Of a stretch of DNA of 60,518 bases, positions 1-60,518 are shown piece by piece. Source of the DNA: Acidimicrobiia bacterium (GTDB lineage: Bacteria; Actinomycetota; Acidimicrobiia; Acidimicrobiales; Aldehydirespiratoraceae); the NCBI GenBank assembly GCA_024421085.1, contig JAHQYN010000006.1, positions 1-60,518 of the forward strand, in the 5' to 3' direction. The number at the start of each line of letters is the position of its first letter. Within the stretch, counting starts at the first letter, position 1. The notes under the pieces were generated by a model that saw only the letters and a list, made by a program, of their open reading frames with translations, had not been told where the DNA came from and made no database searches. A program made the translations under genes and the position numbers.

Positions 1-2
1 TC

Positions 3-887
3 GTCGATAGCAGCGACGAACTGCAACTGACAACGCATCAGCTTCGCCAGGCGCAGACCAAAGTCGACGATTCCCGCAAGCAGATCGTTTCGCTCATCGC
101 CGAGACCTTCAACCTGGTCCTCACCCCGGAGCAGTTGCGAGGGACCTCTGAGATCATCTGGCAGACGAGCCGCGCCGCGGGGGAAGACACGATCGCCGTG
201 CGGGCCAGTCGCAAGCTGCGAAGCGAGGAGAATCTCATCTCCAAGTACAGCGGAATGCGGGTGCGCATGGACATCGACCGCGGCGAACTGTGGTCCGACC
301 GCGGCGACTTGGCGGTCGGAGAGCTCTGGTCGACCTACGCCCGCTTCTGTCACATGCCGAGGCTGGGATCGTTCGAGGTGATGGCCGACGCCCTGTCGGG
401 CGGGGTAGCGGCCCTCGACTGGGAGCAGACCACGTTCGCCTATGCCGATGCGCACGACGGTGAACGCTGGCTCGGCGTCCGCACCGCCCAACATGTGACC
501 CCGACCCCCAGCGGCCTGTTGATCCGCCCCGACAGCCTGCCCCCGCCCCCAGACCCCGCCCCCGACTCCGGTGCTCTGGCTGACAAAAGTGCTGGCGGGC
601 GCACCGACACCGAGTCCGGCGCCAGCAAATCCGGTGCTTCAACCGGTGCCGCAGCCGGTGCCGCTGCCGCGCCGACCGAGTTCTACGCCGAATTCCAGTT
701 AGACCCGGTCCGCTGCATCAAGCAACTGGGTGAGATCGCCGAGCATGTGACCGCCCGACTCGGTCCGGATGTCGAAATCACCCTCGAAGTCCGCGCCCGC
801 AACAAAAGCGGCTTCGACGACGCCACCCGACGCACCGTCTCCGAGAACGCAACAAACCTCGGCTCCCAATCCTCCGAATTCGAATAA
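3..887 (+). CDS. DUF499-family ATPase, C-terminal part (5' truncated by window edge)
   Basis: Frame is open from base 3. C-terminus FYAEFQLDPVR...VEITLEVRA...GFDDATRRTVSENATNLG...FE matches the characteristic DUF499 tail after a low-complexity linker. Confidence 0.75.
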   Translation, partial: VDSSDELQLTTHQLRQAQTKVDDSRKQIVSLIAETFNLVLTPEQLRGTSEIIWQTSRAAGEDTIAVRASRKLRSEENLISKYSGMRVRMDIDRGELWSDRGDLAVGELWSTYARFCHMPRLGSFEVMADALSGGVAALDWEQTTFAYADAHDGERWLGVRTAQHVTPTPSGLLIRPDSLPPPPDPAPDSGALADKSAGGRTDTESGASKSGASTGAAAGAAAAPTEFYAEFQLDPVRCIKQLGEIAEHVTARLGPDVEITLEVRARNKSGFDDATRRTVSENATNLGSQSSEFE

Positions 888-1253
888 CCCGCCACTCGGC
901 AATGGCAGTTGCCGTGCAGCGCGCGGAAATGTCGGCACTGTCATGCAGTCATTCAGACATCTTCAGGTGCAGGTCGGTCGAACTTCCCTAGCGCAGGATG
1001 CAACGTTTCTGGCTCTTCGCGTTTGAGGTCGGGGTCAGCGGGGTTAGGGTCCGCGGCTAGAGTTGGTCGCTGCGAGCGCTTGAAGCTGTGCATAACGGAT
1101 CGCCGGGTTGTTCGCGAGTTTCATGGCGGGGAGCGGACCGCGTTGGATGTACCGCCAACGCTGCCCGATGCTGCTTGACAAAACCCAGAATCTGTCGCGC
1201 GAAGTCGGCTGCACAGCACGCAGAGTGCGACAACGACGCCACCCGGGTGAGCG

Positions 1254-1439
1254 ATGGGGTTCCTCGGGCCCGCCGGTACTGCCGTCGACGCTTTCGTCCA
1301 GCAGGTCGAGCGCCACCTCCACGCCCTGTCGTTCAGCACCGAGCGGGTCTTCGAGTACCCCCAGCTAGCGCGGCTCAAGGTCAACTTCGAGGGTGAGGAC
1401 TTGTTCATCGACATCGGCGTTGACTACAGGTCGTTCTAG
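1254..1439 (+). pseudogene. Internal fragment resembling AbiEii-type nucleotidyltransferase toxin
   Basis: 61-aa ORF (…FEYPQLARLKVNFEGEDLFIDIGVDYR) resembles the middle of actinobacterial AbiEii proteins; both ends missing. Confidence 0.4.
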
Positions 1440-1487
1440 CCGCGCCCGTGTGCCCCCGACTCGGCAGGCCGCGCTACTTGGCAGGCC

Positions 1488-2282
1488 CTACTTGGCGACC
1501 GTGGACAGGCCGCCGCCGACGGGGACCACCGCACCGGTCACATAGGAGGCTGCCGCGGAGGCGAGGTAGATCGCCACTCCGGCCATGTCGTCAGGCTCGC
1601 CGATCCGGCCCATCGGAATATCCCGGGCAATCTCGGCGCGAGCCACGGGATCGTTGAGCGCGAAGGCCATCATCTGGGAGTCGAACGGTCCGGGGGCGAT
1701 GGCATTGACCGTGATGTGATCGCCGGCGAGTTCCTTGGCGAGGTGCCGGGTCAACATATGCACCGCCGCCTTCGACGAGGAGTAGGAGAAGGTGTCCATC
1801 TCCGGTGGGGTGAGCCCGTTCACCGAACCGATGTTGATCACTCGGGCGGGGTGCGACCGCCGGGCCGAGGCACGGAGCAGTGGCAGCAGGCGCTGGGTGA
1901 GGAAGAACACTCCTCGGACATTCACGTTCATGACCTTGTCCCACCCCTGCGCGCCGAACTCGTCGAGCGGTTGACCCCACGACGCACCGGCGTTGTTGAC
2001 CAGAATGTCCAGCGAATCCCAACGGTCGTTGACCGCGACCCCAAGATGGCCGATGCCGTCGTCGCTGGAGAGGTCGCTGGGAACCGCGATGCAGGTGCCC
2101 CTCGACGACATCTCGTCGGCCGCCGCAGTCACCTGCTCAACCTTGCGGGCGGTGATGATCACCTCGCAGCCGGCGTCGAGCAGACCCTCGGTGATCATGC
2201 GCCCGATGCCGCGGCTGCCGCCTGTGACGACCGCTCGTCGGCCCTCGAGCCCGAACAGCGAGGTGATGCGATTGACATCCAT
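1488..2282 (-). CDS. Short-chain dehydrogenase/reductase (SDR)
   Basis: TGGSRGIG, NNAG and YSSSK motifs; AAGGAG RBS before ATG at 2282. Confidence 0.93.
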   Translation of the reverse strand: MDVNRITSLFGLEGRRAVVTGGSRGIGRMITEGLLDAGCEVIITARKVEQVTAAADEMSSRGTCIAVPSDLSSDDGIGHLGVAVNDRWDSLDILVNNAGASWGQPLDEFGAQGWDKVMNVNVRGVFFLTQRLLPLLRASARRSHPARVINIGSVNGLTPPEMDTFSYSSSKAAVHMLTRHLAKELAGDHITVNAIAPGPFDSQMMAFALNDPVARAEIARDIPMGRIGEPDDMAGVAIYLASAAASYVTGAVVPVGGGLSTVAK

Positions 2283-2343
2283 GAGCGCTCCTTTGGAATC
2301 GGCGAATCTGCGTGAGCACCCTAACGCCCCTAAGCTCCAAGCC

Positions 2344-3051
2344 ATGCCAACAACAACAGACCATGCAATAGCGGGCGTGACCGGTGACATCCCCGCAATC
2401 CTGTGCATACCCGAGGGCGGCAGCGGCCCCGGTGTCGTGCTGATCCAGGAGATCTTCGGAATCAACGACTACATCCTCAGCGTTGCCGAGCGGCTGGCCA
2501 ACGAGGGCTATGTCGTGCTGGCGCCCCACATGTATTGGCGGATCCAGCATCCGTTCCGTGTCGACGCACGGGGCCCCGAAGACTTGGGGCCGGCTTTCGA
2601 AATCGCCAACCAGCACCCGCCCGAAGACGGTGTCGCCGACGTCGGCGCCGGGCTCGACCACCTCCGAGGCCGTTCCGATGTGCAGGGTGGCGTTGCTGTG
2701 ATGGGGTTCTGCTTCGGTGGCTCGATGACCTATCTCGCAGCGGCTGCCCATGAGCCGACCTGCGCGGTGTCGTACTACGGCTCGATGATCGGTGAGAACC
2801 TCGACAAGGCGCCCGCAGTCACCTGCCCGATCCTGTTCCACTTCGGCGACGATGACCCGTTCCTGCCCAACGAGCACGTCGACGGCCTGCGGGCAGCCAC
2901 CGAGGGTATGTCAAACGTCGAGATTCTGGTGCAGCCAGGTGCGGGCCACGCATTCGACAACGACAAGAACCCGATGTTCGCGAACCCCTCTGCCGCCGCT
3001 GCCTCCTGGGCACGCACCTCAGAGTTCCTCAGAACCCATCTGAACGCCTAG
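2344..3051 (+). CDS. Dienelactone hydrolase family protein
   Basis: QEIFG, GFCFGG nucleophile and GHAF motifs; ATG at 2344. Confidence 0.92.
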   Translation: MPTTTDHAIAGVTGDIPAILCIPEGGSGPGVVLIQEIFGINDYILSVAERLANEGYVVLAPHMYWRIQHPFRVDARGPEDLGPAFEIANQHPPEDGVADVGAGLDHLRGRSDVQGGVAVMGFCFGGSMTYLAAAAHEPTCAVSYYGSMIGENLDKAPAVTCPILFHFGDDDPFLPNEHVDGLRAATEGMSNVEILVQPGAGHAFDNDKNPMFANPSAAAASWARTSEFLRTHLNA

Positions 3052-3069
3052 GTGGAACCACCGTGGTCC

Positions 3070-3165
3070 GTTACTCGCCTAATATGTTAGTCACCTAATA
3101 CGTTAGTTAGCTAGTATAGTAGGTACCTAGTATAGGAGTCACCTAGTACAGTAGGTAACTAACCA
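3070..3165. repeat. Six degenerate 16-bp tandem units with palindromic TAG-N4-CTA core; probable operator array
   Basis: Units: gttactcgcctaatat / gttagtcacctaatac / gttagttagctagtat / agtaggtacctagtat / aggagtcacctagtac / agtaggtaactaacca. AT-rich; ends 22 bp before the ATPase ATG. Confidence 0.85.
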
Positions 3166-3187
3166 CGCAGTTCATTCGAGGGGGCTC

Positions 3188-4663
3188 ATGGCGCGCAGAC
3201 AACTGATCGACCGAGAGACGGAAGCGGCCAAGTTGAGGAGCCTGCTCGACAGCGGCAAACCCTCACTGGCCCTCGTCCACGGACGCCGACGAGTGGGCAA
3301 GACCTTCCTGCTGTCTCAGCTCTGGCCCCCGCACCAGGTTCTGTTCTACTCAGCTTCTTCCACCACCCCGGCCATCAACCGGCGGGCTCTTGTCGAAGAA
3401 GCCGCCCGGTGGTCAGGCCAAGAACTCCGCTCCCAGGACCACCCCACTTGGCGCACGGTGTTTCGCACTCTGCTCGGCCTCCACCCCGACAAGCCGATCG
3501 TCATCGTGTTGGACGAGTTCCAATATCTTGCCGAAGGCGAGCGCGGGTTGCGAGAGGTCGCCTCGGAGCTGAATGCGGTATGGGAATCGCCGCCGCCTCG
3601 CTCGGCGGGCCTTGTGTTGGTGCTCTGCGGATCGGCGGTGCGCACGATGGAGGCTCTGGCCAGAGGAGGTTCTCCGCTCTACGGTCGGCTGGACGCACAA
3701 CTTCAGCTCGGCCCGTTCGACTATTTCGACGCTGGCCAGATGGTTGCCCACTATTCGCTAACCGACCGGGTACGCGCCTACGCCGCGTTCGGAGGGCTCC
3801 CTGCCAACCTCGCAGCAGTCGACGACACCCGGAGTCTCGGAGACAACATCGCCGAACTGCTGTTGTCTCCCCACGGCGTGGTCCGTGCTCGACTGCTGAC
3901 CGAGATCGACCAGGAGGAGGGGCTGCGCCAGACCTCTCTGTACCGGGCTGTCTTGGCCGGCATCGGACTCGGCGCCCGAACCACCGGCGAGATCGCCGCA
4001 AGGATGGGCAGGAAATCCGACAGCTCCCTCAAGCGGTTCATAGACCAGCTCGAAGACATGGCCTATCTGGTACGCGAGGTGAACTTCGGTGCTTCCCCGC
4101 AGCGGGGAACGCGCTACCGCCTGGCCGACCCGGCGGCGCGCTTCCACTACGGGATCGGGCTGCAAGCGGAGTCCGTGGTGGCCACCCTGGGCCCGAAAGC
4201 CGCTTGGGAAACCTGGATCGAGCCTGAGGCGTTTCCTGCCTATGCAGGACGTCAGGTCTTTGAGGACGTGGCCCGACAGGCCTGCCGTCGCTGGGGTCCG
4301 GGGCAAGGGCTTCCAACGGTCGCCCAATGGGGCAGGTGGGCCGGCGCCGACCGAGCTCGAAAAGAGGTGGAGATCGATCTGGTCGGACGAACCCTCGTCG
4401 GCGAAATGGTCACCGGTTCGGTCAAGTTCCGCAGCCGCCAAGCCAATGCCAAGACCTACCTCGACCATGTCGGCGCACTGCAGCGACTCGCCGACAGCGG
4501 CCTCGGCTGGGCCAAAGAAGCGCTGGCGCCCCGATCAGCGTTCTGGTTCGTCTCCGCGGCAGGCTACGCTCCGTCATTCTACGAAGTGATGCAGCGGGGC
4601 CGCCCCACCATCACCTGGACCATCGAAGACCTGTTCCCAGCGGAAACGGCTGACGCAGCCTAG
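3188..4663 (+). CDS. AAA ATPase with wHTH and C-terminal PD-(D/E)xK-like (DUF234-type) domain
   Basis: Walker A GRRRVGKT, Walker B IVLDEFQ, SPLYGR, central HTH-like TTGEIAARMG, C-terminal EVEIDLVG...GSVKF. Confidence 0.88.
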   Translation: MARRQLIDRETEAAKLRSLLDSGKPSLALVHGRRRVGKTFLLSQLWPPHQVLFYSASSTTPAINRRALVEEAARWSGQELRSQDHPTWRTVFRTLLGLHPDKPIVIVLDEFQYLAEGERGLREVASELNAVWESPPPRSAGLVLVLCGSAVRTMEALARGGSPLYGRLDAQLQLGPFDYFDAGQMVAHYSLTDRVRAYAAFGGLPANLAAVDDTRSLGDNIAELLLSPHGVVRARLLTEIDQEEGLRQTSLYRAVLAGIGLGARTTGEIAARMGRKSDSSLKRFIDQLEDMAYLVREVNFGASPQRGTRYRLADPAARFHYGIGLQAESVVATLGPKAAWETWIEPEAFPAYAGRQVFEDVARQACRRWGPGQGLPTVAQWGRWAGADRARKEVEIDLVGRTLVGEMVTGSVKFRSRQANAKTYLDHVGALQRLADSGLGWAKEALAPRSAFWFVSAAGYAPSFYEVMQRGRPTITWTIEDLFPAETADAA

Positions 4664-4770
4664 TTCTGCGTCCGGTGTTGGACCCGGGCGTGGACCCGGG
4701 CGAACCGGACCTGGGTGAACCGGACCTGCACCTCAGAGTTCCTGAAAGCCCGTCGGCCCGCCCGAGATTG

Positions 4771-5715
4771 CTAGAACTCGTATCCGCCGATGCCGTAGAA
4801 ACCGCTCGAGGCGGTCTTCGGGGTGCGGTGCCGGGGCAGGATCTTGGCATCGTCCGGCGGTGTCGGATCGTCGCCGAGCACCGTGGAGCGTCGCAGAACC
4901 CGACGCTCCGACGTGTCGTCGACCACCGAGTGCAGCGTGACCCGCTCATCCCAGAGCACCACATCGCCGACGTTCCAGCGCCAGCGACAACTGAACTTCA
5001 CCTGCTCCTCCCAACGGAACAGGAACGACAAGAGGTTCTGTGACTCGGGCCGCGAGAGTTGGGGGATGCGCCTGCTGAACTGCTTGTTGACGTACAGGCT
5101 CTTGCGCCCGGTGCCGGGATGCACGCGCACGACGGGATGCTCGGCGGCGGGCGCGCCACCGTTGCGGGTGTCCTCATGCAGGCAGGTCAAGCCCTCGAGG
5201 AACTGCCGCATCGCCGCGGACAGCGAGTGGTAGACCTCATAGCAGTTGATCCACATCGTGTCGCCACCCCACGGCGGGGACTCGACCATGTGCAACAGGG
5301 CGGCGACGGGCGGATGGTCCGAGCAGGTGAAATCGGTGTGCCAGACATCGGCCTTGGGAGTCGTCGAGGTGTCGAGCACGATCACCTCGGGAATCTCCGG
5401 ATCGACCTTGTCGAGATAGGGGTGGACTTCCAAGGGGCCGAACGTCGCGGCGATGTCGCGAAGACCCTCCGCGGTCGGGTCCAGACCGGGCATGAAGAGG
5501 ACCAAGTGCTCGTTGAGCGCTTCAATCAACTCATCGGCCACGGCACTGACCACAGCGGGATCAAGACCGACGACCTCCGCCCCGAGCGACCCGGCGATCG
5601 GTCGCACCTCGAGCTTGGCCGCTGCAGCCACAGACGATGATCCCACGGACCCCAAGCCTACAGACCCTGGCCGACCAACAAAATCCCGAACGGTTGCCCG
5701 GGGTCGGCGGCTCAC
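4771..5715 (-). CDS. TauD/TfdA family Fe(II)/2-oxoglutarate dioxygenase
   Basis: WHTD, GGDT, EHPVVRVHP and WDERVTLH motifs; GTG start overlaps the stop of the duplicated ALDH end. Confidence 0.9.
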   Translation of the reverse strand: MSRRPRATVRDFVGRPGSVGLGSVGSSSVAAAAKLEVRPIAGSLGAEVVGLDPAVVSAVADELIEALNEHLVLFMPGLDPTAEGLRDIAATFGPLEVHPYLDKVDPEIPEVIVLDTSTTPKADVWHTDFTCSDHPPVAALLHMVESPPWGGDTMWINCYEVYHSLSAAMRQFLEGLTCLHEDTRNGGAPAAEHPVVRVHPGTGRKSLYVNKQFSRRIPQLSRPESQNLLSFLFRWEEQVKFSCRWRWNVGDVVLWDERVTLHSVVDDTSERRVLRRSTVLGDDPTPPDDAKILPRHRTPKTASSGFYGIGGYEF

Positions 5716-5807
5716 GAAGTTGTGTCGTTGAGGGTCATCACTGTCTTGACTTCGCTGTGGAAGTCGAGCGCGTGGTCGCCGCCCTCCCGGCCGATGCCGG
5801 AGACGCC
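5710..5807 (-). repeat. Second copy of the 3' end of the aldehyde dehydrogenase gene (direct repeat of 6888-6985)
   Basis: 98-bp match with 4 mismatches; encodes GVSGIGREGGDHALDFHSEVKTVMTLNDTTS*. Confidence 0.95.
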
Positions 5808-5867
5808 TGACCCAAGAAGGCTTCCGGGGTGAACGCCGACATCAACGAGGACACCATACGAGCGGAG

Positions 5868-5921
5868 TCACTCGGTTTGGACGAGTCGGCGCGACAGGTT
5901 CTGATCGAGCAGCAGCCTCAC
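5868..5921 (-). pseudogene. Truncated DUF5615 PIN-like toxin
   Basis: MRLLLDQNLSRRLVQTE* with GTG overlapping the DUF433 stop; typical N-terminus, then premature stop. Confidence 0.75.
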
Positions 5922-6139
5922 GCGGGAGTTGCTAGGCGCCGTTCGCGTAGGGCGGCGAACTCAATGGCGGCTAGGACATGTTTCTCGCTCAATTCGGGAA
6001 AGTCGCCGACGATCTCCGAGGGAGTCATCCCCGAAGCCAAGTAGTCCAGAACGTCGTAAACCGCTATCCGCGTGCCAACGAAGCAGGGTTTGCCGCTGCG
6101 GATACCTGCTCGCGCCTCAATAATTGCGGTTAGCTCCAT
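5918..6139 (-). CDS. DUF433 antitoxin
   Basis: IRSGKPCFVGTRIAVYDVLDYLASGMTPSEIVGDFPEL signature. Confidence 0.92.
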   Translation of the reverse strand: MELTAIIEARAGIRSGKPCFVGTRIAVYDVLDYLASGMTPSEIVGDFPELSEKHVLAAIEFAALRERRLATPA

Positions 6140-6197
6140 AAAGGCGAGCATACCCGCGATGCATCGCGTAGCGAAGAGATGTCTTGGGTTGAGCATT

Positions 6198-6430
6198 CCC
6201 TGAGGTTCGACACCTTCTCCCGTTGACCGGGCACTGCGTTTCAGAGGTGACCGCTAGGTGTCGGATCTGCGAAGGGAAAACGGTTCTACTTCTCGACATC
6301 GCTCGACCACTCCGTCCCCAAGCCGTCAACGTAACAGGGGGCTCCAGCCCCACCCACCGCGGCGAGCAACCAAACCCGGCATTGTCAACCAGGACTGTCA
6401 ACCAAGGCTAACAACAATGTAGAGGGGGTC
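6198..6430 (+). mobile_element. Candidate internally deleted IS110-like remnant without transposase
   Basis: Non-coding. TTGACCGGGCACTGCG…GAGGTGACCGCTAGGTGTCGGATCTG and GTAACAGGGGGCTCCAGCCCC…TAGAGGGGG recall actinobacterial IS110 ends (from memory, unverified). Confidence 0.35.
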
Positions 6431-6842
6431 AGCGGGGGCGGTGTTGGGTGTCGAGGCCGGCGGTGATGAACAGGGCGGTGGCGTGCTCGGCGATGTCGGC
6501 GGTGTGCCAGACGCCGGGGGCGTTGATCGCGTACTCTCCGGCGCCGAGGGTGGCGGACCGCTCCGTACCGTCGGGCAGTTCCTGGTGCAGGGTCATCTCA
6601 CCGGCGGTGCACACCACCACTTCAGAACCGAGCGGGTGCATCTCCCAAACGTCCCACGGTTCGGTGAACGAGTGCATGGCAACCAGCCGGCCCTCCACAC
6701 CGTCGCCGGCGTGGCGCCTGGTGTAGTCGCCATACCAGCTCATCTCGCCCGTGAAGCGCGGCTCAACCTCCGCAGTGGCCCCCAACCCGAGATGGATCAG
6801 GTTGGTGCCAAGAGCAAACACGGGTCCTTCGGGAATAGTCAT
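6429..6842 (-). CDS. Cupin domain protein
   Basis: WEMHPLGSEVV and INAPGVWHTAD cupin motifs. Confidence 0.88.
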   Translation of the reverse strand: MTIPEGPVFALGTNLIHLGLGATAEVEPRFTGEMSWYGDYTRRHAGDGVEGRLVAMHSFTEPWDVWEMHPLGSEVVVCTAGEMTLHQELPDGTERSATLGAGEYAINAPGVWHTADIAEHATALFITAGLDTQHRPR

Positions 6843-6889
6843 TCGCCCATTGTTGCCCAGACCGACCGGGCGCGCCCATCCTCAGGCGC

Positions 6890-8356
6890 TCACGAAGTTG
6901 TGTCGTTGAGGATCATCACTGTCTTGACTTCGCTATGGAAGTCGAGCGCGTGGTCGCCGCCCTCTCGGCCGATGCCGGAGATGCCGCAACCCCCGAACGG
7001 TGCGGTGAGATCGCGCACTAGGAAGGTGTTGACCCATACCACACCGGCGCGGATCGCCGCCGTGACTCGTTCGGCCCGTTGCTGTGAGCCGGTATAGATA
7101 ATCGCTGACAGGCCGTAGCGAGTCGAGTTGGCGAGCCGGACCGCTTCGGGCTCATCCTCGAAGGTCTGGAACGTGAGCACCGGACCGAATATCTCTTCTT
7201 GCACGACCTCACTGTCGTTCGTGGCCGGTTCGATCAGCGTCGGTTCGTAGTGGAGTGACCCCTTGACCGGTCGTCCGCCGCGCACGACGGTGTCGCCGAC
7301 GGCGCGGGCCCGTTTAACGAAACCATGCACCCGTTGGCGGTGGTCGGGATGGGCCAGCGGCGCGATATCTGTGTTCGGGTCGCGGGAGTCGCCGAGGACC
7401 AGTTGATCGGCATGGTGGTGAAAGCGTTCCAGGAACGGTTCGCGGATGGAGCGTTCCACCAGCAGTCTGGCACCCGCCAGGCAGACCTGGCCTGAATCGT
7501 CGAACTGCCAGGCGGCTCTGTGGGCCGCGGCGTCGAGATCAGCGTCGGCAAAGACGATCAGCGGGCCCTTGCCGCCCAACTCCGCGGTGAACGGCACGAT
7601 GTTCTCAGCCGCCGCCTTACCGATCACGCGACCGGTGGCGGGCGATCCCGTGAAGCTGATCCGGCGCACCCGCGGGTCAGCAACGAGAGCCCCACCCACC
7701 TCACTTCCGATTCCCTGCACAAGGTTGTAAGCGCCCGGCGGGAAGCCCGCTTCGAGAGCGAGCTCGGCGAGCAGCGCGGCGCTCAAAGGAGACCACTCGG
7801 CCGGTTTGTGGATAACCGAGTTCCCGGCAGCGAGGGCCGGGGCCAGCTTCCAGGTGGCGAGCATGAACGGCGCGTTCCAAGGGGTGATCACGACAGCCGG
7901 TCCGGCGGGCATGCGCTGCACCGTGTTGGCCATGCCTTTTGCGTCCCAGTGCCTGTCTTCGTGGGCGACTGTCAGATCGGCATAGGTGCGGAAGTTGAGC
8001 GCTCCGCGAGCCACGAGCCTCAGCTTCATCGACTCCTCGAGAAACCCCATATCGAGACATTCGACGCGGGCGATCTCATCGGTGTTGTCGTCGATCAGGT
8101 CCGCCAACCGGTGCATCGTCTCGGCGCGCTCCACCACGGTCGTACTTCCCCACATATCGAAACCGGCCACCGCGGCAGCGACCGCGGCGTCAGCGGCCGC
8201 TGAATCGCCACGGGCGATATCAGCCAGATGGAGTTCGTCCCAGTCCAGCGGCGAACGAGTCTCAAACGTGGAGGGCGAGCCAACCCATTCACCTCCGATC
8301 AGATGCCCAGTCGGAACCGAGACTCCGTCGACGTCAGCGCGTTCTGGTCCAGTCAT
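6890..8356 (-). CDS. Aldehyde dehydrogenase (HpaE / hydroxymuconic semialdehyde dehydrogenase-like)
   Basis: ITPWNAP, FTGS, ELGGK, GQVCLAG and EEIFGP motifs; ATG at 8356. Confidence 0.92.
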   Translation of the reverse strand: MTGPERADVDGVSVPTGHLIGGEWVGSPSTFETRSPLDWDELHLADIARGDSAAADAAVAAAVAGFDMWGSTTVVERAETMHRLADLIDDNTDEIARVECLDMGFLEESMKLRLVARGALNFRTYADLTVAHEDRHWDAKGMANTVQRMPAGPAVVITPWNAPFMLATWKLAPALAAGNSVIHKPAEWSPLSAALLAELALEAGFPPGAYNLVQGIGSEVGGALVADPRVRRISFTGSPATGRVIGKAAAENIVPFTAELGGKGPLIVFADADLDAAAHRAAWQFDDSGQVCLAGARLLVERSIREPFLERFHHHADQLVLGDSRDPNTDIAPLAHPDHRQRVHGFVKRARAVGDTVVRGGRPVKGSLHYEPTLIEPATNDSEVVQEEIFGPVLTFQTFEDEPEAVRLANSTRYGLSAIIYTGSQQRAERVTAAIRAGVVWVNTFLVRDLTAPFGGCGISGIGREGGDHALDFHSEVKTVMILNDTTS

Positions 8357-8360
8357 CTCT

Positions 8361-9374
8361 CTATGCTTCGGTCGCTGCGGCTCCGGTCGCTGCGGTTTCG
8401 TCTTCTCCGCCTCCGGTTTCGGCGGTTGCTGCCGCTCCGGTCGCTGCGGCTTGGCCTTTTCGGTCTCCAGATGCCGCGGCTCCGGCTGCGCCCGGCGAAG
8501 GCAACGCGCTTTCGTAATGTTTCGCTCCCGGGCCGAGCGGTGCGCGGATTCCTCGGTACTCCCAGTCGCCTCCCAGCGCGGTGGAGCGCACCTCTTCAGA
8601 GTCGCTGGGCTGGGCACCCACGTCATCACGAATCGGTGTTGGGCCGGTCACGATCGTGTTGGTCAACTCGCCGAGACCTTCGACTGCTACCGAAACCACA
8701 TCGCCGGGATACACCGTGCGCGAATTGGCAGGAGTGCCCGACAACAGAATGTCGCCGGGGACCAGAGTGATCGTGCGGGCGATGTCGGCCACGATGTAGT
8801 GCATGTCCCACTCCATCTCGTCTGTGGTGGCGTCCTGGCGCACTTCACCGTTGACGAGGGTCTGGATCCGGTTGCCTCGGAAGTCCCAGTCGGTGACGAG
8901 ACCCGGGCCGACCGGGCAGAGCGTGTCGCTCCCCTTCACCCGCAGCATCGAACCCGCATCGGTATCGCGGAAGTCATGCAATCCGTAGTCGTTGGCGACC
9001 GAGTAACCGGCGATGTAATCGCCTGCATGTGCTGGTGAGACGTTACGACAGGTCCGGCCGATCACGATGGCTATCTCGCCTTCGTAGTTGAGCCAATCGC
9101 AGCCCTCAGGACGAACCACGTCGGCGCCGTGACCGCACAGAGCCGTGATCGGCTTGTGGAAGTAAGTGGGCGCGGCTGGGAGCTTGGTCATGAACTCGTC
9201 GACACGGCTGCGGTAGTTGAGATGAATGCAGATGATCTTGGTCGGTTCAACGGGTGCAAGGTGCACGGCGTCGGCGATCGCCACCCGACGACCATCACCC
9301 GCGATCAACTCGTCGCCCCGGCGTTCTGTGAGAGTCGGGTAGCCATCGACAAGGACACGGCGGTATTCGGTCAT
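8361..9374 (-). CDS. Fumarylacetoacetate hydrolase family protein (HpaG-like) with low-complexity C-terminal extension
   Basis: KIICIHLNY, YEGEIA, ANDYG and GDILLSGTP motifs; last ~50 aa come from short repeats at 8365-8490. Confidence 0.9.
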   Translation of the reverse strand: MTEYRRVLVDGYPTLTERRGDELIAGDGRRVAIADAVHLAPVEPTKIICIHLNYRSRVDEFMTKLPAAPTYFHKPITALCGHGADVVRPEGCDWLNYEGEIAIVIGRTCRNVSPAHAGDYIAGYSVANDYGLHDFRDTDAGSMLRVKGSDTLCPVGPGLVTDWDFRGNRIQTLVNGEVRQDATTDEMEWDMHYIVADIARTITLVPGDILLSGTPANSRTVYPGDVVSVAVEGLGELTNTIVTGPTPIRDDVGAQPSDSEEVRSTALGGDWEYRGIRAPLGPGAKHYESALPSPGAAGAAASGDRKGQAAATGAAATAETGGGEDETAATGAAATEA

Positions 9375-9399
9375 GACCTGCGACGATAGTCAATCGCGA

Positions 9400-9421
9400 G
9401 ATCTTTTGGTACCGAACGATC
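9400..9421. promoter_or_regulatory. Imperfect palindrome, candidate MarR operator
   Basis: GATCTTTTGGTACCGAACGATC lies between the divergent FAH and MarR starts. Confidence 0.5.
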
Positions 9422-9472
9422 CATGAACTCAGGTTGGACACCTATGGTTGGTAGCTGGAGGGCAACGAGAAC

Positions 9473-9626
9473 TTGACCGATAACGAAGGCTCGACGGACG
9501 GTGAAGACTTCCTGACCGCTGAGCGTGACATCCGCAAACGGCTCGGTGATCGGCAACTCGATTTCGATTCGCTGCACGCCATATCCAACATCTATAGAGC
9601 CGCCACGGCTGTGCGTCGTCGAGCGG
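9473..9626 (+). pseudogene. MarR-family regulator, 5' fragment
   Basis: RLGDRQLDFDSLHAISNIYRAATAVRRRA resembles the N-terminus of actinobacterial MarR proteins; similarity stops where the methyltransferase 3' end begins. Confidence 0.65.
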
Positions 9627-11394
9627 GTCGCCGTGGCTTTGGCAAGCGATATCGCCACCAATCAAGCAGCTCTACGTCATTAGATAGTCCGTAGGCAGCA
9701 CACATAGCTTCAGCGGAAGCGAGCAGCTGAACATCGCGCGCACTGGGCTCAAGCGAGCGGCTAGCACTCATGAAATGCTCAGCGGCAAGCGACCAATGGG
9801 AGTCGTCTTCAGGCAAAGGGAGCTTAAGAACATCAGAAGCACTGAGCTTCAGGGCCTCCGTGTTCAGGGCGGCACCGAGATGTCGGCGTGCTGCGATGAG
9901 CGTCACTGGAGGGGAAGTCAGAAGAGCACCAAGGCGCCAGAGATCATCAAAATCATTGACAGAGACAGAAATAACAGGTACTGATGCGAGATAGATACCA
10001 AATTCGTCAACGACGACCTCAAGGACCCTGGTTTGAGTCGCAAGCATGAGCTTGGGGCGAAGTCCTTCGGTCACCCATTCCCGCAGACGTGGTTCCAAGC
10101 GCGCAACGTCAACTCTCGGAAACTCGAACGTAGCTTTGTCAAACTTCGTTCGACGCTTGCCCCATAGAACAGTCGCAGGGTCAATGAGCCCTGAAGTAAC
10201 AAGGCGCGGGAACTCAATGTCAGAGGCTTCACGCCGATCCATAACGCAGCCGCGCAGGCCATAATATTGATCCCGAAAGTCAGCTGTCGCGCTTGCGATA
10301 TCCGCGACGGTCCCTTGGCTACGAGTCTTGCGGTCGGGAATCCCCTGGCTCGATGCCAGCAAACCCGACCAAGAGCTTCCGGTTATCGCCGCTTCACCAA
10401 CGGGGCGAAAGTCCCTCCCGGCGTACAAGCTCACTCTGTCGCTATCGCTTCCTCGGCGCAGCAACGGGGCGCAGACGCGGACTGATGCGTCGAACACGGC
10501 CTCTTCGCAGGTCCAGAGTGCCTGGAGTTGGCAATCGTCTAATAGTTTAGAACGAGCAGGCGTAGCGTCGCGGGCTGACAACACTGACATAGGCTGAATC
10601 AGGCAGACGATTCCCATGTCGCGGCGGGCCACCTTGTGACCAAGCAGCAAGAACAAGACTGCTGTATCGGTGAGCGCTGTGGCTGCATCGCTAAACTGCT
10701 CAAGGACTCGCGATGCATAATCCTCCGTACGAGTCGTTTCCGTTGCTAGCTGGCTTAGGAACGGAGGGTTCCCAATGACCAGGTCATAACCGCCGTTGCA
10801 GCCGGCCAGTTCGAACACATCATTCCAATCAAGCGTGTCGGCGGTGAATCGTGAGCGTTGGTCTGCACCAATCTCGAGAGCGTCCGCACAAAACACATGG
10901 TCGTTCACCGCCGACTCTGGTGCAGCACCTTCGCTCGCCTGCAGGAGACTCTCTCTGCAAAGACCCACAGCAGTCTCGTCGATGTCGATGCCGGTGACGC
11001 ACTCACCGAAGGCGGCGCGGGCAGCCTCGCGGGCGTCAACGCCGAGCGTCTCGAGGCATCGCCGTATGCGGTCGCCAACGGCTAACAGGAAGTTTCCGCT
11101 TCCGCAGGCTGGATCGATAACTCGGATTGCTCTAGCTGCCTTGAGTCCTTGACGTGTACGCAACTCAAGGATCGGATCGAGCGCGAGGTCCAGCAGACCG
11201 CTCACGACATCCGGTGGCGTGTAGTACGAACCGCCGCGCTTTCGTCGCCCGCTCGTCTCAAGCGCCTGTTGGTGTGCGACACCCGCGAGGTGCGAAACCT
11301 GCCGGAAATCCTCTGACATCGGGTGCTCGAAGCTCTCGCGAGAAGAGCCCAGCTCCGAAGGGTCAAGCTGGTCGAACATCTTCATTTGGGGCAC
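9592..11394 (-). CDS. N6-adenine DNA methyltransferase (Eco57I/TaqI-like gamma class) with C-terminal target-recognition region
   Basis: GSYYTP, motif I VIDPACGSGNFL, motif IV VIGNPPF; visibly lower GC than the flanks. Confidence 0.88.
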   Translation of the reverse strand: MPQMKMFDQLDPSELGSSRESFEHPMSEDFRQVSHLAGVAHQQALETSGRRKRGGSYYTPPDVVSGLLDLALDPILELRTRQGLKAARAIRVIDPACGSGNFLLAVGDRIRRCLETLGVDAREAARAAFGECVTGIDIDETAVGLCRESLLQASEGAAPESAVNDHVFCADALEIGADQRSRFTADTLDWNDVFELAGCNGGYDLVIGNPPFLSQLATETTRTEDYASRVLEQFSDAATALTDTAVLFLLLGHKVARRDMGIVCLIQPMSVLSARDATPARSKLLDDCQLQALWTCEEAVFDASVRVCAPLLRRGSDSDRVSLYAGRDFRPVGEAAITGSSWSGLLASSQGIPDRKTRSQGTVADIASATADFRDQYYGLRGCVMDRREASDIEFPRLVTSGLIDPATVLWGKRRTKFDKATFEFPRVDVARLEPRLREWVTEGLRPKLMLATQTRVLEVVVDEFGIYLASVPVISVSVNDFDDLWRLGALLTSPPVTLIAARRHLGAALNTEALKLSASDVLKLPLPEDDSHWSLAAEHFMSASRSLEPSARDVQLLASAEAMCAAYGLSNDVELLDWWRYRLPKPRRPARRRTAVAAL

Positions 11395-11404
11395 TCGTTC
11401 AAGT

Positions 11405-12042
11405 CTATCCGATCAAGCCTCGTGGGCAGGTCGGCTCTCCGTCCTCTCGGGGGTTGAGGTCGAAGTTGGCAACCAGACGGCCGCGGGTGTCCTACTGATA
11501 CGGGACGGCAAGAAGCGAGCCTTCGCTCTGTCGTACGGCATGGGCTTTCAGCTGCTCGACCAGGACAAGATCGACCAGCGCTTTGGTCTACGAATTGCCG
11601 TCCGCACGGCAGCGCCCGAGTTCATCAAGTCGCTCACGCGCTCGGAACTCGACCACCGCGCACGGGTTGACAGGTTATCGATTCCGGCAGGTGAGACGCT
11701 GCGCGGCTTCGGAATCGGGGACTTCGGCGAGATGGTGACGCGTCTGAGCGGTTCGGCGCGCATCCCGGGACTTGTCCTCGGGGATGACCACACTCAAGTG
11801 AGGGCCGCTGATGCTCTCAGCTGACGCTGCCTAGCTGGGAAACGGCGATTCACCCTGCGGAAAAGGCATACAACGCTGCCGTCGCGGAGGAATGTGGCTT
11901 CGCGATGCTTGATCGGGAAATGGTGGACACTGCGCAGCACCGGCGCGGGTTCGAAGCTTGCGATCTGATTTCGCCGGACGGCGACCTCATCCATGTTAAG
12001 CACGTCCCCAGGTCATCGGCAGCGAGCCACCTCTTCCAGCAG
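11405..12042 (+). pseudogene. DUF6119 (TIGR04141) family remnants: two pieces joined out of frame at ~11821
   Basis: Piece 1: AFALSYGMGFQLLDQDKIDQRFGLRIAVR. Piece 2: EKAYN…GFEACDLISPDGDLIHVK…SHLFQQ. Start, middle and end are missing. Confidence 0.7.
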
Positions 12043-12155
12043 AGACCGGGCGTGGCGCGAACTGTGGCGAACACATCGTGGGGGATGCCCTAGGAGTACC
12101 GCTCGACATCGGCGAGATCGACAGGCGTTCGGGCCACGGTCGTCACCGCGTTCAC
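12030..12155 (-). pseudogene. Cytochrome P450 N-terminal stump with in-frame TAG
   Basis: MNAVTTVARTPVDLADVERYS*GIPHDVFATVRATPGLCW matches the P450 N-terminal DL…Y..G.PH..F..LR…P..W pattern; starts 3 bp after the ALDH stop. Confidence 0.65.
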
Positions 12156-12158
12156 CCT

Positions 12159-13649
12159 TCAGCCGATCACGAACGGGTCGCGGGTCTTGCCGCTCAGCTC
12201 GACCCAGGTCACCTTGGTGTTCAAGAAACCGTCGACCGCCTCGATCCCGTTGTCTTTGCCGTGGCCCGACTGCTTCACACCTCCGAAAGGTGCGTTGTAG
12301 CTGACCGACCGGTAAGCGTTGATCCACACCGTGCCGACGTTGAGCGCACGTGACAGCCGATGGGCGCGTCGAATGTCGTTGGTCCACACGCCCGCCGCCA
12401 GCCCGAAGTCGGAATCGTTCGCCAAGTCGATCACCTCGGCCTCGTCACGGAACGTCATCACGGCAAGAACCGGACCGAATACCTCCTCTCGGACGATCGT
12501 CGTGTCGTTGTCGACGTCGACGATCACGGTAGGCCGCACGAAGCAGCCGCCGAGTTCGGGGTCCACCACCCCGCCGGTGAGGATCGTCGCACCTTCTGAG
12601 CGTGCCGTCTCGACCATCTCCAGGATCCGGTCGCGCTGCGCCTCAGAGGCTGCGGGTCCCATCTCGGTGGCCGGGTCGCTGGGATCGCCGAGCACCAGCG
12701 TCTCGGCACGCGCAACCACCCTGGCGATCACGTCGTCGGCAACGTCGGCATGGATGTAGGCGCGCGAACCGGCCACGCAGGTCTGGCCGCTGGCCGCGAA
12801 GATGCCTGAGAGCAGCCCGTTCGTGACCGCGTCGGGATCAACGTCGTCGAAGATGATCTGCGGGGACTTGCCGCCGAGCTCCAGCACGGTGGGTGTCAGG
12901 TTGTCGGCCGCGGCGCGCGCCACATGACGGGCGGTCGCTCCTCCGCCCGTGAAGGTGATCTTGTCGATATCCGGATGCGCGGTGATGGCCGCGCCGACGC
13001 CCGCCCCTCCGGTCACGACGTTGATCACACCGGGCGGGAATCCCGCCTCGGCGGCGCGCTGGGCCAGCAGCAGCGACGTCACCGGGGTTGTGTCGGAGGG
13101 TTTGATCACCGCGGTGCATCCGGCTGCGAGCAGGGGTCCGAGTTTCCAGGTGAGCAGCATGAGCGGCGAGTTCCAGGGCACTATCACGCCCACCACCCCC
13201 ACCGGCACCTTCTCTGTGTAGACCAGAAAATCTGGCGAAGGGTTGGGCAGTTGTTCACCGTGGATCTTGTCGGTGACACCGGCGAAGAAGTCGAGATAGC
13301 TCTTGAGTGCGGCGGTCTGGGCTGAGGTCTCACGGATGATCTTGCCGTTGTCCCGAGTCTCGATCTCAGCGAGTTCCGCGGCGTCGCGGGCCAGCAACTC
13401 GCCGAGCTTCCGCATGAGCCGGCTTCGCTCAGTCGCGGGCATCGTGGCCCAAGGTCCGGTCTCGAATGCGGCGCGCGCTGCTGAGACGGCGTCGTCGACA
13501 GCGCTCGGGTCGTCGGGCACCTCTGCCCAGGCCCTGCCGCTGAACGGGTTGCTGGTCTGCATCCTCGGCCCGCCGTCGGAGGGCACGAAGGCACCGTTGA
13601 TGAAGTTGTCGAAGCTCTCGACAGAGTCGTTGGAATCAGTCATGGTCAT
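12159..13649 (-). CDS. Aldehyde dehydrogenase
   Basis: VPWNSP, FTGG, ELGGKS, GQTCVAG and EEVFGP motifs; AAGGA RBS. Confidence 0.93.
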   Translation of the reverse strand: MTMTDSNDSVESFDNFINGAFVPSDGGPRMQTSNPFSGRAWAEVPDDPSAVDDAVSAARAAFETGPWATMPATERSRLMRKLGELLARDAAELAEIETRDNGKIIRETSAQTAALKSYLDFFAGVTDKIHGEQLPNPSPDFLVYTEKVPVGVVGVIVPWNSPLMLLTWKLGPLLAAGCTAVIKPSDTTPVTSLLLAQRAAEAGFPPGVINVVTGGAGVGAAITAHPDIDKITFTGGGATARHVARAAADNLTPTVLELGGKSPQIIFDDVDPDAVTNGLLSGIFAASGQTCVAGSRAYIHADVADDVIARVVARAETLVLGDPSDPATEMGPAASEAQRDRILEMVETARSEGATILTGGVVDPELGGCFVRPTVIVDVDNDTTIVREEVFGPVLAVMTFRDEAEVIDLANDSDFGLAAGVWTNDIRRAHRLSRALNVGTVWINAYRSVSYNAPFGGVKQSGHGKDNGIEAVDGFLNTKVTWVELSGKTRDPFVIG

Positions 13650-13872
13650 TGGTTTTCCTTGTTCGTGGATTGGTTGTGGTCGTGGGTTGGTCGTGGATGG
13701 AGATGGCACTGCTCGGGCATTTGTCGACGACGACCCAGAACCCGGAGGACTCGTAGGGGTGCTAGGTGAGCCCGGGGCGGGCCCGCATCTCTGTGAACCG
13801 CTCGTGGGGCGCACCACTGAGGTACAGCGTCGGCGTGGTGACATCCGGGTCCTCGGCGGGTTCAGTGGTCAT
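13636..13872 (-). pseudogene. Deletion fusion of a cytochrome P450 N-terminus and a ferredoxin C-terminus
   Basis: MTTEPAEDPDVTTPTLYLSGAPHERFTEMRARPGLT*HPYESSGFWVV joined to VDKCPSSAISIHD; TAG at 13762-13764. Confidence 0.7.
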
Positions 13873-13910
13873 GGGCGGGGTGGTCGGTCACGGGTTGGTG
13901 GTCGTCTCGG

Positions 13911-15245
13911 CTAGCAGTGCTCGATGAAGCGGTCTCGATCCCATTGGCTCACGTGGTCAGGGTCGTCGGACTCTGCGTTGGCGGCCGCGAGGTCGACCTC
14001 GGCTGCGGCGATGCTCACATAACTGCGAGAGAACATGTCTCCTAACCGCTGCGCGATCGGGCTTGATTCGTAGGCCGCAATCGCCCCCGAGAGGTCGGTG
14101 GGCAGTGGCGGGCAGTCACCGGGGTTGCCGTACATGTCGCCGTGGCTCATGGCCGGCGGAACCAGCCCCCGCTCCACACCGTCGGCACCCGCGGCCAACA
14201 CACCGGCGATGATCAGGTAGGGGTTGGCATCGGCACCGGCGGGACGGAACTCTACGCGGTTGGCCGAAGAGCCCGCTTCGGTGATGCACCGCGCCAGGAC
14301 CGTGCGGTTGTCGAGCCCCCAGTGAACGTGGGTGGGGGCGAAGGTGTAGGGCCGGATCCGCTTTCCCCCGTTGGATGTCGGAGCGCCCAGCAGGGTCATC
14401 GAAAGAGTGTGTTCCAGAATGCCGGCGAGCCACTGCGCCATCAGCTCGTTCGGTTGCTCGTCTGAGTCGGCGAAAGCGTTGGTGCCATCGACGTTGAGGC
14501 TCGTATGCACGTGCATCCCCGAACCTGAATGTTCGGTCCAGGGCTTCGGCATGAAGGTCGCTCGCAGACCGTGCTGCACTGCCACCTGCTTGATGATGCT
14601 CTTGTAGAGAACTGTGTTGTCTGCTGCGGTCATGGCATCGACGGGTCCGGTGTTGAGTTCGATCTGGCCGGGTCCGTATTCGGCGTTGGACGACTCCACC
14701 TCGATACCCGCCCCAGCGATGGCTTCACGCATGTCGCGCAGCGTGTCCTCCAATTCGAGCGCGTCGGTCAGCGAGCTGTACTGGATGTGGTTCTGCACCG
14801 GCGCCCAGTCAGGCGTGCAGAGATAGAACTCCATCTCGGTGGCGACTAGGGGATCCAGCCCCTGCTGTTGGCAGCGTTCGATCTGTCTTGCCAGAACCGA
14901 GCGGGGCGCCATCGGGTGAGGATCGTTGTTGGGGTCGAAAGCATCAGCGAAGACCAGCGCGTATCCGGGGCGGTGCGTCAAGATTCGCATGGACGACAGA
15001 TCTGGGATCAAGCGACAGTCGAGATAGCCGGTGTCTATGTTGATGAACTCGTTGTCGGGCAGGTCGTCCTGCATGTCGAATACGAACATGGCGTCGGCAA
15101 TGCTCACTCCGCTCTCGGCAATGCTCGCGAAGAAGCGGTCGACGGGCACCCGCTTGCCGCGCAACCGGCCCTGGGTGTCGGGAGCGCCGACCTCAACGGT
15201 GTGAATGTTGTGCTCGGCGGTTTTCTGTCGGAGTTCGCTGATCAT
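13911..15245 (-). CDS. Glutamine synthetase-like protein (probable gamma-glutamyl-amine ligase)
   Basis: DTQGRLRGK, EMEFY, EYGPGQIE, ATFMPKP, GSGMHVHTS, WGLDNRT and NRVEFRP motifs. Confidence 0.9.
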   Translation of the reverse strand: MISELRQKTAEHNIHTVEVGAPDTQGRLRGKRVPVDRFFASIAESGVSIADAMFVFDMQDDLPDNEFINIDTGYLDCRLIPDLSSMRILTHRPGYALVFADAFDPNNDPHPMAPRSVLARQIERCQQQGLDPLVATEMEFYLCTPDWAPVQNHIQYSSLTDALELEDTLRDMREAIAGAGIEVESSNAEYGPGQIELNTGPVDAMTAADNTVLYKSIIKQVAVQHGLRATFMPKPWTEHSGSGMHVHTSLNVDGTNAFADSDEQPNELMAQWLAGILEHTLSMTLLGAPTSNGGKRIRPYTFAPTHVHWGLDNRTVLARCITEAGSSANRVEFRPAGADANPYLIIAGVLAAGADGVERGLVPPAMSHGDMYGNPGDCPPLPTDLSGAIAAYESSPIAQRLGDMFSRSYVSIAAAEVDLAAANAESDDPDHVSQWDRDRFIEHC

Positions 15246-15257
15246 GTGAAGTCCCTT

Positions 15258-15506
15258 TCACTGGCTGGATGGTGTATTGGTTGGTTCGGCCGGTTCGGCA
15301 GGTGTTGTCGTGTCGGCGGCTGTCTGATCGACTTTGGACCCCGGTTTCAACGCACCGGTGAGGATCAGGTCCCGTACATACCGTGCGACCGCGTCAGCGA
15401 TTCCGCCCCGGCGCCGATTCTGCGGTTCGACCCGGGCATAGGGGCTGACCTCGGGTCTGCTGTCGGGCATCGTCTCGGGCACGCTGTCGGGCACGCTGTG
15501 GGGCAT
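15258..15506 (-). pseudogene. GntR-family regulator truncated within the HTH
   Basis: IADAVARYVRDLILTGALKPGSKVDQ is the first GntR helix and turn, followed directly by a low-complexity tail. Confidence 0.75.
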
Positions 15507-15593
15507 CGTGTGATGAGATTCCGCAACAGTTCGACCATTTCTCAGACAATTGACTGGGATCGTGGCACAGGATTCGTTTGGTAGCAAACGAAA

Positions 15594-15614
15594 TCGTGTA
15601 TACAATACACAATT
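15594..15614. promoter_or_regulatory. Candidate GntR/FadR operator
   Basis: TGTATACA palindrome (15597-15604) followed by ATACACAAT, upstream of the gntR stump. Confidence 0.55.
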
Positions 15615-15796
15615 GTCGCAGCTAACCTCAAATCCGACGATCCCGGTCATATGCAGGGGGTTCTGCATCCAAGTTGGGGCGGCGAACCAGCGACGGTTGT
15701 GCTCCCCCGGTTGACCCCTGCCCGCTGCCTGAATCAAGGGACGAGTTCTCGGCGGACTACATGTAAACTTCTCTAAGACGCGAGAGCGCAGGTCGA

Positions 15797-17992
<2,196 letters not shown>

Positions 17993-18057
17993 GCGGGTTG
18001 CGCCTGCGTCACCCGAGTGCATACGACATCGCTTCGGTGGCCAGCTATTCTGCTCGC

Positions 18058-19527
18058 ATGCCAATCAGCTACCGCGCAGTTCGCGTCCTGCCCCAGCGGG
18101 CAAGGGCACACGTATGGATCGTCACCTCAGAAGCCGTCGCCGACGGCCTCGACCACGTTGACAGCAGAGACCTCGACAACGCCGACTTCAGCGGCCAGGT
18201 CGGCCAGGCCTACACCTGGCCTGTCAATGGCCGGGTCGGTGCTCTGGTCGGGGTCGGCCGCCGTGCCGAGGTGGACGCCGAGCGCCTCCGCCGTGCCGGA
18301 GCGGCGATCGCGCGGAGGTTGGGCAACCACACCTGGGTCGGAACTGTTCTGCCGGACATCAACCTCGACGGCGCGGTCTGCCGCCGCGCGCTGGTCGAGG
18401 GGATCTCGCTCGGCAGCTACAAGTTCTTGACCTACAAGTCCGAGGGCGAACCGCTGAAGTTGAACCGAGTCGACGTCGCCGGCGGAGCGGGTGCGGCGAA
18501 CCAGGGAGCGCTCGACCTAGGCAGGGCTGTGGCCGGCGCACAGATGCTGGCTCGAGACCTGGTCAACGAGCCGGGAGGAATCCTGACCGCACCGGAGTTC
18601 GCGGACCGTGCCGCCGCGGTGGGGCGCGACCGCGGATTGAAGGTCAAGGTCTGGGACGAGACCGAAATAGCCGAGGGCGGCCTCGGCGGTCTCCTCGGCG
18701 TCAACCGCGGCTCGACCCTCCCACCCCGGCTGGTTGAGTTGACCTACGATCCGCCCGGGCCCAAGCACGGCACTCTGGCACTGGTCGGCAAGGGGATCGT
18801 GTTCGATGCAGGCGGTCTGTCGATCAAGACCGGCCAGGGCATGATGACCATGAAGTACGACATGGGCGGGGGTGCAGCCGTGATCGGCGCCATGTCGGCC
18901 ATGGCAGAGATCGCGCCCGCCGCGCAGGTCCGAGCCTACGTTCCGATGACAGACAACATGCTCGGCGGCGACGCCACCCGCCCGGGCGACGTGTTGAAGA
19001 TCCGCAACGGCAAGACCATCGAAGTGCTCAACACCGACGCCGAGGGACGCTTGATCCTCGCCGACGCCCTCTCGCTGGCCAGCGAAACCGCACCCGACGC
19101 AATCGTCGATTTGGCGACGCTCACCGGCGCCTGCGTGGTCGCGCTCGGCCCGAAGATCGCCGGGCTCATGGGCAACAACGACGAGTGGACAGACGCCATC
19201 AAGAACGCGTCGGCGGCCTCGGGCGAACGGGTCTGGCACCTGCCGCTGCCCGGCGACTACGGCGAACAGATCGAATCGTCGGTGGCAGACATGAAAAACA
19301 TCGGCAAGCCCCAGGGGGGCGCGCTGACCGCCGGCCTGATCCTCAAGGAGTTCGTGGCCGAGGGGATTCCGTGGGCCCATCTCGACATCGCCGGACCGTC
19401 ATGGAGCGACTCAGACGACGCAGAGACCACCAAGGGAGGCACCGGCTTCGGAGTGCGACTGCTGATCGAACTGGCGAGGAGCTTCGAGCCGCCCGCCACC
19501 GACCCGGCCAGCTCGGACGGGCATTAG
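18058..19527 (+). CDS. pepA: Leucyl aminopeptidase (M17)
   Basis: LVGKGIVFDAGG, MKYDMGG, NTDAEGRL and HLDIAG motifs. Confidence 0.95.
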   Translation: MPISYRAVRVLPQRARAHVWIVTSEAVADGLDHVDSRDLDNADFSGQVGQAYTWPVNGRVGALVGVGRRAEVDAERLRRAGAAIARRLGNHTWVGTVLPDINLDGAVCRRALVEGISLGSYKFLTYKSEGEPLKLNRVDVAGGAGAANQGALDLGRAVAGAQMLARDLVNEPGGILTAPEFADRAAAVGRDRGLKVKVWDETEIAEGGLGGLLGVNRGSTLPPRLVELTYDPPGPKHGTLALVGKGIVFDAGGLSIKTGQGMMTMKYDMGGGAAVIGAMSAMAEIAPAAQVRAYVPMTDNMLGGDATRPGDVLKIRNGKTIEVLNTDAEGRLILADALSLASETAPDAIVDLATLTGACVVALGPKIAGLMGNNDEWTDAIKNASAASGERVWHLPLPGDYGEQIESSVADMKNIGKPQGGALTAGLILKEFVAEGIPWAHLDIAGPSWSDSDDAETTKGGTGFGVRLLIELARSFEPPATDPASSDGH

Positions 19528-19548
19528 CCGCAAGCTGCGCCCCGACCG

Positions 19549-20178
19549 TCAGTTCGAACTGTTGGCCAGCCCGTCGAGCGGCCCGTGGTGCAGGTCCCAA
19601 GCCCAGCGGACGGCGTCAGCGGCGATAGACGGATGGAACCGCCAGCGACCCAGTTGGAGTTCGGCATCGTCGAGGGCGTCGCCGCACTCCACCAAACCCA
19701 GCGCCAGGCGCCGCGCCCGGCGCTTGATCGCCTCGTTGTTCAATTGGAGTTCGCCATCGACGAACGCGGCGTGCTCGTGTCGCCGATGCGTCGGCAGACG
19801 ACTGACCTGTTCGAGGTTGAGCGGAGGAAGCCGTCTCCGCACCTCGATCTCGGTCGGTGAGAGCGACCGGACGACGCTGAAGCGGCAGGCGCGCTCGAAG
19901 CTGCGTGTCAGGGGGCCGGCCCGTCCGATCTTCCGCCCCAGTCCCAGCGACGAGGCTGTGGTCTTGAAGTCGAGGTCGAAGCCCTCGGGCGACTTCTCGA
20001 AGAACTCTGCACAGTGCCGCAACAGCAGAATCGTGGTCGGACCGAGCACACTGAGCCAGAACTTCTCGACATAGACCGATCTCGGGTCGTGACCGATCCG
20101 GTCGATGATCGGATCGGACCACGCGGTGATCCGGATCGTTCTCAATGCAGGTGCCAACAACAAAGTTGGTGGTTCCAT
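19549..20178 (-). CDS. Hypothetical protein, probable winged-helix fold
   Basis: Clean 209-aa ORF from ATG 20178; GHDPRSVYVEKFWLSVLGPT…RRRLPPL. Confidence 0.7.
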   Translation of the reverse strand: MEPPTLLLAPALRTIRITAWSDPIIDRIGHDPRSVYVEKFWLSVLGPTTILLLRHCAEFFEKSPEGFDLDFKTTASSLGLGRKIGRAGPLTRSFERACRFSVVRSLSPTEIEVRRRLPPLNLEQVSRLPTHRRHEHAAFVDGELQLNNEAIKRRARRLALGLVECGDALDDAELQLGRWRFHPSIAADAVRWAWDLHHGPLDGLANSSN

Positions 20179-20351
20179 GTAATACTCCCGCCAGTTGAAT
20201 CGCGCCAGTCTTGTCGCGCTAATTTGTACCGCCAGGGTCAGTATAGCGCTATTTGATTTCATCGCAACCCTTTTTCACGGTGTCTGCCGCACCCCCGCGG
20301 CGGCAGCGACCCGACGGTGGAGAATCCCGACTGAGTTGGTAGGATTTGCCC

Positions 20352-21521
20352 ATGACCAGTTTCCGTCAGCTTCTCACCCAAGCCAAATCGTCGATCACCG
20401 AGGTCGACACAGCCGGGGGGCACGAACTCCTCAACCAGGGTTACCTGCTGTTGGATGTGCGCGAGCCCGACGAGTACGAACAGGGGGCCATTCCCGACTC
20501 CCTCCACATTCCCCGCGGACAGCTCGAGTCCAACATCGAGAACCGCGTGCCCGACCGCCAGACCGCCATGGTGGTCATGTGCGCGGGCGGGGTGCGCTCC
20601 GCGTTCGCGGTGCAGACCCTCGAGCACCTCGGCTACCCCAACACCGTCTCGATGGACGGCGGGTTCAACAAGTGGAAGGACGAGGGGCGCCCCTGGAGCA
20701 GGCCCCGCACGCTCACGCCCGAACAGCGCAGTCGCTACCAGCGGCACTTGCTCGTGCCCGAAGTCGGCGAGGAGGGGCAGCTGAGACTGCTCAACTCCAA
20801 GGTGCTGCTGCTCGGCGCGGGTGGGCTCGGCTCGCCCGCTGCGCTGTACCTGGCCGCAGCGGGCGTCGGGACCCTGGGCATCATCGACATGGACATCGTC
20901 GACGAGTCGAACCTGCAACGGCAGATCCTCCACAACACCGAGCGGATAGGGGAGCGCAAGGTCGACTCTGCCCGCAAGACGCTCACCGGCCTCAACCCCG
21001 ACGTCGATGTGGTCACCTACGACGTGCGCCTCGGCGCCGACAACATCATGGAGATCCTCGCCGACTACGACGTCGTGGTCGACGGGGCCGACAACTTCCC
21101 GAGCCGCTACCTGCTCAACGATGCCAGCGTGAAGCACGGGATCCCAGTCGTCCACGGCTCGATCTTCCGTTTCGAGGGACAGATCACCGTCTTCGACCCC
21201 CGCCAGGGACCCACCTATCGAGACATGCTGCCCGAGCCGCCCCCCGCGGAGCTGGCGCCGTCATGCGCCGAGGCGGGTGTGCTCGGGGTCCTGCCCGGGA
21301 TCGTCGGCAGCATCCAGGCACTCGAGGCCCTCAAGCTGCTGCTGGGAGTGGGCGAACCGCTGCGCGGTCGGCTGGTCGCCTTCGACGCCCTGGAGATGAG
21401 CTTTCGCGAGTTCAAGCTGCGGGTCGATCCGGACAACCAGGTCACCTGGGAGAACCGGGACCGCATCGAGGTCACCGAACTCGACGGGCTCTGCCTGCCG
21501 CAGTTCACACCCGCTGGCTGA
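20352..21521 (+). CDS. moeB: Rhodanese-MoeB/ThiF fusion (sulfur-carrier adenylyltransferase)
   Basis: N-terminal rhodanese (DVREPDEY, CAGGVRS), then RYQRH, GAGGLGSP, SNLQRQ and SCAEAGVLG. Confidence 0.92.
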   Translation: MTSFRQLLTQAKSSITEVDTAGGHELLNQGYLLLDVREPDEYEQGAIPDSLHIPRGQLESNIENRVPDRQTAMVVMCAGGVRSAFAVQTLEHLGYPNTVSMDGGFNKWKDEGRPWSRPRTLTPEQRSRYQRHLLVPEVGEEGQLRLLNSKVLLLGAGGLGSPAALYLAAAGVGTLGIIDMDIVDESNLQRQILHNTERIGERKVDSARKTLTGLNPDVDVVTYDVRLGADNIMEILADYDVVVDGADNFPSRYLLNDASVKHGIPVVHGSIFRFEGQITVFDPRQGPTYRDMLPEPPPAELAPSCAEAGVLGVLPGIVGSIQALEALKLLLGVGEPLRGRLVAFDALEMSFREFKLRVDPDNQVTWENRDRIEVTELDGLCLPQFTPAG

Positions 21522-21632
21522 CGGGATCGGCGCAACGGCGCGGCCCCGACCCCATGCGTGATCCCAACGGAACGCGCCGGTACGCTTCTGCTTTCCGTTG
21601 CACCCACGAGTGAATGAGTTCAGGAGCGTCCC

Positions 21633-22946
21633 ATCCGTAAGCACTTTGCGAACCTTTGGGACCGCAGTCCACTGCCCGAAGGCACGACAGCCATCGGTGT
21701 CGGCTTGGTGGTCAACGGGATCGCCACCTACGCATTCCTGGTAGTCGCCCGACGAGCTCTCGGCGAAGCGGCCTACGGAGGTCTGGCCGTCCTCTGGGGG
21801 CTGGTCTACATCCTCGGTCCGGGCCTGTTCCAACCACTCGAGCAGGAGATCGCGCGTGCCACCGCGAATCGCGCGAGCCGCGATGAGGGCAGCGCGCCGG
21901 TCCTTCGACAGGCGACCCGCATCGGCCTGGTGCAACTGCTGCTGGTCGAGGCCGCAGTCGTGGGGGGCTGGCCGTTGGGCCTCGACGGCCTGCTCGACCA
22001 CAAGATCTCGCTGCTGGTTGCGCTGATGTTGTCGCTGGCGTGCTTCATGGGCGCCGAATGTGTCCGCGGCGTGCTGTCGGGGCGGCACGAGTTCAACCGC
22101 TACAGGTCGTATTTCGCCGCGGAGGGCAGCACCAGATTCTTGTTGGCCGCTGCACTCGCGATTGTCGGAGTCGAGGCTGTGGGAGCCTATGCGACAGCGA
22201 TCGCAGTCGCCTTCGCAGTGGCCGCAGTTGTGGCAGTCGGGTCGCTTCGGCCTTTCGTCAATCCAGGACCGCCTGCTCCGTTGGGTGAGCTGAGGCCCGC
22301 GCTCGGTTGGCTGCTGGTCGCTTCGCTGTCGGAGGCCTTCCTGCTCAACGTCGGTCCCGTCGCCATGGAGATCATCGGCAAGGGTCTGGGCGAGGAGGCA
22401 CCTGGCGTGTTCCTCAACGGACTGATCATCTCGAGGGTCCCACTGTTCTTCTTCCAGGCGGTCCGCGCGGCGCTGCTTCCCAACCTGGCCGGGCTCGCTG
22501 GCGACGATGATCTCAACGGATTCCGAAACCTCCAGCTGCGGCTGGTGGCTGCGGTAGTGGGTGTGGCGGCGCTGACCGTGGTCGTGATGGCCCTCGTCGG
22601 CCCCTGGTTGGTGAACTTCCTGTTCGGCGACGAGATCGGTTCGCTGGACATGGCTCTGCTCTCGGCCAGCGGAGGCGGGCTAATGGTCCTGTTGTCGCTG
22701 TCGCTGGGGCTTGTTGCGCTCGATCACACTCGTCTGGCGGTGATCGGCTATCTGGTCGGCGTGTGGACGTTCCCGGTGGGGCTCCTCTTCGCCAATGAGC
22801 CGTTCCTACGAGTCGAGGTGGCGCTGGTCGCCGCGGTTGCCGCCGGCGCGGTCGTCACCGCGGCGTTGCTGCGCTACGAGTACGCGGTGCATGCCCGGGC
22901 AGGTCGCCTTCCCGATTCAGGCGCCGGCGACTCCGACCGCAGTTGA
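21633..22946 (+). CDS. Polysaccharide-biosynthesis multi-pass membrane protein (flippase-like); start uncertain
   Basis: About 12 hydrophobic segments and PLEQEIAR motif. Frame is open from 21618; AGGAG precedes ATC at 21633, first conventional start is TTG 21705. Confidence 0.75.
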   Translation: MRKHFANLWDRSPLPEGTTAIGVGLVVNGIATYAFLVVARRALGEAAYGGLAVLWGLVYILGPGLFQPLEQEIARATANRASRDEGSAPVLRQATRIGLVQLLLVEAAVVGGWPLGLDGLLDHKISLLVALMLSLACFMGAECVRGVLSGRHEFNRYRSYFAAEGSTRFLLAAALAIVGVEAVGAYATAIAVAFAVAAVVAVGSLRPFVNPGPPAPLGELRPALGWLLVASLSEAFLLNVGPVAMEIIGKGLGEEAPGVFLNGLIISRVPLFFFQAVRAALLPNLAGLAGDDDLNGFRNLQLRLVAAVVGVAALTVVVMALVGPWLVNFLFGDEIGSLDMALLSASGGGLMVLLSLSLGLVALDHTRLAVIGYLVGVWTFPVGLLFANEPFLRVEVALVAAVAAGAVVTAALLRYEYAVHARAGRLPDSGAGDSDRS

Positions 22947-22969
22947 CCGGGTGAGCCCTGACCGCCTGA

Positions 22970-23298
22970 GAGCATGCGCGGACAGGCGAGAGCCTGTTGC
23001 GTTGACAGCGGTGCGCTTCCCGCTCTTGTTCGCTGCGCTCCGCTTCCCGCTCTTGTTCGCTGCGGTCCGCTTTCCGCTTTTGTTCGCTGCGGTCCGCTTC
23101 CCGCTCTTGTTCGCTGCGCTCCGCTTCCCGCTTTTGTTCGCTGCGCTCACGGGCTGCTCGGGCCACGGGCGGGGCTGCTCGGGCCGCGGGCGGGGCCGCT
23201 CGGGCCACGGGCGGGGCCGCTCGGGCCGCGGGCGGGGCGGCTCGGGCCACGGCCTCGCGCCGTATGGGCCGCGTTGTCCCACCCAATCGCTCGGCCTC
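22970..23298 (-). mobile_element. MITE copy 1, expanded by internal tandem arrays (5x27 bp, ~5x21 bp)
   Basis: Imperfect terminal inverted repeats GAGCATGCGCGGA / TCGCTCGGCCTC, flanking TGA duplication; homologous to 26039-26175. Confidence 0.8.
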
Positions 23299-23364
23299 TG
23301 AGGGTCACAGCATCGAGGGTGGGCGCTACGATGCGGGTGTGGGCCATCTTCGGGCAATCAGCGC

Positions 23365-24480
23365 ATGAAGGGCTTGATCCTCAGCGGCGGCGCCGGCAAG
23401 CGCCTGCGCCCGATAACCCATACCAGCGCCAAGCAGTTGGTCCCCATCGCCAACAAACCCATCCTGTTCTACGGCATAGAGGAGATGGCCGCGGCCGGGA
23501 TCACCGACATAGGCATCGTCATCGCCCCGACGACCGGCGAGGAGATCCGACAGGCCGTCGGCGACGGTTCGCAATTCGGTGTGCGCGTCACCTGGATCAC
23601 TCAGCCCGAACCGCTCGGGCTGGCCCACTGTGTGCTGATCGCACGCGACTTCCTCGGTGACGAAGAGTTCGTCATGTACCTCGGCGACAACATGCTCGAA
23701 GCCGGTCTGTCGGCTTTCGTGCAGAGGTTCGTCTCCGAACGGGCGGCCTGTAAGGCAGCTGGGGGATCCGAACCGCCCGCCGCCCAGATTCTGTTGGCAG
23801 AGGTGTCTGATCCCGGTTCCTTCGGCGTCGCTGAGATCGCGCCCCACGGTCGGGTGGTTCAGCTCGTCGAGAAGCCGGAGCAGCCCCCCTCGAACCTCGC
23901 TCTGGTCGGCGTCTACCTGTTCGACCAGACGATCCACACCGCTGTTGCGAACATCGAGCCGTCCGCACGGGGCGAGCTTGAGATAACCGACGCCATCGAC
24001 TGGATCATCAATGAGGGTCACCGGGTGGACCACGAGGTCCTCAGCGGCTGGTGGATCGACACCGGCAAGAAGGACCCGCTGCTGGAGTGCAACCGGCTGG
24101 TGCTCGGCACTTTCAGCCGCCGCGTCGACGGCGACGTCTGCGGCGGGTCGAGCATCGAGGGCCGGGTGGTGCTCGAATCGGGAGCGAAGATCGTCGACTC
24201 GACCGTGCGGGGACCGGCGATCATCGGCAGCGGCACCACCGTCGAGAGCAGCGAGATCGGCCCCTACGTGTCGATAGCGGCCGACTGTCGGATCAGCGGC
24301 AGCGAGATCGACAACTCGGTGGTGCTGCGGCGCAGCACGGTCACCGACATCATCGGGCTCACCGACTCGCTGGTCGGTCGCGACACCGTCATGTCAAGGT
24401 CGGCACACGGCGACGAGGACCGCGGCCCGACCCGGCTGAGCGTGATGGTCGGCGACCATTGCCGAGTCGAGATCGGATAG
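23365..24480 (+). CDS. rmlA: Glucose-1-phosphate thymidylyltransferase (long form)
   Basis: GLILSGGAGKRLRP, KQLVP, YLGDN, EKP and RGELEITD motifs. Confidence 0.95.
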   Translation: MKGLILSGGAGKRLRPITHTSAKQLVPIANKPILFYGIEEMAAAGITDIGIVIAPTTGEEIRQAVGDGSQFGVRVTWITQPEPLGLAHCVLIARDFLGDEEFVMYLGDNMLEAGLSAFVQRFVSERAACKAAGGSEPPAAQILLAEVSDPGSFGVAEIAPHGRVVQLVEKPEQPPSNLALVGVYLFDQTIHTAVANIEPSARGELEITDAIDWIINEGHRVDHEVLSGWWIDTGKKDPLLECNRLVLGTFSRRVDGDVCGGSSIEGRVVLESGAKIVDSTVRGPAIIGSGTTVESSEIGPYVSIAADCRISGSEIDNSVVLRRSTVTDIIGLTDSLVGRDTVMSRSAHGDEDRGPTRLSVMVGDHCRVEIG

Positions 24481-24512
24481 CCGCGCCGTCCCGCAGGTGC
24501 TTGGATACTGCT

Positions 24513-25082
24513 GTGGCCTCAATCACTCCGCTGGACAGCATCGCCGGGGTCTTCGTGGTGCGCCCGGAGATACTCGAGGACGAGCGGGGCGCTTTCCTCG
24601 AGACGTATCGGCGTTCGTGGTTCAGCGGCCAGCGGGAGATGATCCAAGCCAATCGCAGCGACCGACGGGCCAAGACACTGGTGGGGCTCCACTACCACCT
24701 GCACCAGAGCGACTACTGGTACTTGCCGTTCGGGAATGTCCGCGTGGTGCTGCACGACCTCAGGGAGGGGAGCCCGACTGACGGAGCCACCTTCGAGTAC
24801 GACCTGGGGACCCGCGCCGACGGTTCGCACTGCCACGACGGGATCTACATCCCGCCGGGGGTCGCCCACGGTTTTGCGGCCTTGAGCGACTGCACGCTCA
24901 ACTACCTGGTCGACGCCTACTACAACCCCGCCGACGAGCTCGGCGTGCGTTGGGACGACCCCGAGATCGCAGCCGACTGGGGCCTGCGCGAGCCGATCTT
25001 GTCGCAGCGCGACCAGAACAATCCACTGCGCGTCAATCTGCCGACGAACCGCCGACCCCACTACCGGCTGCGCGCCACCTAG
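24513..25082 (+). CDS. rmlC: dTDP-4-dehydrorhamnose 3,5-epimerase
   Basis: DERGAFLE, GLHYH, IPPGVAHGF and LSQRD motifs. Confidence 0.92.
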   Translation: MASITPLDSIAGVFVVRPEILEDERGAFLETYRRSWFSGQREMIQANRSDRRAKTLVGLHYHLHQSDYWYLPFGNVRVVLHDLREGSPTDGATFEYDLGTRADGSHCHDGIYIPPGVAHGFAALSDCTLNYLVDAYYNPADELGVRWDDPEIAADWGLREPILSQRDQNNPLRVNLPTNRRPHYRLRAT

Positions 25083-25095
25083 GGGGCTGTCGGCC

Positions 25096-26106
25096 ATGAG
25101 ACTGTTCATCACCGGGGCGGCGGGCTTCATCGGCAGCAACTATCTGCGCCACCTGTTGGCGACGAGTGACCACACCGCGGTCGCCTTCGACGCCTTGACC
25201 TACGCCGGGAACCTCGACTCGATCGAGGACCTGCTCGGCGACCGGGCCGCGTTCGTCCACGGCGACATCACCGACCGGGCCGCGGTCAGCTCCGCCATGG
25301 TGGGCTGCGATCAGGTGGTGCATTTTGCTGCTGAATCACACGTCGACCGCTCGATCGCAGGTCCCGACGCGTTCGTCCACACCAACTGCTTCGGCACCAA
25401 CGTGCTGTGTGACGTTGCGCGCCGAATCGGTGTCGAGCGGTTCGTGCATGTCTCGACCGATGAGGTCTACGGCTCGGTTGTGCACGGCTCTTCGGTGGAG
25501 ACGGACACGGTCTCGCCCCGCTCCCCGTACTCGGCTTCCAAAGCAGCCTCAGACCTCATCGCCCTCAGCTACTTCAGCACCCACGAACTGCCCGTCATAG
25601 TCACCCGCGCATCGAACAACTACGGCCCCTACCAGTTCCCCGAGAAGGTGATCCCCCTGTTCGCGACGAACCTGCTCGACGGGGCCTGCGTGCCCCTCTA
25701 CGGCGATGGACTCAACGTTCGCGACTGGCTCCACGTGGCCGACCACTGCACGGCCATCGACACCCTCTTGAGCCGTGGCAGCAGCGGCGAGATCTACAAC
25801 ATCGGCGCCGGCAACGAGATCACCAACCGTGAGTTGACCGAACGGCTCATCGATCTGTGCGGACGCGACGAGTCGGCCATCACCTATGTGCCGGACCGGC
25901 CGGGTCATGATCGGCGCTATTCGCTCGACTGCTCCAAGCTGCGCTCCCTCGGCTGGGCTCCGGCACAGGACTTCACGGCCGGCTTGGAGAAGACGGTGGA
26001 GTGGTACTCGACGAACCGTCACTGGTGGGCGCCGCTTAGAGGCCGAGCGAACATGTGGGACAATACGGCCCAGACGGCGCGAGGCCGTGGCCCGAGCGGG
26101 CCGTGA
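25096..26106 (+). CDS. rmlB: dTDP-glucose 4,6-dehydratase; last ~21 aa derive from the MITE
   Basis: TGAAGFIG, HFAAESHVDRS, STDEVYG, YSASK and DRPGHDRRY motifs. Confidence 0.95.
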   Translation: MRLFITGAAGFIGSNYLRHLLATSDHTAVAFDALTYAGNLDSIEDLLGDRAAFVHGDITDRAAVSSAMVGCDQVVHFAAESHVDRSIAGPDAFVHTNCFGTNVLCDVARRIGVERFVHVSTDEVYGSVVHGSSVETDTVSPRSPYSASKAASDLIALSYFSTHELPVIVTRASNNYGPYQFPEKVIPLFATNLLDGACVPLYGDGLNVRDWLHVADHCTAIDTLLSRGSSGEIYNIGAGNEITNRELTERLIDLCGRDESAITYVPDRPGHDRRYSLDCSKLRSLGWAPAQDFTAGLEKTVEWYSTNRHWWAPLRGRANMWDNTAQTARGRGPSGP

Positions 26107-26175
26107 GCGCAGCGAACAAGAGCGGGAATGACACCGCCGCCAACGCGACAGGCTCTCACCTATCCGAGCATGCCC
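26039..26175 (+). mobile_element. MITE copy 2 (137 bp) inserted in the 3' end of rmlB
   Basis: GAGGCCGAGCGA…TCCGAGCATGCCC, flanked by TTA/TTG; shared core GAGGCCGTGGCCCGAGCGG(G/C)CCGTGAGCGCAGCGAACAAGAGCGGGA. Confidence 0.8.
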
Positions 26176-26200
26176 TTGAGCACGGGCCGGGTCTGCGAGC

Positions 26201-27037
26201 ATGAAGGTCTTCGTGACCGGGGCCGGCGGACAACTCGGCAGCGACCTGGTGCGGCTGCTCGACGGTCACGAAGCGATCACCCCCGACCGCAGCGAACTCG
26301 ACGTCACCGACAGTGGCAGCGTCGCGGGCGCCATGCTACAGACGAAGCCGGACCTCGTCATCAACTGTGCAGCGTTCACCGACGTCGACCGCGCGCAGAC
26401 CGATGCCGACCGCGCCTTTTCGACCAATGCGACGGCGGTGCGGATCCTCGCTGAGGCCGCCCGCGAGATCGGTGCGCATTTCACCACGATCTCAACAGAA
26501 CTCGTGTTCGACGGCACCAAGAGCGGCCCCTACACCGAAACGGACAGTCCGTCGCCGGTCTCGGTCTATGGACAGTCGAAGGCGGAAGGCGAACGCCATG
26601 CCGGCACCGACGCCACGATCGTCCGCACCTCCTGGCTCTGCGGAGAGACCGGCCACAACATGGTCAAGACCATCTTGAACCTCCTCGACAAGGACGAGCC
26701 GCTGCGTTTCGTGGACGACCAGATCGGACACCCGACGTTCACCGCCGACCTCGCCCCGATCGTTCTGGAACTCTCGCTGCAGCGTCGCCCGGGCATCTTC
26801 CATGCGACCAATCAGGGTGCGGTCTCCTGGTTTCAGTTCGCCCGCGCCGTGGCGGCGGCAGCGGGTGAAGATCCGACGAGGGTCACCCCCTGTTCGACCG
26901 CGGAGCTGCGTCCGGTCCGGCCCGCTGCACGACCTGCCAACGGAGTGCTCGACAATGCCGCGCTGCGAACCGTCGGATTCGCCCAGACCCGCGACTTCCG
27001 AGAGCCCTTGGCTGAACTCATCTGTCGGCTTCGCTGA
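26201..27037 (+). CDS. rmlD: dTDP-4-dehydrorhamnose reductase
   Basis: TGAGGQLG, NCAAFTDVD, YGQSK and DDQIGHPT motifs. Confidence 0.95.
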   Translation: MKVFVTGAGGQLGSDLVRLLDGHEAITPDRSELDVTDSGSVAGAMLQTKPDLVINCAAFTDVDRAQTDADRAFSTNATAVRILAEAAREIGAHFTTISTELVFDGTKSGPYTETDSPSPVSVYGQSKAEGERHAGTDATIVRTSWLCGETGHNMVKTILNLLDKDEPLRFVDDQIGHPTFTADLAPIVLELSLQRRPGIFHATNQGAVSWFQFARAVAAAAGEDPTRVTPCSTAELRPVRPAARPANGVLDNAALRTVGFAQTRDFREPLAELICRLR

Positions 27038-27041
27038 TTGG

Positions 27042-27977
27042 TCACTCGCTGGAGTCTGAACCGCGCAACACCAGCGCAGCACTCGCCAAGGCCAGAAAGG
27101 TCAGCCAGACCAGGCGATCAACAGAACCGATCAGCACGCCGATATCGAACTCGAGACCAATCAACGGACTGAGGCCGGCGATCAGCGCTTCTCTGAGTCC
27201 GAGTCCGGAAGGGAAGAAGCCGATGGCGACCGTCAGAGCGCCGGCGACTGAGAGGGCGACTGCTTGAGTCGGCGAGATGTCGACACCTAGAGCGGTTATT
27301 GCCAAGCCGAGACGTAATGCGCTGATGAGGAGCCAAGCGGATTCAACTCCGAGCACCGCCAGGGCCAGCCCAACCGAACCCCCGTCGGGTGCAGTTTCTC
27401 CGAAGAGCTTGAGGGCTGCGACTCCTGCCAGCAAGCCGCCAACGACCGCTATAGCTCCCAGCGAAGGCGGCCCCTCAACAGCAATCGCCGATCCGCCGAC
27501 GATGCCCGTGATCGAGAGCCAACAAAGACCGGGCACTGCACCAGCAGCGATCGCCGACCCGTAAGTGCTTCCATCTTCTGAAAGAGATCGGACGGTGACT
27601 ATCAGAGAACCCGGCAGCGGCAGCAGATTGGCGGCCGAAGACACGACCGCAACCCTGAGACTCCTGTGTGCTGAGGGTTTCTGCGAGGCGATTCGGGCGG
27701 CGAGTTGAAACTCAGACGATTTCAAAGCGAGGCTCGCAGGGGCAGCAACCAGCAGCGCCACGGCCAGCGGCCACCAGGACAACTCAGCCAATGTCAGGTC
27801 GCTGGTGCGCCAAGCCCAGACGGTCGCCCCGCTCACCCCGACCACGGCGACAGAGCCGATTGCGGCCTGCAGTGTCTTGTTAAGCGGCTGAGCGCGCTGA
27901 TCGAGAAGGCGCCGAAACGCCGCGGTGAGACCCTCAAAGAGACCCATAGCAGGGGTTCCGCGGTACGCAGACGGCAT
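27042..27977 (-). CDS. Membrane protein, LPG-synthase-TM / flippase-like
   Basis: Multiple TM helices; ANLLPLPG and PSGLGLRE motifs. Confidence 0.7.
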   Translation of the reverse strand: MPSAYRGTPAMGLFEGLTAAFRRLLDQRAQPLNKTLQAAIGSVAVVGVSGATVWAWRTSDLTLAELSWWPLAVALLVAAPASLALKSSEFQLAARIASQKPSAHRSLRVAVVSSAANLLPLPGSLIVTVRSLSEDGSTYGSAIAAGAVPGLCWLSITGIVGGSAIAVEGPPSLGAIAVVGGLLAGVAALKLFGETAPDGGSVGLALAVLGVESAWLLISALRLGLAITALGVDISPTQAVALSVAGALTVAIGFFPSGLGLREALIAGLSPLIGLEFDIGVLIGSVDRLVWLTFLALASAALVLRGSDSSE

Positions 27978-28001
27978 CGCTCGACGCTACCGTCGCCATC
28001 A

Positions 28002-29090
28002 ATGAAGGTGTTGATTGACGCAGTACATCCAGCGGATGTATGGACATTGGGCGCAGTTGAGGATCGCCTGCTAGCAGCCGGTGAAGAGACAATGTGGATT
28101 TCGCGCCCCGGAAAGGACTCTGTCGTCGAACTCATCGAAGCACGCGGCAGGCCCCACATTGCCGGTCCCCGTGCAGGAACCAACATGATTTCGCTGGCCC
28201 GTGAGTTGGTGTCACGGGACTGGTTGGCCCTTCGCACGGTGCGACGCTTCGGACCCGACGTGATTCTGACTCGCTCACCGGCAGGGGTTCACGCGGGCAG
28301 GTTGACCCGTACCCCGGTGCTGTACGACACCGACGACGGCCATGTCGCTGGACTGCTCTACTACGTAGCCGGTCCGTTCGCCAACCTCATTGCGAGCCCG
28401 ACCGCTACCGAAAAGAGTTACGGCTCGAAGCATCGCAAGTATCGCGGATACAAGGAACTCTTTTACCTGCACCCTTCGCGTTTCACTGCGGATCCTGCAA
28501 TCCGCGCGGAACTCGGACTCAAGGACGGAAAGCGCTTGTTCGTGCTGCGTCTCACCGCGTTCACCGCGAGCCACGATGTCTCCGAGCGAGGGATGAACCG
28601 CCAACAGATCGACCGGATTCTGAGTCGATTGGAGGATCTCGGAACGGTGGTCATCTCCTCTGAACAGGCGTTGCCCACCGATCTGGCTGCCAGGCAAGTC
28701 TCGACCCCCCCAGAGCGGTTCCATCATGTTCTGGCAGCAGCCGATCTCGTTGTCGGCGATAGTCAGACGGTCTGTTCGGAGGCTGGTGTGATCGGCACAC
28801 CGTCGCTGCGCTACAACACTTGGGCCGGGCGGCACCCTTATCAGGTGGAACTGCAGGAGCGTTGGGGGTTGACCAAGGCCTTCGCCTTGAGTGAAGAAAC
28901 GGCGTTCTTCAGTGAACTGGACCGTGTGCTCGAGGACCTCGACAGCGAGCACGCGGCCCACGCGCAGCGCCGGCAACAGATGCTCGAATGGTCTGACGAC
29001 CCAGTGGAGGATCTCACGGCCTGGACCTATGAACTGGCGACCCGTCAGGGATTCGGCAGGACTCGACTCTTTCGAGGAAGAACGGGGTGA
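28002..29090 (+). CDS. DUF354 family (GT-B fold) protein
   Basis: MKVLIDAVHPADV, YRGYKELFYLHP and GDSQTVCSEAGVIGTP motifs. Confidence 0.85.
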   Translation: MKVLIDAVHPADVWTLGAVEDRLLAAGEETMWISRPGKDSVVELIEARGRPHIAGPRAGTNMISLARELVSRDWLALRTVRRFGPDVILTRSPAGVHAGRLTRTPVLYDTDDGHVAGLLYYVAGPFANLIASPTATEKSYGSKHRKYRGYKELFYLHPSRFTADPAIRAELGLKDGKRLFVLRLTAFTASHDVSERGMNRQQIDRILSRLEDLGTVVISSEQALPTDLAARQVSTPPERFHHVLAAADLVVGDSQTVCSEAGVIGTPSLRYNTWAGRHPYQVELQERWGLTKAFALSEETAFFSELDRVLEDLDSEHAAHAQRRQQMLEWSDDPVEDLTAWTYELATRQGFGRTRLFRGRTG

Positions 29091-29178
29091 ACCCGAGGTG
29101 CGAACGCCTCGGTGCCGCCGAAAGGGGGGCAACCTCACGTCGCTGTTGGGGTTGGCCGGATATGTTGGAGGTGTGTGT

Positions 29179-30600
29179 TTGGAGAGCGTGAGAAAGCACT
29201 GGCCGGGGCTCGGGGCGGCGGGGACGACGCTGTTGTTGGGGCTCTGGCGGATCGATGTGCCGACTCCGCACTATGACGAACCGTTGTATGTGGAGGTTGG
29301 GCGGAGTTTCCTTGACGGCGACCTGACTCACATCCTGTGGCATCGGCATCCGCCGGTCGGGACCTACGCGTTCGGGGTTGCTCAGTTGTTGTTCGGGGAT
29401 GGGATTCCGTCGGCTCGCTTGGCTTCGTTGGCCGCTGGTGTGGTGACCACCTTCTTGGTCTGGTCGTTGGTGTCGCGTCTGGCGGGTCGAGACGTGGCTG
29501 GGTTCGCTGCGTTGGCTTGGGCTTGTCTGCCGCAGTCGTTGAGTTCTGGTGAGGTAGACACGATCATCGAGCGGCCCGAGACGTTGGCGCTATTCGAATC
29601 GATCACAACGATGTTCATGGTGGCGGCGGTCTGGGCGGGTGTGCGTGCCCTGTCCGATGAACGGTGGCGTTGGGTGGTGGCGTTGGGCGCCTTTGTGGGC
29701 CTTGCCGCGGCTACCAAGTTGACGGGTTCTCTGGTCGGGCCGCCTGTTGTTGTGGCGCTCTGGCTCACCCGGCGCTCGCGGCTCAGTCTGTATCAGGGGG
29801 CTGTGGCTGCGGGCACGTCGTTGGTTGTCTGGGCTGCAACTTATGCACCGTTCGGGCGTGCCGCGAATGAGGCGTGGGTCGGCTTGTGGGATGCGACCGC
29901 GGCCCATATGGATGTGGGTCATCGGCAGTATGTGGCTGGCGCGGTGTATGACAATCCGCCTTGGTGGACTCCGTTCTGGCATCATCTTGATGCTGACGGT
30001 CAGTTGTTGAGCGCGGTTCTGGTGGGTCTTGTGCTGTTGTCGGTGCCGCGTTGGCGTCAGCCGGAGGTGGCGTTGGTGGCGGGTGTGGCGGCGGTGATAG
30101 TCACGGCTCTCTGTTTGTCTTCGATTCAGCTTCGGCACTATCGGTTGGTGGCGTTGCCGTTCCTGTTCGTGTTGGCGGCCGTGGGGGCGCAGGTGTTGTG
30201 GGCGAGACGGGATCGGGTGGCTCGAACGGCCGCGGTCGCGGCTTTCGGGATTGTGGCTTTGTTCGCAGTCGATGCTGTCATTGATCGGGTCACGCTTCAG
30301 CCGGCGGGGTATGCGGCGGTTGGGGAGGTTCTGGAAGCTGAGGGTTTGGGTGACAGGGATGTCTACGTTTTCGGGTCGCCGCACCTGCAACGCCACTACT
30401 TGGGGGATCGTGTGGTTGGGGGTATGTCGGGTGATCCTATTCCTGTTGGTGCGGTGGTTGTTACCGAGCAGAATTGGGAGTTGCGTTTCCCGGTTCAGCG
30501 TGAGGGTGTTGTGCTGTGGGGGTCTGACGGTGAGCGGGTGTCGTTGTCTGCAGCGCGTGACAGTCGTCAACTCGGTCCCGTGACTCTTTGGTTGCCGTAG
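29179..30600 (+). CDS. GT-C membrane glycosyltransferase (ArnT/PMT, GT39/GT83-like)
   Basis: YDEPLY, HPPVG and LAAATKLTG motifs, many TM helices; GGAGG RBS before TTG 29179. Confidence 0.82.
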   Translation: MESVRKHWPGLGAAGTTLLLGLWRIDVPTPHYDEPLYVEVGRSFLDGDLTHILWHRHPPVGTYAFGVAQLLFGDGIPSARLASLAAGVVTTFLVWSLVSRLAGRDVAGFAALAWACLPQSLSSGEVDTIIERPETLALFESITTMFMVAAVWAGVRALSDERWRWVVALGAFVGLAAATKLTGSLVGPPVVVALWLTRRSRLSLYQGAVAAGTSLVVWAATYAPFGRAANEAWVGLWDATAAHMDVGHRQYVAGAVYDNPPWWTPFWHHLDADGQLLSAVLVGLVLLSVPRWRQPEVALVAGVAAVIVTALCLSSIQLRHYRLVALPFLFVLAAVGAQVLWARRDRVARTAAVAAFGIVALFAVDAVIDRVTLQPAGYAAVGEVLEAEGLGDRDVYVFGSPHLQRHYLGDRVVGGMSGDPIPVGAVVVTEQNWELRFPVQREGVVLWGSDGERVSLSAARDSRQLGPVTLWLP

Positions 30601-30719
30601 GTTTCGGATTGGTCCGTCGGCCGGGCGGGTCTGTCGCGTGGTGTCGCGCCGGTGCCCTAGCTTGCGAATATCAACGCTGTGGCTCGCGTTCTGGGGGTGC
30701 CGCCGGGTTCCGAGCGCCG

Positions 30720-33479
30720 TCAGGAGTTGGGCATGGTTCGCATCTTGGGGGGAAGCATCGGCCGGACCCAGGCGGCGAACGCGTCGGGGAGGCCGGCCAG
30801 ACGCCAGATGAACGTGACGGCCTCTGCTCGTGTCGTGGGGTTGTCGGGGGAGAAGGTCGTCGGTGAGGTGCCCGTGGTGATACCGTGCTCGACCATCCAA
30901 CGTACCGCGTCGCTGTAGTAGGAGCCTGCAGGCACGTCCTCGAAGGTCGAGTCGACGTTCGGTTCAGGCGTTCCGGCGAAGCGCCAGAGGAAGGTGGATG
31001 CTTGCGCCCTCGTCAATGTCATCTCTGGTGAGAAGGTCGTGGGCGAGGTTCCAGTGGTCACTCGGTATTCCGTCAGCAGGTGGACAGCATCGTGGTATGA
31101 AGCGTCAGCGGCGATGTCCTCGAAGTTGTTGCGCTTGTGCGGCCTCTTGCGTCCTTCGAAACGCCAGAGGATCTCGGCGAACTCGGCCCGGTTGATCTGG
31201 TCGTGGGGCCCGAGTCGCTGCGGGGCCGCGCCTGAGACGACCTCCTCGTTGGCCGCCCAGAGCACCGGCTCGTAGAAGTAGTCGTCGGGAGACAGATCGC
31301 TGAACTCGAAGACGGGCACCGCTTCGGGAGCGGGGTTGGTTGGCCATTCAATGGTGAACTGGGAGCCGACGGGTGGACGGCAGCCTTGAGCCGTCTTGCA
31401 GCCCCTCCAGATCGCATAGAACAGCCAGGCACCGTAGGGCTCGCCGTTGCGGCGCAGCGTCACCGACCTGCCCGCGTCGTGGACGGTGACCTCGGCGAAG
31501 AGGACGTGCCCCGACTTGGGAGCATTGGCGATGTCGATTCCACGCAGGGAGGTGATGTTGAGAGGCGCCTCCCCACCGACCGTGTAGTTGTTGAGCCAAC
31601 GCGTCAGCTCGGCGATGGAGTAGGAACGGGTCCAGGTGGCGTTGGGATTGCGCGCTCGGCCGGTTTCTGGATCAACCGCGGCGTCGAAAGGATCCGGCTT
31701 GGGGACCAGGAAGGGCAGGTCGACTCCGCCGGACCAGACGTCGGACGGTTTGGCAGTGTGTCCGCCGTTGCTCGAAGAGTAGAAGGCTTGAGCGATCCGC
31801 GGTTCATTGACGACAGTGGCCTCACCGTTCTGCGTCCCGCTGCCGGTCACGTCGCCTGTCTCGTCGTCGGTCCGCTGGGACGATCCGTCCTCGGCGCTGC
31901 CTTCGGTGTCAGGGCTTTCGGTTGTCGGGTTTGTGGTGTCAGGGTTTTGGGTTGTCGGGTTTGTGGTGTCAGGGTTTTGGGTTGTCGGGTTTGTGGTGTC
32001 AGGGTTTTGGGTTGTCGGGTCTTCGTTGGTCGCGATCTCGGCCTGATAGACGACGACCTCTGCCGCGGTCTCGTTGACGGCGTCGCACCATGAGTGCCAG
32101 ACACAACCCGACTCGCGGGCCCAGCCGGTGAACACCTGATCCGCGGTCGAGTCGTAGAGGTTGAAGGGCTCGTCGGCCCAGTCGCCCGCCGCCGCACGGT
32201 TCACGATCGTTGCGGCCGCATAACTGCGGGCTGCCACCGCCTGCGCCTTCAGTGCCTCGGCCGGCCAGTCGGTCGGCACTTCCTGGAGTCCGTAGAGGTA
32301 CTTCTCCATGTCGAGGTCGGCGACCACTACGCAGAACTCGAGACCGGTGCCGCAACGGTCGGGGGTGCTGCCGTTGAGCGGCACTCCCGCGGGATGCAGC
32401 AGGTAGCGCGCGCCCGCATATGATCCGAGGTTCGGACCGTCCTCGAACTCCTCGACCACGGCTCTCGTGCCGACCGTCTGCACAACCTCGAGTGCCGTGT
32501 TGAGACAGCGTGAGTCGTTGTCGCACAGGTCGGTGGTGACCCCGGCCGACTCGTCGGTGTACTCGGCATGCCAGCGTGCCCCGTCGTAGCGGGTGGTGAG
32601 CGGCAGGGTGCTCAGGCCGATCAACTGCCCACCCGCCTCGACACTGAGTTCCCATTTTCCCGGCCCGAGTTCGTCGAGCGGGGTGGAGATGGCTATCTCC
32701 TCGCGAACGCCGATCAGGACGTTGGGCGTGCCCGGTTGCACCCGCCTGAGGCGCGAATGCGTGATGCAGAACTCGAGTCCCGTGCCGCAGACATCGGGCG
32801 TGGCGCCGTCGACAGCCACGCCAGCAGGCCGCAGGAGGTATCGCCCCCCTAAATGTGAGCCGAGATTGGGACCGTCCTCGTACTCCTCGATCACCGCGCG
32901 GGTGCCGATCGTCTGGGCCACCTCGAGCACGGTGTTCTCACAGAGCGCCTGACCGTCGCAGACATCGGTGGTGGTCCCGGTGGTCTTGTCGGTGTACTCG
33001 GCGTGCCAGCGTGCCCCGTCGTAGTGGGTGGTGAGCGGCAGGGTGCTCACCCCGACCACCGTGCCGCCGACTTCGACCGACAGCTCCCACTCTCCGGGAC
33101 CGAGCTCCTCGAGCGGGGTGGAAATGGCAATCAGCTCCCGAACGCCGACGTCGACGTCGACGGTCTCGGGAACGCGGTCCGGGTCGAACTCCTTGAAGTC
33201 GGTTATCGGCGCGAGGGTCGTGCCGTCGTAGTAGAAGCTGAGGATCTTGTCGTAGGTATCGCCGGCGAGCGCGCGTCCGTAGGCGCCGTACTGGCTCAAC
33301 CCGACCGCGTGCCCGAAACCGCGGCCGTTCAGTACCACGAGGCTCGAGTCGCCGCCTTCAGCGCCGCCTTCAATGTCGCCGCCTTCAGGGCCGCCGTTCG
33401 CGTCGACCTGGGCAAACGCTGGTGAAGCCGCCAAGCACAACCCGAGCAGACAACACAGCAGTGATCGTGAGAATCTCAA
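30720..33479 (-). CDS. Secreted SpoIID/LytB-domain protein with three C-terminal SLH domains
   Basis: Signal peptide; GRGFGHAVGLSQYGA, EALKAQAVAARSYA, YSSSNGG; SLH repeats (TTGTSPTTFSP…TRA). Confidence 0.88.
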   Translation of the reverse strand: MRFSRSLLCCLLGLCLAASPAFAQVDANGGPEGGDIEGGAEGGDSSLVVLNGRGFGHAVGLSQYGAYGRALAGDTYDKILSFYYDGTTLAPITDFKEFDPDRVPETVDVDVGVRELIAISTPLEELGPGEWELSVEVGGTVVGVSTLPLTTHYDGARWHAEYTDKTTGTTTDVCDGQALCENTVLEVAQTIGTRAVIEEYEDGPNLGSHLGGRYLLRPAGVAVDGATPDVCGTGLEFCITHSRLRRVQPGTPNVLIGVREEIAISTPLDELGPGKWELSVEAGGQLIGLSTLPLTTRYDGARWHAEYTDESAGVTTDLCDNDSRCLNTALEVVQTVGTRAVVEEFEDGPNLGSYAGARYLLHPAGVPLNGSTPDRCGTGLEFCVVVADLDMEKYLYGLQEVPTDWPAEALKAQAVAARSYAAATIVNRAAAGDWADEPFNLYDSTADQVFTGWARESGCVWHSWCDAVNETAAEVVVYQAEIATNEDPTTQNPDTTNPTTQNPDTTNPTTQNPDTTNPTTESPDTEGSAEDGSSQRTDDETGDVTGSGTQNGEATVVNEPRIAQAFYSSSNGGHTAKPSDVWSGGVDLPFLVPKPDPFDAAVDPETGRARNPNATWTRSYSIAELTRWLNNYTVGGEAPLNITSLRGIDIANAPKSGHVLFAEVTVHDAGRSVTLRRNGEPYGAWLFYAIWRGCKTAQGCRPPVGSQFTIEWPTNPAPEAVPVFEFSDLSPDDYFYEPVLWAANEEVVSGAAPQRLGPHDQINRAEFAEILWRFEGRKRPHKRNNFEDIAADASYHDAVHLLTEYRVTTGTSPTTFSPEMTLTRAQASTFLWRFAGTPEPNVDSTFEDVPAGSYYSDAVRWMVEHGITTGTSPTTFSPDNPTTRAEAVTFIWRLAGLPDAFAAWVRPMLPPKMRTMPNS
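31905..32020. repeat. 30-bp tandem repeat (~3.9 copies) encoding a PTTQNPDTTN linker
   Basis: Unit ggtgtcagggttttgggttgtcgggtttgt. Confidence 0.95.
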
Positions 33480-33559
33480 TGGCTGCTCTCATGGTGTCGT
33501 GATCAGGCATGGCGCGCGCCCATATGGGCAGCGCCATTCTACCGGGGCGAGGCGCCTGT

Positions 33560-34294
33560 TCAGGGTGACCCTGCCGAGGGGCGTCGGCGGCGACGGGTCA
33601 GAACTCCGTACTTCACGATGCAACCGAGCGCGGCTGCACCGTCACGCCAGTTGATCTTCTTGCCCTCCGCATAGGTGCGCCCCGAGTAGGAGATCCCGAC
33701 CTCCCAGATTCGCCAGCCCCCCGCGGCTACCTTCGCGGTGATCTCAGGTTCGATGCCGAACCGGTTCTCGCGCAGGTCGAGACTGCGGACCACCTCGGCG
33801 CGGAAGGCCTTGTAGCAGGTTTCCATGTCGGTGAGGTTCAAGTCAGTGAACATGTTCGAGAGCAGCGTGAGGAACCGGTTCCCGACCGAATGCCAGAAGT
33901 ACAGGACCCGACGGGGCCGGCCCGACTGGAAGCGGCTGCCGTAGACCACGTCGGCGGAACCGCTGAGCAGCGGTTCAAGGACGATGTCGTAGTCGCGCGG
34001 GTCGTATTCGAGGTCGGCGTCCTGGACGATCACGAACTCCGCCGACACGACCTCGAAACCACGTCGGACCGCGGCCCCCTTGCCGCGGTTCTCGGTCTGC
34101 GCCAGGATCCGCACCCGGGAGTCGTCGAAGCCGTCGAGCAGTTCGCGGGTGCCGTCGGTCGAGCCGTCATCGACGATGACCAGCTCCGCTGTGTGAGGGC
34201 TCGCCAGCACGCGCTTGACCATCTCCGCGACGGTCGCGGCCTCGTTGTAGCAGGGCATGACGACGCTGAGGCGGGGGCCGAGGGTCTCGTCCAT
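33560..34294 (-). CDS. Glycosyltransferase family 2 (polyprenol-phosphate glycosyltransferase-like)
   Basis: VMPCYNE, DDGSTDG, QDADLEY and TDMETCYK motifs. Confidence 0.93.
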   Translation of the reverse strand: MDETLGPRLSVVMPCYNEAATVAEMVKRVLASPHTAELVIVDDGSTDGTRELLDGFDDSRVRILAQTENRGKGAAVRRGFEVVSAEFVIVQDADLEYDPRDYDIVLEPLLSGSADVVYGSRFQSGRPRRVLYFWHSVGNRFLTLLSNMFTDLNLTDMETCYKAFRAEVVRSLDLRENRFGIEPEITAKVAAGGWRIWEVGISYSGRTYAEGKKINWRDGAAALGCIVKYGVLTRRRRRPSAGSP

Positions 34295-34393
34295 GGGCGA
34301 ACAACGCTAGCGGCAAGCCACCCATGGAGCGTGCGAGCACAGCAGTGCCGTCCATCGGCGAACAACCCCGGCGACGACGCTAACGTCGGTGCC

Positions 34394-35644
34394 ATGATCT
34401 TGAGCGTGCCCGACCCGGGCACGGACAGCGGTCCTCGCATCCTGGTCTGCGGCTGGTCGGGGGCAGGCAACATCGGCGACGAACTGCTGACTTCTGCTGT
34501 GGTCGAATCTCTGCGTTGCGCGGGGGCGGTCCCGGTGGTCGTCTCGCGGGACCCCCAAGCCACATCGGCCCTGCACGGCGTTGAGACCGTGGCTCGGGGC
34601 CCGCGGGGATGGCTCCGCGCACTGGCCGAAGGGCGCGGCGGCTCAGGCGTGAAGGAGGGCTCAGGCGTGGCGAAGGGCTCGGGCGGGGCGAAGGGCTCAG
34701 GCGTGGCGAAGGGCTCAGGCGTGGCGAAGGGCTCGGGCGGGGCGAAGGGCTCAGGCGTGAAGGAGGGCTCGGGCGGGGCGAAGGGCTCGGGCGGGGCGAA
34801 GGGCTCGGGCGGGGCGATAGACGGCGTGTGCATCGGCCCCGGTGGGATCATCCAGGACTGGACCAGCATCTGGAGCCTGCCGGGTCACCTTCTGGCGCCG
34901 CTCGGCCCGGCGCTGCGCGGTAGGCCCGTGGTCGGCGTGGGGCTGGGCGCCGATCCCTTGAAGCGCGGCTGGTCGCGGCGGATCCTTCGAACCCTGCTGC
35001 GCGACTCCCCCGTAGTGGTGCGCGATCGAGCATCAGCGGCGGCGATGGCTGCTGCCGGTGTCGACACCGCGGTCGGCGCGGACCTGGTGTTCGGCCTGGA
35101 CCTTGATGCGTTGCCGCGGCGCACGGAGATCGTCGTGGCCCTGGGACCGGGCGCAGCCCCGGGACCGCTGCGCCCCGCTGGCCGTTCGCTGAGCACTGAG
35201 GACCCCTCCCGGGTCGCTGCCGGGCTCGGCGCGCTCGCCGAGCGTCTCGGGGCAACGGTCGCCCTGGCCTGCTTCCGCGGCGGGCGCGACCGACAGTACG
35301 CCCAGCTTCTGGCTTCGCGGATCCGCCTGGACACCGAGATTCTGGGACCCGGCATCGATGCCCAGGTGGACCGAATCCGCTCCGCCCGGCTTTTGGTCAG
35401 CAGCCGCTACCACCCGGTAGTGATAGCTGCACGCAGCGGCACGCCCGCGATCGTCTGCTCGAATGAGGCCAAGCTCGGCTCGCTCGTCGCGCAACTCGAC
35501 AGTCCGCTGGTGGCGAGGGTCCAAGACTGGTCGCAGCTGGCGGCCTGCGAGGTGCCCGAACCGGGCGACCCGGTGGTCCCGCCCGGGGTCTCACTGCACC
35601 ACGACGCTCTGCGCGCGCTGGTGGCCGCCAGCGCGGCGCGCTGA
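34394..35644 (+). CDS. Polysaccharide pyruvyl transferase (CsaB-like)
   Basis: GWSGAGNIGDE, GPGGIIQDWTS, VRDRAS, ADLVF and SRYH motifs. Confidence 0.82.
   Translation: MILSVPDPGTDSGPRILVCGWSGAGNIGDELLTSAVVESLRCAGAVPVVVSRDPQATSALHGVETVARGPRGWLRALAEGRGGSGVKEGSGVAKGSGGAKGSGVAKGSGVAKGSGGAKGSGVKEGSGGAKGSGGAKGSGGAIDGVCIGPGGIIQDWTSIWSLPGHLLAPLGPALRGRPVVGVGLGADPLKRGWSRRILRTLLRDSPVVVRDRASAAAMAAAGVDTAVGADLVFGLDLDALPRRTEIVVALGPGAAPGPLRPAGRSLSTEDPSRVAAGLGALAERLGATVALACFRGGRDRQYAQLLASRIRLDTEILGPGIDAQVDRIRSARLLVSSRYHPVVIAARSGTPAIVCSNEAKLGSLVAQLDSPLVARVQDWSQLAACEVPEPGDPVVPPGVSLHHDALRALVAASAAR
34640..34819. repeat. 18-bp tandem repeat x10, in frame (GSG[V/G][A/K][K/E])
   Basis: Units such as ggctcaggcgtggcgaag and ggctcgggcggggcgaag. 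Confidence 0.95.
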
Positions 35645-35694
35645 CGGGCCCGACCGGGCTGGGCCGGCGCGAAGCGGGCCAGACCGAGACTTGC

Positions 35695-36459
35695 TCAGTC
35701 GTGGTGGGCCTGCAGCGTCTTGTCGTTTGAATCCACATTCGCCAGATACTCCGAGACGACATCGTCGGGAGCGCCGACCCGCATGAGCCTGCCGTGGTCG
35801 AGCCAGCCGACCTTGTCGCACTCGGCCATGAGGTCGGTGCTGTGTGAGACCATCACTATCGTCGTGCCGTTGTCGCGGAGCAGGTCCATATGCGCCACGC
35901 ACTTCCGCTGGAACTCTTCGTCACCGACCGCCACGACCTCGTCGACCAGCAGGATGTCTGGGTTGATGTTCACTGCCACCGCGAAGCCGAGGCGCACATA
36001 CATGCCAGTCGAGTAGATCTTCACAGGCTCATCGACAAAGTCCCTGATTCCGCTGAACTCGATGATCTCTTCCATTGAGGCGGCCATCTGCCTGCGCGTG
36101 AATCCCAGCATCGCCCCGTTGAGGTAGACGTTCTCACGTCCGGTCAGGTCGGGGTGGAAACCCGATCCGAGCTCGAGCAGGGCCGACAGGCGACCGGTCG
36201 TCTCGACTGAGCCGAGCGTCGGTCGGTGGATGCCCGCCATGAGCCGGAGCAGCGTCGACTTGCCGCTGCCGTTGTGGCCGATGAGGCCGAACGAGGAGCC
36301 CGTCCTGATCTTCAGGCTGACGTCCCGCAGCGCCCAGAACTCGTCGGTGTCGCGAGACCTTCCCATCCGCAGGATCGCTTCTTTGAGCGAGCTCGGGCGA
36401 TTGCGTTCAAGCCGGAAGCGCTTCGAGACGGCCTCGACGGTGATCGCTCCGACGGTCAT
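35695..36459 (-). CDS. wzt: Polysaccharide ABC exporter ATP-binding subunit
   Basis: FWALRDVS, GHNGSGKST, YSTGM and LVDEV motifs. Confidence 0.92.
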   Translation of the reverse strand: MTVGAITVEAVSKRFRLERNRPSSLKEAILRMGRSRDTDEFWALRDVSLKIRTGSSFGLIGHNGSGKSTLLRLMAGIHRPTLGSVETTGRLSALLELGSGFHPDLTGRENVYLNGAMLGFTRRQMAASMEEIIEFSGIRDFVDEPVKIYSTGMYVRLGFAVAVNINPDILLVDEVVAVGDEEFQRKCVAHMDLLRDNGTTIVMVSHSTDLMAECDKVGWLDHGRLMRVGAPDDVVSEYLANVDSNDKTLQAHHD

Positions 36460-37268
36460 GGTTCCTCGCTGATCGACATGCTCTGCCTGCGAAAGAACAC
36501 CCAGCCGATCGAGAAGGCTGCGACAGTCCAGACCGACGACGCCAACAGGCGGTTCCAGCTTGGAACCTGCAGGAAATAGACGGCGTCTCGCGACGTCTCG
36601 ATGAACAGGGCCACGGGATTCCATTCCAGCAGCACACGGGCTGTCTGTGGCAGGTCCTTGTCTTGGAGGAGTTGCGGCGTGTAGACGATGGGAACTGCGA
36701 AGAAGGCAACGTTCAGCAGGATGCCGACCAGATAGCTGACATCGCGGTAACGGGCATTGAGCACCGATGCGATGAACCCGAGCCCCAGCCCGAAGCCCAG
36801 CGCGAACACCATCGCGACGGGCAGGAACACCACGGTCCAGCCGATGTTGGAGAACGCTGCCATGATCGCCAGCAGCACCACAACCTCCAGCGTGGTCTGC
36901 ACGAGGTTCGACGCGGCACCTCCCAACAGGGCCGTCTCGGTCGGGAAATAGATCTTCTTGCGCAGATCGCTCACCGAGCTCAGCCAGACCATCGAACCGC
37001 CGACCAGCCCCGTGAACAAGGTCCAGATGACGAGACCCGTGAAGAGGTAGAGGCCGAAACTCTCGGCGTTGCCGTTGGCGGTCTTCGGCGCCTCGGCCCC
37101 GTATATCGCGCCGAACACGAACCAATAGACAGCCACGGTCACCAGCGGGTTCATGAACGACCAGAACCATCCGAGCACGCTGCGCTTGTAGCGGGCCTTC
37201 GACTCGCGTTCAGCGAAGTGGTAGGTCAAGGTGATGCTCTTGCGCACCGAGGGCGAGACCGAGGGCAT
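36456..37268 (-). CDS. wzm: Polysaccharide ABC exporter permease
   Basis: RYKRSVLGWFWSFMNP, KKIYFP and RYRD motifs; ATGA overlap with wzt. Confidence 0.92.
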   Translation of the reverse strand: MPSVSPSVRKSITLTYHFAERESKARYKRSVLGWFWSFMNPLVTVAVYWFVFGAIYGAEAPKTANGNAESFGLYLFTGLVIWTLFTGLVGGSMVWLSSVSDLRKKIYFPTETALLGGAASNLVQTTLEVVVLLAIMAAFSNIGWTVVFLPVAMVFALGFGLGLGFIASVLNARYRDVSYLVGILLNVAFFAVPIVYTPQLLQDKDLPQTARVLLEWNPVALFIETSRDAVYFLQVPSWNRLLASSVWTVAAFSIGWVFFRRQSMSISEEP

Positions 37269-37297
37269 GAAGGAGAACTGCACGGGCGGTTGGGAGC

Positions 37298-37918
37298 CTA
37301 TCGACGGCGGGCCGGAGCGGCGAAGATTTCTTCTGCGAGCTGGCGGGCCACGGCTTCGAGCGGCTCATCGACTGTGACCACCCGGTCGGCGTGCTGTGCC
37401 GACGGCGCGACGAACCTGTCGTGCATGGGCGCGACGGTCGCCCGGAACTGGCGCTGCACGTCGTCGGCGTTGCGGCCGCGTTCACGCACGTCGCGCTGCA
37501 CCCGCCGCTTGAGGCGCACCTTCTCGTCAACGTCTATGAACACTGCCAGGTCGATAAGGTCCCTGAGTGCTCGGAAGTGCAGCAGCAGGATGCCGTCGAG
37601 AACCACGGTCTCGGTGGGCTGCACCACTGTCGCCCCGCCGGTGCGGGTGTGGGTGGCGAAGTCGTACTCGGGAATCTCCACCGGGCGGCCCCGGCGAAGC
37701 TCCCGCAGGTGCTCTGTGAACAGTTCGTGGTCGAGTGAGTCGGGGTGGTCGTAGTTGACCTGAGTCCTCTCCGCCATGGTGATGTGGGAGAGGTCACGGT
37801 AGTAGGAATCGAAGGCAACCGGCGAGGTCCGGTCCTCGCCGAGGCAGCGGATCAACTCGTTTACGAGGGTCGTCTTTCCCGCGCCCGAGCCGCCGCAGAC
37901 CCCTACGATGTTTCCCAC
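37298..37918 (-). CDS. udk: Uridine kinase (start uncertain)
   Basis: GGSGAGKTT, DSYY, NYDHPDSLD and RDVRERGR motifs. Confidence 0.92.
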   Translation of the reverse strand: MGNIVGVCGGSGAGKTTLVNELIRCLGEDRTSPVAFDSYYRDLSHITMAERTQVNYDHPDSLDHELFTEHLRELRRGRPVEIPEYDFATHTRTGGATVVQPTETVVLDGILLLHFRALRDLIDLAVFIDVDEKVRLKRRVQRDVRERGRNADDVQRQFRATVAPMHDRFVAPSAQHADRVVTVDEPLEAVARQLAEEIFAAPARRR

Positions 37919-38055
37919 GACCGCACACCGTACCCTGGTCAACCGGTCGCCATAATCCACCGGTCGCCATTTTCCGGGGGCGTGCCAGAAATCCCCATAC
38001 GCTCCAGAATCGACGAGCATGCCCAGCCGAACCAGCGCAACACCACCAGAGAATC

Positions 38056-38175
38056 GAACCTGCGAAGGGCGAATCCACGAAGGGCGAATCCACGAAGGGC
38101 GAACCTGCGAGGGGCGAATCTGCGTAGGGCGAATCTGCGAAGGGCGAATCTGCGAAGGGCGAATCCACGAAGGGC
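38056..38175. repeat. 15-bp tandem repeat x8
   Basis: Consensus gaatc(c/t)(a/g)cgaagggc; ends 6 bp before the enoyl-CoA hydratase ATG. Confidence 0.95.
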
Positions 38176-38181
38176 AATGCC

Positions 38182-39009
38182 ATGACCGCTGACTGCGACT
38201 CCCATGAGACGATCATCGTTGAGATACGCGACCATGTCGGGTGGGTCACGCTCAACCGCCCCGACGCCTACAACGCCTTCAGCCCGACGATGGAGCGGGA
38301 GGTGCATGACACCTGGAAGGCCTTCCGACGCGACGACGATGTCCGCGCGGTCGTGTTGACCGCGGCGGGCGCGAAGGCGTTCTGCGTCGGCATCGACCGC
38401 GACGAGGGCGAGTTCACCGCCCTGGACGACTCACCCGGGCTCTACGGCACCTCCAACAACTTCATGTACGACGACCCCGGCGACAGACTGGGCCCCAAGT
38501 CGTGCGACCTCTGGAAGCCGGTGGTGTGCGCGGTCAACGGCATGGCCGCCGGCGGAGCGTTCTACATGCTCGCCGAGTCCGACGTGATCATCTCCGCTGA
38601 TCACGCGACATTCTTCGATCCCCATGTGACCTACGGGATGGCCGCGGTCTATGAGCCGATGAAGATGTGCCAGCGGATGCCCCTCGGAGAGATTCTGCGG
38701 ATCTCGTTGTTGGGCAGCCACGAGAGGATGAGCGCGGCCACGGCCATGCGGGTCGGCCTGGTCAGCGAGGTGTGCGCCGCCGAGGACCTGCTCTCGAGGG
38801 CCGCCTGGATCGCCGAGGCGATCGCTTCACAGCCGCCCTGGGCCGTGCAGGCGACGCTGCGCGCCATCTGGGCCGCCAACGACATGGGTCGGCTCAATGC
38901 CATCGCGGTCGCACCGGCCATCCTCACCAGCGGATTCGACAAGGCGGCCATGGAGGCCGGCGTTGACTCGTTCAGCAGCAGTCGACGCATCAAGCCCCAG
39001 ATCCGCTGA
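38182..39009 (+). CDS. Enoyl-CoA hydratase/isomerase family protein
   Basis: LNRPDAYNA, AFCVGID, KPVVCAVNGMAAGG and GLVSEV motifs. Confidence 0.92.
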   Translation: MTADCDSHETIIVEIRDHVGWVTLNRPDAYNAFSPTMEREVHDTWKAFRRDDDVRAVVLTAAGAKAFCVGIDRDEGEFTALDDSPGLYGTSNNFMYDDPGDRLGPKSCDLWKPVVCAVNGMAAGGAFYMLAESDVIISADHATFFDPHVTYGMAAVYEPMKMCQRMPLGEILRISLLGSHERMSAATAMRVGLVSEVCAAEDLLSRAAWIAEAIASQPPWAVQATLRAIWAANDMGRLNAIAVAPAILTSGFDKAAMEAGVDSFSSSRRIKPQIR

Positions 39010-39139
39010 TCCGCTGATCCGCCGGTGCGGAGGTCGCTTTGGCGTCTGTCGGACTCGATTGTCCCCAGGTCCGCTGATCCGGCTTGTTGGCTGGTTCGGC
39101 TGGTTCGGCTTGTTCGGCTTGTTCGGCGTCGGGCGCGGG

Positions 39140-39562
39140 TCAGGCCCCGAGGCGCTGCCGTGCCGCGGCGCTCATGTCGAGGAGCCGTTGGGGGATCGTC
39201 ACCCCGTTGACCTCGACGGCACCGCCTGGCGCGCCTGCGCCGACCGCGGGAGTGTCGGAAGCATCGGGCGCCTCGGCTACGGCCTTCGCGGCCTGTGCTG
39301 CGGCCTCGACGGCTTCGAGTTCCTCGCGCTCGCGCGCCGACAGGAACTCTTCGTAGTCGCGCCGCTCGACGAGGCAATGGTGGTCGACATGCCCGACAGC
39401 GGTGCCGTCGTCGAAGCGGACCCAGTAGCGGGTCCAGGCGAAACCGTTGGCCACCGCGATCTTCCCGGTGCTGCCCGCCGGGTACCCGGGGATGTCGTCG
39501 ACGAGTCTCACCCGGGTGCCTCGAACGAAGGGTCTTGCCTGAAGTTGCGCAGTGCTGGACAC
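39140..39562 (-). CDS. Hypothetical protein (small beta-barrel-like N-terminus, Ala-rich tail)
   Basis: RVRLVDDIPGYPAGSTGKIAVANGFAWTRYWVRF; typical codon usage. Confidence 0.7.
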   Translation of the reverse strand: MSSTAQLQARPFVRGTRVRLVDDIPGYPAGSTGKIAVANGFAWTRYWVRFDDGTAVGHVDHHCLVERRDYEEFLSAREREELEAVEAAAQAAKAVAEAPDASDTPAVGAGAPGGAVEVNGVTIPQRLLDMSAAARQRLGA

Positions 39563-39690
39563 GAGTACACAAGTTAGCGCTGCGCGCGGCGTTCGCGAGT
39601 CGAACTGTGCTCTGCGGTCTGGCAGCGCTACCATCTGCGACAGTGCAGAACACCGCGCAACAACCGCATCGAACACCGCGGGGAGCAGCA

Positions 39691-40893
39691 ATGACTTCAG
39701 AAAATCTCGACTATCGGCCCTTCGACGCCGACAACCACTACTACGAGGCGCTTGATGCCTTCACCCGCCATGTCCCCGCGGAGATGCAGCCGCGGATCGT
39801 TCAGTGGGTGGAGATGAACGGCCGCAAGTACCACCTCGTCGGCGGGACGATCTCGCATGCTGTGGTCAACCCGACCTGGGACCCTGTGGCGATGCCCGGT
39901 GCGCTCAACGCGTTCTTCAAGGGGAATCCCGACGGCAAGACGCCGCTGGAGATGCTCAAGGCGCGTGAGCCCCTTCCCGAGTGCTACATGCACGCCGAAG
40001 CCCGTGTGAAGGTGCTCGATGAGCAGGGGCTGTCGGGAGTCTGGCTGTTCCCGACCCTCGGTGTGCTCTACGAAGAACTGATCCGAACCGACGTCGAGGC
40101 TTGCACCGCGATGATGCAGGCCTTCAACCGCTGGCTTCTCGAGGACTGGGGCTATTCCTACGACGGCAAGATCTTCGGTGCTCCGTACCTGTGCCTCGGT
40201 GATCCGGCCGCTGCAGCGGCCGAAGTTGAGAAGGTCGTTGAACTCGGGGCTCGGGTGGTTGTGATGCGCCCTGCGCCGGTCACGGTCGCAACCGGCAAGA
40301 TCTCCCCGTTCTCGGCGACCTTCGACCCTGTGTGGTCGGCCATCAACGAGGCCGGGATAACCGTCGTCATCCATGCTTCGGCCAGCGGTTACTCGTCGAT
40401 GGGTTATGTGGCCGACACCAAGTTCACCTCAGGTTCGCTCAGCCGCAACGGCGGATACATGGGACCGAGCCTGGCCAGCTTCGCCATTGAGCGTGCTGCT
40501 CAGGACTGGTTGATCCAGTCGGTGTTCGAGAAGCTCTACGACCGTTTCCCGCGTGTGCGGGTGGCCAGCGTCGAGAACGGCTCGGATTTCCTGGCGCCGA
40601 TGTTCCGCAAGTTCGACCAGACAGCGAAAAAGAGCTTCAGCTGGTTCAAGGACCATCCCGTCGACACCTTCAAGGAGAAGGTGTGGGTCAATCCGTTCTG
40701 GGAGGACGACGTTGACGAGGTCTCAGGGCTCATGGGCCCCGACCACGTGATCTTCGGTTCCGACTGGCCCCATATCGAAGGGCTGCCGCATCCCCTCGAC
40801 TACGTCGTTGAACTGAAGGCTTTCGACCCGGCGGACCGAAAGAAGATCCTCCTCGACAACGTCAGCTTCCTGAACACACCCTTGCCGGCCTGA
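39691..40893 (+). CDS. Amidohydrolase_2 family protein
   Basis: FDADNHYYE, FPTLG and FGSDWPHIEG motifs. Confidence 0.92.
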   Translation: MTSENLDYRPFDADNHYYEALDAFTRHVPAEMQPRIVQWVEMNGRKYHLVGGTISHAVVNPTWDPVAMPGALNAFFKGNPDGKTPLEMLKAREPLPECYMHAEARVKVLDEQGLSGVWLFPTLGVLYEELIRTDVEACTAMMQAFNRWLLEDWGYSYDGKIFGAPYLCLGDPAAAAAEVEKVVELGARVVVMRPAPVTVATGKISPFSATFDPVWSAINEAGITVVIHASASGYSSMGYVADTKFTSGSLSRNGGYMGPSLASFAIERAAQDWLIQSVFEKLYDRFPRVRVASVENGSDFLAPMFRKFDQTAKKSFSWFKDHPVDTFKEKVWVNPFWEDDVDEVSGLMGPDHVIFGSDWPHIEGLPHPLDYVVELKAFDPADRKKILLDNVSFLNTPLPA

Positions 40894-40973
40894 TCCTCCG
40901 CTCGACCCTGCCAGAAAGCTCAACGCTCGCTAGCCTGTGCAGCCAAGCGCTCGATCTGCAAGCGAGGGAACCG

Positions 40974-42227
40974 ATGAGCACACCCACTGCCGAGGAAGTC
41001 CGGCTCGAACTCGAGGCCTGGCTCGACGAGAACTGGGACGAGAACCTCACGGTCCGCGAATGGTGGCAGCGCATCGCTCCCAGCGGATACGCGCATCCGA
41101 CGTTGGCGGTGCAAGCCGGTGGCAGGGGATGGGGCCGCGACCTGGCGGGGGTGGTCAACACAGTGATGGCCCAAAGGGGCGTGATGGGTCCGCCGATCGG
41201 CGGGCTCGGCTGGATGCTCGCCGCGCCGACGATCGCTCAGCACGGGACGCCCGAACAGATTCAGAGGCTGATCCCGCCGATACTTGAGGGAACGGTCGGC
41301 TGGTGCCAGCTCTTCTCTGAGCCCGGGGCCGGGTCGGACCTGGCCGGGCTGGCCTGCAAGGCCCGGCGCGACGGCGATGAGTGGATCGTCAGCGGACAGA
41401 AGGTGTGGACCTCGGGCGGACAGGTCGCCGACTGGGGAATGCTGATCGCCCGCACCGACCCCGACGCCCCCAAACACAAGGGCATCACCTGGTTCGCCCT
41501 GGAGATGGACCAGCCCGGAGTCAGCGTCCGACCACTGAGGGAGATGACCGGCAGGTCGATGTTCAACGAGGTGTTCATCGATGAGGCCCGGGTGCTCGAC
41601 GCCGATGTCATCGGCGGGCTCAACAACGGCTGGGCGGTGGCGAACACCACACTGCGGTTCGAGCGCGAGTCGCTGGGTTCAGCGGGCCGCAAACCCAGGA
41701 CCGCCACCCCCGGGGCACGCGGCAAGTCTCTCGACCGGCCCGTTTCGGACTTCGCCTCTCCGGCGGCAAACGAGGGCGGAGTGCCGTCGGTCGGCCACGG
41801 ACTGTGGCAGTTCGTGGCGGACCTGGCCGCCAAGTCGCAGAAGAACGAGGATCCGAACTTCCGGCAGGAGATGGTGAAGCTCTGGTCGTTGATCGAGGTG
41901 AACCGTCTGGGGGCGCTGCGCGCCAAGGACCCCAAACAGCGGACAGGTGCTGAACCCAACATCGGCAAGCTCCACGTCAGCGAGATGTTCAGGGCGTTCC
42001 GCGAGGTCGGCCTGTCGGTCCTGGGCGCTGACGGCATGTTGAGCGGCGCACACGACTCGGCCAGCGATGGGCTGCTCGGCGAGATCGCGGTCTTCTCGCC
42101 CGGCCCGTCGATCTACGGCGGGACCGACCAGATCCAGCGCAACATCATCGGCGAGCGCGTCCTGGGCCTGCCTCGAGAACCAGGCCCTGCCCGCGACACC
42201 CCCTTCCGGGACCTCCCCAAGAACTGA
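40974..42227 (+). CDS. Acyl-CoA dehydrogenase family protein
   Basis: WCQLFSEPGAGSDLA, GQKVWTS, FNEVF and IYGGTDQIQRNIIGER motifs. Confidence 0.94.
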   Translation: MSTPTAEEVRLELEAWLDENWDENLTVREWWQRIAPSGYAHPTLAVQAGGRGWGRDLAGVVNTVMAQRGVMGPPIGGLGWMLAAPTIAQHGTPEQIQRLIPPILEGTVGWCQLFSEPGAGSDLAGLACKARRDGDEWIVSGQKVWTSGGQVADWGMLIARTDPDAPKHKGITWFALEMDQPGVSVRPLREMTGRSMFNEVFIDEARVLDADVIGGLNNGWAVANTTLRFERESLGSAGRKPRTATPGARGKSLDRPVSDFASPAANEGGVPSVGHGLWQFVADLAAKSQKNEDPNFRQEMVKLWSLIEVNRLGALRAKDPKQRTGAEPNIGKLHVSEMFRAFREVGLSVLGADGMLSGAHDSASDGLLGEIAVFSPGPSIYGGTDQIQRNIIGERVLGLPREPGPARDTPFRDLPKN

Positions 42228-42403
42228 GCCGCAGCCCGTTGTCTGCTCCACCGCGTCGGGTGCTGCTCGCCGTGCCGCTGGTCTCTGACCGCGCCGAGCC
42301 GCGGTCGCGGCAGGCATATGCTGCTTGAATGTTCGCCGTCTGCCTGCATGATGTGCGATGATTCTGCGGGCAGACGATCCAACCAACTTCGGGAGACCCA
42401 AAG

Positions 42404-43189
42404 ATGCAGAGCCACGAAATCGACTACCAGATACATGGAGACGACCTTCAGTTTGTGGAGATCGAACTCGACCCGGGCGAGGTGGTGATCGCCGAGGCCG
42501 GGGCCATGATGTACATTGAGCAGGGGATTACTTTCGAGTCCAAGATGGGCGACGGCTCAGATGCCGATGAGGGCAAATGGTCGAAATTCAAGTCGGCTGC
42601 CAAGAGGTCCCTCAGCGGAGAATCCGTATTCCTCACCCATTTCACCAACAGTGCCGCGATCGGCCGCCAGAAAGTGGCGATGGCGGCGCCGTATCCCGGC
42701 AAGGTCCTGCCCGTCGACCTCCATGCCGCGGGCGGGCGGATCCTGGCCCAGAAGGACGCATTCTTGTGCGCGGCCTCGGGAACCAAGCTCGACGTAGCGT
42801 TCAACAAGAAGTTGGGCACGGGGTTGTTTGGCGGAGAGGGTTTCATCCTCCAGGACATCTCCGGTGACGGCTTGGCCTTCCTGCACGCGGGCGGGACCAT
42901 CGTGCGCAAGCGCCTGCAGGGCGAGACCCTGCGGGTCGACACCGGCTGCCTCGTCGCCTTCCAGCCTGAGATTCAGTACTCGATCGAGCGCGCAGGCAAC
43001 CTGAAGTCGATGGTGTTCGGCGGGGAGGGCATGTTTTTGGCCACCCTCACCGGAGTGGGCGATGTCTGGCTTCAGTCCCTGCCGTTCAACCGTCTCGCCG
43101 ACCGGGTGCTCGCCAACCTCACGCCGGGCGGCTCCGACGGCGAGGGCTCGGTGATCGGCGGCCTGTCCAACATCTTCGAGCGCAACTGA
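42404..43189 (+). CDS. TIGR00266 / AIM24 family protein
   Basis: [24 protein letters not shown] and WLQSLP motifs. Confidence 0.92.
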
Positions 43190-43193
43190 CCTA

Positions 43194-43326
43194 GAGGCCG
43201 AGCGTATTGATCCCGCACCCGCCGCGACCGAACGAGGCCGTGGCCCGAGCGGCCCGTGAGCGCAGCGAACAAGAGCGGGAGACAACTGGTGTCAGCGCAG
43301 GCACGATGTTCAATCCGCGCGTGCTT
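43194..43326 (+). mobile_element. MITE copy 3 (133 bp) between convergent genes
   Basis: GAGGCCGAGCGTATTGA…TCAATCCGCGCGTGCTT, flanked by CTA on both sides; the right CTA is the selD stop. Confidence 0.8.
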
Positions 43327-44370
43327 CTAGGAGGCGCGAGATTTGAGGCGGATCTGGCCGGTGCCCTCATGCACGGTGCCGATGGCCGCGGCGGTGTGGC
43401 CGGTCGACAACAACGAGTCGACCGCGTCCTGGGCCTGCGCCGCGTCGACGCCGCACACCAGCCCACCGGAGGTCTGCGCGTCGGCGAGGAGCGTCACGTC
43501 CAACTCGCTGACCCCGCGGCCCCGGTGGACCCGGTCGTTGATCCAGCCCAGGTTGCGCTGAGTGCCTCCCGGCACAACACCCGAGGCCGCCAGTTCTCTG
43601 GCACCGTCGATGATCGGCACGTCGTCGACGATGATCTCCAGGTCGACAGCGGACTCCTGCGCGGCCCGCCCGCCGTGGCCGAGCAGACCGAACCCGGTGA
43701 CGTCGGTGGCGCCGGTGGCCCCGCAGGCAACCGCGATCTCGGCTGCGGCGGCGTTGGTGGCGGTCATTGAGGCAACTGCTGCGGCTACACACTGGGCGTC
43801 GGCGCGGCCCCATTTGAGGCCGGTTGTGATCACACCGATCCCCAACGGTTTGGTGAGGATCAGTGTCTGTCCGGCACGCAGCCCGGCGTTGGTCAGCATC
43901 CTGTCGGGATGCACCTCGCCGATCACCGCCATCCCGTATTTCGGCTCGGGATCGTCGACGGTGTGTCCTCCGGCGACGACGAAGCCGCATCTGTTGGCGA
44001 TGTCGTGCCCGCCAGCGAGCACCTCTTGAAGTTGTTCGCCGGACAGTTCATCGGTGTTCCAGCACACTAGGTTGAGCGCCAGCAGTGGGCGGCCGCCCAT
44101 TGCGTACACGTCGGAGACCGAGTTGGCGGCGGCCACCCGGCCCCAATCGAACGGGTCGTCCACAACCGGGGTGATGAAGTCGGCGGTGACGACGAGGGCG
44201 CGGTCGTCGGTCAAGCGCCAGACGGCGGCATCGTCGCCGCTGAGCGCCCCGACCAACAGGTCGGGGCTTTCGGTATCAGACAGTCGGCGCACGACCTGCG
44301 CCAGTTCGCCGGGAGCGAGCTTGCAGCCTCAACCAGCTCCGTGGCTGAACTCAGTGAGTCTCCGAGCCAT
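43327..44370 (-). CDS. selD: Selenide, water dikinase containing selenocysteine (in-frame UGA, codon 14)
   Basis: ATG 44370 gives MARRLTEFSHGAG-U(TGA 44331-44329)-GCKLAPGEL, in frame with DDAAV, DFITP, GGHT, DVTGFGLLGH and QTSGGL. Confidence 0.93.
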
Positions 44371-44757
44371 CGACAGCCCCCCTCCGATCGCGTTTCCTAT
44401 GTTCACACCTTACGCCGATGTGCGCAGACACGACGGCCTTGCCGCGAACACGCCACACCCGAACCCGCCCCACAAGGGTGAATCCTGGTTCGGCGGGCTC
44501 GATGTCGAGTGGATCTGAGCGGTGGCCCGCACGGGTTGTCCCGCTCGCGAACATCGGTGTCGCCGGAAGCGATCAGTGAGGATTCATCGAGCAGAGTCGA
44601 GCAGAGTCGAGGCAGAGTCGAGGCAGAGTCGAGCTTGAGCGGGTTGTTGCTGTGTCGTCGTCGGGCGTGGGGTGGTGCTGTCGGGCTTTGGTTGGTGGGG
44701 TCGGGTGTTGGGTGGTGGGGTCGGGTGTGGGGTGGTCGCAGGTTCTAGGCTCGATGC

Positions 44758-45849
44758 GTGATCGTTGTGCGGATTCTCGTCGGGGTGCTGGGGGGCGTTG
44801 TGGCCCTCGGAACCATGGGATCGGCGGTGCGGACTGTCGTCGTGCCGAGAGGCGAGCAGTCGTTCCTTGCCAACGCCACGATGCTGACGATGCGTCGAGT
44901 GTTCAACGGTGCATCACGTCGGTTCAAGGACCAGCACAGAGCCGAGGCCGTCAAGGCCCGTTTCGCTCCGGTCACCCTGATGCTCTTCCCGTTCATATGG
45001 GCTGTCGGCGTGATCAGCGGCTGCGCCGGGTTGTTCTGGGCACTCGGGGTTCAGCCCGTTCAAGAGGCGATCGTGCTGTCGGGGTCATCGCTGACCACCC
45101 TGGGCTTCCGCACGACAGGGGACCTCCCCACGCTGATCGTTGAGATAGGCGAAGGGCTTGTGGGTCTCGGACTGGTGGCTCTGCTGATCAGCTTCCTGCC
45201 GACCATCTACAGCGCCTTCTCCCGAAGAGAGAACGTGGTGGCCAAGTATCATGTGCGTTCGACAGGGTACGACGAGGCGGCAGGCCCCGCGGCGATGCTC
45301 ATGCGTCGCCATAAGATCGGCTCTCCGGAGGACATGCTGCACACCTGGTACGAATGGGAGGACTGGTTCGTCGAGGTCGAGGAGAGCCACACCAGCTTTC
45401 CGATCCTGGTCTACTTCCGCTCGCCGGTGCCTGAGCGGTCGTGGATCACCAGCGCTGGGATGGTGCTCGACTCAGCGTCTCTGTACTGCTCGGCCCTCGA
45501 CGTCGCCACCGACCCCCGAGCCCAGTTGCTGATCCGCACCGGGACCCTGTCGCTGCGGCGGATCTGCGACTATTTCGGGTTCGAATACGATCCCGACCCG
45601 TCTCCCGGCGATCCGGTAGCCATCGACCAGGCAGAGTTCGACCAAGTGTATGAGCTTTTCAAGACGGCTGGCATGCCGGTGGTTGCCGATCAGCAGCAGG
45701 CGTGGCGCGACTTCGCGGGCTGGCGCGTCAATTACGACCGTCCGCTGCTGTCGCTCGCCACATGGATCGAGGCACCTGAAGCCCCATGGTCGTCAGACCG
45801 CTGGACAACCGTTCGTCGTCCGCGGGTGTTCCATCGCCACTCTCGATGA
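44758..45849 (+). CDS. Membrane protein with K+-channel pore-like segment
   Basis: TM helices flanking LSGSSLTTLGF; soluble C-terminal domain (ESHTSFPILVYFRS). Confidence 0.7.
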   Translation: MIVVRILVGVLGGVVALGTMGSAVRTVVVPRGEQSFLANATMLTMRRVFNGASRRFKDQHRAEAVKARFAPVTLMLFPFIWAVGVISGCAGLFWALGVQPVQEAIVLSGSSLTTLGFRTTGDLPTLIVEIGEGLVGLGLVALLISFLPTIYSAFSRRENVVAKYHVRSTGYDEAAGPAAMLMRRHKIGSPEDMLHTWYEWEDWFVEVEESHTSFPILVYFRSPVPERSWITSAGMVLDSASLYCSALDVATDPRAQLLIRTGTLSLRRICDYFGFEYDPDPSPGDPVAIDQAEFDQVYELFKTAGMPVVADQQQAWRDFAGWRVNYDRPLLSLATWIEAPEAPWSSDRWTTVRRPRVFHRHSR

Positions 45850-45964
45850 TTGTGAGCCAGCGCCGATGCGAGCCGGCACCGGTGTGAGCTAGCACCGATG
45901 TGAGCCGGTGCCCTTCGCACGGACAGTTGCTGGTACCATGCACACCCGCCATGAGTATCGACGA

Positions 45965-46453
45965 ATGAACCCCATGAGGTTGAAGCTGAGGCTGCATCTG
46001 AAGCGGCTCGCCGTCGCGTCCGCAGCGGGCCTCTTGGCGGCGGTGCTCATCTCGGGATGCGGGGACGACCGCGCCAGCGTCGGTTCGCCTCCCCAGGAGT
46101 ACACCAAGTACCTCGTCCAACAGGCGATAGACCGCTACGAGGCTGAGGGCCGGGAAGCGACTTTCGACTACTACCAGTCCCCAGACAGCATCGACGGGTC
46201 CTGGTACGTCTACATCCTCGAAGACGGTATCTCAGTCGTCAACGCGAACCGGCCCGACATAGTCGGGACATCCACAGCAGAGCGCAGCGACGTCAACGGC
46301 AAGCCCTACGGCAGGGAGTTGGCCGCGGCCACCGAGGACGGAGTCTGGGTCGACTACTATTTCACGCATCCGGTCACCGGCGACGTAACGGAGAAGCGTG
46401 CTTGGGCGGTCGCCCACGACGGACTAGTCTTCGGTTCAGGCTGGTATCCGTAG
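45965..46453 (+). CDS. Single Cache-domain lipoprotein
   Basis: Lipobox LISGC; WYVYI, GVWVDYYFTHPVTG…K..W and FGSGWY motifs. Confidence 0.8.
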   Translation: MNPMRLKLRLHLKRLAVASAAGLLAAVLISGCGDDRASVGSPPQEYTKYLVQQAIDRYEAEGREATFDYYQSPDSIDGSWYVYILEDGISVVNANRPDIVGTSTAERSDVNGKPYGRELAAATEDGVWVDYYFTHPVTGDVTEKRAWAVAHDGLVFGSGWYP

Positions 46454-46507
46454 CGGTATTTCGGCCGACACCGGGGCTGAGGTGGCGAACTGCACCAAAC
46501 TGGGGGG

Positions 46508-47743
46508 GTGAAGCCGCGCCTCATACGTCTCACGCGCCGCTGGCGCGCAGTCATCAGCAGAGATCAGCGCGCCTACCGCGACAGCTTCGTCGCCCTGTGC
46601 CTCTCCGCGATCACCAGCCTTGTCGCCGGCGTGACTCTGGCGACGACGACCGGGACCCTCGAAGAACTGCCTGGCCTGCTGCTGCTGGTGCCAGCCGCGC
46701 TGGCCGTGAAGGGAAATGTGTTCGGCGCTCTCGGCAGCCGGCTCGGCACCACCATCCACGCGGGCACGTTTCGGTTGAGTCCGCGCCTCGACTCCGCGGT
46801 GGGCCAGAACATTGCGGCGGCGATGCTGTTGAGCCTGGTGATATCGGTCGTGATTGCGGTGCTCGCCAAAGGGGTCGCGATCGTCTTTGCGGTGTCGCCG
46901 ACGATGTCGGTCGCCGACTTCATCGTCGTGTCGGCGGTCGGTGGCCTGCTCGCCTCGGTTTTCGTTTTGGCCATAACCCTGCTGTTGGCCGGCGGCTCGG
47001 GGCGCTACGGGTGGGACTTGGACAACGTGGTGTCGCCGTTGGTGACCGCCGCCAGTGACCTGATGAGCCTCCCGGCCCTGATAATCGCCGCGCGGCTCGC
47101 CAGTGTCGAGGTGTTCACACCGGTCGCCGCGGCGGTGCTCGCGGCTGTTTCCGCCGGGGGCGTGGCGTGGTCGGTGACCGTCAAAGGTCGGCTGCTCGGC
47201 TCAATTGTGCGCGAGTCGATCCCGGTGCTTACGGTGGCTGGGCTGCTCGACCTGATCGCCGGAATCACGATCGAGGGACGACTGGACGATCTTCTCGAAT
47301 ATCCGGTCCTGCTCGTGCTGCTCCCGGGGTTCTTGGGGACCGCCGGCGGACTCGGGGGGGTGCTCTCCAGTCGTCTCTCGACCAAGGTGCATCTGGGTCT
47401 GCTGCACCCCGGGCCGCTGCCTCGAGGGTCGGCCGGCGCCGATGTCGCTTTGATCTTCGGTTTGTCTGTTCCGGTCTTCGCGATGACCGGAGCAGTGTCC
47501 GAACTCGGCGGAGCACTGACCGGACAGGCCAGTCCAGGACTGTTCGAGGTTGTGGCGGTCGCCTTGGTGGGAGGTCTGCTGTCCACGGTCTGCGTCGTGA
47601 TCGTGGCCTACTATGCAACGATCATCGCGGTCAGGTTCGGACTCGACCCCGATACCCACGGCATTCCGATGGTGACGTCATCGTTAGACTTCGTGGGTGC
47701 GTTCGCGCTGATCCTGGCCATTGTGGCGGTAGGAGTGGCCTGA
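46508..47743 (+). CDS. Divalent cation transporter with two MgtE membrane domains (SLC41-like)
   Basis: KGNVFGALGSRL…DLDNVVSPLVTAASD and second repeat SSRLST…LDPDTHGIPMVTSSLD. Confidence 0.85.
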   Translation: MKPRLIRLTRRWRAVISRDQRAYRDSFVALCLSAITSLVAGVTLATTTGTLEELPGLLLLVPAALAVKGNVFGALGSRLGTTIHAGTFRLSPRLDSAVGQNIAAAMLLSLVISVVIAVLAKGVAIVFAVSPTMSVADFIVVSAVGGLLASVFVLAITLLLAGGSGRYGWDLDNVVSPLVTAASDLMSLPALIIAARLASVEVFTPVAAAVLAAVSAGGVAWSVTVKGRLLGSIVRESIPVLTVAGLLDLIAGITIEGRLDDLLEYPVLLVLLPGFLGTAGGLGGVLSSRLSTKVHLGLLHPGPLPRGSAGADVALIFGLSVPVFAMTGAVSELGGALTGQASPGLFEVVAVALVGGLLSTVCVVIVAYYATIIAVRFGLDPDTHGIPMVTSSLDFVGAFALILAIVAVGVA

Positions 47744-47945
47744 TCGTGTGCAGCACCGTCGACCGGCAGCGGCGCGGGGCCCGAACACCCCGCCTGCACA
47801 TCGAACGCCGACGCATCGAACACCGGTGCATCGAACAGCGGCGCGGACCGGGCCGCGGACCGGGCCGCAGACCGGGTCTTTTGGAGCCGGGAGCATCCCG
47901 GGCAGCACAAGCCCCTAGTGTGTTCACTTGTAACGGAGCGATGGG

Positions 47946-49187
47946 ATGACCGAAGAAGGACCGCGCAACCTGCGGGAGATGCTCGCCGCCGCCAAGGACA
48001 GGTCCGAGCTGATGGTCGATCTGGCGTACGCCGCGCTGTTCTTCGGCGACCCGGACATGGCTGAGGAGATCGCGGGCCTCGAAGAAGACATGAGCCACCT
48101 GGTTCACGACATGCGCGGCGTCTGTGTGATGGCTGTGCGTCACCCCCGTGAGTCGGAAGGGATGTCGTCGGTGCTCCAGGTGATCTCCGCTATCGAGCGC
48201 ATCGCCAACGATGCGGTCGACATCGCCCGCATCGTCACCCACCAACTGGGTATCCCAGCGGAGTTGGTGGCTGACCTGTCGGCTGCAGAGGAGGTGAGCC
48301 ACCGCGTGCTGGTCTCGCAGGGGTCGCGGCTCTCCCACCTGCCGTTGCGCGACCATGAGCTCCCGGTCCAGACGGGCATGCGCGTGATGGCCGTGCGCCG
48401 ACAGCAATGGATCACCGATGTCGACGGCGACACTGTGCTGATACCCGGTGATGTGCTGTTCCTGCGGGGGTCGCCCGACGGGATAGGGCGTTTGCGGGAA
48501 CTGGCCGGAGCGGCGCAATGGGATGCGCCGCGGCTGCCTGATGACCCCTTCGTCACAGACCTGGACCGGGCGGTCGACGTGCTGGTTGAAATGAAGAATC
48601 TCAGCGAAGTCGCGGTCGGGTTGGCGTATTCGGCGCTGGTCCTCGGCGACCTCGGGCTCGCCGCGGAAGTCCGTCACATCGAGGACCGCCTCGATGAAAT
48701 GAAGGACCGACTCGAGCTGTGGGTCCTTCGGGCTGCAGCGGAGAAGGCCGACCCCTCGCCGTTGCGGGGCCTGCTGCACTTGTCGCAAGCCGCTGAGGAC
48801 ATCGGCGACCAGGCCCAGGCCATGGTGTGGCTGATCGAGAAGCAAGAAGACGTCCACCCGATCCTGGAACTGGCCCTCGGCGACAGCGACGAGGTGGTGA
48901 TCCGGCTGCCGGTCCGTGCCGACAGCGAAGCCGACGGACGGCTCCTCTCGGAGTTGCGGCTCAACATCGAACCCGGGTTCACGGTGCTCGCCCTGCGGCG
49001 AGGCGCTCAGTACCTGTACCGACCCCGAGGCCGAGCCCGGCTCGCGGCCGGAGACGAGTTGATAGCGAGCGGCCCCGATGAAGGACGGGCACCGCTCGCC
49101 CGGCTCTGCGGATGGCGTTTGACAGACCCTGGCGGCGACGGAGAGGCGGAACTCGAGCCGATCCCGGCACCGCAGCCGCACGCCTGA
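47946..49187 (+). CDS. Tandem PhoU + TrkA-C domain protein
   Basis: Two repeats: SELMVDLAYAAL…ERIAND + RCK_C, and SEVAVGLAYSAL…EDIGD + RCK_C. Confidence 0.85.
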   Translation: MTEEGPRNLREMLAAAKDRSELMVDLAYAALFFGDPDMAEEIAGLEEDMSHLVHDMRGVCVMAVRHPRESEGMSSVLQVISAIERIANDAVDIARIVTHQLGIPAELVADLSAAEEVSHRVLVSQGSRLSHLPLRDHELPVQTGMRVMAVRRQQWITDVDGDTVLIPGDVLFLRGSPDGIGRLRELAGAAQWDAPRLPDDPFVTDLDRAVDVLVEMKNLSEVAVGLAYSALVLGDLGLAAEVRHIEDRLDEMKDRLELWVLRAAAEKADPSPLRGLLHLSQAAEDIGDQAQAMVWLIEKQEDVHPILELALGDSDEVVIRLPVRADSEADGRLLSELRLNIEPGFTVLALRRGAQYLYRPRGRARLAAGDELIASGPDEGRAPLARLCGWRLTDPGGDGEAELEPIPAPQPHA

Positions 49188-49314
49188 GGCCGCGTCACGC
49201 CTGAGGCCGCGTCACGCCTGAGGCCGCGTCACGCCTGAGGCCGCGTCACGCCTGAGGCCGCGTCACGCCTGAGGCCGCGTCACGCCTGAGGCCGCGTCAC
49301 GCCTGAGGCCGCGT
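49179..49314. repeat. Perfect 17-bp tandem repeat x8
   Basis: CACGCCTGAGGCCGCGT; first unit contains the upstream gene's stop codon. Confidence 0.97.
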
Positions 49315-49362
49315 TTGGTCCCGGCACGCACCGAACCGCCGCGAAAGGTATCATCCACAGTC

Positions 49363-51651
49363 GTGTCGAAGGCGAAACAGCGCAGGCGGCGACCACCGCA
49401 ACCGCGACCGCAACCAAACAACACCGGCCAGCGGTCCGCGGACACCGATGCCGTCGCCGTTGAACGGTTCAGTTGGCGACGCATAGCCGACATGTTCGCC
49501 GGTGCCGCAGCAGTGCTCGGGCCGCTGGTCCTCTACGTCATGACGATGCCGCGCAGCGTGTCGCTCGAAGACGACGGACTGTTCCTGCTGGTGGGAAAGT
49601 ATCTGGGGGTCGGCCATCCGCCGGGCTACCCCGTCCACACCGTATTGTCCAATCTGTTCTTGAAGGCGCCTTGGGGGTCTGAGGCATTTCTCGGCCACCT
49701 GCTGAGCGGAGTGCTCGGCGCCCTTGCCTGCGGCGCGGTCTATTGGTGCGCCCGGTTGTTGAAGGTCGGCCCGATCGCGGCGCTGGTCGGCGCCTGGCTC
49801 TTCGGGGCTTCGGAGCATTATTGGGCACAAGCCATCATCACCGAGGTCTACACCCTGAATGCGCTTCTCTTCTTTGTGGTGTTCGCGCTGCTGTTGCACC
49901 TCGGACGGTCCCCGACGAGCGACCGAGCCTGGACCGCGCTGGCTGTTGTGTACGGGTTGAGCCTGGCCAACCATTGGCCCTTGATGGTGTTGGCCACGCC
50001 CGGTCTGGCGCTGGCGCTCCTGCCGGTGTGGAGGGAGTTTCGGCGGCGTTGGTTGCGGCTGACGGCAGTGTTCCTGCCGGCGGTGGCGGGACCTTATCTT
50101 TGGATGGTGTTGCGCTCCCGGCAAGAACCGGACTTCAGCTTCCCGGGCCCGCTCGACACCTTCGACCGAGTCTGGGGTCATATCACCCGAGAAGGATATC
50201 GAGACGTTGACTCGAGCGTGTCAGCCGGATGGTCCGACAGAATCGAATTCTTCGCCTGGTTCGGCACCGACGTTGTATGGCAGATGACGCTGTTCGGTTT
50301 CGTGTTCGCGCTGGCAGGGCTCGGGGTCCTGTTGTCTCGCCCCGCGCCGGATCCGGAGCAGCAACAACGGCGTGGACGGAACCGCCGGAACAGGAACCGC
50401 CGGAACAGAAACCGCCGGTACGGACAAATGCTTGAGTGGCTCGGGCGATTCGCCGGCCCGGTGGTCTTCATGTCGCAGAGCCTGCTGCTGGTCCTGTTGT
50501 TGAACTTCGACTTCGACTATCAGCACACCTACGTGTTTCGTGCCTACCCTTCGGTGAGCTACGGCCTGCTCGGCATCTGGGTTGCGATGGGACTGCATGC
50601 TTTCGGACACTGGCTCCACCAACAGTTCAGCCTCCCGAGGCTCGCGGGTTCGGTGGTGGTGGCAGGAACCGGATTGGCAATGGTTGCCTGGTCAGTTGCG
50701 GGCCACTGGGAGGCCAACAACCGCTCCGACGCCGACTTCGCGCAACGCTACTCAGAGATGATCTTCGAGATACTTCCCGAGGACGCGGTCCTCATAACCT
50801 TCGGCGATGAGATTGTTCTGCCGCTGGCCTACAACCATTTTGCGGACGGCCGTCGTCCGGACATCCGTTATTCCGAAGCGCACGGGATCATGTTCAAGAG
50901 CAATCTGTACGGCAGCATCGCCGATATTTCGGTTGAGGAGCAGCAAGCCGCGCTGTTGCAGTTTCTGGAGACGACCGACCGTCCCGTCTTCCAAACCTAC
51001 CGAACGAACCGGGTCGATCATGGCAGGGCTGTGCGCGACTACGGCTTCTTGCGCGAGGTGCTCGAGGACGAAAACCCCGACGAGTCGATACAACTGCTTC
51101 ATGACGACACCGCAGCCGCATACTTCGAGTACATAACCACTCAAACGGACCTGAGAGGCTGGGAGCGCGTGGCGCGCAGCCACCAGGTAATCGACTACAG
51201 CCAGTTCCTAGGCTACGCCCTGCTGAGTGAGAACGAGGATATCATTGAGCAGACTGCGGCATCGCGCGAGGTTGCGTCAAAGGACTACTACGGCCTCAAC
51301 GGGATGGCAGGAATACTGGCCAGGCACGGCAACGACGAGCAACTCGAACAGGCGATGGAGTTCCTGCGGGCCGCCGAGCCGATGCAAGGTGAAGCCGTGA
51401 CCAAGCAGGCCGAATCTGAAATATTCAACAACATGGGGATCGTGCTCTGGCGCCAGGGCGGTTGCGACGGGGAAACCAATAATATGGGGAGCGTGCGCTG
51501 GCGCCAGCGCCGTTGCGACGAGGCAATCCGTCTCTTTGAGACCTCACGGGACATTGTTGACGACCCAGCCAACCCGGGCGTCGACTTCTTGAACCAACTC
51601 GCGAACCGGACACCAGTGCCCGAACCCGCGCTATCCGGACAACCTTCGTAG
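49363..51651 (+). CDS. DUF2723 / TMEM260-like membrane glycosyltransferase with C-terminal TPR-like region (start uncertain)
   Basis: EDDG…LGVGHPPGYP, WAQAIITEVYTL and GLSLANH motifs; TPR-like FNNMGIVLWRQG. Confidence 0.85.
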   Translation: MSKAKQRRRRPPQPRPQPNNTGQRSADTDAVAVERFSWRRIADMFAGAAAVLGPLVLYVMTMPRSVSLEDDGLFLLVGKYLGVGHPPGYPVHTVLSNLFLKAPWGSEAFLGHLLSGVLGALACGAVYWCARLLKVGPIAALVGAWLFGASEHYWAQAIITEVYTLNALLFFVVFALLLHLGRSPTSDRAWTALAVVYGLSLANHWPLMVLATPGLALALLPVWREFRRRWLRLTAVFLPAVAGPYLWMVLRSRQEPDFSFPGPLDTFDRVWGHITREGYRDVDSSVSAGWSDRIEFFAWFGTDVVWQMTLFGFVFALAGLGVLLSRPAPDPEQQQRRGRNRRNRNRRNRNRRYGQMLEWLGRFAGPVVFMSQSLLLVLLLNFDFDYQHTYVFRAYPSVSYGLLGIWVAMGLHAFGHWLHQQFSLPRLAGSVVVAGTGLAMVAWSVAGHWEANNRSDADFAQRYSEMIFEILPEDAVLITFGDEIVLPLAYNHFADGRRPDIRYSEAHGIMFKSNLYGSIADISVEEQQAALLQFLETTDRPVFQTYRTNRVDHGRAVRDYGFLREVLEDENPDESIQLLHDDTAAAYFEYITTQTDLRGWERVARSHQVIDYSQFLGYALLSENEDIIEQTAASREVASKDYYGLNGMAGILARHGNDEQLEQAMEFLRAAEPMQGEAVTKQAESEIFNNMGIVLWRQGGCDGETNNMGSVRWRQRRCDEAIRLFETSRDIVDDPANPGVDFLNQLANRTPVPEPALSGQPS

Positions 51652-51962
51652 GCGCGCCCCGTTTCTTGACCAGTTCAGCGAGGGCAAATCCTAAGCGCCG
51701 AGAGGCCCTACCCCAACGCTCCCGAACATCCCCGCCGACGTGAGCCCCAGGGAACTGCTGGGCCACTTCCAGACCGTGCTCATCAACGCTCACGGCCGAG
51801 CCTGCGTCACGGCCCAAGACCGATCAATCAAGTTGGACGGCCACACGGGTCATTTGGTGCTCCCTTCCGTCAGCTGCGGGGTCGTTCGTTGGTCGGGTCA
51901 TACACGGCGCGGGCGTGACGCTCCGCTGGACAGTCGGTGCCGAACACGTTGACCGTGAAGCT

Positions 51963-52237
51963 CAGTTGAGCGTCGATGAGATAGCGGAGCGGTTGGGTCG
52001 TCACCAGTCTGCGGTGTATCGAGAGTTGGCCCGCGGCGGCGGGCTCGACGGTTACTGTGCGCGTGCAACTCACCGGCGGGCGGGCGATGCCGCGGCTCGG
52101 CCCAAGATGTCCAAGCGGGCCGGTGACTCGGTGCTGGCTGGTGAGGTGGCGGAGGGGTTGAAGCAGCGCTGGTCGCCTCACGCGATTTCTGCGGATCTGA
52201 AGGCTCGAGGGATGCAGGTGTGCGCGGAGACGGTTAT
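51963..52237 (+). pseudogene. IS30-family transposase fragment (HTH region)
   Basis: EIAERLGRHQSAVYRELAR…Y…WSPHAIS…VCAETV; no DDE domain follows. Confidence 0.85.
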
Positions 52238-52309
52238 GCTGCAAATGTGTCGAATATATGACGCGGAGTGTCCCGAACAAGAGTTTGGGGTAGGCGAGAG
52301 GCTTAGGTC

Positions 52310-52537
52310 GTGATTGTTGGTGTCGCAATTTTGGCGATTGGTGTGATCTTGGTGCTGGCTGGATCAATGAAGTCAGCGCAACACGTAAGAGGTGTTTTTG
52401 GAGACGTGAACCACGTGACCGCGAAACTGTCGGAAGGCACGGGTGTAGTCCCCAGATGGCTGAGCCTCGTAGTGCTCATCGGTTACGCGGCGATCGTGAC
52501 CGGAGCGATCCTTCTCCTAGTCCGTGTCGTTGCCTAA
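52310..52537 (+). CDS. Small two-TM hypothetical protein
   Basis: 75-aa ORF with two hydrophobic segments. Confidence 0.55.
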   Translation: MIVGVAILAIGVILVLAGSMKSAQHVRGVFGDVNHVTAKLSEGTGVVPRWLSLVVLIGYAAIVTGAILLLVRVVA

Positions 52538-52573
52538 TCGATACCGTTTCAATGTCACCTTGAGGAAAACCCG

Positions 52574-53194
52574 ATGACCTGTGACGGAGCCAAGATTCTT
52601 GCGGGCGCAGCGATGGCTGGAATGCTCTTGTTGATCTCAGGATGTGCCGTCGCTCATCCCGAAGGGGCTCCATCGTACGATGACATCGCCTCAACAAGCG
52701 AATCATACAAAACAGCGTTCTGCCGGCTGGAAGCTGCGACAGAGGCCGCTGATGCGGCGTTGGTGACTGCCTTTGACTGTGTAGATCTGTCCTGTCGTGA
52801 GGTGACTCTTCAAGCTGCTGACCGCGCACTCGAGACCGAGAATGATGTCTACCTGGAGTTCAGCCGCGCTATGGACGAAAGAATGAGCACCCTGATAGAG
52901 CTTACGACGGTCGAGCCTGAGGCGTGCCGCTCATGTTCCCGTTTCGTTACCGCGACAGATCTTCAACAAAGCGCGGAGAGAATGTTCCAGCGTGCAAGAA
53001 CTGTAGAAAACGCACTCTATTTGGAATTCCTAGGGTGTGACACCGATACATGCAGGGACCGCGTTCAGGATCGGTTGGAGCGAGAGGCTGTTCCCCGAAG
53101 AGCTGACGCAGCGCAAACGCTCAATGATGCGCAACAACAGATGTTTGATGCCGAGTCCGCGATGCATCAAGAAATGGCTGATGCGAACAAATGA
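52574..53194 (+). CDS. Hypothetical helical, Cys-containing lipoprotein
   Basis: GAGGA RBS, lipobox LISGC, internal repeat FDCVDLSCRE / LGCDTDTCRD. Confidence 0.7.
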   Translation: MTCDGAKILAGAAMAGMLLLISGCAVAHPEGAPSYDDIASTSESYKTAFCRLEAATEAADAALVTAFDCVDLSCREVTLQAADRALETENDVYLEFSRAMDERMSTLIELTTVEPEACRSCSRFVTATDLQQSAERMFQRARTVENALYLEFLGCDTDTCRDRVQDRLEREAVPRRADAAQTLNDAQQQMFDAESAMHQEMADANK

Positions 53195-53295
53195 GTGCTG
53201 CGCTGGAGCGATCCCTTTCGTAATCCGTGTCCCTGCCTAACAGACACCTGTTCAGTGTCACGTTGAGGTCGGACGGGTATGAGCCACACGATTCG

Positions 53296-54258
53296 TTACG
53301 TTGTTCGTGCTCCCACTAGGTATTCGTAGGCGGTGTTGAACTCAGCGGTTTTGGTGGTCGCGTCGTCTTTCCGGTCGGCTGAGACCAAATCAGGATGGTG
53401 CTGTCGGACTAGTTTCAAGTACGCCTCTCGAATGTCAGCCGTGGTGGCGTGCTCATCTAATCCGAGAACCTTAAGCGCTTCTGCCTTCTGTGGGTCATGG
53501 TCCGATGTCAGCACCTGTATGACGGCCGCAAGCCTGCCCAGAGCCTCCTCTTGTGAGCAACCCCATAGGTCGCGTATGACCCTCACGATGGCTGCTTCTT
53601 CATCGTTGGTGAGCACACCATCGGCGACCGCTATTTCCATGGTGGATCGAATGAGCAACCACTTCAGTTCATCTGGTACGCAAGCCGGTTCGAGGTCGGT
53701 GTAATCTGCCGACAGAAGATACAGATGAGCGTCTTCTAGCGACAGCGCACCGTCGCTCGCAATGACTAGGATTCGCTTCGCGCTCTCCCAACCCGCGGTA
53801 CCGACACCCTCCTGGGCAGCCACATGCTTGAGAACCGCCGCGATCGACATCGCAACGCGGGCAGCGCGCAGACGCTCGTTTGTTCTGGCAGCGGCCTCGC
53901 GTCCGGCTTGGCGGGCGGCTTCGAGGTCTGAAGCGGCGGCGATCTGGGCATCGAATTCGGCTTCCGATGATCGGCCGGAGTGGGTTCCGAAAGCGTGGCG
54001 ATAACGCCGGTTCTCACGTACAGACTGAATGACAGGCCAACAAGCCAACATGATCAAGGCCACCCCACCAAAGAACATCAGAGCACCCGCAACCGGACCG
54101 GACATCTCCCCAGACCCCTCATTTGCATAGCACGTGTAACTAAGTGCTCTTCTCTGTCCGCCGAAGTCCACCGAAGCGCACATGTCGTCGAGCAGCACAT
54201 CGCACCCGCCCAAGACGAATGTCACGCCGCCCACCACTGCGACAATTCGCCAAAACAC
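53296..54258 (-). CDS. Membrane-anchored TerB-like + DnaJ domain protein (DjlA-like)
   Basis: Two N-terminal TM segments, IAVADGVLTNDEE, C-terminal J domain with HPD. Confidence 0.82.
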   Translation of the reverse strand: MFWRIVAVVGGVTFVLGGCDVLLDDMCASVDFGGQRRALSYTCYANEGSGEMSGPVAGALMFFGGVALIMLACWPVIQSVRENRRYRHAFGTHSGRSSEAEFDAQIAAASDLEAARQAGREAAARTNERLRAARVAMSIAAVLKHVAAQEGVGTAGWESAKRILVIASDGALSLEDAHLYLLSADYTDLEPACVPDELKWLLIRSTMEIAVADGVLTNDEEAAIVRVIRDLWGCSQEEALGRLAAVIQVLTSDHDPQKAEALKVLGLDEHATTADIREAYLKLVRQHHPDLVSADRKDDATTKTAEFNTAYEYLVGARTT

Positions 54259-54458
54259 GAGACAGAGGTTACACGCCCCAACCTTACGTGAGTGGTTTCT
54301 TTGGTTTCAGTGCGCTTTGTCCGTGGCTTGACTAATGCGCTCTCGCTGGCTTGCCACCTTTTTCCGGAGGCACACCAAAGAGATGATGCGTCAGAATTGA
54401 TCGCCGGTTAGGAATCGGTCAACGGTGATGGACGAGCGTTGATGTAGGTTCAGGGGCC

Positions 54459-55148
54459 ATGTCGGACGATTCAACAGGCAACGAAGCGGAGACCAGCGGG
54501 AACGGCCCGATCGGCTTGACCGAGGCGTACGCGGTTCAGAGTCCCGACGACAATCGTGCCCTGTACGCCAAATGGGCAGACACCTACGAGTCCGAGTTCG
54601 CCGTCCCCCGGAGTTATACGGGCCCCCGCACTGCGGCGGAGGTGCTGTGTGAGGGTCTGTCGGGCTCGGGACCGGTGCTCGATGCTGGCTGTGGCACCGG
54701 GCTTGCCGGCGAGCATCTCCGAACTCTTGGAGTTGCTGTTGTCGACGGTTTCGACATTTCGCCAGAGATGCTGGCCAAGGCTCGTGCCAAGACCGCAGCC
54801 GACGGCAGCCCGGTCTACCGCAAGACCGTCGAGGTCGACCTCACCGGACCCGTCGATATCGCCGACGACACCTACGCTGGCATCGTCAGTATCGGCACAT
54901 TCACGCACGGCCATGTCGGACCCGAAGCCATCGAAGAGCTCTTGCGCATAGCCTGCCCCGGTGCCCGCGGCGTGATTGGTGTGCACTCCTCGATTTTCGA
55001 GTCGGACGGCTTCAAGGATCGTTTCGAACGCTACGAGGCCGAGGGTGTCATCCATGGTCTCGAGGTCCAGTTTCGTGGGGCGTATGAGGATGCCGACGGC
55101 AGCGACCCCAATCAAATGGTCTATATGGCCGTTTTCACTGTCGTCTGA
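54459..55148 (+). CDS. Class I SAM-dependent methyltransferase, copy 1
   Basis: YAKWADTYE, VLDAGCGTG and GTFTHGHVGP motifs. Confidence 0.92.
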   Translation: MSDDSTGNEAETSGNGPIGLTEAYAVQSPDDNRALYAKWADTYESEFAVPRSYTGPRTAAEVLCEGLSGSGPVLDAGCGTGLAGEHLRTLGVAVVDGFDISPEMLAKARAKTAADGSPVYRKTVEVDLTGPVDIADDTYAGIVSIGTFTHGHVGPEAIEELLRIACPGARGVIGVHSSIFESDGFKDRFERYEAEGVIHGLEVQFRGAYEDADGSDPNQMVYMAVFTVV

Positions 55149-55170
55149 TCACCGGTCGGATCCCCTTGGC

Positions 55171-55429
55171 GTTGTCGCCGGTGTCAAGGTGTGCTCGGCA
55201 GGGTGGGGGAGGTCCTTTACGTCGGTGTGGGCTATGGCAGGACCGTTGTTACCCAGCGCACGCGTTCGGCTGGTCTCGGTCAGAAGGTGATGGTGTTGTC
55301 GGTGGCGATCACGCAAGCGTGGGAGATGCCCCGGGGCTAAAGCCTTTCGGGCGCCGGCAGGTGCGTCGGTCTGGCCGCAAACACCCACTAACCCCGACCC
55401 GAATGAACACCGACTAATGGTCGTCGCCG
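55171..55429 (-). mobile_element. Candidate internally deleted IS110-like remnant
   Basis: Minus strand GGTTAGTGGGTG…GCGGCCAGACCGACGCA, then VIATDNTITF*, then GGGTAACAAC…GTAAAGGACCT…TTGACA; flanked by gttgtcgccg / gtcgtcgccg. Family resemblance is from memory. Confidence 0.4.
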
Positions 55430-55471
55430 ACACGATGCGGCCTCTGAAGGTTGGCGGTAGGTTCAGTGGCT

Positions 55472-56155
55472 ATGTCGGGTGACCCAGCTGCGCATGAAAC
55501 AGGGGCCGGCCGACCGATCAGTTTGAGTGAGGCGTACGCGGTCCAGAGTCCCGACGACAATCGTGCCCTGTACGCCAAATGGGCTGACACCTACGAGTCC
55601 GACTTCGCCGTCCCCCGGCGGTATATCTACCCCCGCGCTGCGGCCGAACTGCTCTGTGAGCGCTTCTCGGGCTCGGGGCCGGTGCTTGACGCTGGCTGTG
55701 GCACCGGGCTCGTGGGCGAGTATCTGCGAGATCTCGGTGTCGCCGTGGTCGACGGAATCGACATTTCGGTGGAGATGCTGGCCAAAGCTCGCGCCAAGAC
55801 CGCCGCCGACGGCAGCCCCGTCTACCACAAGACCTTCGAGGTCGACCTGACCGGCCCCGTCGACATCGTCGGCGACACCTATAGCGGCATCATCAGCACC
55901 GGTACGTTCACCCACGGCCACGTCGGACCCGATGGCATTGCCGAACTTCTGCGTATTGCTCGCCCCGGCGCCTGCTGCGTTATCGGCGTGAACGCCTCGA
56001 TATTCGAGCCGGACGGCTTCAAGGATCGTTTCGAACGCCATGCCACCGAGGGTGCCATCAACGGTCTCGAGGTCCACTTCCGCCAAGTGTACGAGGGTGC
56101 CGACAGCAGCGACCCCGATCAAATGGCTCAGATCGCCGTTTTCGCCGTCGGCTGA
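55472..56155 (+). CDS. Class I SAM-dependent methyltransferase, copy 2
   Basis: Closely similar to 54459-55148 including the upstream gtaggttcag; 1013-bp offset. Confidence 0.92.
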   Translation: MSGDPAAHETGAGRPISLSEAYAVQSPDDNRALYAKWADTYESDFAVPRRYIYPRAAAELLCERFSGSGPVLDAGCGTGLVGEYLRDLGVAVVDGIDISVEMLAKARAKTAADGSPVYHKTFEVDLTGPVDIVGDTYSGIISTGTFTHGHVGPDGIAELLRIARPGACCVIGVNASIFEPDGFKDRFERHATEGAINGLEVHFRQVYEGADSSDPDQMAQIAVFAVG

Positions 56156-56168
56156 TCGCCGCTCCGTC

Positions 56169-56426
56169 CGCTGCGGGTGTTGGTTGCCGGTTCGCGGTCC
56201 GCTTTCGTTGGTCTGGTTGTGACGGTTCGCTGCGGGTGTTGGTTGCCGGTTCGTCGTCCGCTTTCGTTGGTCTGGTTGTGACGGTTCGCTGCGGGTGTTG
56301 GTTGCCGGTTCGTCGTCCGCTTTCGTTGGTCTGGTTGTGACGGTTCGCTGCGGGTGATGGTTGCCCCGGTTCGTCGTCCGCTTTCGTTGGTCTGGTTGTG
56401 ACGGTTCGCTGCGGGTGATGGTTGCC
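56169..56426. repeat. 59-bp tandem repeat, 4 full copies plus a partial
   Basis: Units start at 56169, 56228, 56287, 56346 and 56407; no unique spacers. Confidence 0.95.
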
Positions 56427-56539
56427 GCCGATCGGTTGCCGGGATTGCGGACCGTTGGCCACAAGTCTGGTTGGAGAATTGCAGTCGGTTCTGCGGCTTT
56501 CCGATGGACCCATGGACCGGCACCGGAGTGCCGCCCTGT

Positions 56540-57742
56540 TCAGTCTGGGTTGGGCGGGGGCTTCAGGTAGAACTTCTTGGTGGTGGGGTGTTGGTGAACC
56601 TGCCAGCCCTGGTCGTGGATCTTGTGGTGGCACGCGTCGCACACCAGCAGCAGGTTGCCTAGGTCGGTGGGCCCGTTCTTGGACCACCAGACGATGTGAT
56701 GGACTCGGCACCACAAGGGATTGGCCTCACAACCGATGCAGTGCTCGTCCCGGGCGGTCAAGGCCATCCGTTGAGCTTCAGAAGCGGTGCGTCGGCTACG
56801 GCCGAGCCACAGGTTCTGCGTATCGGCATCGAAGATCGAGGGCAGAATCTCGGCATCAACGGCCAGGTCGCGCAACTCGGTGACTGGGATGGGTGTGCCG
56901 TCAGCGAGCCGGGCATTGACCAACTGTTGTTTGATCACATCGAAGTCAGCCAACACCAGCAGGTTCGTGCCCTGCTTCTTTCTCCGCTTCTTGCCCTTCC
57001 CGTTGGTGGTGCTGTCTGTGGAGTCGTTGGACTCGTCGCAGATCAGCTCAGCCAGCGCGTCAGCCATGCGTTGTTGGGGCGTGCACCGACGGCTCGGGTC
57101 TTCGCGGTGCCACAACTCGCGTTCCTTCGCCGTCAATGCGGTTGCAATACGGGTGCCTGTGATCCGATCGAACTGGGCCGACAAGACGAACATCCCGGTC
57201 TCGGGACTCTCGAATATCCGAGCCGAACGACGTTGACGTTGCCGATCCAGCAACCCCTGTCCGTCATCGCCTGAGCGGTCTTGTTGATGACGTCTTACAG
57301 TCTTGGCGAACCGGTCGTAATTCTCAGTACGAGCCGCCTCGACCAGGACAACCTCGTCGACTGGCCCCTCAGACGATGCACGCGCGATCAACCGGGCGTG
57401 CCCAGCGGGGATCTCGCCGTCAGCCAGGGCATTGGAAGTGTCGGGCAGTTGTTGAAGCCGGGTTGCCGTCTCGACATCGCGTTTCGCTTCGCGTTTCGAG
57501 GACAACAACTCGTCGCTGGCGATCAACTGAGCGTCAACCGCTGATGTGCGCCGACCCAGCTCCCCAAGAATCTGAGCCTTCATCGCCGCCAGCCGCGACT
57601 CACCACGCCCCACCAACTGCAACTGCGCCCGCAGACCCTTCGCGGACAATCCGGCAACATCCACCACTCCGACACACACCGCGTTGCAACACTGAGCACC
57701 TCCGATCGTGGCGTCTGGGTCGAGAGCAGGGGCTGATTGCAT
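56540..57742 (-). CDS. DUF222 + HNH endonuclease (13E12-repeat-like) protein
   Basis: QRMADAL, LWLGRSRR, ARDEHCIGC and HHIVWWSKNGPTDLGNLLLVCDACHH motifs. Confidence 0.9.
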   Translation of the reverse strand: MQSAPALDPDATIGGAQCCNAVCVGVVDVAGLSAKGLRAQLQLVGRGESRLAAMKAQILGELGRRTSAVDAQLIASDELLSSKREAKRDVETATRLQQLPDTSNALADGEIPAGHARLIARASSEGPVDEVVLVEAARTENYDRFAKTVRRHQQDRSGDDGQGLLDRQRQRRSARIFESPETGMFVLSAQFDRITGTRIATALTAKERELWHREDPSRRCTPQQRMADALAELICDESNDSTDSTTNGKGKKRRKKQGTNLLVLADFDVIKQQLVNARLADGTPIPVTELRDLAVDAEILPSIFDADTQNLWLGRSRRTASEAQRMALTARDEHCIGCEANPLWCRVHHIVWWSKNGPTDLGNLLLVCDACHHKIHDQGWQVHQHPTTKKFYLKPPPNPD

Positions 57743-57749
57743 GAATGTC

Positions 57750-57771
57750 ACACTACGCACCCACTGTGACA
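57750..57771 (-). promoter_or_regulatory. PafBC/RecA-NDp-like promoter, probably leaderless
   Basis: TGTCAC-N10-TAGTGT-N7-ATG, compared with the consensus TGTCRG-N10-TAnnnT. Confidence 0.6.
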
Positions 57772-57959
57772 ACCACTTCAAATTATCCGAAATCTATGAA
57801 ACATCAGCGAAAATATCACCCAGGCTCGGTTCGTTTCCGGTTCAGACACAGCGATTCAAGCTGCGCACTCCTGCTCCCCAGCGCCTATCCGGCATGGTTT
57901 TTCGGGTGACTCCCGTAGGCTTGAGATCGCCCTGAGGGTCTGAACAAGGTGGTAATCGG

Positions 57960-58883
57960 ATGCATGGAAGTCGATGGCGGATGTTCGTCGCAGCACTGGC
58001 AACGGTGGCCGTTGTGCTCTTCGGAGCGGTGGCGTGCGGCGACGATGACGACGGCGGAGCGACAGCGGGCCCACCGGCCAAGACCGAGCGGGACGCGTAC
58101 ACCAAGTGGTATGTGCAGCAGGCGCTGGACCGGTACGAGGAGACCGGCGGAGAAGCCACGATCGACTACTACAACAATGAGGCGGGCTCCGACGACCAGT
58201 GGTACCTGTTCATCATGGACGCAGACTCGGGTCTCCTTGCCGCCCATGCCACCATCCCCTCGCGGGTTGGCACCAACTCGGGCGAGCGGGTGGACATAAC
58301 GGGATACGCCTACGGCCCGGTCCTGAAGGCCTCCGATGAGGACGGGCAATGGGTTGACTACGTCTTCTACAACCCGCAGACCGACGACGGCGGTACCAAA
58401 CACACCTGGGCCGTTCGACGGGACAATCTCATCTTCGCGTCGGGCTGGTACGAGGACTCCTATCCCTCGCCCCCGCCCAGCAAGGCGGAGCCTGGTTCCT
58501 ACACGCAGGCGTTCGTCGAGGACGCGGTGTGGTTCTACGAGAGCAACGGCCGCGATGCCCTGATCGAGCATTTCAACGACCCCGACAGCACCGATCCCGC
58601 GAGTGTGGAGGACCAGTGGTACGGGTTCGTCACCGACCTCGACGGTGTGGTGGTGTCTCATCCCACGTTCCCGGACAACGTCGGTATGACTCTTCACGAA
58701 CTTCTCGGCGCCACCCCCGAGGGCCTGGTCGCCGCCGACGAACTGATGACCGCCACCGAGACGGGCAATTGGGTGGACTACTCCTATACCAACCCCCTGA
58801 GCGGTGATTGGGAGACCAAGCACACCTGGATCGTCAAGCGGGACGACATCCTCATCGGCTCAGGCTGGTACGAAGCCGGCTAG
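57960..58883 (+). CDS. Lipoprotein with two tandem Cache domains
   Basis: Lipobox AVAC; two repeats each with QWY.F, WVDY…NP, KHTW and SGWYE. Confidence 0.85.
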   Translation: MHGSRWRMFVAALATVAVVLFGAVACGDDDDGGATAGPPAKTERDAYTKWYVQQALDRYEETGGEATIDYYNNEAGSDDQWYLFIMDADSGLLAAHATIPSRVGTNSGERVDITGYAYGPVLKASDEDGQWVDYVFYNPQTDDGGTKHTWAVRRDNLIFASGWYEDSYPSPPPSKAEPGSYTQAFVEDAVWFYESNGRDALIEHFNDPDSTDPASVEDQWYGFVTDLDGVVVSHPTFPDNVGMTLHELLGATPEGLVAADELMTATETGNWVDYSYTNPLSGDWETKHTWIVKRDDILIGSGWYEAG

Positions 58884-58973
58884 GTCGGTCTGCAGGGTGA
58901 GTCTGGCCCGCGGGCCGCGTGTGCGAGCGAAGACATTGCTGGGCAGAACGACTGGTTGTCGAGTTCGTGCGTG

Positions 58974-60164
58974 TCAGAGGGTCCACATGTACGCGTCGGC
59001 AAGCAGGGCACCGCCGTCGGGTCCGAACTCGGCGCCGCCAACGACCACGATCGCGTCACCTACTGAAGCGGCTCGGCGCGTCACGAACGTCTGATTCTCG
59101 ATGTCGCTCGAACTCGGGTCGGTCTCGGAGTCGAGCGGGGCGAGTTCGAACCACTCGTCGGTGGTGGCGTCGAAGAAAGCGCCTCTCGTGCTTCCGGCAA
59201 CAAGATCTGTGCCCGAGATGCCGCCGGAGGACGAGATGTCTTTGCGGCCCCTGCCCGGTGCGTTCGGGAGCTCGCCCCACTCGTTGGTGGTGGTGTCGAA
59301 CACGGCACCGTAGGGAATGCATCGGCCGTAATTGTTGGTTTCTCCGCCGTCAGCGCAGCCGAGCACGGGCGCGATCAACCGATGCCGGTCGACTAGCGCT
59401 GGGGCCGGGCCGATCGTGTCGGCGGTCGGCAAGGCGGTCCAGGCACCGTCTTCGTATCGGGCGGCTCGGGTGTACGACGGTCCACCGGCACCGCCGGGCG
59501 ATTCGACGAGCGCCTTGCCGAACAGAAAGAGCGTTTCGCCGTTCCAGACCATCGATCGACTGTAAGAGGGGCCGAGAGGATCGTCGGGCAGTTCGCTCCA
59601 CGACTGCTCGGCGGGGTCGAACACCCAGCCCGGTACTGGGCCGGCCTCATGCGTGCGCCCATAGAGGACGATGGTGTCGTCGGTGGCGACAACTGAATTC
59701 CTCCCCAATGGGGCAGTATCGTCCGGCAGATCCATCTGTACCCAGGCATCGTCGCTTACGTCGTAGGCGATGAGTTCCCGGTGCCCGGGGCCCAGGCCTC
59801 GGGTGAGAGCGAACACCTGGTCGCCGAGCACCGCGGTGTCGGCGACCAGCGTCGGAACCGGCAGGTCCGCGATCGGTCGCCACTCGTTCAACGAGCGATC
59901 GAAGGCCGCCCCGTCGGAATAGGCGACGGAGTCACCGTAATCGCAGTCGGCGCCGACCCCGCACAGGAGGTCGGTGCCGCCGAACACGATCACGTCATCA
60001 CCAACACCGACGATGTTCGCGTCGTCGCGGCTGCTCAGCGGCGGATCAGGCAGCCGGTCCCAACCGCCGCGTTCGGCAAGATCAATCGGCTTGTCCTGAC
60101 CGCATCCCGCCAGGCCCAGTACCACCACGCTAAGCACTCCCAGACCGATCCTCACAGCACTCAT
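58974..60164 (-). CDS. Kelch-repeat beta-propeller lipoprotein
   Basis: Lipobox LAGC from ATG 60164; repeated GG…(F/Y)D…W..LP..P motifs. Confidence 0.85.
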   Translation of the reverse strand: MSAVRIGLGVLSVVVLGLAGCGQDKPIDLAERGGWDRLPDPPLSSRDDANIVGVGDDVIVFGGTDLLCGVGADCDYGDSVAYSDGAAFDRSLNEWRPIADLPVPTLVADTAVLGDQVFALTRGLGPGHRELIAYDVSDDAWVQMDLPDDTAPLGRNSVVATDDTIVLYGRTHEAGPVPGWVFDPAEQSWSELPDDPLGPSYSRSMVWNGETLFLFGKALVESPGGAGGPSYTRAARYEDGAWTALPTADTIGPAPALVDRHRLIAPVLGCADGGETNNYGRCIPYGAVFDTTTNEWGELPNAPGRGRKDISSSGGISGTDLVAGSTRGAFFDATTDEWFELAPLDSETDPSSSDIENQTFVTRRAASVGDAIVVVGGAEFGPDGGALLADAYMWTL

Positions 60165-60177
60165 ACCAGTCTGACGA

Positions 60178-60518
60178 TCACCGCGCACGATTGGTTCCCT
60201 GCAAGACACCCATGAGCTCGCGAATGGCGGTTGCGGATTCGCTGTTGTCGTCGCAGGCGCGGGCCCATCCGGCGGCGTCGGAGTGGTGGGTGTCGTCTTG
60301 GATTGTGGTCGCCGCGCCACGATCGAGCAGTAACTGGACCATGTCTCGGCGCTGGAACTGGACCGCGAAATGCAGCGCTGTTGTGTTGCGAAGGGGCGCG
60401 CGTCGATGTCTGCGCCGCTCTCGAGGAGGTAGTTGACGACGGCGCGCCGGTTGTTCAACGCTGCGAAAACGAAGGCCTCGCCGAGGATCTCGCTCGGGTC
60501 GTCGGAAGGCGCCGCGCC
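60178..60518 (-). pseudogene. Ankyrin-repeat protein, 3' part, frameshifted near 60390
   Basis: AALNNRRAVVNYLLESGADIDARP continues in another frame as RNTTALHFAVQFQRRDMVQLLLDRGA to a stop at 60178. Confidence 0.75.

What the first reader, a model, noticed from the sequence alone, without database searches (positions are those of the whole stretch)
3070..4663. Phased array of six 16-bp palindromes directly upstream of a stand-alone ATPase-wHTH-nuclease gene
Seen: an AT-rich 96-bp island of six units at exact 16-bp period, most with a palindromic TAG-N4-CTA core (unit 4 contains perfect TAGGTACCTA), ending 22 bp before the ATG. Units vary in core and flank, unlike the near-perfect slippage repeats elsewhere in the window, which suggests selection on the palindrome and its spacing. 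Known: AAA ATPases form oligomers, and ATPase-nuclease fusions often act in defence. Inference: the array is a cooperative binding platform for the protein's own wHTH (16 bp is ~1.5 helical turns, so sites alternate faces). It could autorepress or sequester a toxic nuclease on its own locus, or be transcribed as a repeat RNA antitoxin. This is my best candidate for an uncharacterised system.
Basis: partly seen in the sequence, partly recalled or inferred. Interest (0 to 1): 0.8.

Follow-up and report, generated by a model that had tools for sequence, protein, structure and literature searches.

The report
Self-operator repeat array of ATPase-nuclease gene
The six 16-bp repeats are real and are most likely the docking sites through which a common but untested candidate antiviral ATPase-nuclease controls its own gene, which gives this protein family a concrete DNA target to test.

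Summary
The array is real. Window 3070-3165 holds six 16-bp units, five direct and one inverted, ending 22 nt before the ATG. Its period-16 score is 38; 2000 shuffles reached at most 16.

The 491-aa gene has an AAA+ ATPase (Pfam ATPase_2), a winged helix and a PD-(D/E)xK-like domain. It matches the untested PADLOC defence candidate PDC-S27.

All eight orthologues at 87-96% identity keep the array at fixed offsets from the ATG, with 2-6 units. This holds where the upstream neighbour differs. The exact unit occurs nowhere else in 18 genomes of the genus.

The feature is family-wide. In 45 non-redundant relatives from bacteria and archaea, 25 have repeats exactly 15 bp apart upstream and 5 have them 16 bp apart. 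Shuffles give about 1. A second set replicated this (14 and 4 of 28). The window's clade always uses 16 bp, although unit sequences differ completely.

One recognition-helix residue (283) tracks the repeat core: Lys with ACT-N4-AGT in 16 of 20 rows, against 1 of 66 for other residues.

Best reading: a private operator array read by the protein's own winged helix, giving autoregulation. An RNA-antitoxin role is not supported. No binding experiment exists. I found no published description, though earlier notes of this scan report the same theme.

The parts
3070..3165 (+). Array of six 16-bp units (AT-rich island) in the 136-nt spacer between the hydrolase stop (3051) and the ATG (3188)
3070..3149 (+). 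Five direct units starting at 3070, 3086, 3102, 3118 and 3134 (offsets -118, -102, -86, -70, -54 from the ATG). The two distal units (3070-3101) are extra relative to most orthologues
3150..3165 (-). Inverted terminal unit. Read on the minus strand it contains GTTAGTTACCTA, the only exact copy of the genus consensus core in this genome
3102..3163 (.). Long imperfect palindrome (arms 3102-3124 and 3141-3163, 83% complementary), formed because the last unit is inverted
3147..3152 (+). TACAGT, a TAnnnT-type -10-like hexamer at the junction of the last direct and the inverted unit (TATAGT at the same place in orthologues). Possible promoter element: inference only, no TSS data
   Evidence: read; the sigma-70 scan found no plus-strand site
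3178..3184 (+). Shine-Dalgarno-like GAGGGGG, 3 nt before the ATG
   Evidence: conserved as GAGGG in orthologues
3188..4663 (+). Gene for the 491-aa ATPase / winged-helix / PD-(D/E)xK-like protein (Pfam ATPase_2; PADLOC PDC-S27)
3188..3817 (+). AAA+ ATPase domain (residues 1-210). Walker A GRRRxGK[TS] and Walker B DE are invariant in 47 of 47 family representatives
3932..4123 (+). Winged helix-turn-helix (residues 249-312). The recognition helix is residues 279-290 (nt 4022-4057) and holds R283 at the specificity-linked column
4298..4627 (+). PD-(D/E)xK-like C-terminal domain (residues about 371-480). E359, E395, D397 and K413 are kept; S411 stands where most relatives have Glu
3014..3029 (+). 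Left copy of the 16-nt direct repeat GCACCTCAGAGTTCCT, inside the 3' end of the hydrolase gene, flanking the inserted cassette
4728..4743 (+). Right copy of the same 16-nt repeat, a relic of the hydrolase 3' end. Array plus gene lie between the two copies

Best explanation
The array is a private operator. Each 16-bp unit is a docking site for the winged helix of the protein encoded just downstream. The units cover the gene's own promoter region, so the protein sets its own level, most likely by repression. The 16-bp pitch is set by how neighbouring protomers of this AAA+ protein pack along DNA, about one protomer or one symmetric pair per unit. The protein belongs to the ATPase_2 / PDC-S27 family, a candidate antiviral ATPase-nuclease. 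Array plus gene form a portable one-gene cassette, inserted here between two convergent metabolic genes. Shown: the array, its conservation, its uniqueness, the family-wide phasing, the clade-specific pitch, and the link between helix residue 283 and the repeat core in other clades. Inferred: physical binding, the direction of regulation, the stoichiometry, any role of ATP, and the antiviral function.
For: (1) All 8 same-genus orthologues at 87-96% identity keep the array at fixed offsets from the ATG, with 2-6 units and the last unit inverted. A ninth, at 61% identity, has a related repeat. (2) The array stays with the gene where the upstream neighbour differs (L009, L010, L011). Empty sites exist in G012 and G002, where the hydrolase and TauD genes abut. 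(3) In 18 genomes of the genus, every exact GTTAGTTACCTA lies in such an array. One-mismatch hits elsewhere are no more frequent than for the reversed-pattern control. Six of the nine genomes without a close orthologue have no hit at all (G002, G005, G006, G009, G013, G016); G008, G011 and G012 have isolated one-mismatch hits only. (4) Family-wide: of 45 representatives of 70%-identity clusters, 25 have a direct 9-mer pair (at least 8 of 9) exactly 15 nt apart in the 150 nt upstream, 5 at 16, 10 at 30 and 4 at 31. Shuffles give about 1. At distance 15, control regions give 1 (further upstream), 4 (downstream) and 1 (CDS). This replicated in 28 new clusters: 14 at 15 and 4 at 16, against CDS control 0 and 1. 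(5) Pitch is clade-specific. In 86 rows it is 15 in 49 and 16 in 12, and 15 versus 16 needs only 3 changes on the tree. In the window's clade (at least 39% identity) 10 of 11 rows use 16 bp although their unit sequences are unrelated. (6) Reader domain. Of 462 alignment columns, the one best tied to ACT-N4-AGT cores is residue 283 in the recognition helix. Eight of the top 20 columns lie in the winged helix, which is 63 of 462 columns (p 0.0026). Lys283 goes with at least one ACT-N4-AGT site in 16 of 20 rows, against 1 of 66 for other residues. Inside one 70% cluster, K283 (L094) has ATACTCTCAAGTAT and T283 (L076) has ATATTCTAGAATAT, a symmetric change on both half-sites. A partial Mantel test favours the winged helix (rho 0.166, 6 of 500 permutations reach it) over the AAA domain (-0.163). 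(7) Relatives' middle domains match DNA-binding HTH families: HTH_20 in 7 of 24 and MarR_2 in 4 of 24. After the two ATPase_2 crystal structures, the best fold matches are archaeal Orc1/Cdc6 bound to DNA. (8) Array k-mers do not recur within 1.5 kb on either side in 28 loci (189 hits against 203 for the control), so the arrays are not paired element ends.
Against: No binding, expression or TSS data exist for this locus. The two RNA-library contigs that match lie inside the CDS only, and they are contigs, so they show nothing about the array. The phylogeny-aware test of residue 283 against the core is one-directional but underpowered. It found 5-6 independent pairs going the same way, none the other way in nearly all pairings, and 2-3 uninformative, with median sign-test p 0.0625. 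The Fisher values are not corrected for relatedness. The residue-core link comes from other clades: the window's protein has R283 and I found no k-mer significantly tied to Arg. The nuclease domain also shows some partial correlation with the motif (31 of 500 permutations), so it could contribute to reading the quasi-palindromic cores. In STAND-type relatives the winged helix is a regulatory module, not a DNA reader (fold matches to CED-4, Apaf-1 and Avs3). By my threshold, 20 of 86 rows show no periodic array. The consensus promoter scan found no plus-strand sigma-70-like site in the array, although this organism's promoters may not fit that consensus.
Confidence: 0.68

Rival explanations
1. 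The array is mainly an assembly or holding platform and only secondarily a regulator. The ATPase polymerises along the phased units, one step per 15/16 bp, as AAA+ initiators do on their site arrays. This DNA-bound oligomer either keeps the nuclease inactive until a trigger or serves as the active sensing state. Control of transcription would be a by-product.
For: The pitch is conserved within clades while unit sequences diverge completely, which is what a lattice set by protein-protein contacts would give. Unit number varies from 2 to 6 among close orthologues without loss of the gene. The fold resembles Orc1/Cdc6-DNA complexes and STAND oligomerising ATPases. Walker A and B motifs are invariant.
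Against: Nothing here separates this from plain autorepression. The arrays always lie in the promoter-proximal 150 nt and nowhere else near the gene, which is what a regulatory site needs and more than a storage site needs. The oligomer prediction could not be run because the queue was full (see Tried and rejected).
Confidence: 0.15
2. Another factor binds the array, not the encoded protein. Candidates are a host transcription factor, or a nucleoid-associated silencer of AT-rich foreign DNA acting on an AT-rich island in a GC-rich genome.
For: The island has 39% G+C in a window of roughly 60-70% G+C. The cassette is an insertion. No direct evidence shows that the encoded protein binds.
Against: The exact unit is absent from genomes of the genus that lack the gene and has no other clustered sites in those that have it. 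Phased arrays also accompany the family in AT-rich Firmicutes and in archaea, where AT-richness is not distinctive. Unit sequence tracks a residue of the family's own recognition helix. The only gene common to all these contexts is the ATPase gene itself.
Confidence: 0.07
3. The repeats act as RNA. They would be a tandem-repeat antitoxin of the type III toxin-antitoxin kind, or a structured leader that controls translation.
For: Tandem repeats directly upstream of a possibly toxic nuclease gene recall ToxI/ToxN. In several Firmicutes relatives the repeats lie downstream of a TTGACA-N17-TATAAT-like promoter and so would be transcribed (sequences, read by eye).
Against: No Rfam match was found at E up to 1 other than a chance snoRNA hit in the CDS. 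The RNA fold is no more stable than shuffles (z -0.43; 56 of 200 shuffles fold at least as well). No terminator-like site lies between array and ATG. In other relatives the same kind of repeat sits over or upstream of the -35 box. Units occur in both orientations. Units of 15-16 nt are much shorter than the roughly 36-nt units of known type III antitoxins (recalled, not checked). The protein has no ToxN-like endoribonuclease domain.
Confidence: 0.04
4. The array is a neutral slippage product with no function.
For: Copy number varies among orthologues. The window holds many other tandem repeats.
Against: Units differ from each other yet keep core and register. The array is retained at fixed offsets across 87-96% orthologues. 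The same phasing recurs in unrelated sequence in dozens of independent clusters.
Confidence: 0.02

Closest known systems
PADLOC phage-defence candidate PDC-S27 (Pfam ATPase_2 PF01637 with a DUF234-type PD-(D/E)xK domain; COG1672)
   Same: The protein matches PDLC04984 (PDC-S27) at E 1.1e-33 over residues 5-399, and ATPase_2 at 49.5 bits against a cutoff of 33.2. It has the same ATPase plus PD-(D/E)xK architecture described for S27 (passage of PMC12988326).
   Different: The papers I could search describe S27 only as an abundant, experimentally untested single-gene candidate (passages of PMC12988326 and of bioRxiv 10.1101/2024.01.29.577857). None mentions upstream repeats or a DNA target. The window's clade has Ser where most members have the Glu of the ExK motif. 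It also uses a 16-bp pitch, not the 15-bp pitch of most members.
AAA+ initiators with arrays of their own sites beside their own gene: archaeal Orc1/Cdc6 with ORB boxes, bacterial DnaA with DnaA boxes in the dnaA promoter (textbook knowledge, recalled)
   Same: An AAA+ module is followed by a winged helix. After the two ATPase_2 structures, the best fold matches are Orc1/Cdc6-DNA complexes 2v1u and 2qby. Multiple phased sites lie next to the protein's own gene.
   Different: No NCBIfam Orc1/Cdc6 model matches. The gene is accessory: close orthologues occur in 8 of 17 other genomes of the genus, and it lies in an inserted cassette. It carries a nuclease-like domain. The units are 15-16 bp and abut one another, with no unwinding element identified.
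Controller (C) proteins and C-box operators of type II restriction-modification systems; also the wHTH regulators BrxR and CapW of defence systems (recalled)
   Same: The logic is the same: a helix-turn-helix reads palindromic operators over the promoter to hold a potentially harmful nuclease at a safe level.
   Different: Here the regulator, the ATPase and the nuclease-like domain are one polypeptide. The operator is an array of 2-6 phased units, not one or two dimer sites.
Type III toxin-antitoxin systems (ToxIN and relatives)
   Same: Tandem repeats lie directly upstream of a single gene that may be toxic.
   Different: No terminator, no stable RNA fold and no Rfam match were found. Units occur in both orientations, their position relative to promoters varies, and there is no ToxN-type RNase.
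Plasmid iterons with their Rep proteins
   Same: Directly repeated short sites are bound by the product of the adjacent gene, with autoregulation.
   Different: The locus is chromosomal, between metabolic genes. There is no Rep-family match. Homologues on plasmids are annotated only as ATP-binding protein, mostly on large replicons. The small records in the phage collection are unverified linear scaffolds.

Membership tests
Pfam ATPase_2 (PF01637) | HMM score above the curated gathering cutoff | tested here: met
   49.5 bits against a cutoff of 33.2, residues 7-210; 24 of 24 aligned relatives match
Pfam ATPase_2 (PF01637) | Intact P-loop and Walker B | tested here: met
   GRRRxGK[TS] and DE are invariant in 47 of 47 representatives, including the window's protein
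PADLOC PDC-S27 | Match to a PDC-S27 HMM | tested here: met
   PDLC04984 at E 1.1e-33 (114.9 bits, residues 5-399 on profile positions 3-397 of 474); PDLC04985 at E 3.6e-15. PADLOC's own thresholds and system rules were not applied.
PADLOC PDC-S27 | Protection against phage | not testable with these tools
   The literature calls it a candidate with validation pending (PMC12988326 passage)
Pfam DUF234 (PF03008) / PD-(D/E)xK nuclease | HMM match to DUF234 | tested here: not met
   No DUF234 hit for the window's protein at E up to 0.1. DUF234 was found in 3 of 24 aligned relatives and Mrr_cat in 1 of 24.
Pfam DUF234 (PF03008) / PD-(D/E)xK nuclease | PD-(D/E)xK fold | tested here: inconclusive
   The C-terminal model has pLDDT 82.9. 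The Foldseek matches are weak (best E 2.2e-3), but the listed ones are mostly PD-(D/E)xK nucleases: NucS/EndoMS, MspJI, AF1548, McrC, Can2, HamA. No PDB sequence match was found.
Pfam DUF234 (PF03008) / PD-(D/E)xK nuclease | Catalytic E...D...(D/E)xK residues | tested here: inconclusive
   E359, D397 and K413 are present, as is E395. The (D/E) of the (D/E)xK motif is S411 here; across 47 representatives it is Glu in 35, Ser in 8 and Ala in 3. Activity cannot be judged from sequence.
Archaeal Orc1/Cdc6 initiators | Match to the Orc1/Cdc6 family model | tested here: not met
   0 NCBIfam families matched at E up to 0.01. There is only fold-level resemblance, with TM 0.30-0.35.
Type III toxin-antitoxin | Repeat array followed by a terminator, then an endoribonuclease toxin gene | tested here: not met
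   No terminator-like site lies between 3165 and 3188. The protein is an ATPase_2 protein with no ToxN-like match.
Type III toxin-antitoxin | Repeats act as processed structured RNA | tested here: inconclusive
   Fold z-score -0.43 and no Rfam family. No RNA data cover the array.
Autoregulatory operator bound by the adjacent gene's product | Sites conserved with the gene, absent elsewhere in the genome | tested here: met
Autoregulatory operator bound by the adjacent gene's product | Site sequence covaries with the protein's DNA-reading residues | tested here: inconclusive
   The raw association at residue 283 is strong (16 of 20 against 1 of 66), but phylogenetically independent pairs give a median p of only 0.0625. 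The evidence comes from clades other than the window's.
Autoregulatory operator bound by the adjacent gene's product | Physical binding and an effect on transcription | not testable with these tools
   Needs EMSA or footprinting and reporter assays

The most novel reading that the evidence does not exclude
The phased array is not just an operator. It would be the template on which this ORC-like ATPase builds a DNA-bound oligomer with a clade-fixed step of 15 or 16 bp per protomer. In that state the nuclease domains are held in check on the cell's own marked DNA. Invading DNA or another trigger would draw protomers off the array, which at once derepresses the gene and releases active nuclease. 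That would be a one-gene immune sensor whose off state is stored on its own promoter.
Probability: 0.15. Interest if true: 0.8.

Novelty: new variant of a known kind. Interest (0 to 1): 0.58.

Why it matters
PDC-S27 proteins are among the most common candidate immune genes. One survey counted 3503 in archaea and 4562 in bacteria (PMC12988326 passage). Yet in the papers I could search, nothing is known about what they bind or how they are controlled.

This analysis gives the family a concrete DNA ligand: a private array of 15- or 16-bp units on its own promoter. It also gives a candidate specificity residue (column 283 of the recognition helix) and a natural swap pair to test it (L094 against L076). 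The pitch difference between clades can be used to probe how the protomers pack.

It also matters for annotation. AT-rich phased repeats next to AAA+/winged-helix genes have been read as replication origins in archaea (for Methanococcales, section 3.4 of PMC4009838). Arrays of this kind offer a different explanation for some such calls.

The mechanism class, a regulator sitting on its own promoter, is ordinary. The novelty lies in the family and in the phased, clade-locked architecture.

Tried and rejected
1. Homodimer or oligomer prediction (complex prediction, two copies, alignment A1) was never accepted. The queue was full, so there is no result of any kind.

2. RNA evidence. Two RNA-library runs each gave one contig, 95-99% alike, inside the CDS only (3699-3894 and 3569-3801). 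This says nothing about the array or a TSS, and the contigs may come from relatives.

3. Transposon-end or paired-site idea. Array k-mers are not enriched elsewhere within 1.5 kb in 28 loci (189 hits against 203 for the control).

4. Regulon idea. No clustered or exact sites lie outside the arrays in 18 genomes.

5. General palindrome geometry. The 3-N4-3 form is the most enriched 3-mer geometry upstream (1.7 times shuffles), but other spacings are also enriched (1.2-1.5 times), so this is not decisive.

6. A base-specific partner for Arg283, the window's residue. No 5-mer was significantly tied to R, T or H at column 283. By eye, several unrelated R283 clades carry TTAG-type cores, but I do not claim this.

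7. Small-replicon idea. Matches in the phage collection of 4-8 kb are unverified linear scaffolds without annotation.

8. Sequence search of the C-terminal domain against PDB found nothing meaningful (best E 0.23).

9. Literature. The searches were 'DUF234' (swamped by DUF2345), PF01637/PF03008/Arch_ATPase/PDC-S27, DUF234 plus ATPase, the PDC source paper, PAB2304/SSO1545/2QEN/2FNA and COG1672. None returned a paper that mentions upstream repeats or a DNA target for this family.

10. The careful ML tree did not finish. A quick IQ-TREE and FastTree were used in its place.
Full report
OBSERVATION. The spacer between the stop of a dienelactone-hydrolase gene (TAG at 3049-3051) and the ATG at 3188 holds an AT-rich island (39% G+C) at 3070-3165. 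The island is made of six 16-bp units starting at 3070, 3086, 3102, 3118, 3134 and 3150. Tandem Repeats Finder reports period 16, and period 32 for part of it. The repeat finder places five copies in register at spacings of 16, 16, 16, 16. A simple period-match score is 38 at period 16. Across 2000 dinucleotide-preserving shuffles of the island the mean was 8.5 and the maximum 16. Four of the six units carry TAG-N4-CTA, and the perfect TAGGTACCTA is at 3120-3129. The sixth unit is inverted relative to the first five, which creates a long imperfect palindrome (arms 3102-3124 and 3141-3163). A Shine-Dalgarno-like GAGGGGG lies at 3178-3184.

THE GENE. ORF 3188-4663 encodes 491 aa. Pfam gives ATPase_2 (49.5 bits, cutoff 33.2) over residues 7-210. 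NCBIfam gives nothing. PADLOC gives PDC-S27 at E 1.1e-33. An AlphaFold2 model built on a 24-sequence alignment has pLDDT 88.5. It shows an AAA+ core, a helical lid, a winged helix (residues 249-312, helix 279-290 in the recognition position), a long helix, and a C-terminal alpha/beta domain. Foldseek's best matches are the two ATPase_2 crystal structures 2qen and 2fna. These are followed by archaeal Orc1/Cdc6 bound to origin DNA (2v1u, 2qby) and by STAND ATPases. The middle domain of relatives matches DNA-binding HTH families (HTH_20 in 7 of 24, MarR_2 in 4 of 24), and DUF234 is detected in 3 of 24. A separate model of the C-terminal domain (pLDDT 82.9) gives only weak Foldseek scores (best E 2.2e-3). 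However, the listed matches are mostly PD-(D/E)xK nucleases: NucS/EndoMS, MspJI, AF1548, McrC, Can2 and HamA. Across 47 family representatives, E359 and D397 are invariant and K413 is present in 44. The acidic residue of the ExK motif is Glu in 35, but Ser in 8, including the window's clade. Some active enzymes of this fold are said to have Ser there (recalled, not checked), so activity is open. The neighbours are metabolic genes.

THE ARRAY TRAVELS WITH THE GENE. A search of 61 related genomes found close orthologues (87-96% identity) in 8 of the 17 other genomes of the genus. It also found one at 61% identity, plus a roughly 28%-identical paralogue family. All eight close orthologues carry the same kind of array directly upstream. 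Direct units sit at -86, -70 and -54 and an inverted unit at -40. There are one or two extra distal units in L004 and in the window, and only two units in L010. The genus consensus unit is GTTAGTTACCTAnTAT. The array is retained where the upstream neighbour differs (L009, L010, L011).

Genomes G012 and G002 show the empty site. There the hydrolase and TauD genes converge and abut. In the window, array plus gene lie between two copies of a 16-nt piece of the hydrolase 3' end (3014-3029 and 4728-4743). Other orthologous loci show a shorter duplication of the hydrolase end. So this is an inserted one-gene cassette.

In 18 genomes of the genus, every exact GTTAGTTACCTA lies in such an array. One-mismatch hits elsewhere are isolated and no more frequent than hits to the reversed pattern. 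Six of the nine genomes without a close orthologue have no hit at all. A DNA contig from a sponge metagenome spans 2959-3201 without a difference, though that run may be the assembly's own source.

A FAMILY-WIDE FEATURE. The paralogues in the same genus also have AT-rich repeats directly upstream, with different unit sequences. I fetched 80 loci from genome contigs, covering bacteria and archaea. The nearest named relatives are Candidatus Poriferisocius, Candidatus Poriferisodalis and Acidimicrobiales MAGs. I clustered all 106 proteins at 70% identity into 47 clusters. Of the 45 representatives with enough upstream DNA, 25 have a direct 9-mer pair (at least 8 of 9) exactly 15 nt apart within 150 nt upstream. 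A further 5 have one at 16 nt, 10 at 30 and 4 at 31. Dinucleotide shuffles give about 1 at each distance. At distance 15, control regions give 1 (further upstream), 4 (downstream) and 1 (coding). A second, independent sample from metagenome contigs replicated this. Of 28 clusters made only of new loci, 14 have a pair at 15 nt and 4 at 16 nt, against CDS controls of 0 and 1. Array k-mers are not enriched elsewhere within 1.5 kb of the gene (189 hits against 203 for the control, 28 loci). In Firmicutes loci, read by eye, the repeats lie either over the -35 box or just downstream of the -10 box of sigma-70-like promoters. That placement suits DNA operators better than an RNA element.

PITCH IS CLADE-SPECIFIC. 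Over 86 rows (one per 70% cluster and residue-283 state, from 180 loci), the best period is 15 in 49 rows, 16 in 12, none in 20 and other in 5. On a FastTree tree, 15 versus 16 needs only 3 changes. A quick IQ-TREE of the first 47 rows put 5 of the 6 period-16 rows in one clade with support 100. In the window's clade (at least 39% identity to the window's protein) 10 of 11 rows use 16 bp, although their unit sequences have nothing in common. Examples are GGCATGCTGGTAGTCA in L116 and CTATACAATCGTGATA in L117. A pitch that stays fixed while the letters change points to a constraint from the protein's geometry.

WHICH DOMAIN READS THE UNITS. Motif similarity (6-mer cosine) between 36 clusters was compared with per-domain protein identity while controlling for overall identity. 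The winged helix gave the highest partial correlation (0.166; 6 of 500 permutations reach it). Its recognition helix gave 0.114 (6 of 500), the nuclease domain 0.104 (31 of 500) and the AAA domain -0.163.

A column scan asked which of 462 alignment columns best separates clusters that have at least two ACT-N4-AGT cores (8 of 47). The top column is residue 283 in the recognition helix: Lys in 8 of 8 such clusters against 6 of 39 others. Eight of the top 20 columns lie in the winged helix, which is 63 of 462 columns (p 0.0026). In the larger set, Lys283 goes with at least one ACT-N4-AGT site in 16 of 20 rows, and other residues in 1 of 66. These Lys283 rows include Thermococcus, haloarchaea, Treponema, Firmicutes, Bifidobacterium and Coriobacteriia. 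Within one 70% cluster, L094 (Lys) has ATACTCTCAAGTAT, whereas L076 (Thr) has ATATTCTAGAATAT, a symmetric change on both half-sites.

The phylogeny-aware test is only borderline. Among 6-8 independent pairs, the site changes the same way in 5-6, the other way in none in nearly all pairings, and not at all in 1-3. The median sign-test p is 0.0625. For the window's own residue, Arg283, I found no significant base partner.

RNA ALTERNATIVE. There is no Rfam match in 2900-3400 apart from a chance hit in the CDS. The RNA fold of 3066-3190 is no better than shuffles (z -0.43). No terminator-like site lies between the array and the ATG. Two RNA-library contigs match only inside the CDS.

MECHANISM. 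The best-supported reading is a private operator array. The protein's winged helix docks on each unit, neighbouring protomers pack at a clade-fixed step of 16 bp, and occupancy of the promoter region sets the gene's own expression. TACAGT at 3147-3152 (TATAGT in orthologues) is a TAnnnT-type hexamer at the centre of the terminal palindrome. It could be the -10 element, which would make repression the natural outcome. This step is inference, and the consensus scan found no plus-strand sigma-70 site. Whether ATP drives cooperative assembly, and whether the array also stores or restrains the nuclease, cannot be decided here.

WHAT IS KNOWN. The family is catalogued: ATPase_2, and DUF234 as PD-(D/E)xK family 76 in PMC3424549 (passage read). 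PDC-S27 was added to PADLOC by guilt-by-embedding (passages of bioRxiv 10.1101/2024.01.29.577857). PMC12988326 describes S27 as abundant, enriched in archaea, an ATPase fused to a PD-(D/E)xK domain, and pending validation (passages). Six searches found no paper that mentions upstream repeats or a DNA target. Supplements were closed.

Earlier AI notes of this scan describe the same theme in other genomes, for example e1-1351597 and e1-2409046 for this family, and several for PDC-S01. I used them as leads. Their ACT-N4-AGT claim and their one-residue covariation claim were re-tested here on my own data.

VERDICT. The array is real and conserved. It is very probably the cis-acting site of its own gene product. 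It is ordinary in logic (autoregulation), but it is undescribed in print for a very common and untested defence-candidate family. It also has an unusual clade-locked 15/16-bp lattice. Interest is moderate to high.

Noticed in passing
window 3014-3029 and 4728-4743; L111 (G012), L112 (G002): Array plus gene form an inserted cassette of about 1.7 kb between convergent hydrolase and TauD genes. It is flanked by a 16-nt duplication of the hydrolase 3' end. Two genomes of the genus show the empty site, with the two genes abutting.
   Followed up: partly
window 4692-4728: GC-rich 15-bp tandem repeat (GGACCTGGGCGAACC, 2.5 copies, 90% matches) between the gene's stop and the duplicated hydrolase end. 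It is absent from the other orthologous loci's downstream regions as printed.
   Followed up: no
G000:C85 (locus L028): The window's own genome holds a paralogue (about 28-34% identity) that reads only 283 aa with an aberrant tail, probably truncated or frameshifted. It still has its own upstream AT-rich repeat.
   Followed up: no
L014, L017-L027 (same genus): The paralogue family carries its own upstream arrays with different units, for example five TTAAGTTAAGTGGAC-like units in L027. One genome can therefore hold two family members with distinct private arrays.
   Followed up: partly
window 23014-23252, 31905-32020, 34640-34817, 38055-38175, 49179-49314, 56166-56427: There are many GC-rich tandem repeats, including a perfect 17-bp x 8.0 array at 49179-49314 and a 59-bp x 4.4 array at 56169-56427. 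They are unlike the AT-rich degenerate array studied here.
   Followed up: no
window 32331-33148: A 435-bp unit is repeated 1.9 times at 76% matches (TRF score 1009).
   Followed up: no
L010 (G007), upstream of the orthologue: A run of about 38 G lies roughly 220 nt upstream of the gene. It may be an assembly artefact or a junction. The array there has only two units.
   Followed up: no
L110 (G005): At the same hydrolase 3' site this genome has different, unrelated sequence in place of the cassette or the TauD gene. This suggests the site is a recurrent insertion point.
   Followed up: no
plasmid collection: Homologues occur on 157 plasmid records, many of them haloarchaeal megaplasmids and Rhizobium plasmids, annotated only as 'ATP-binding protein'.
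   Followed up: no
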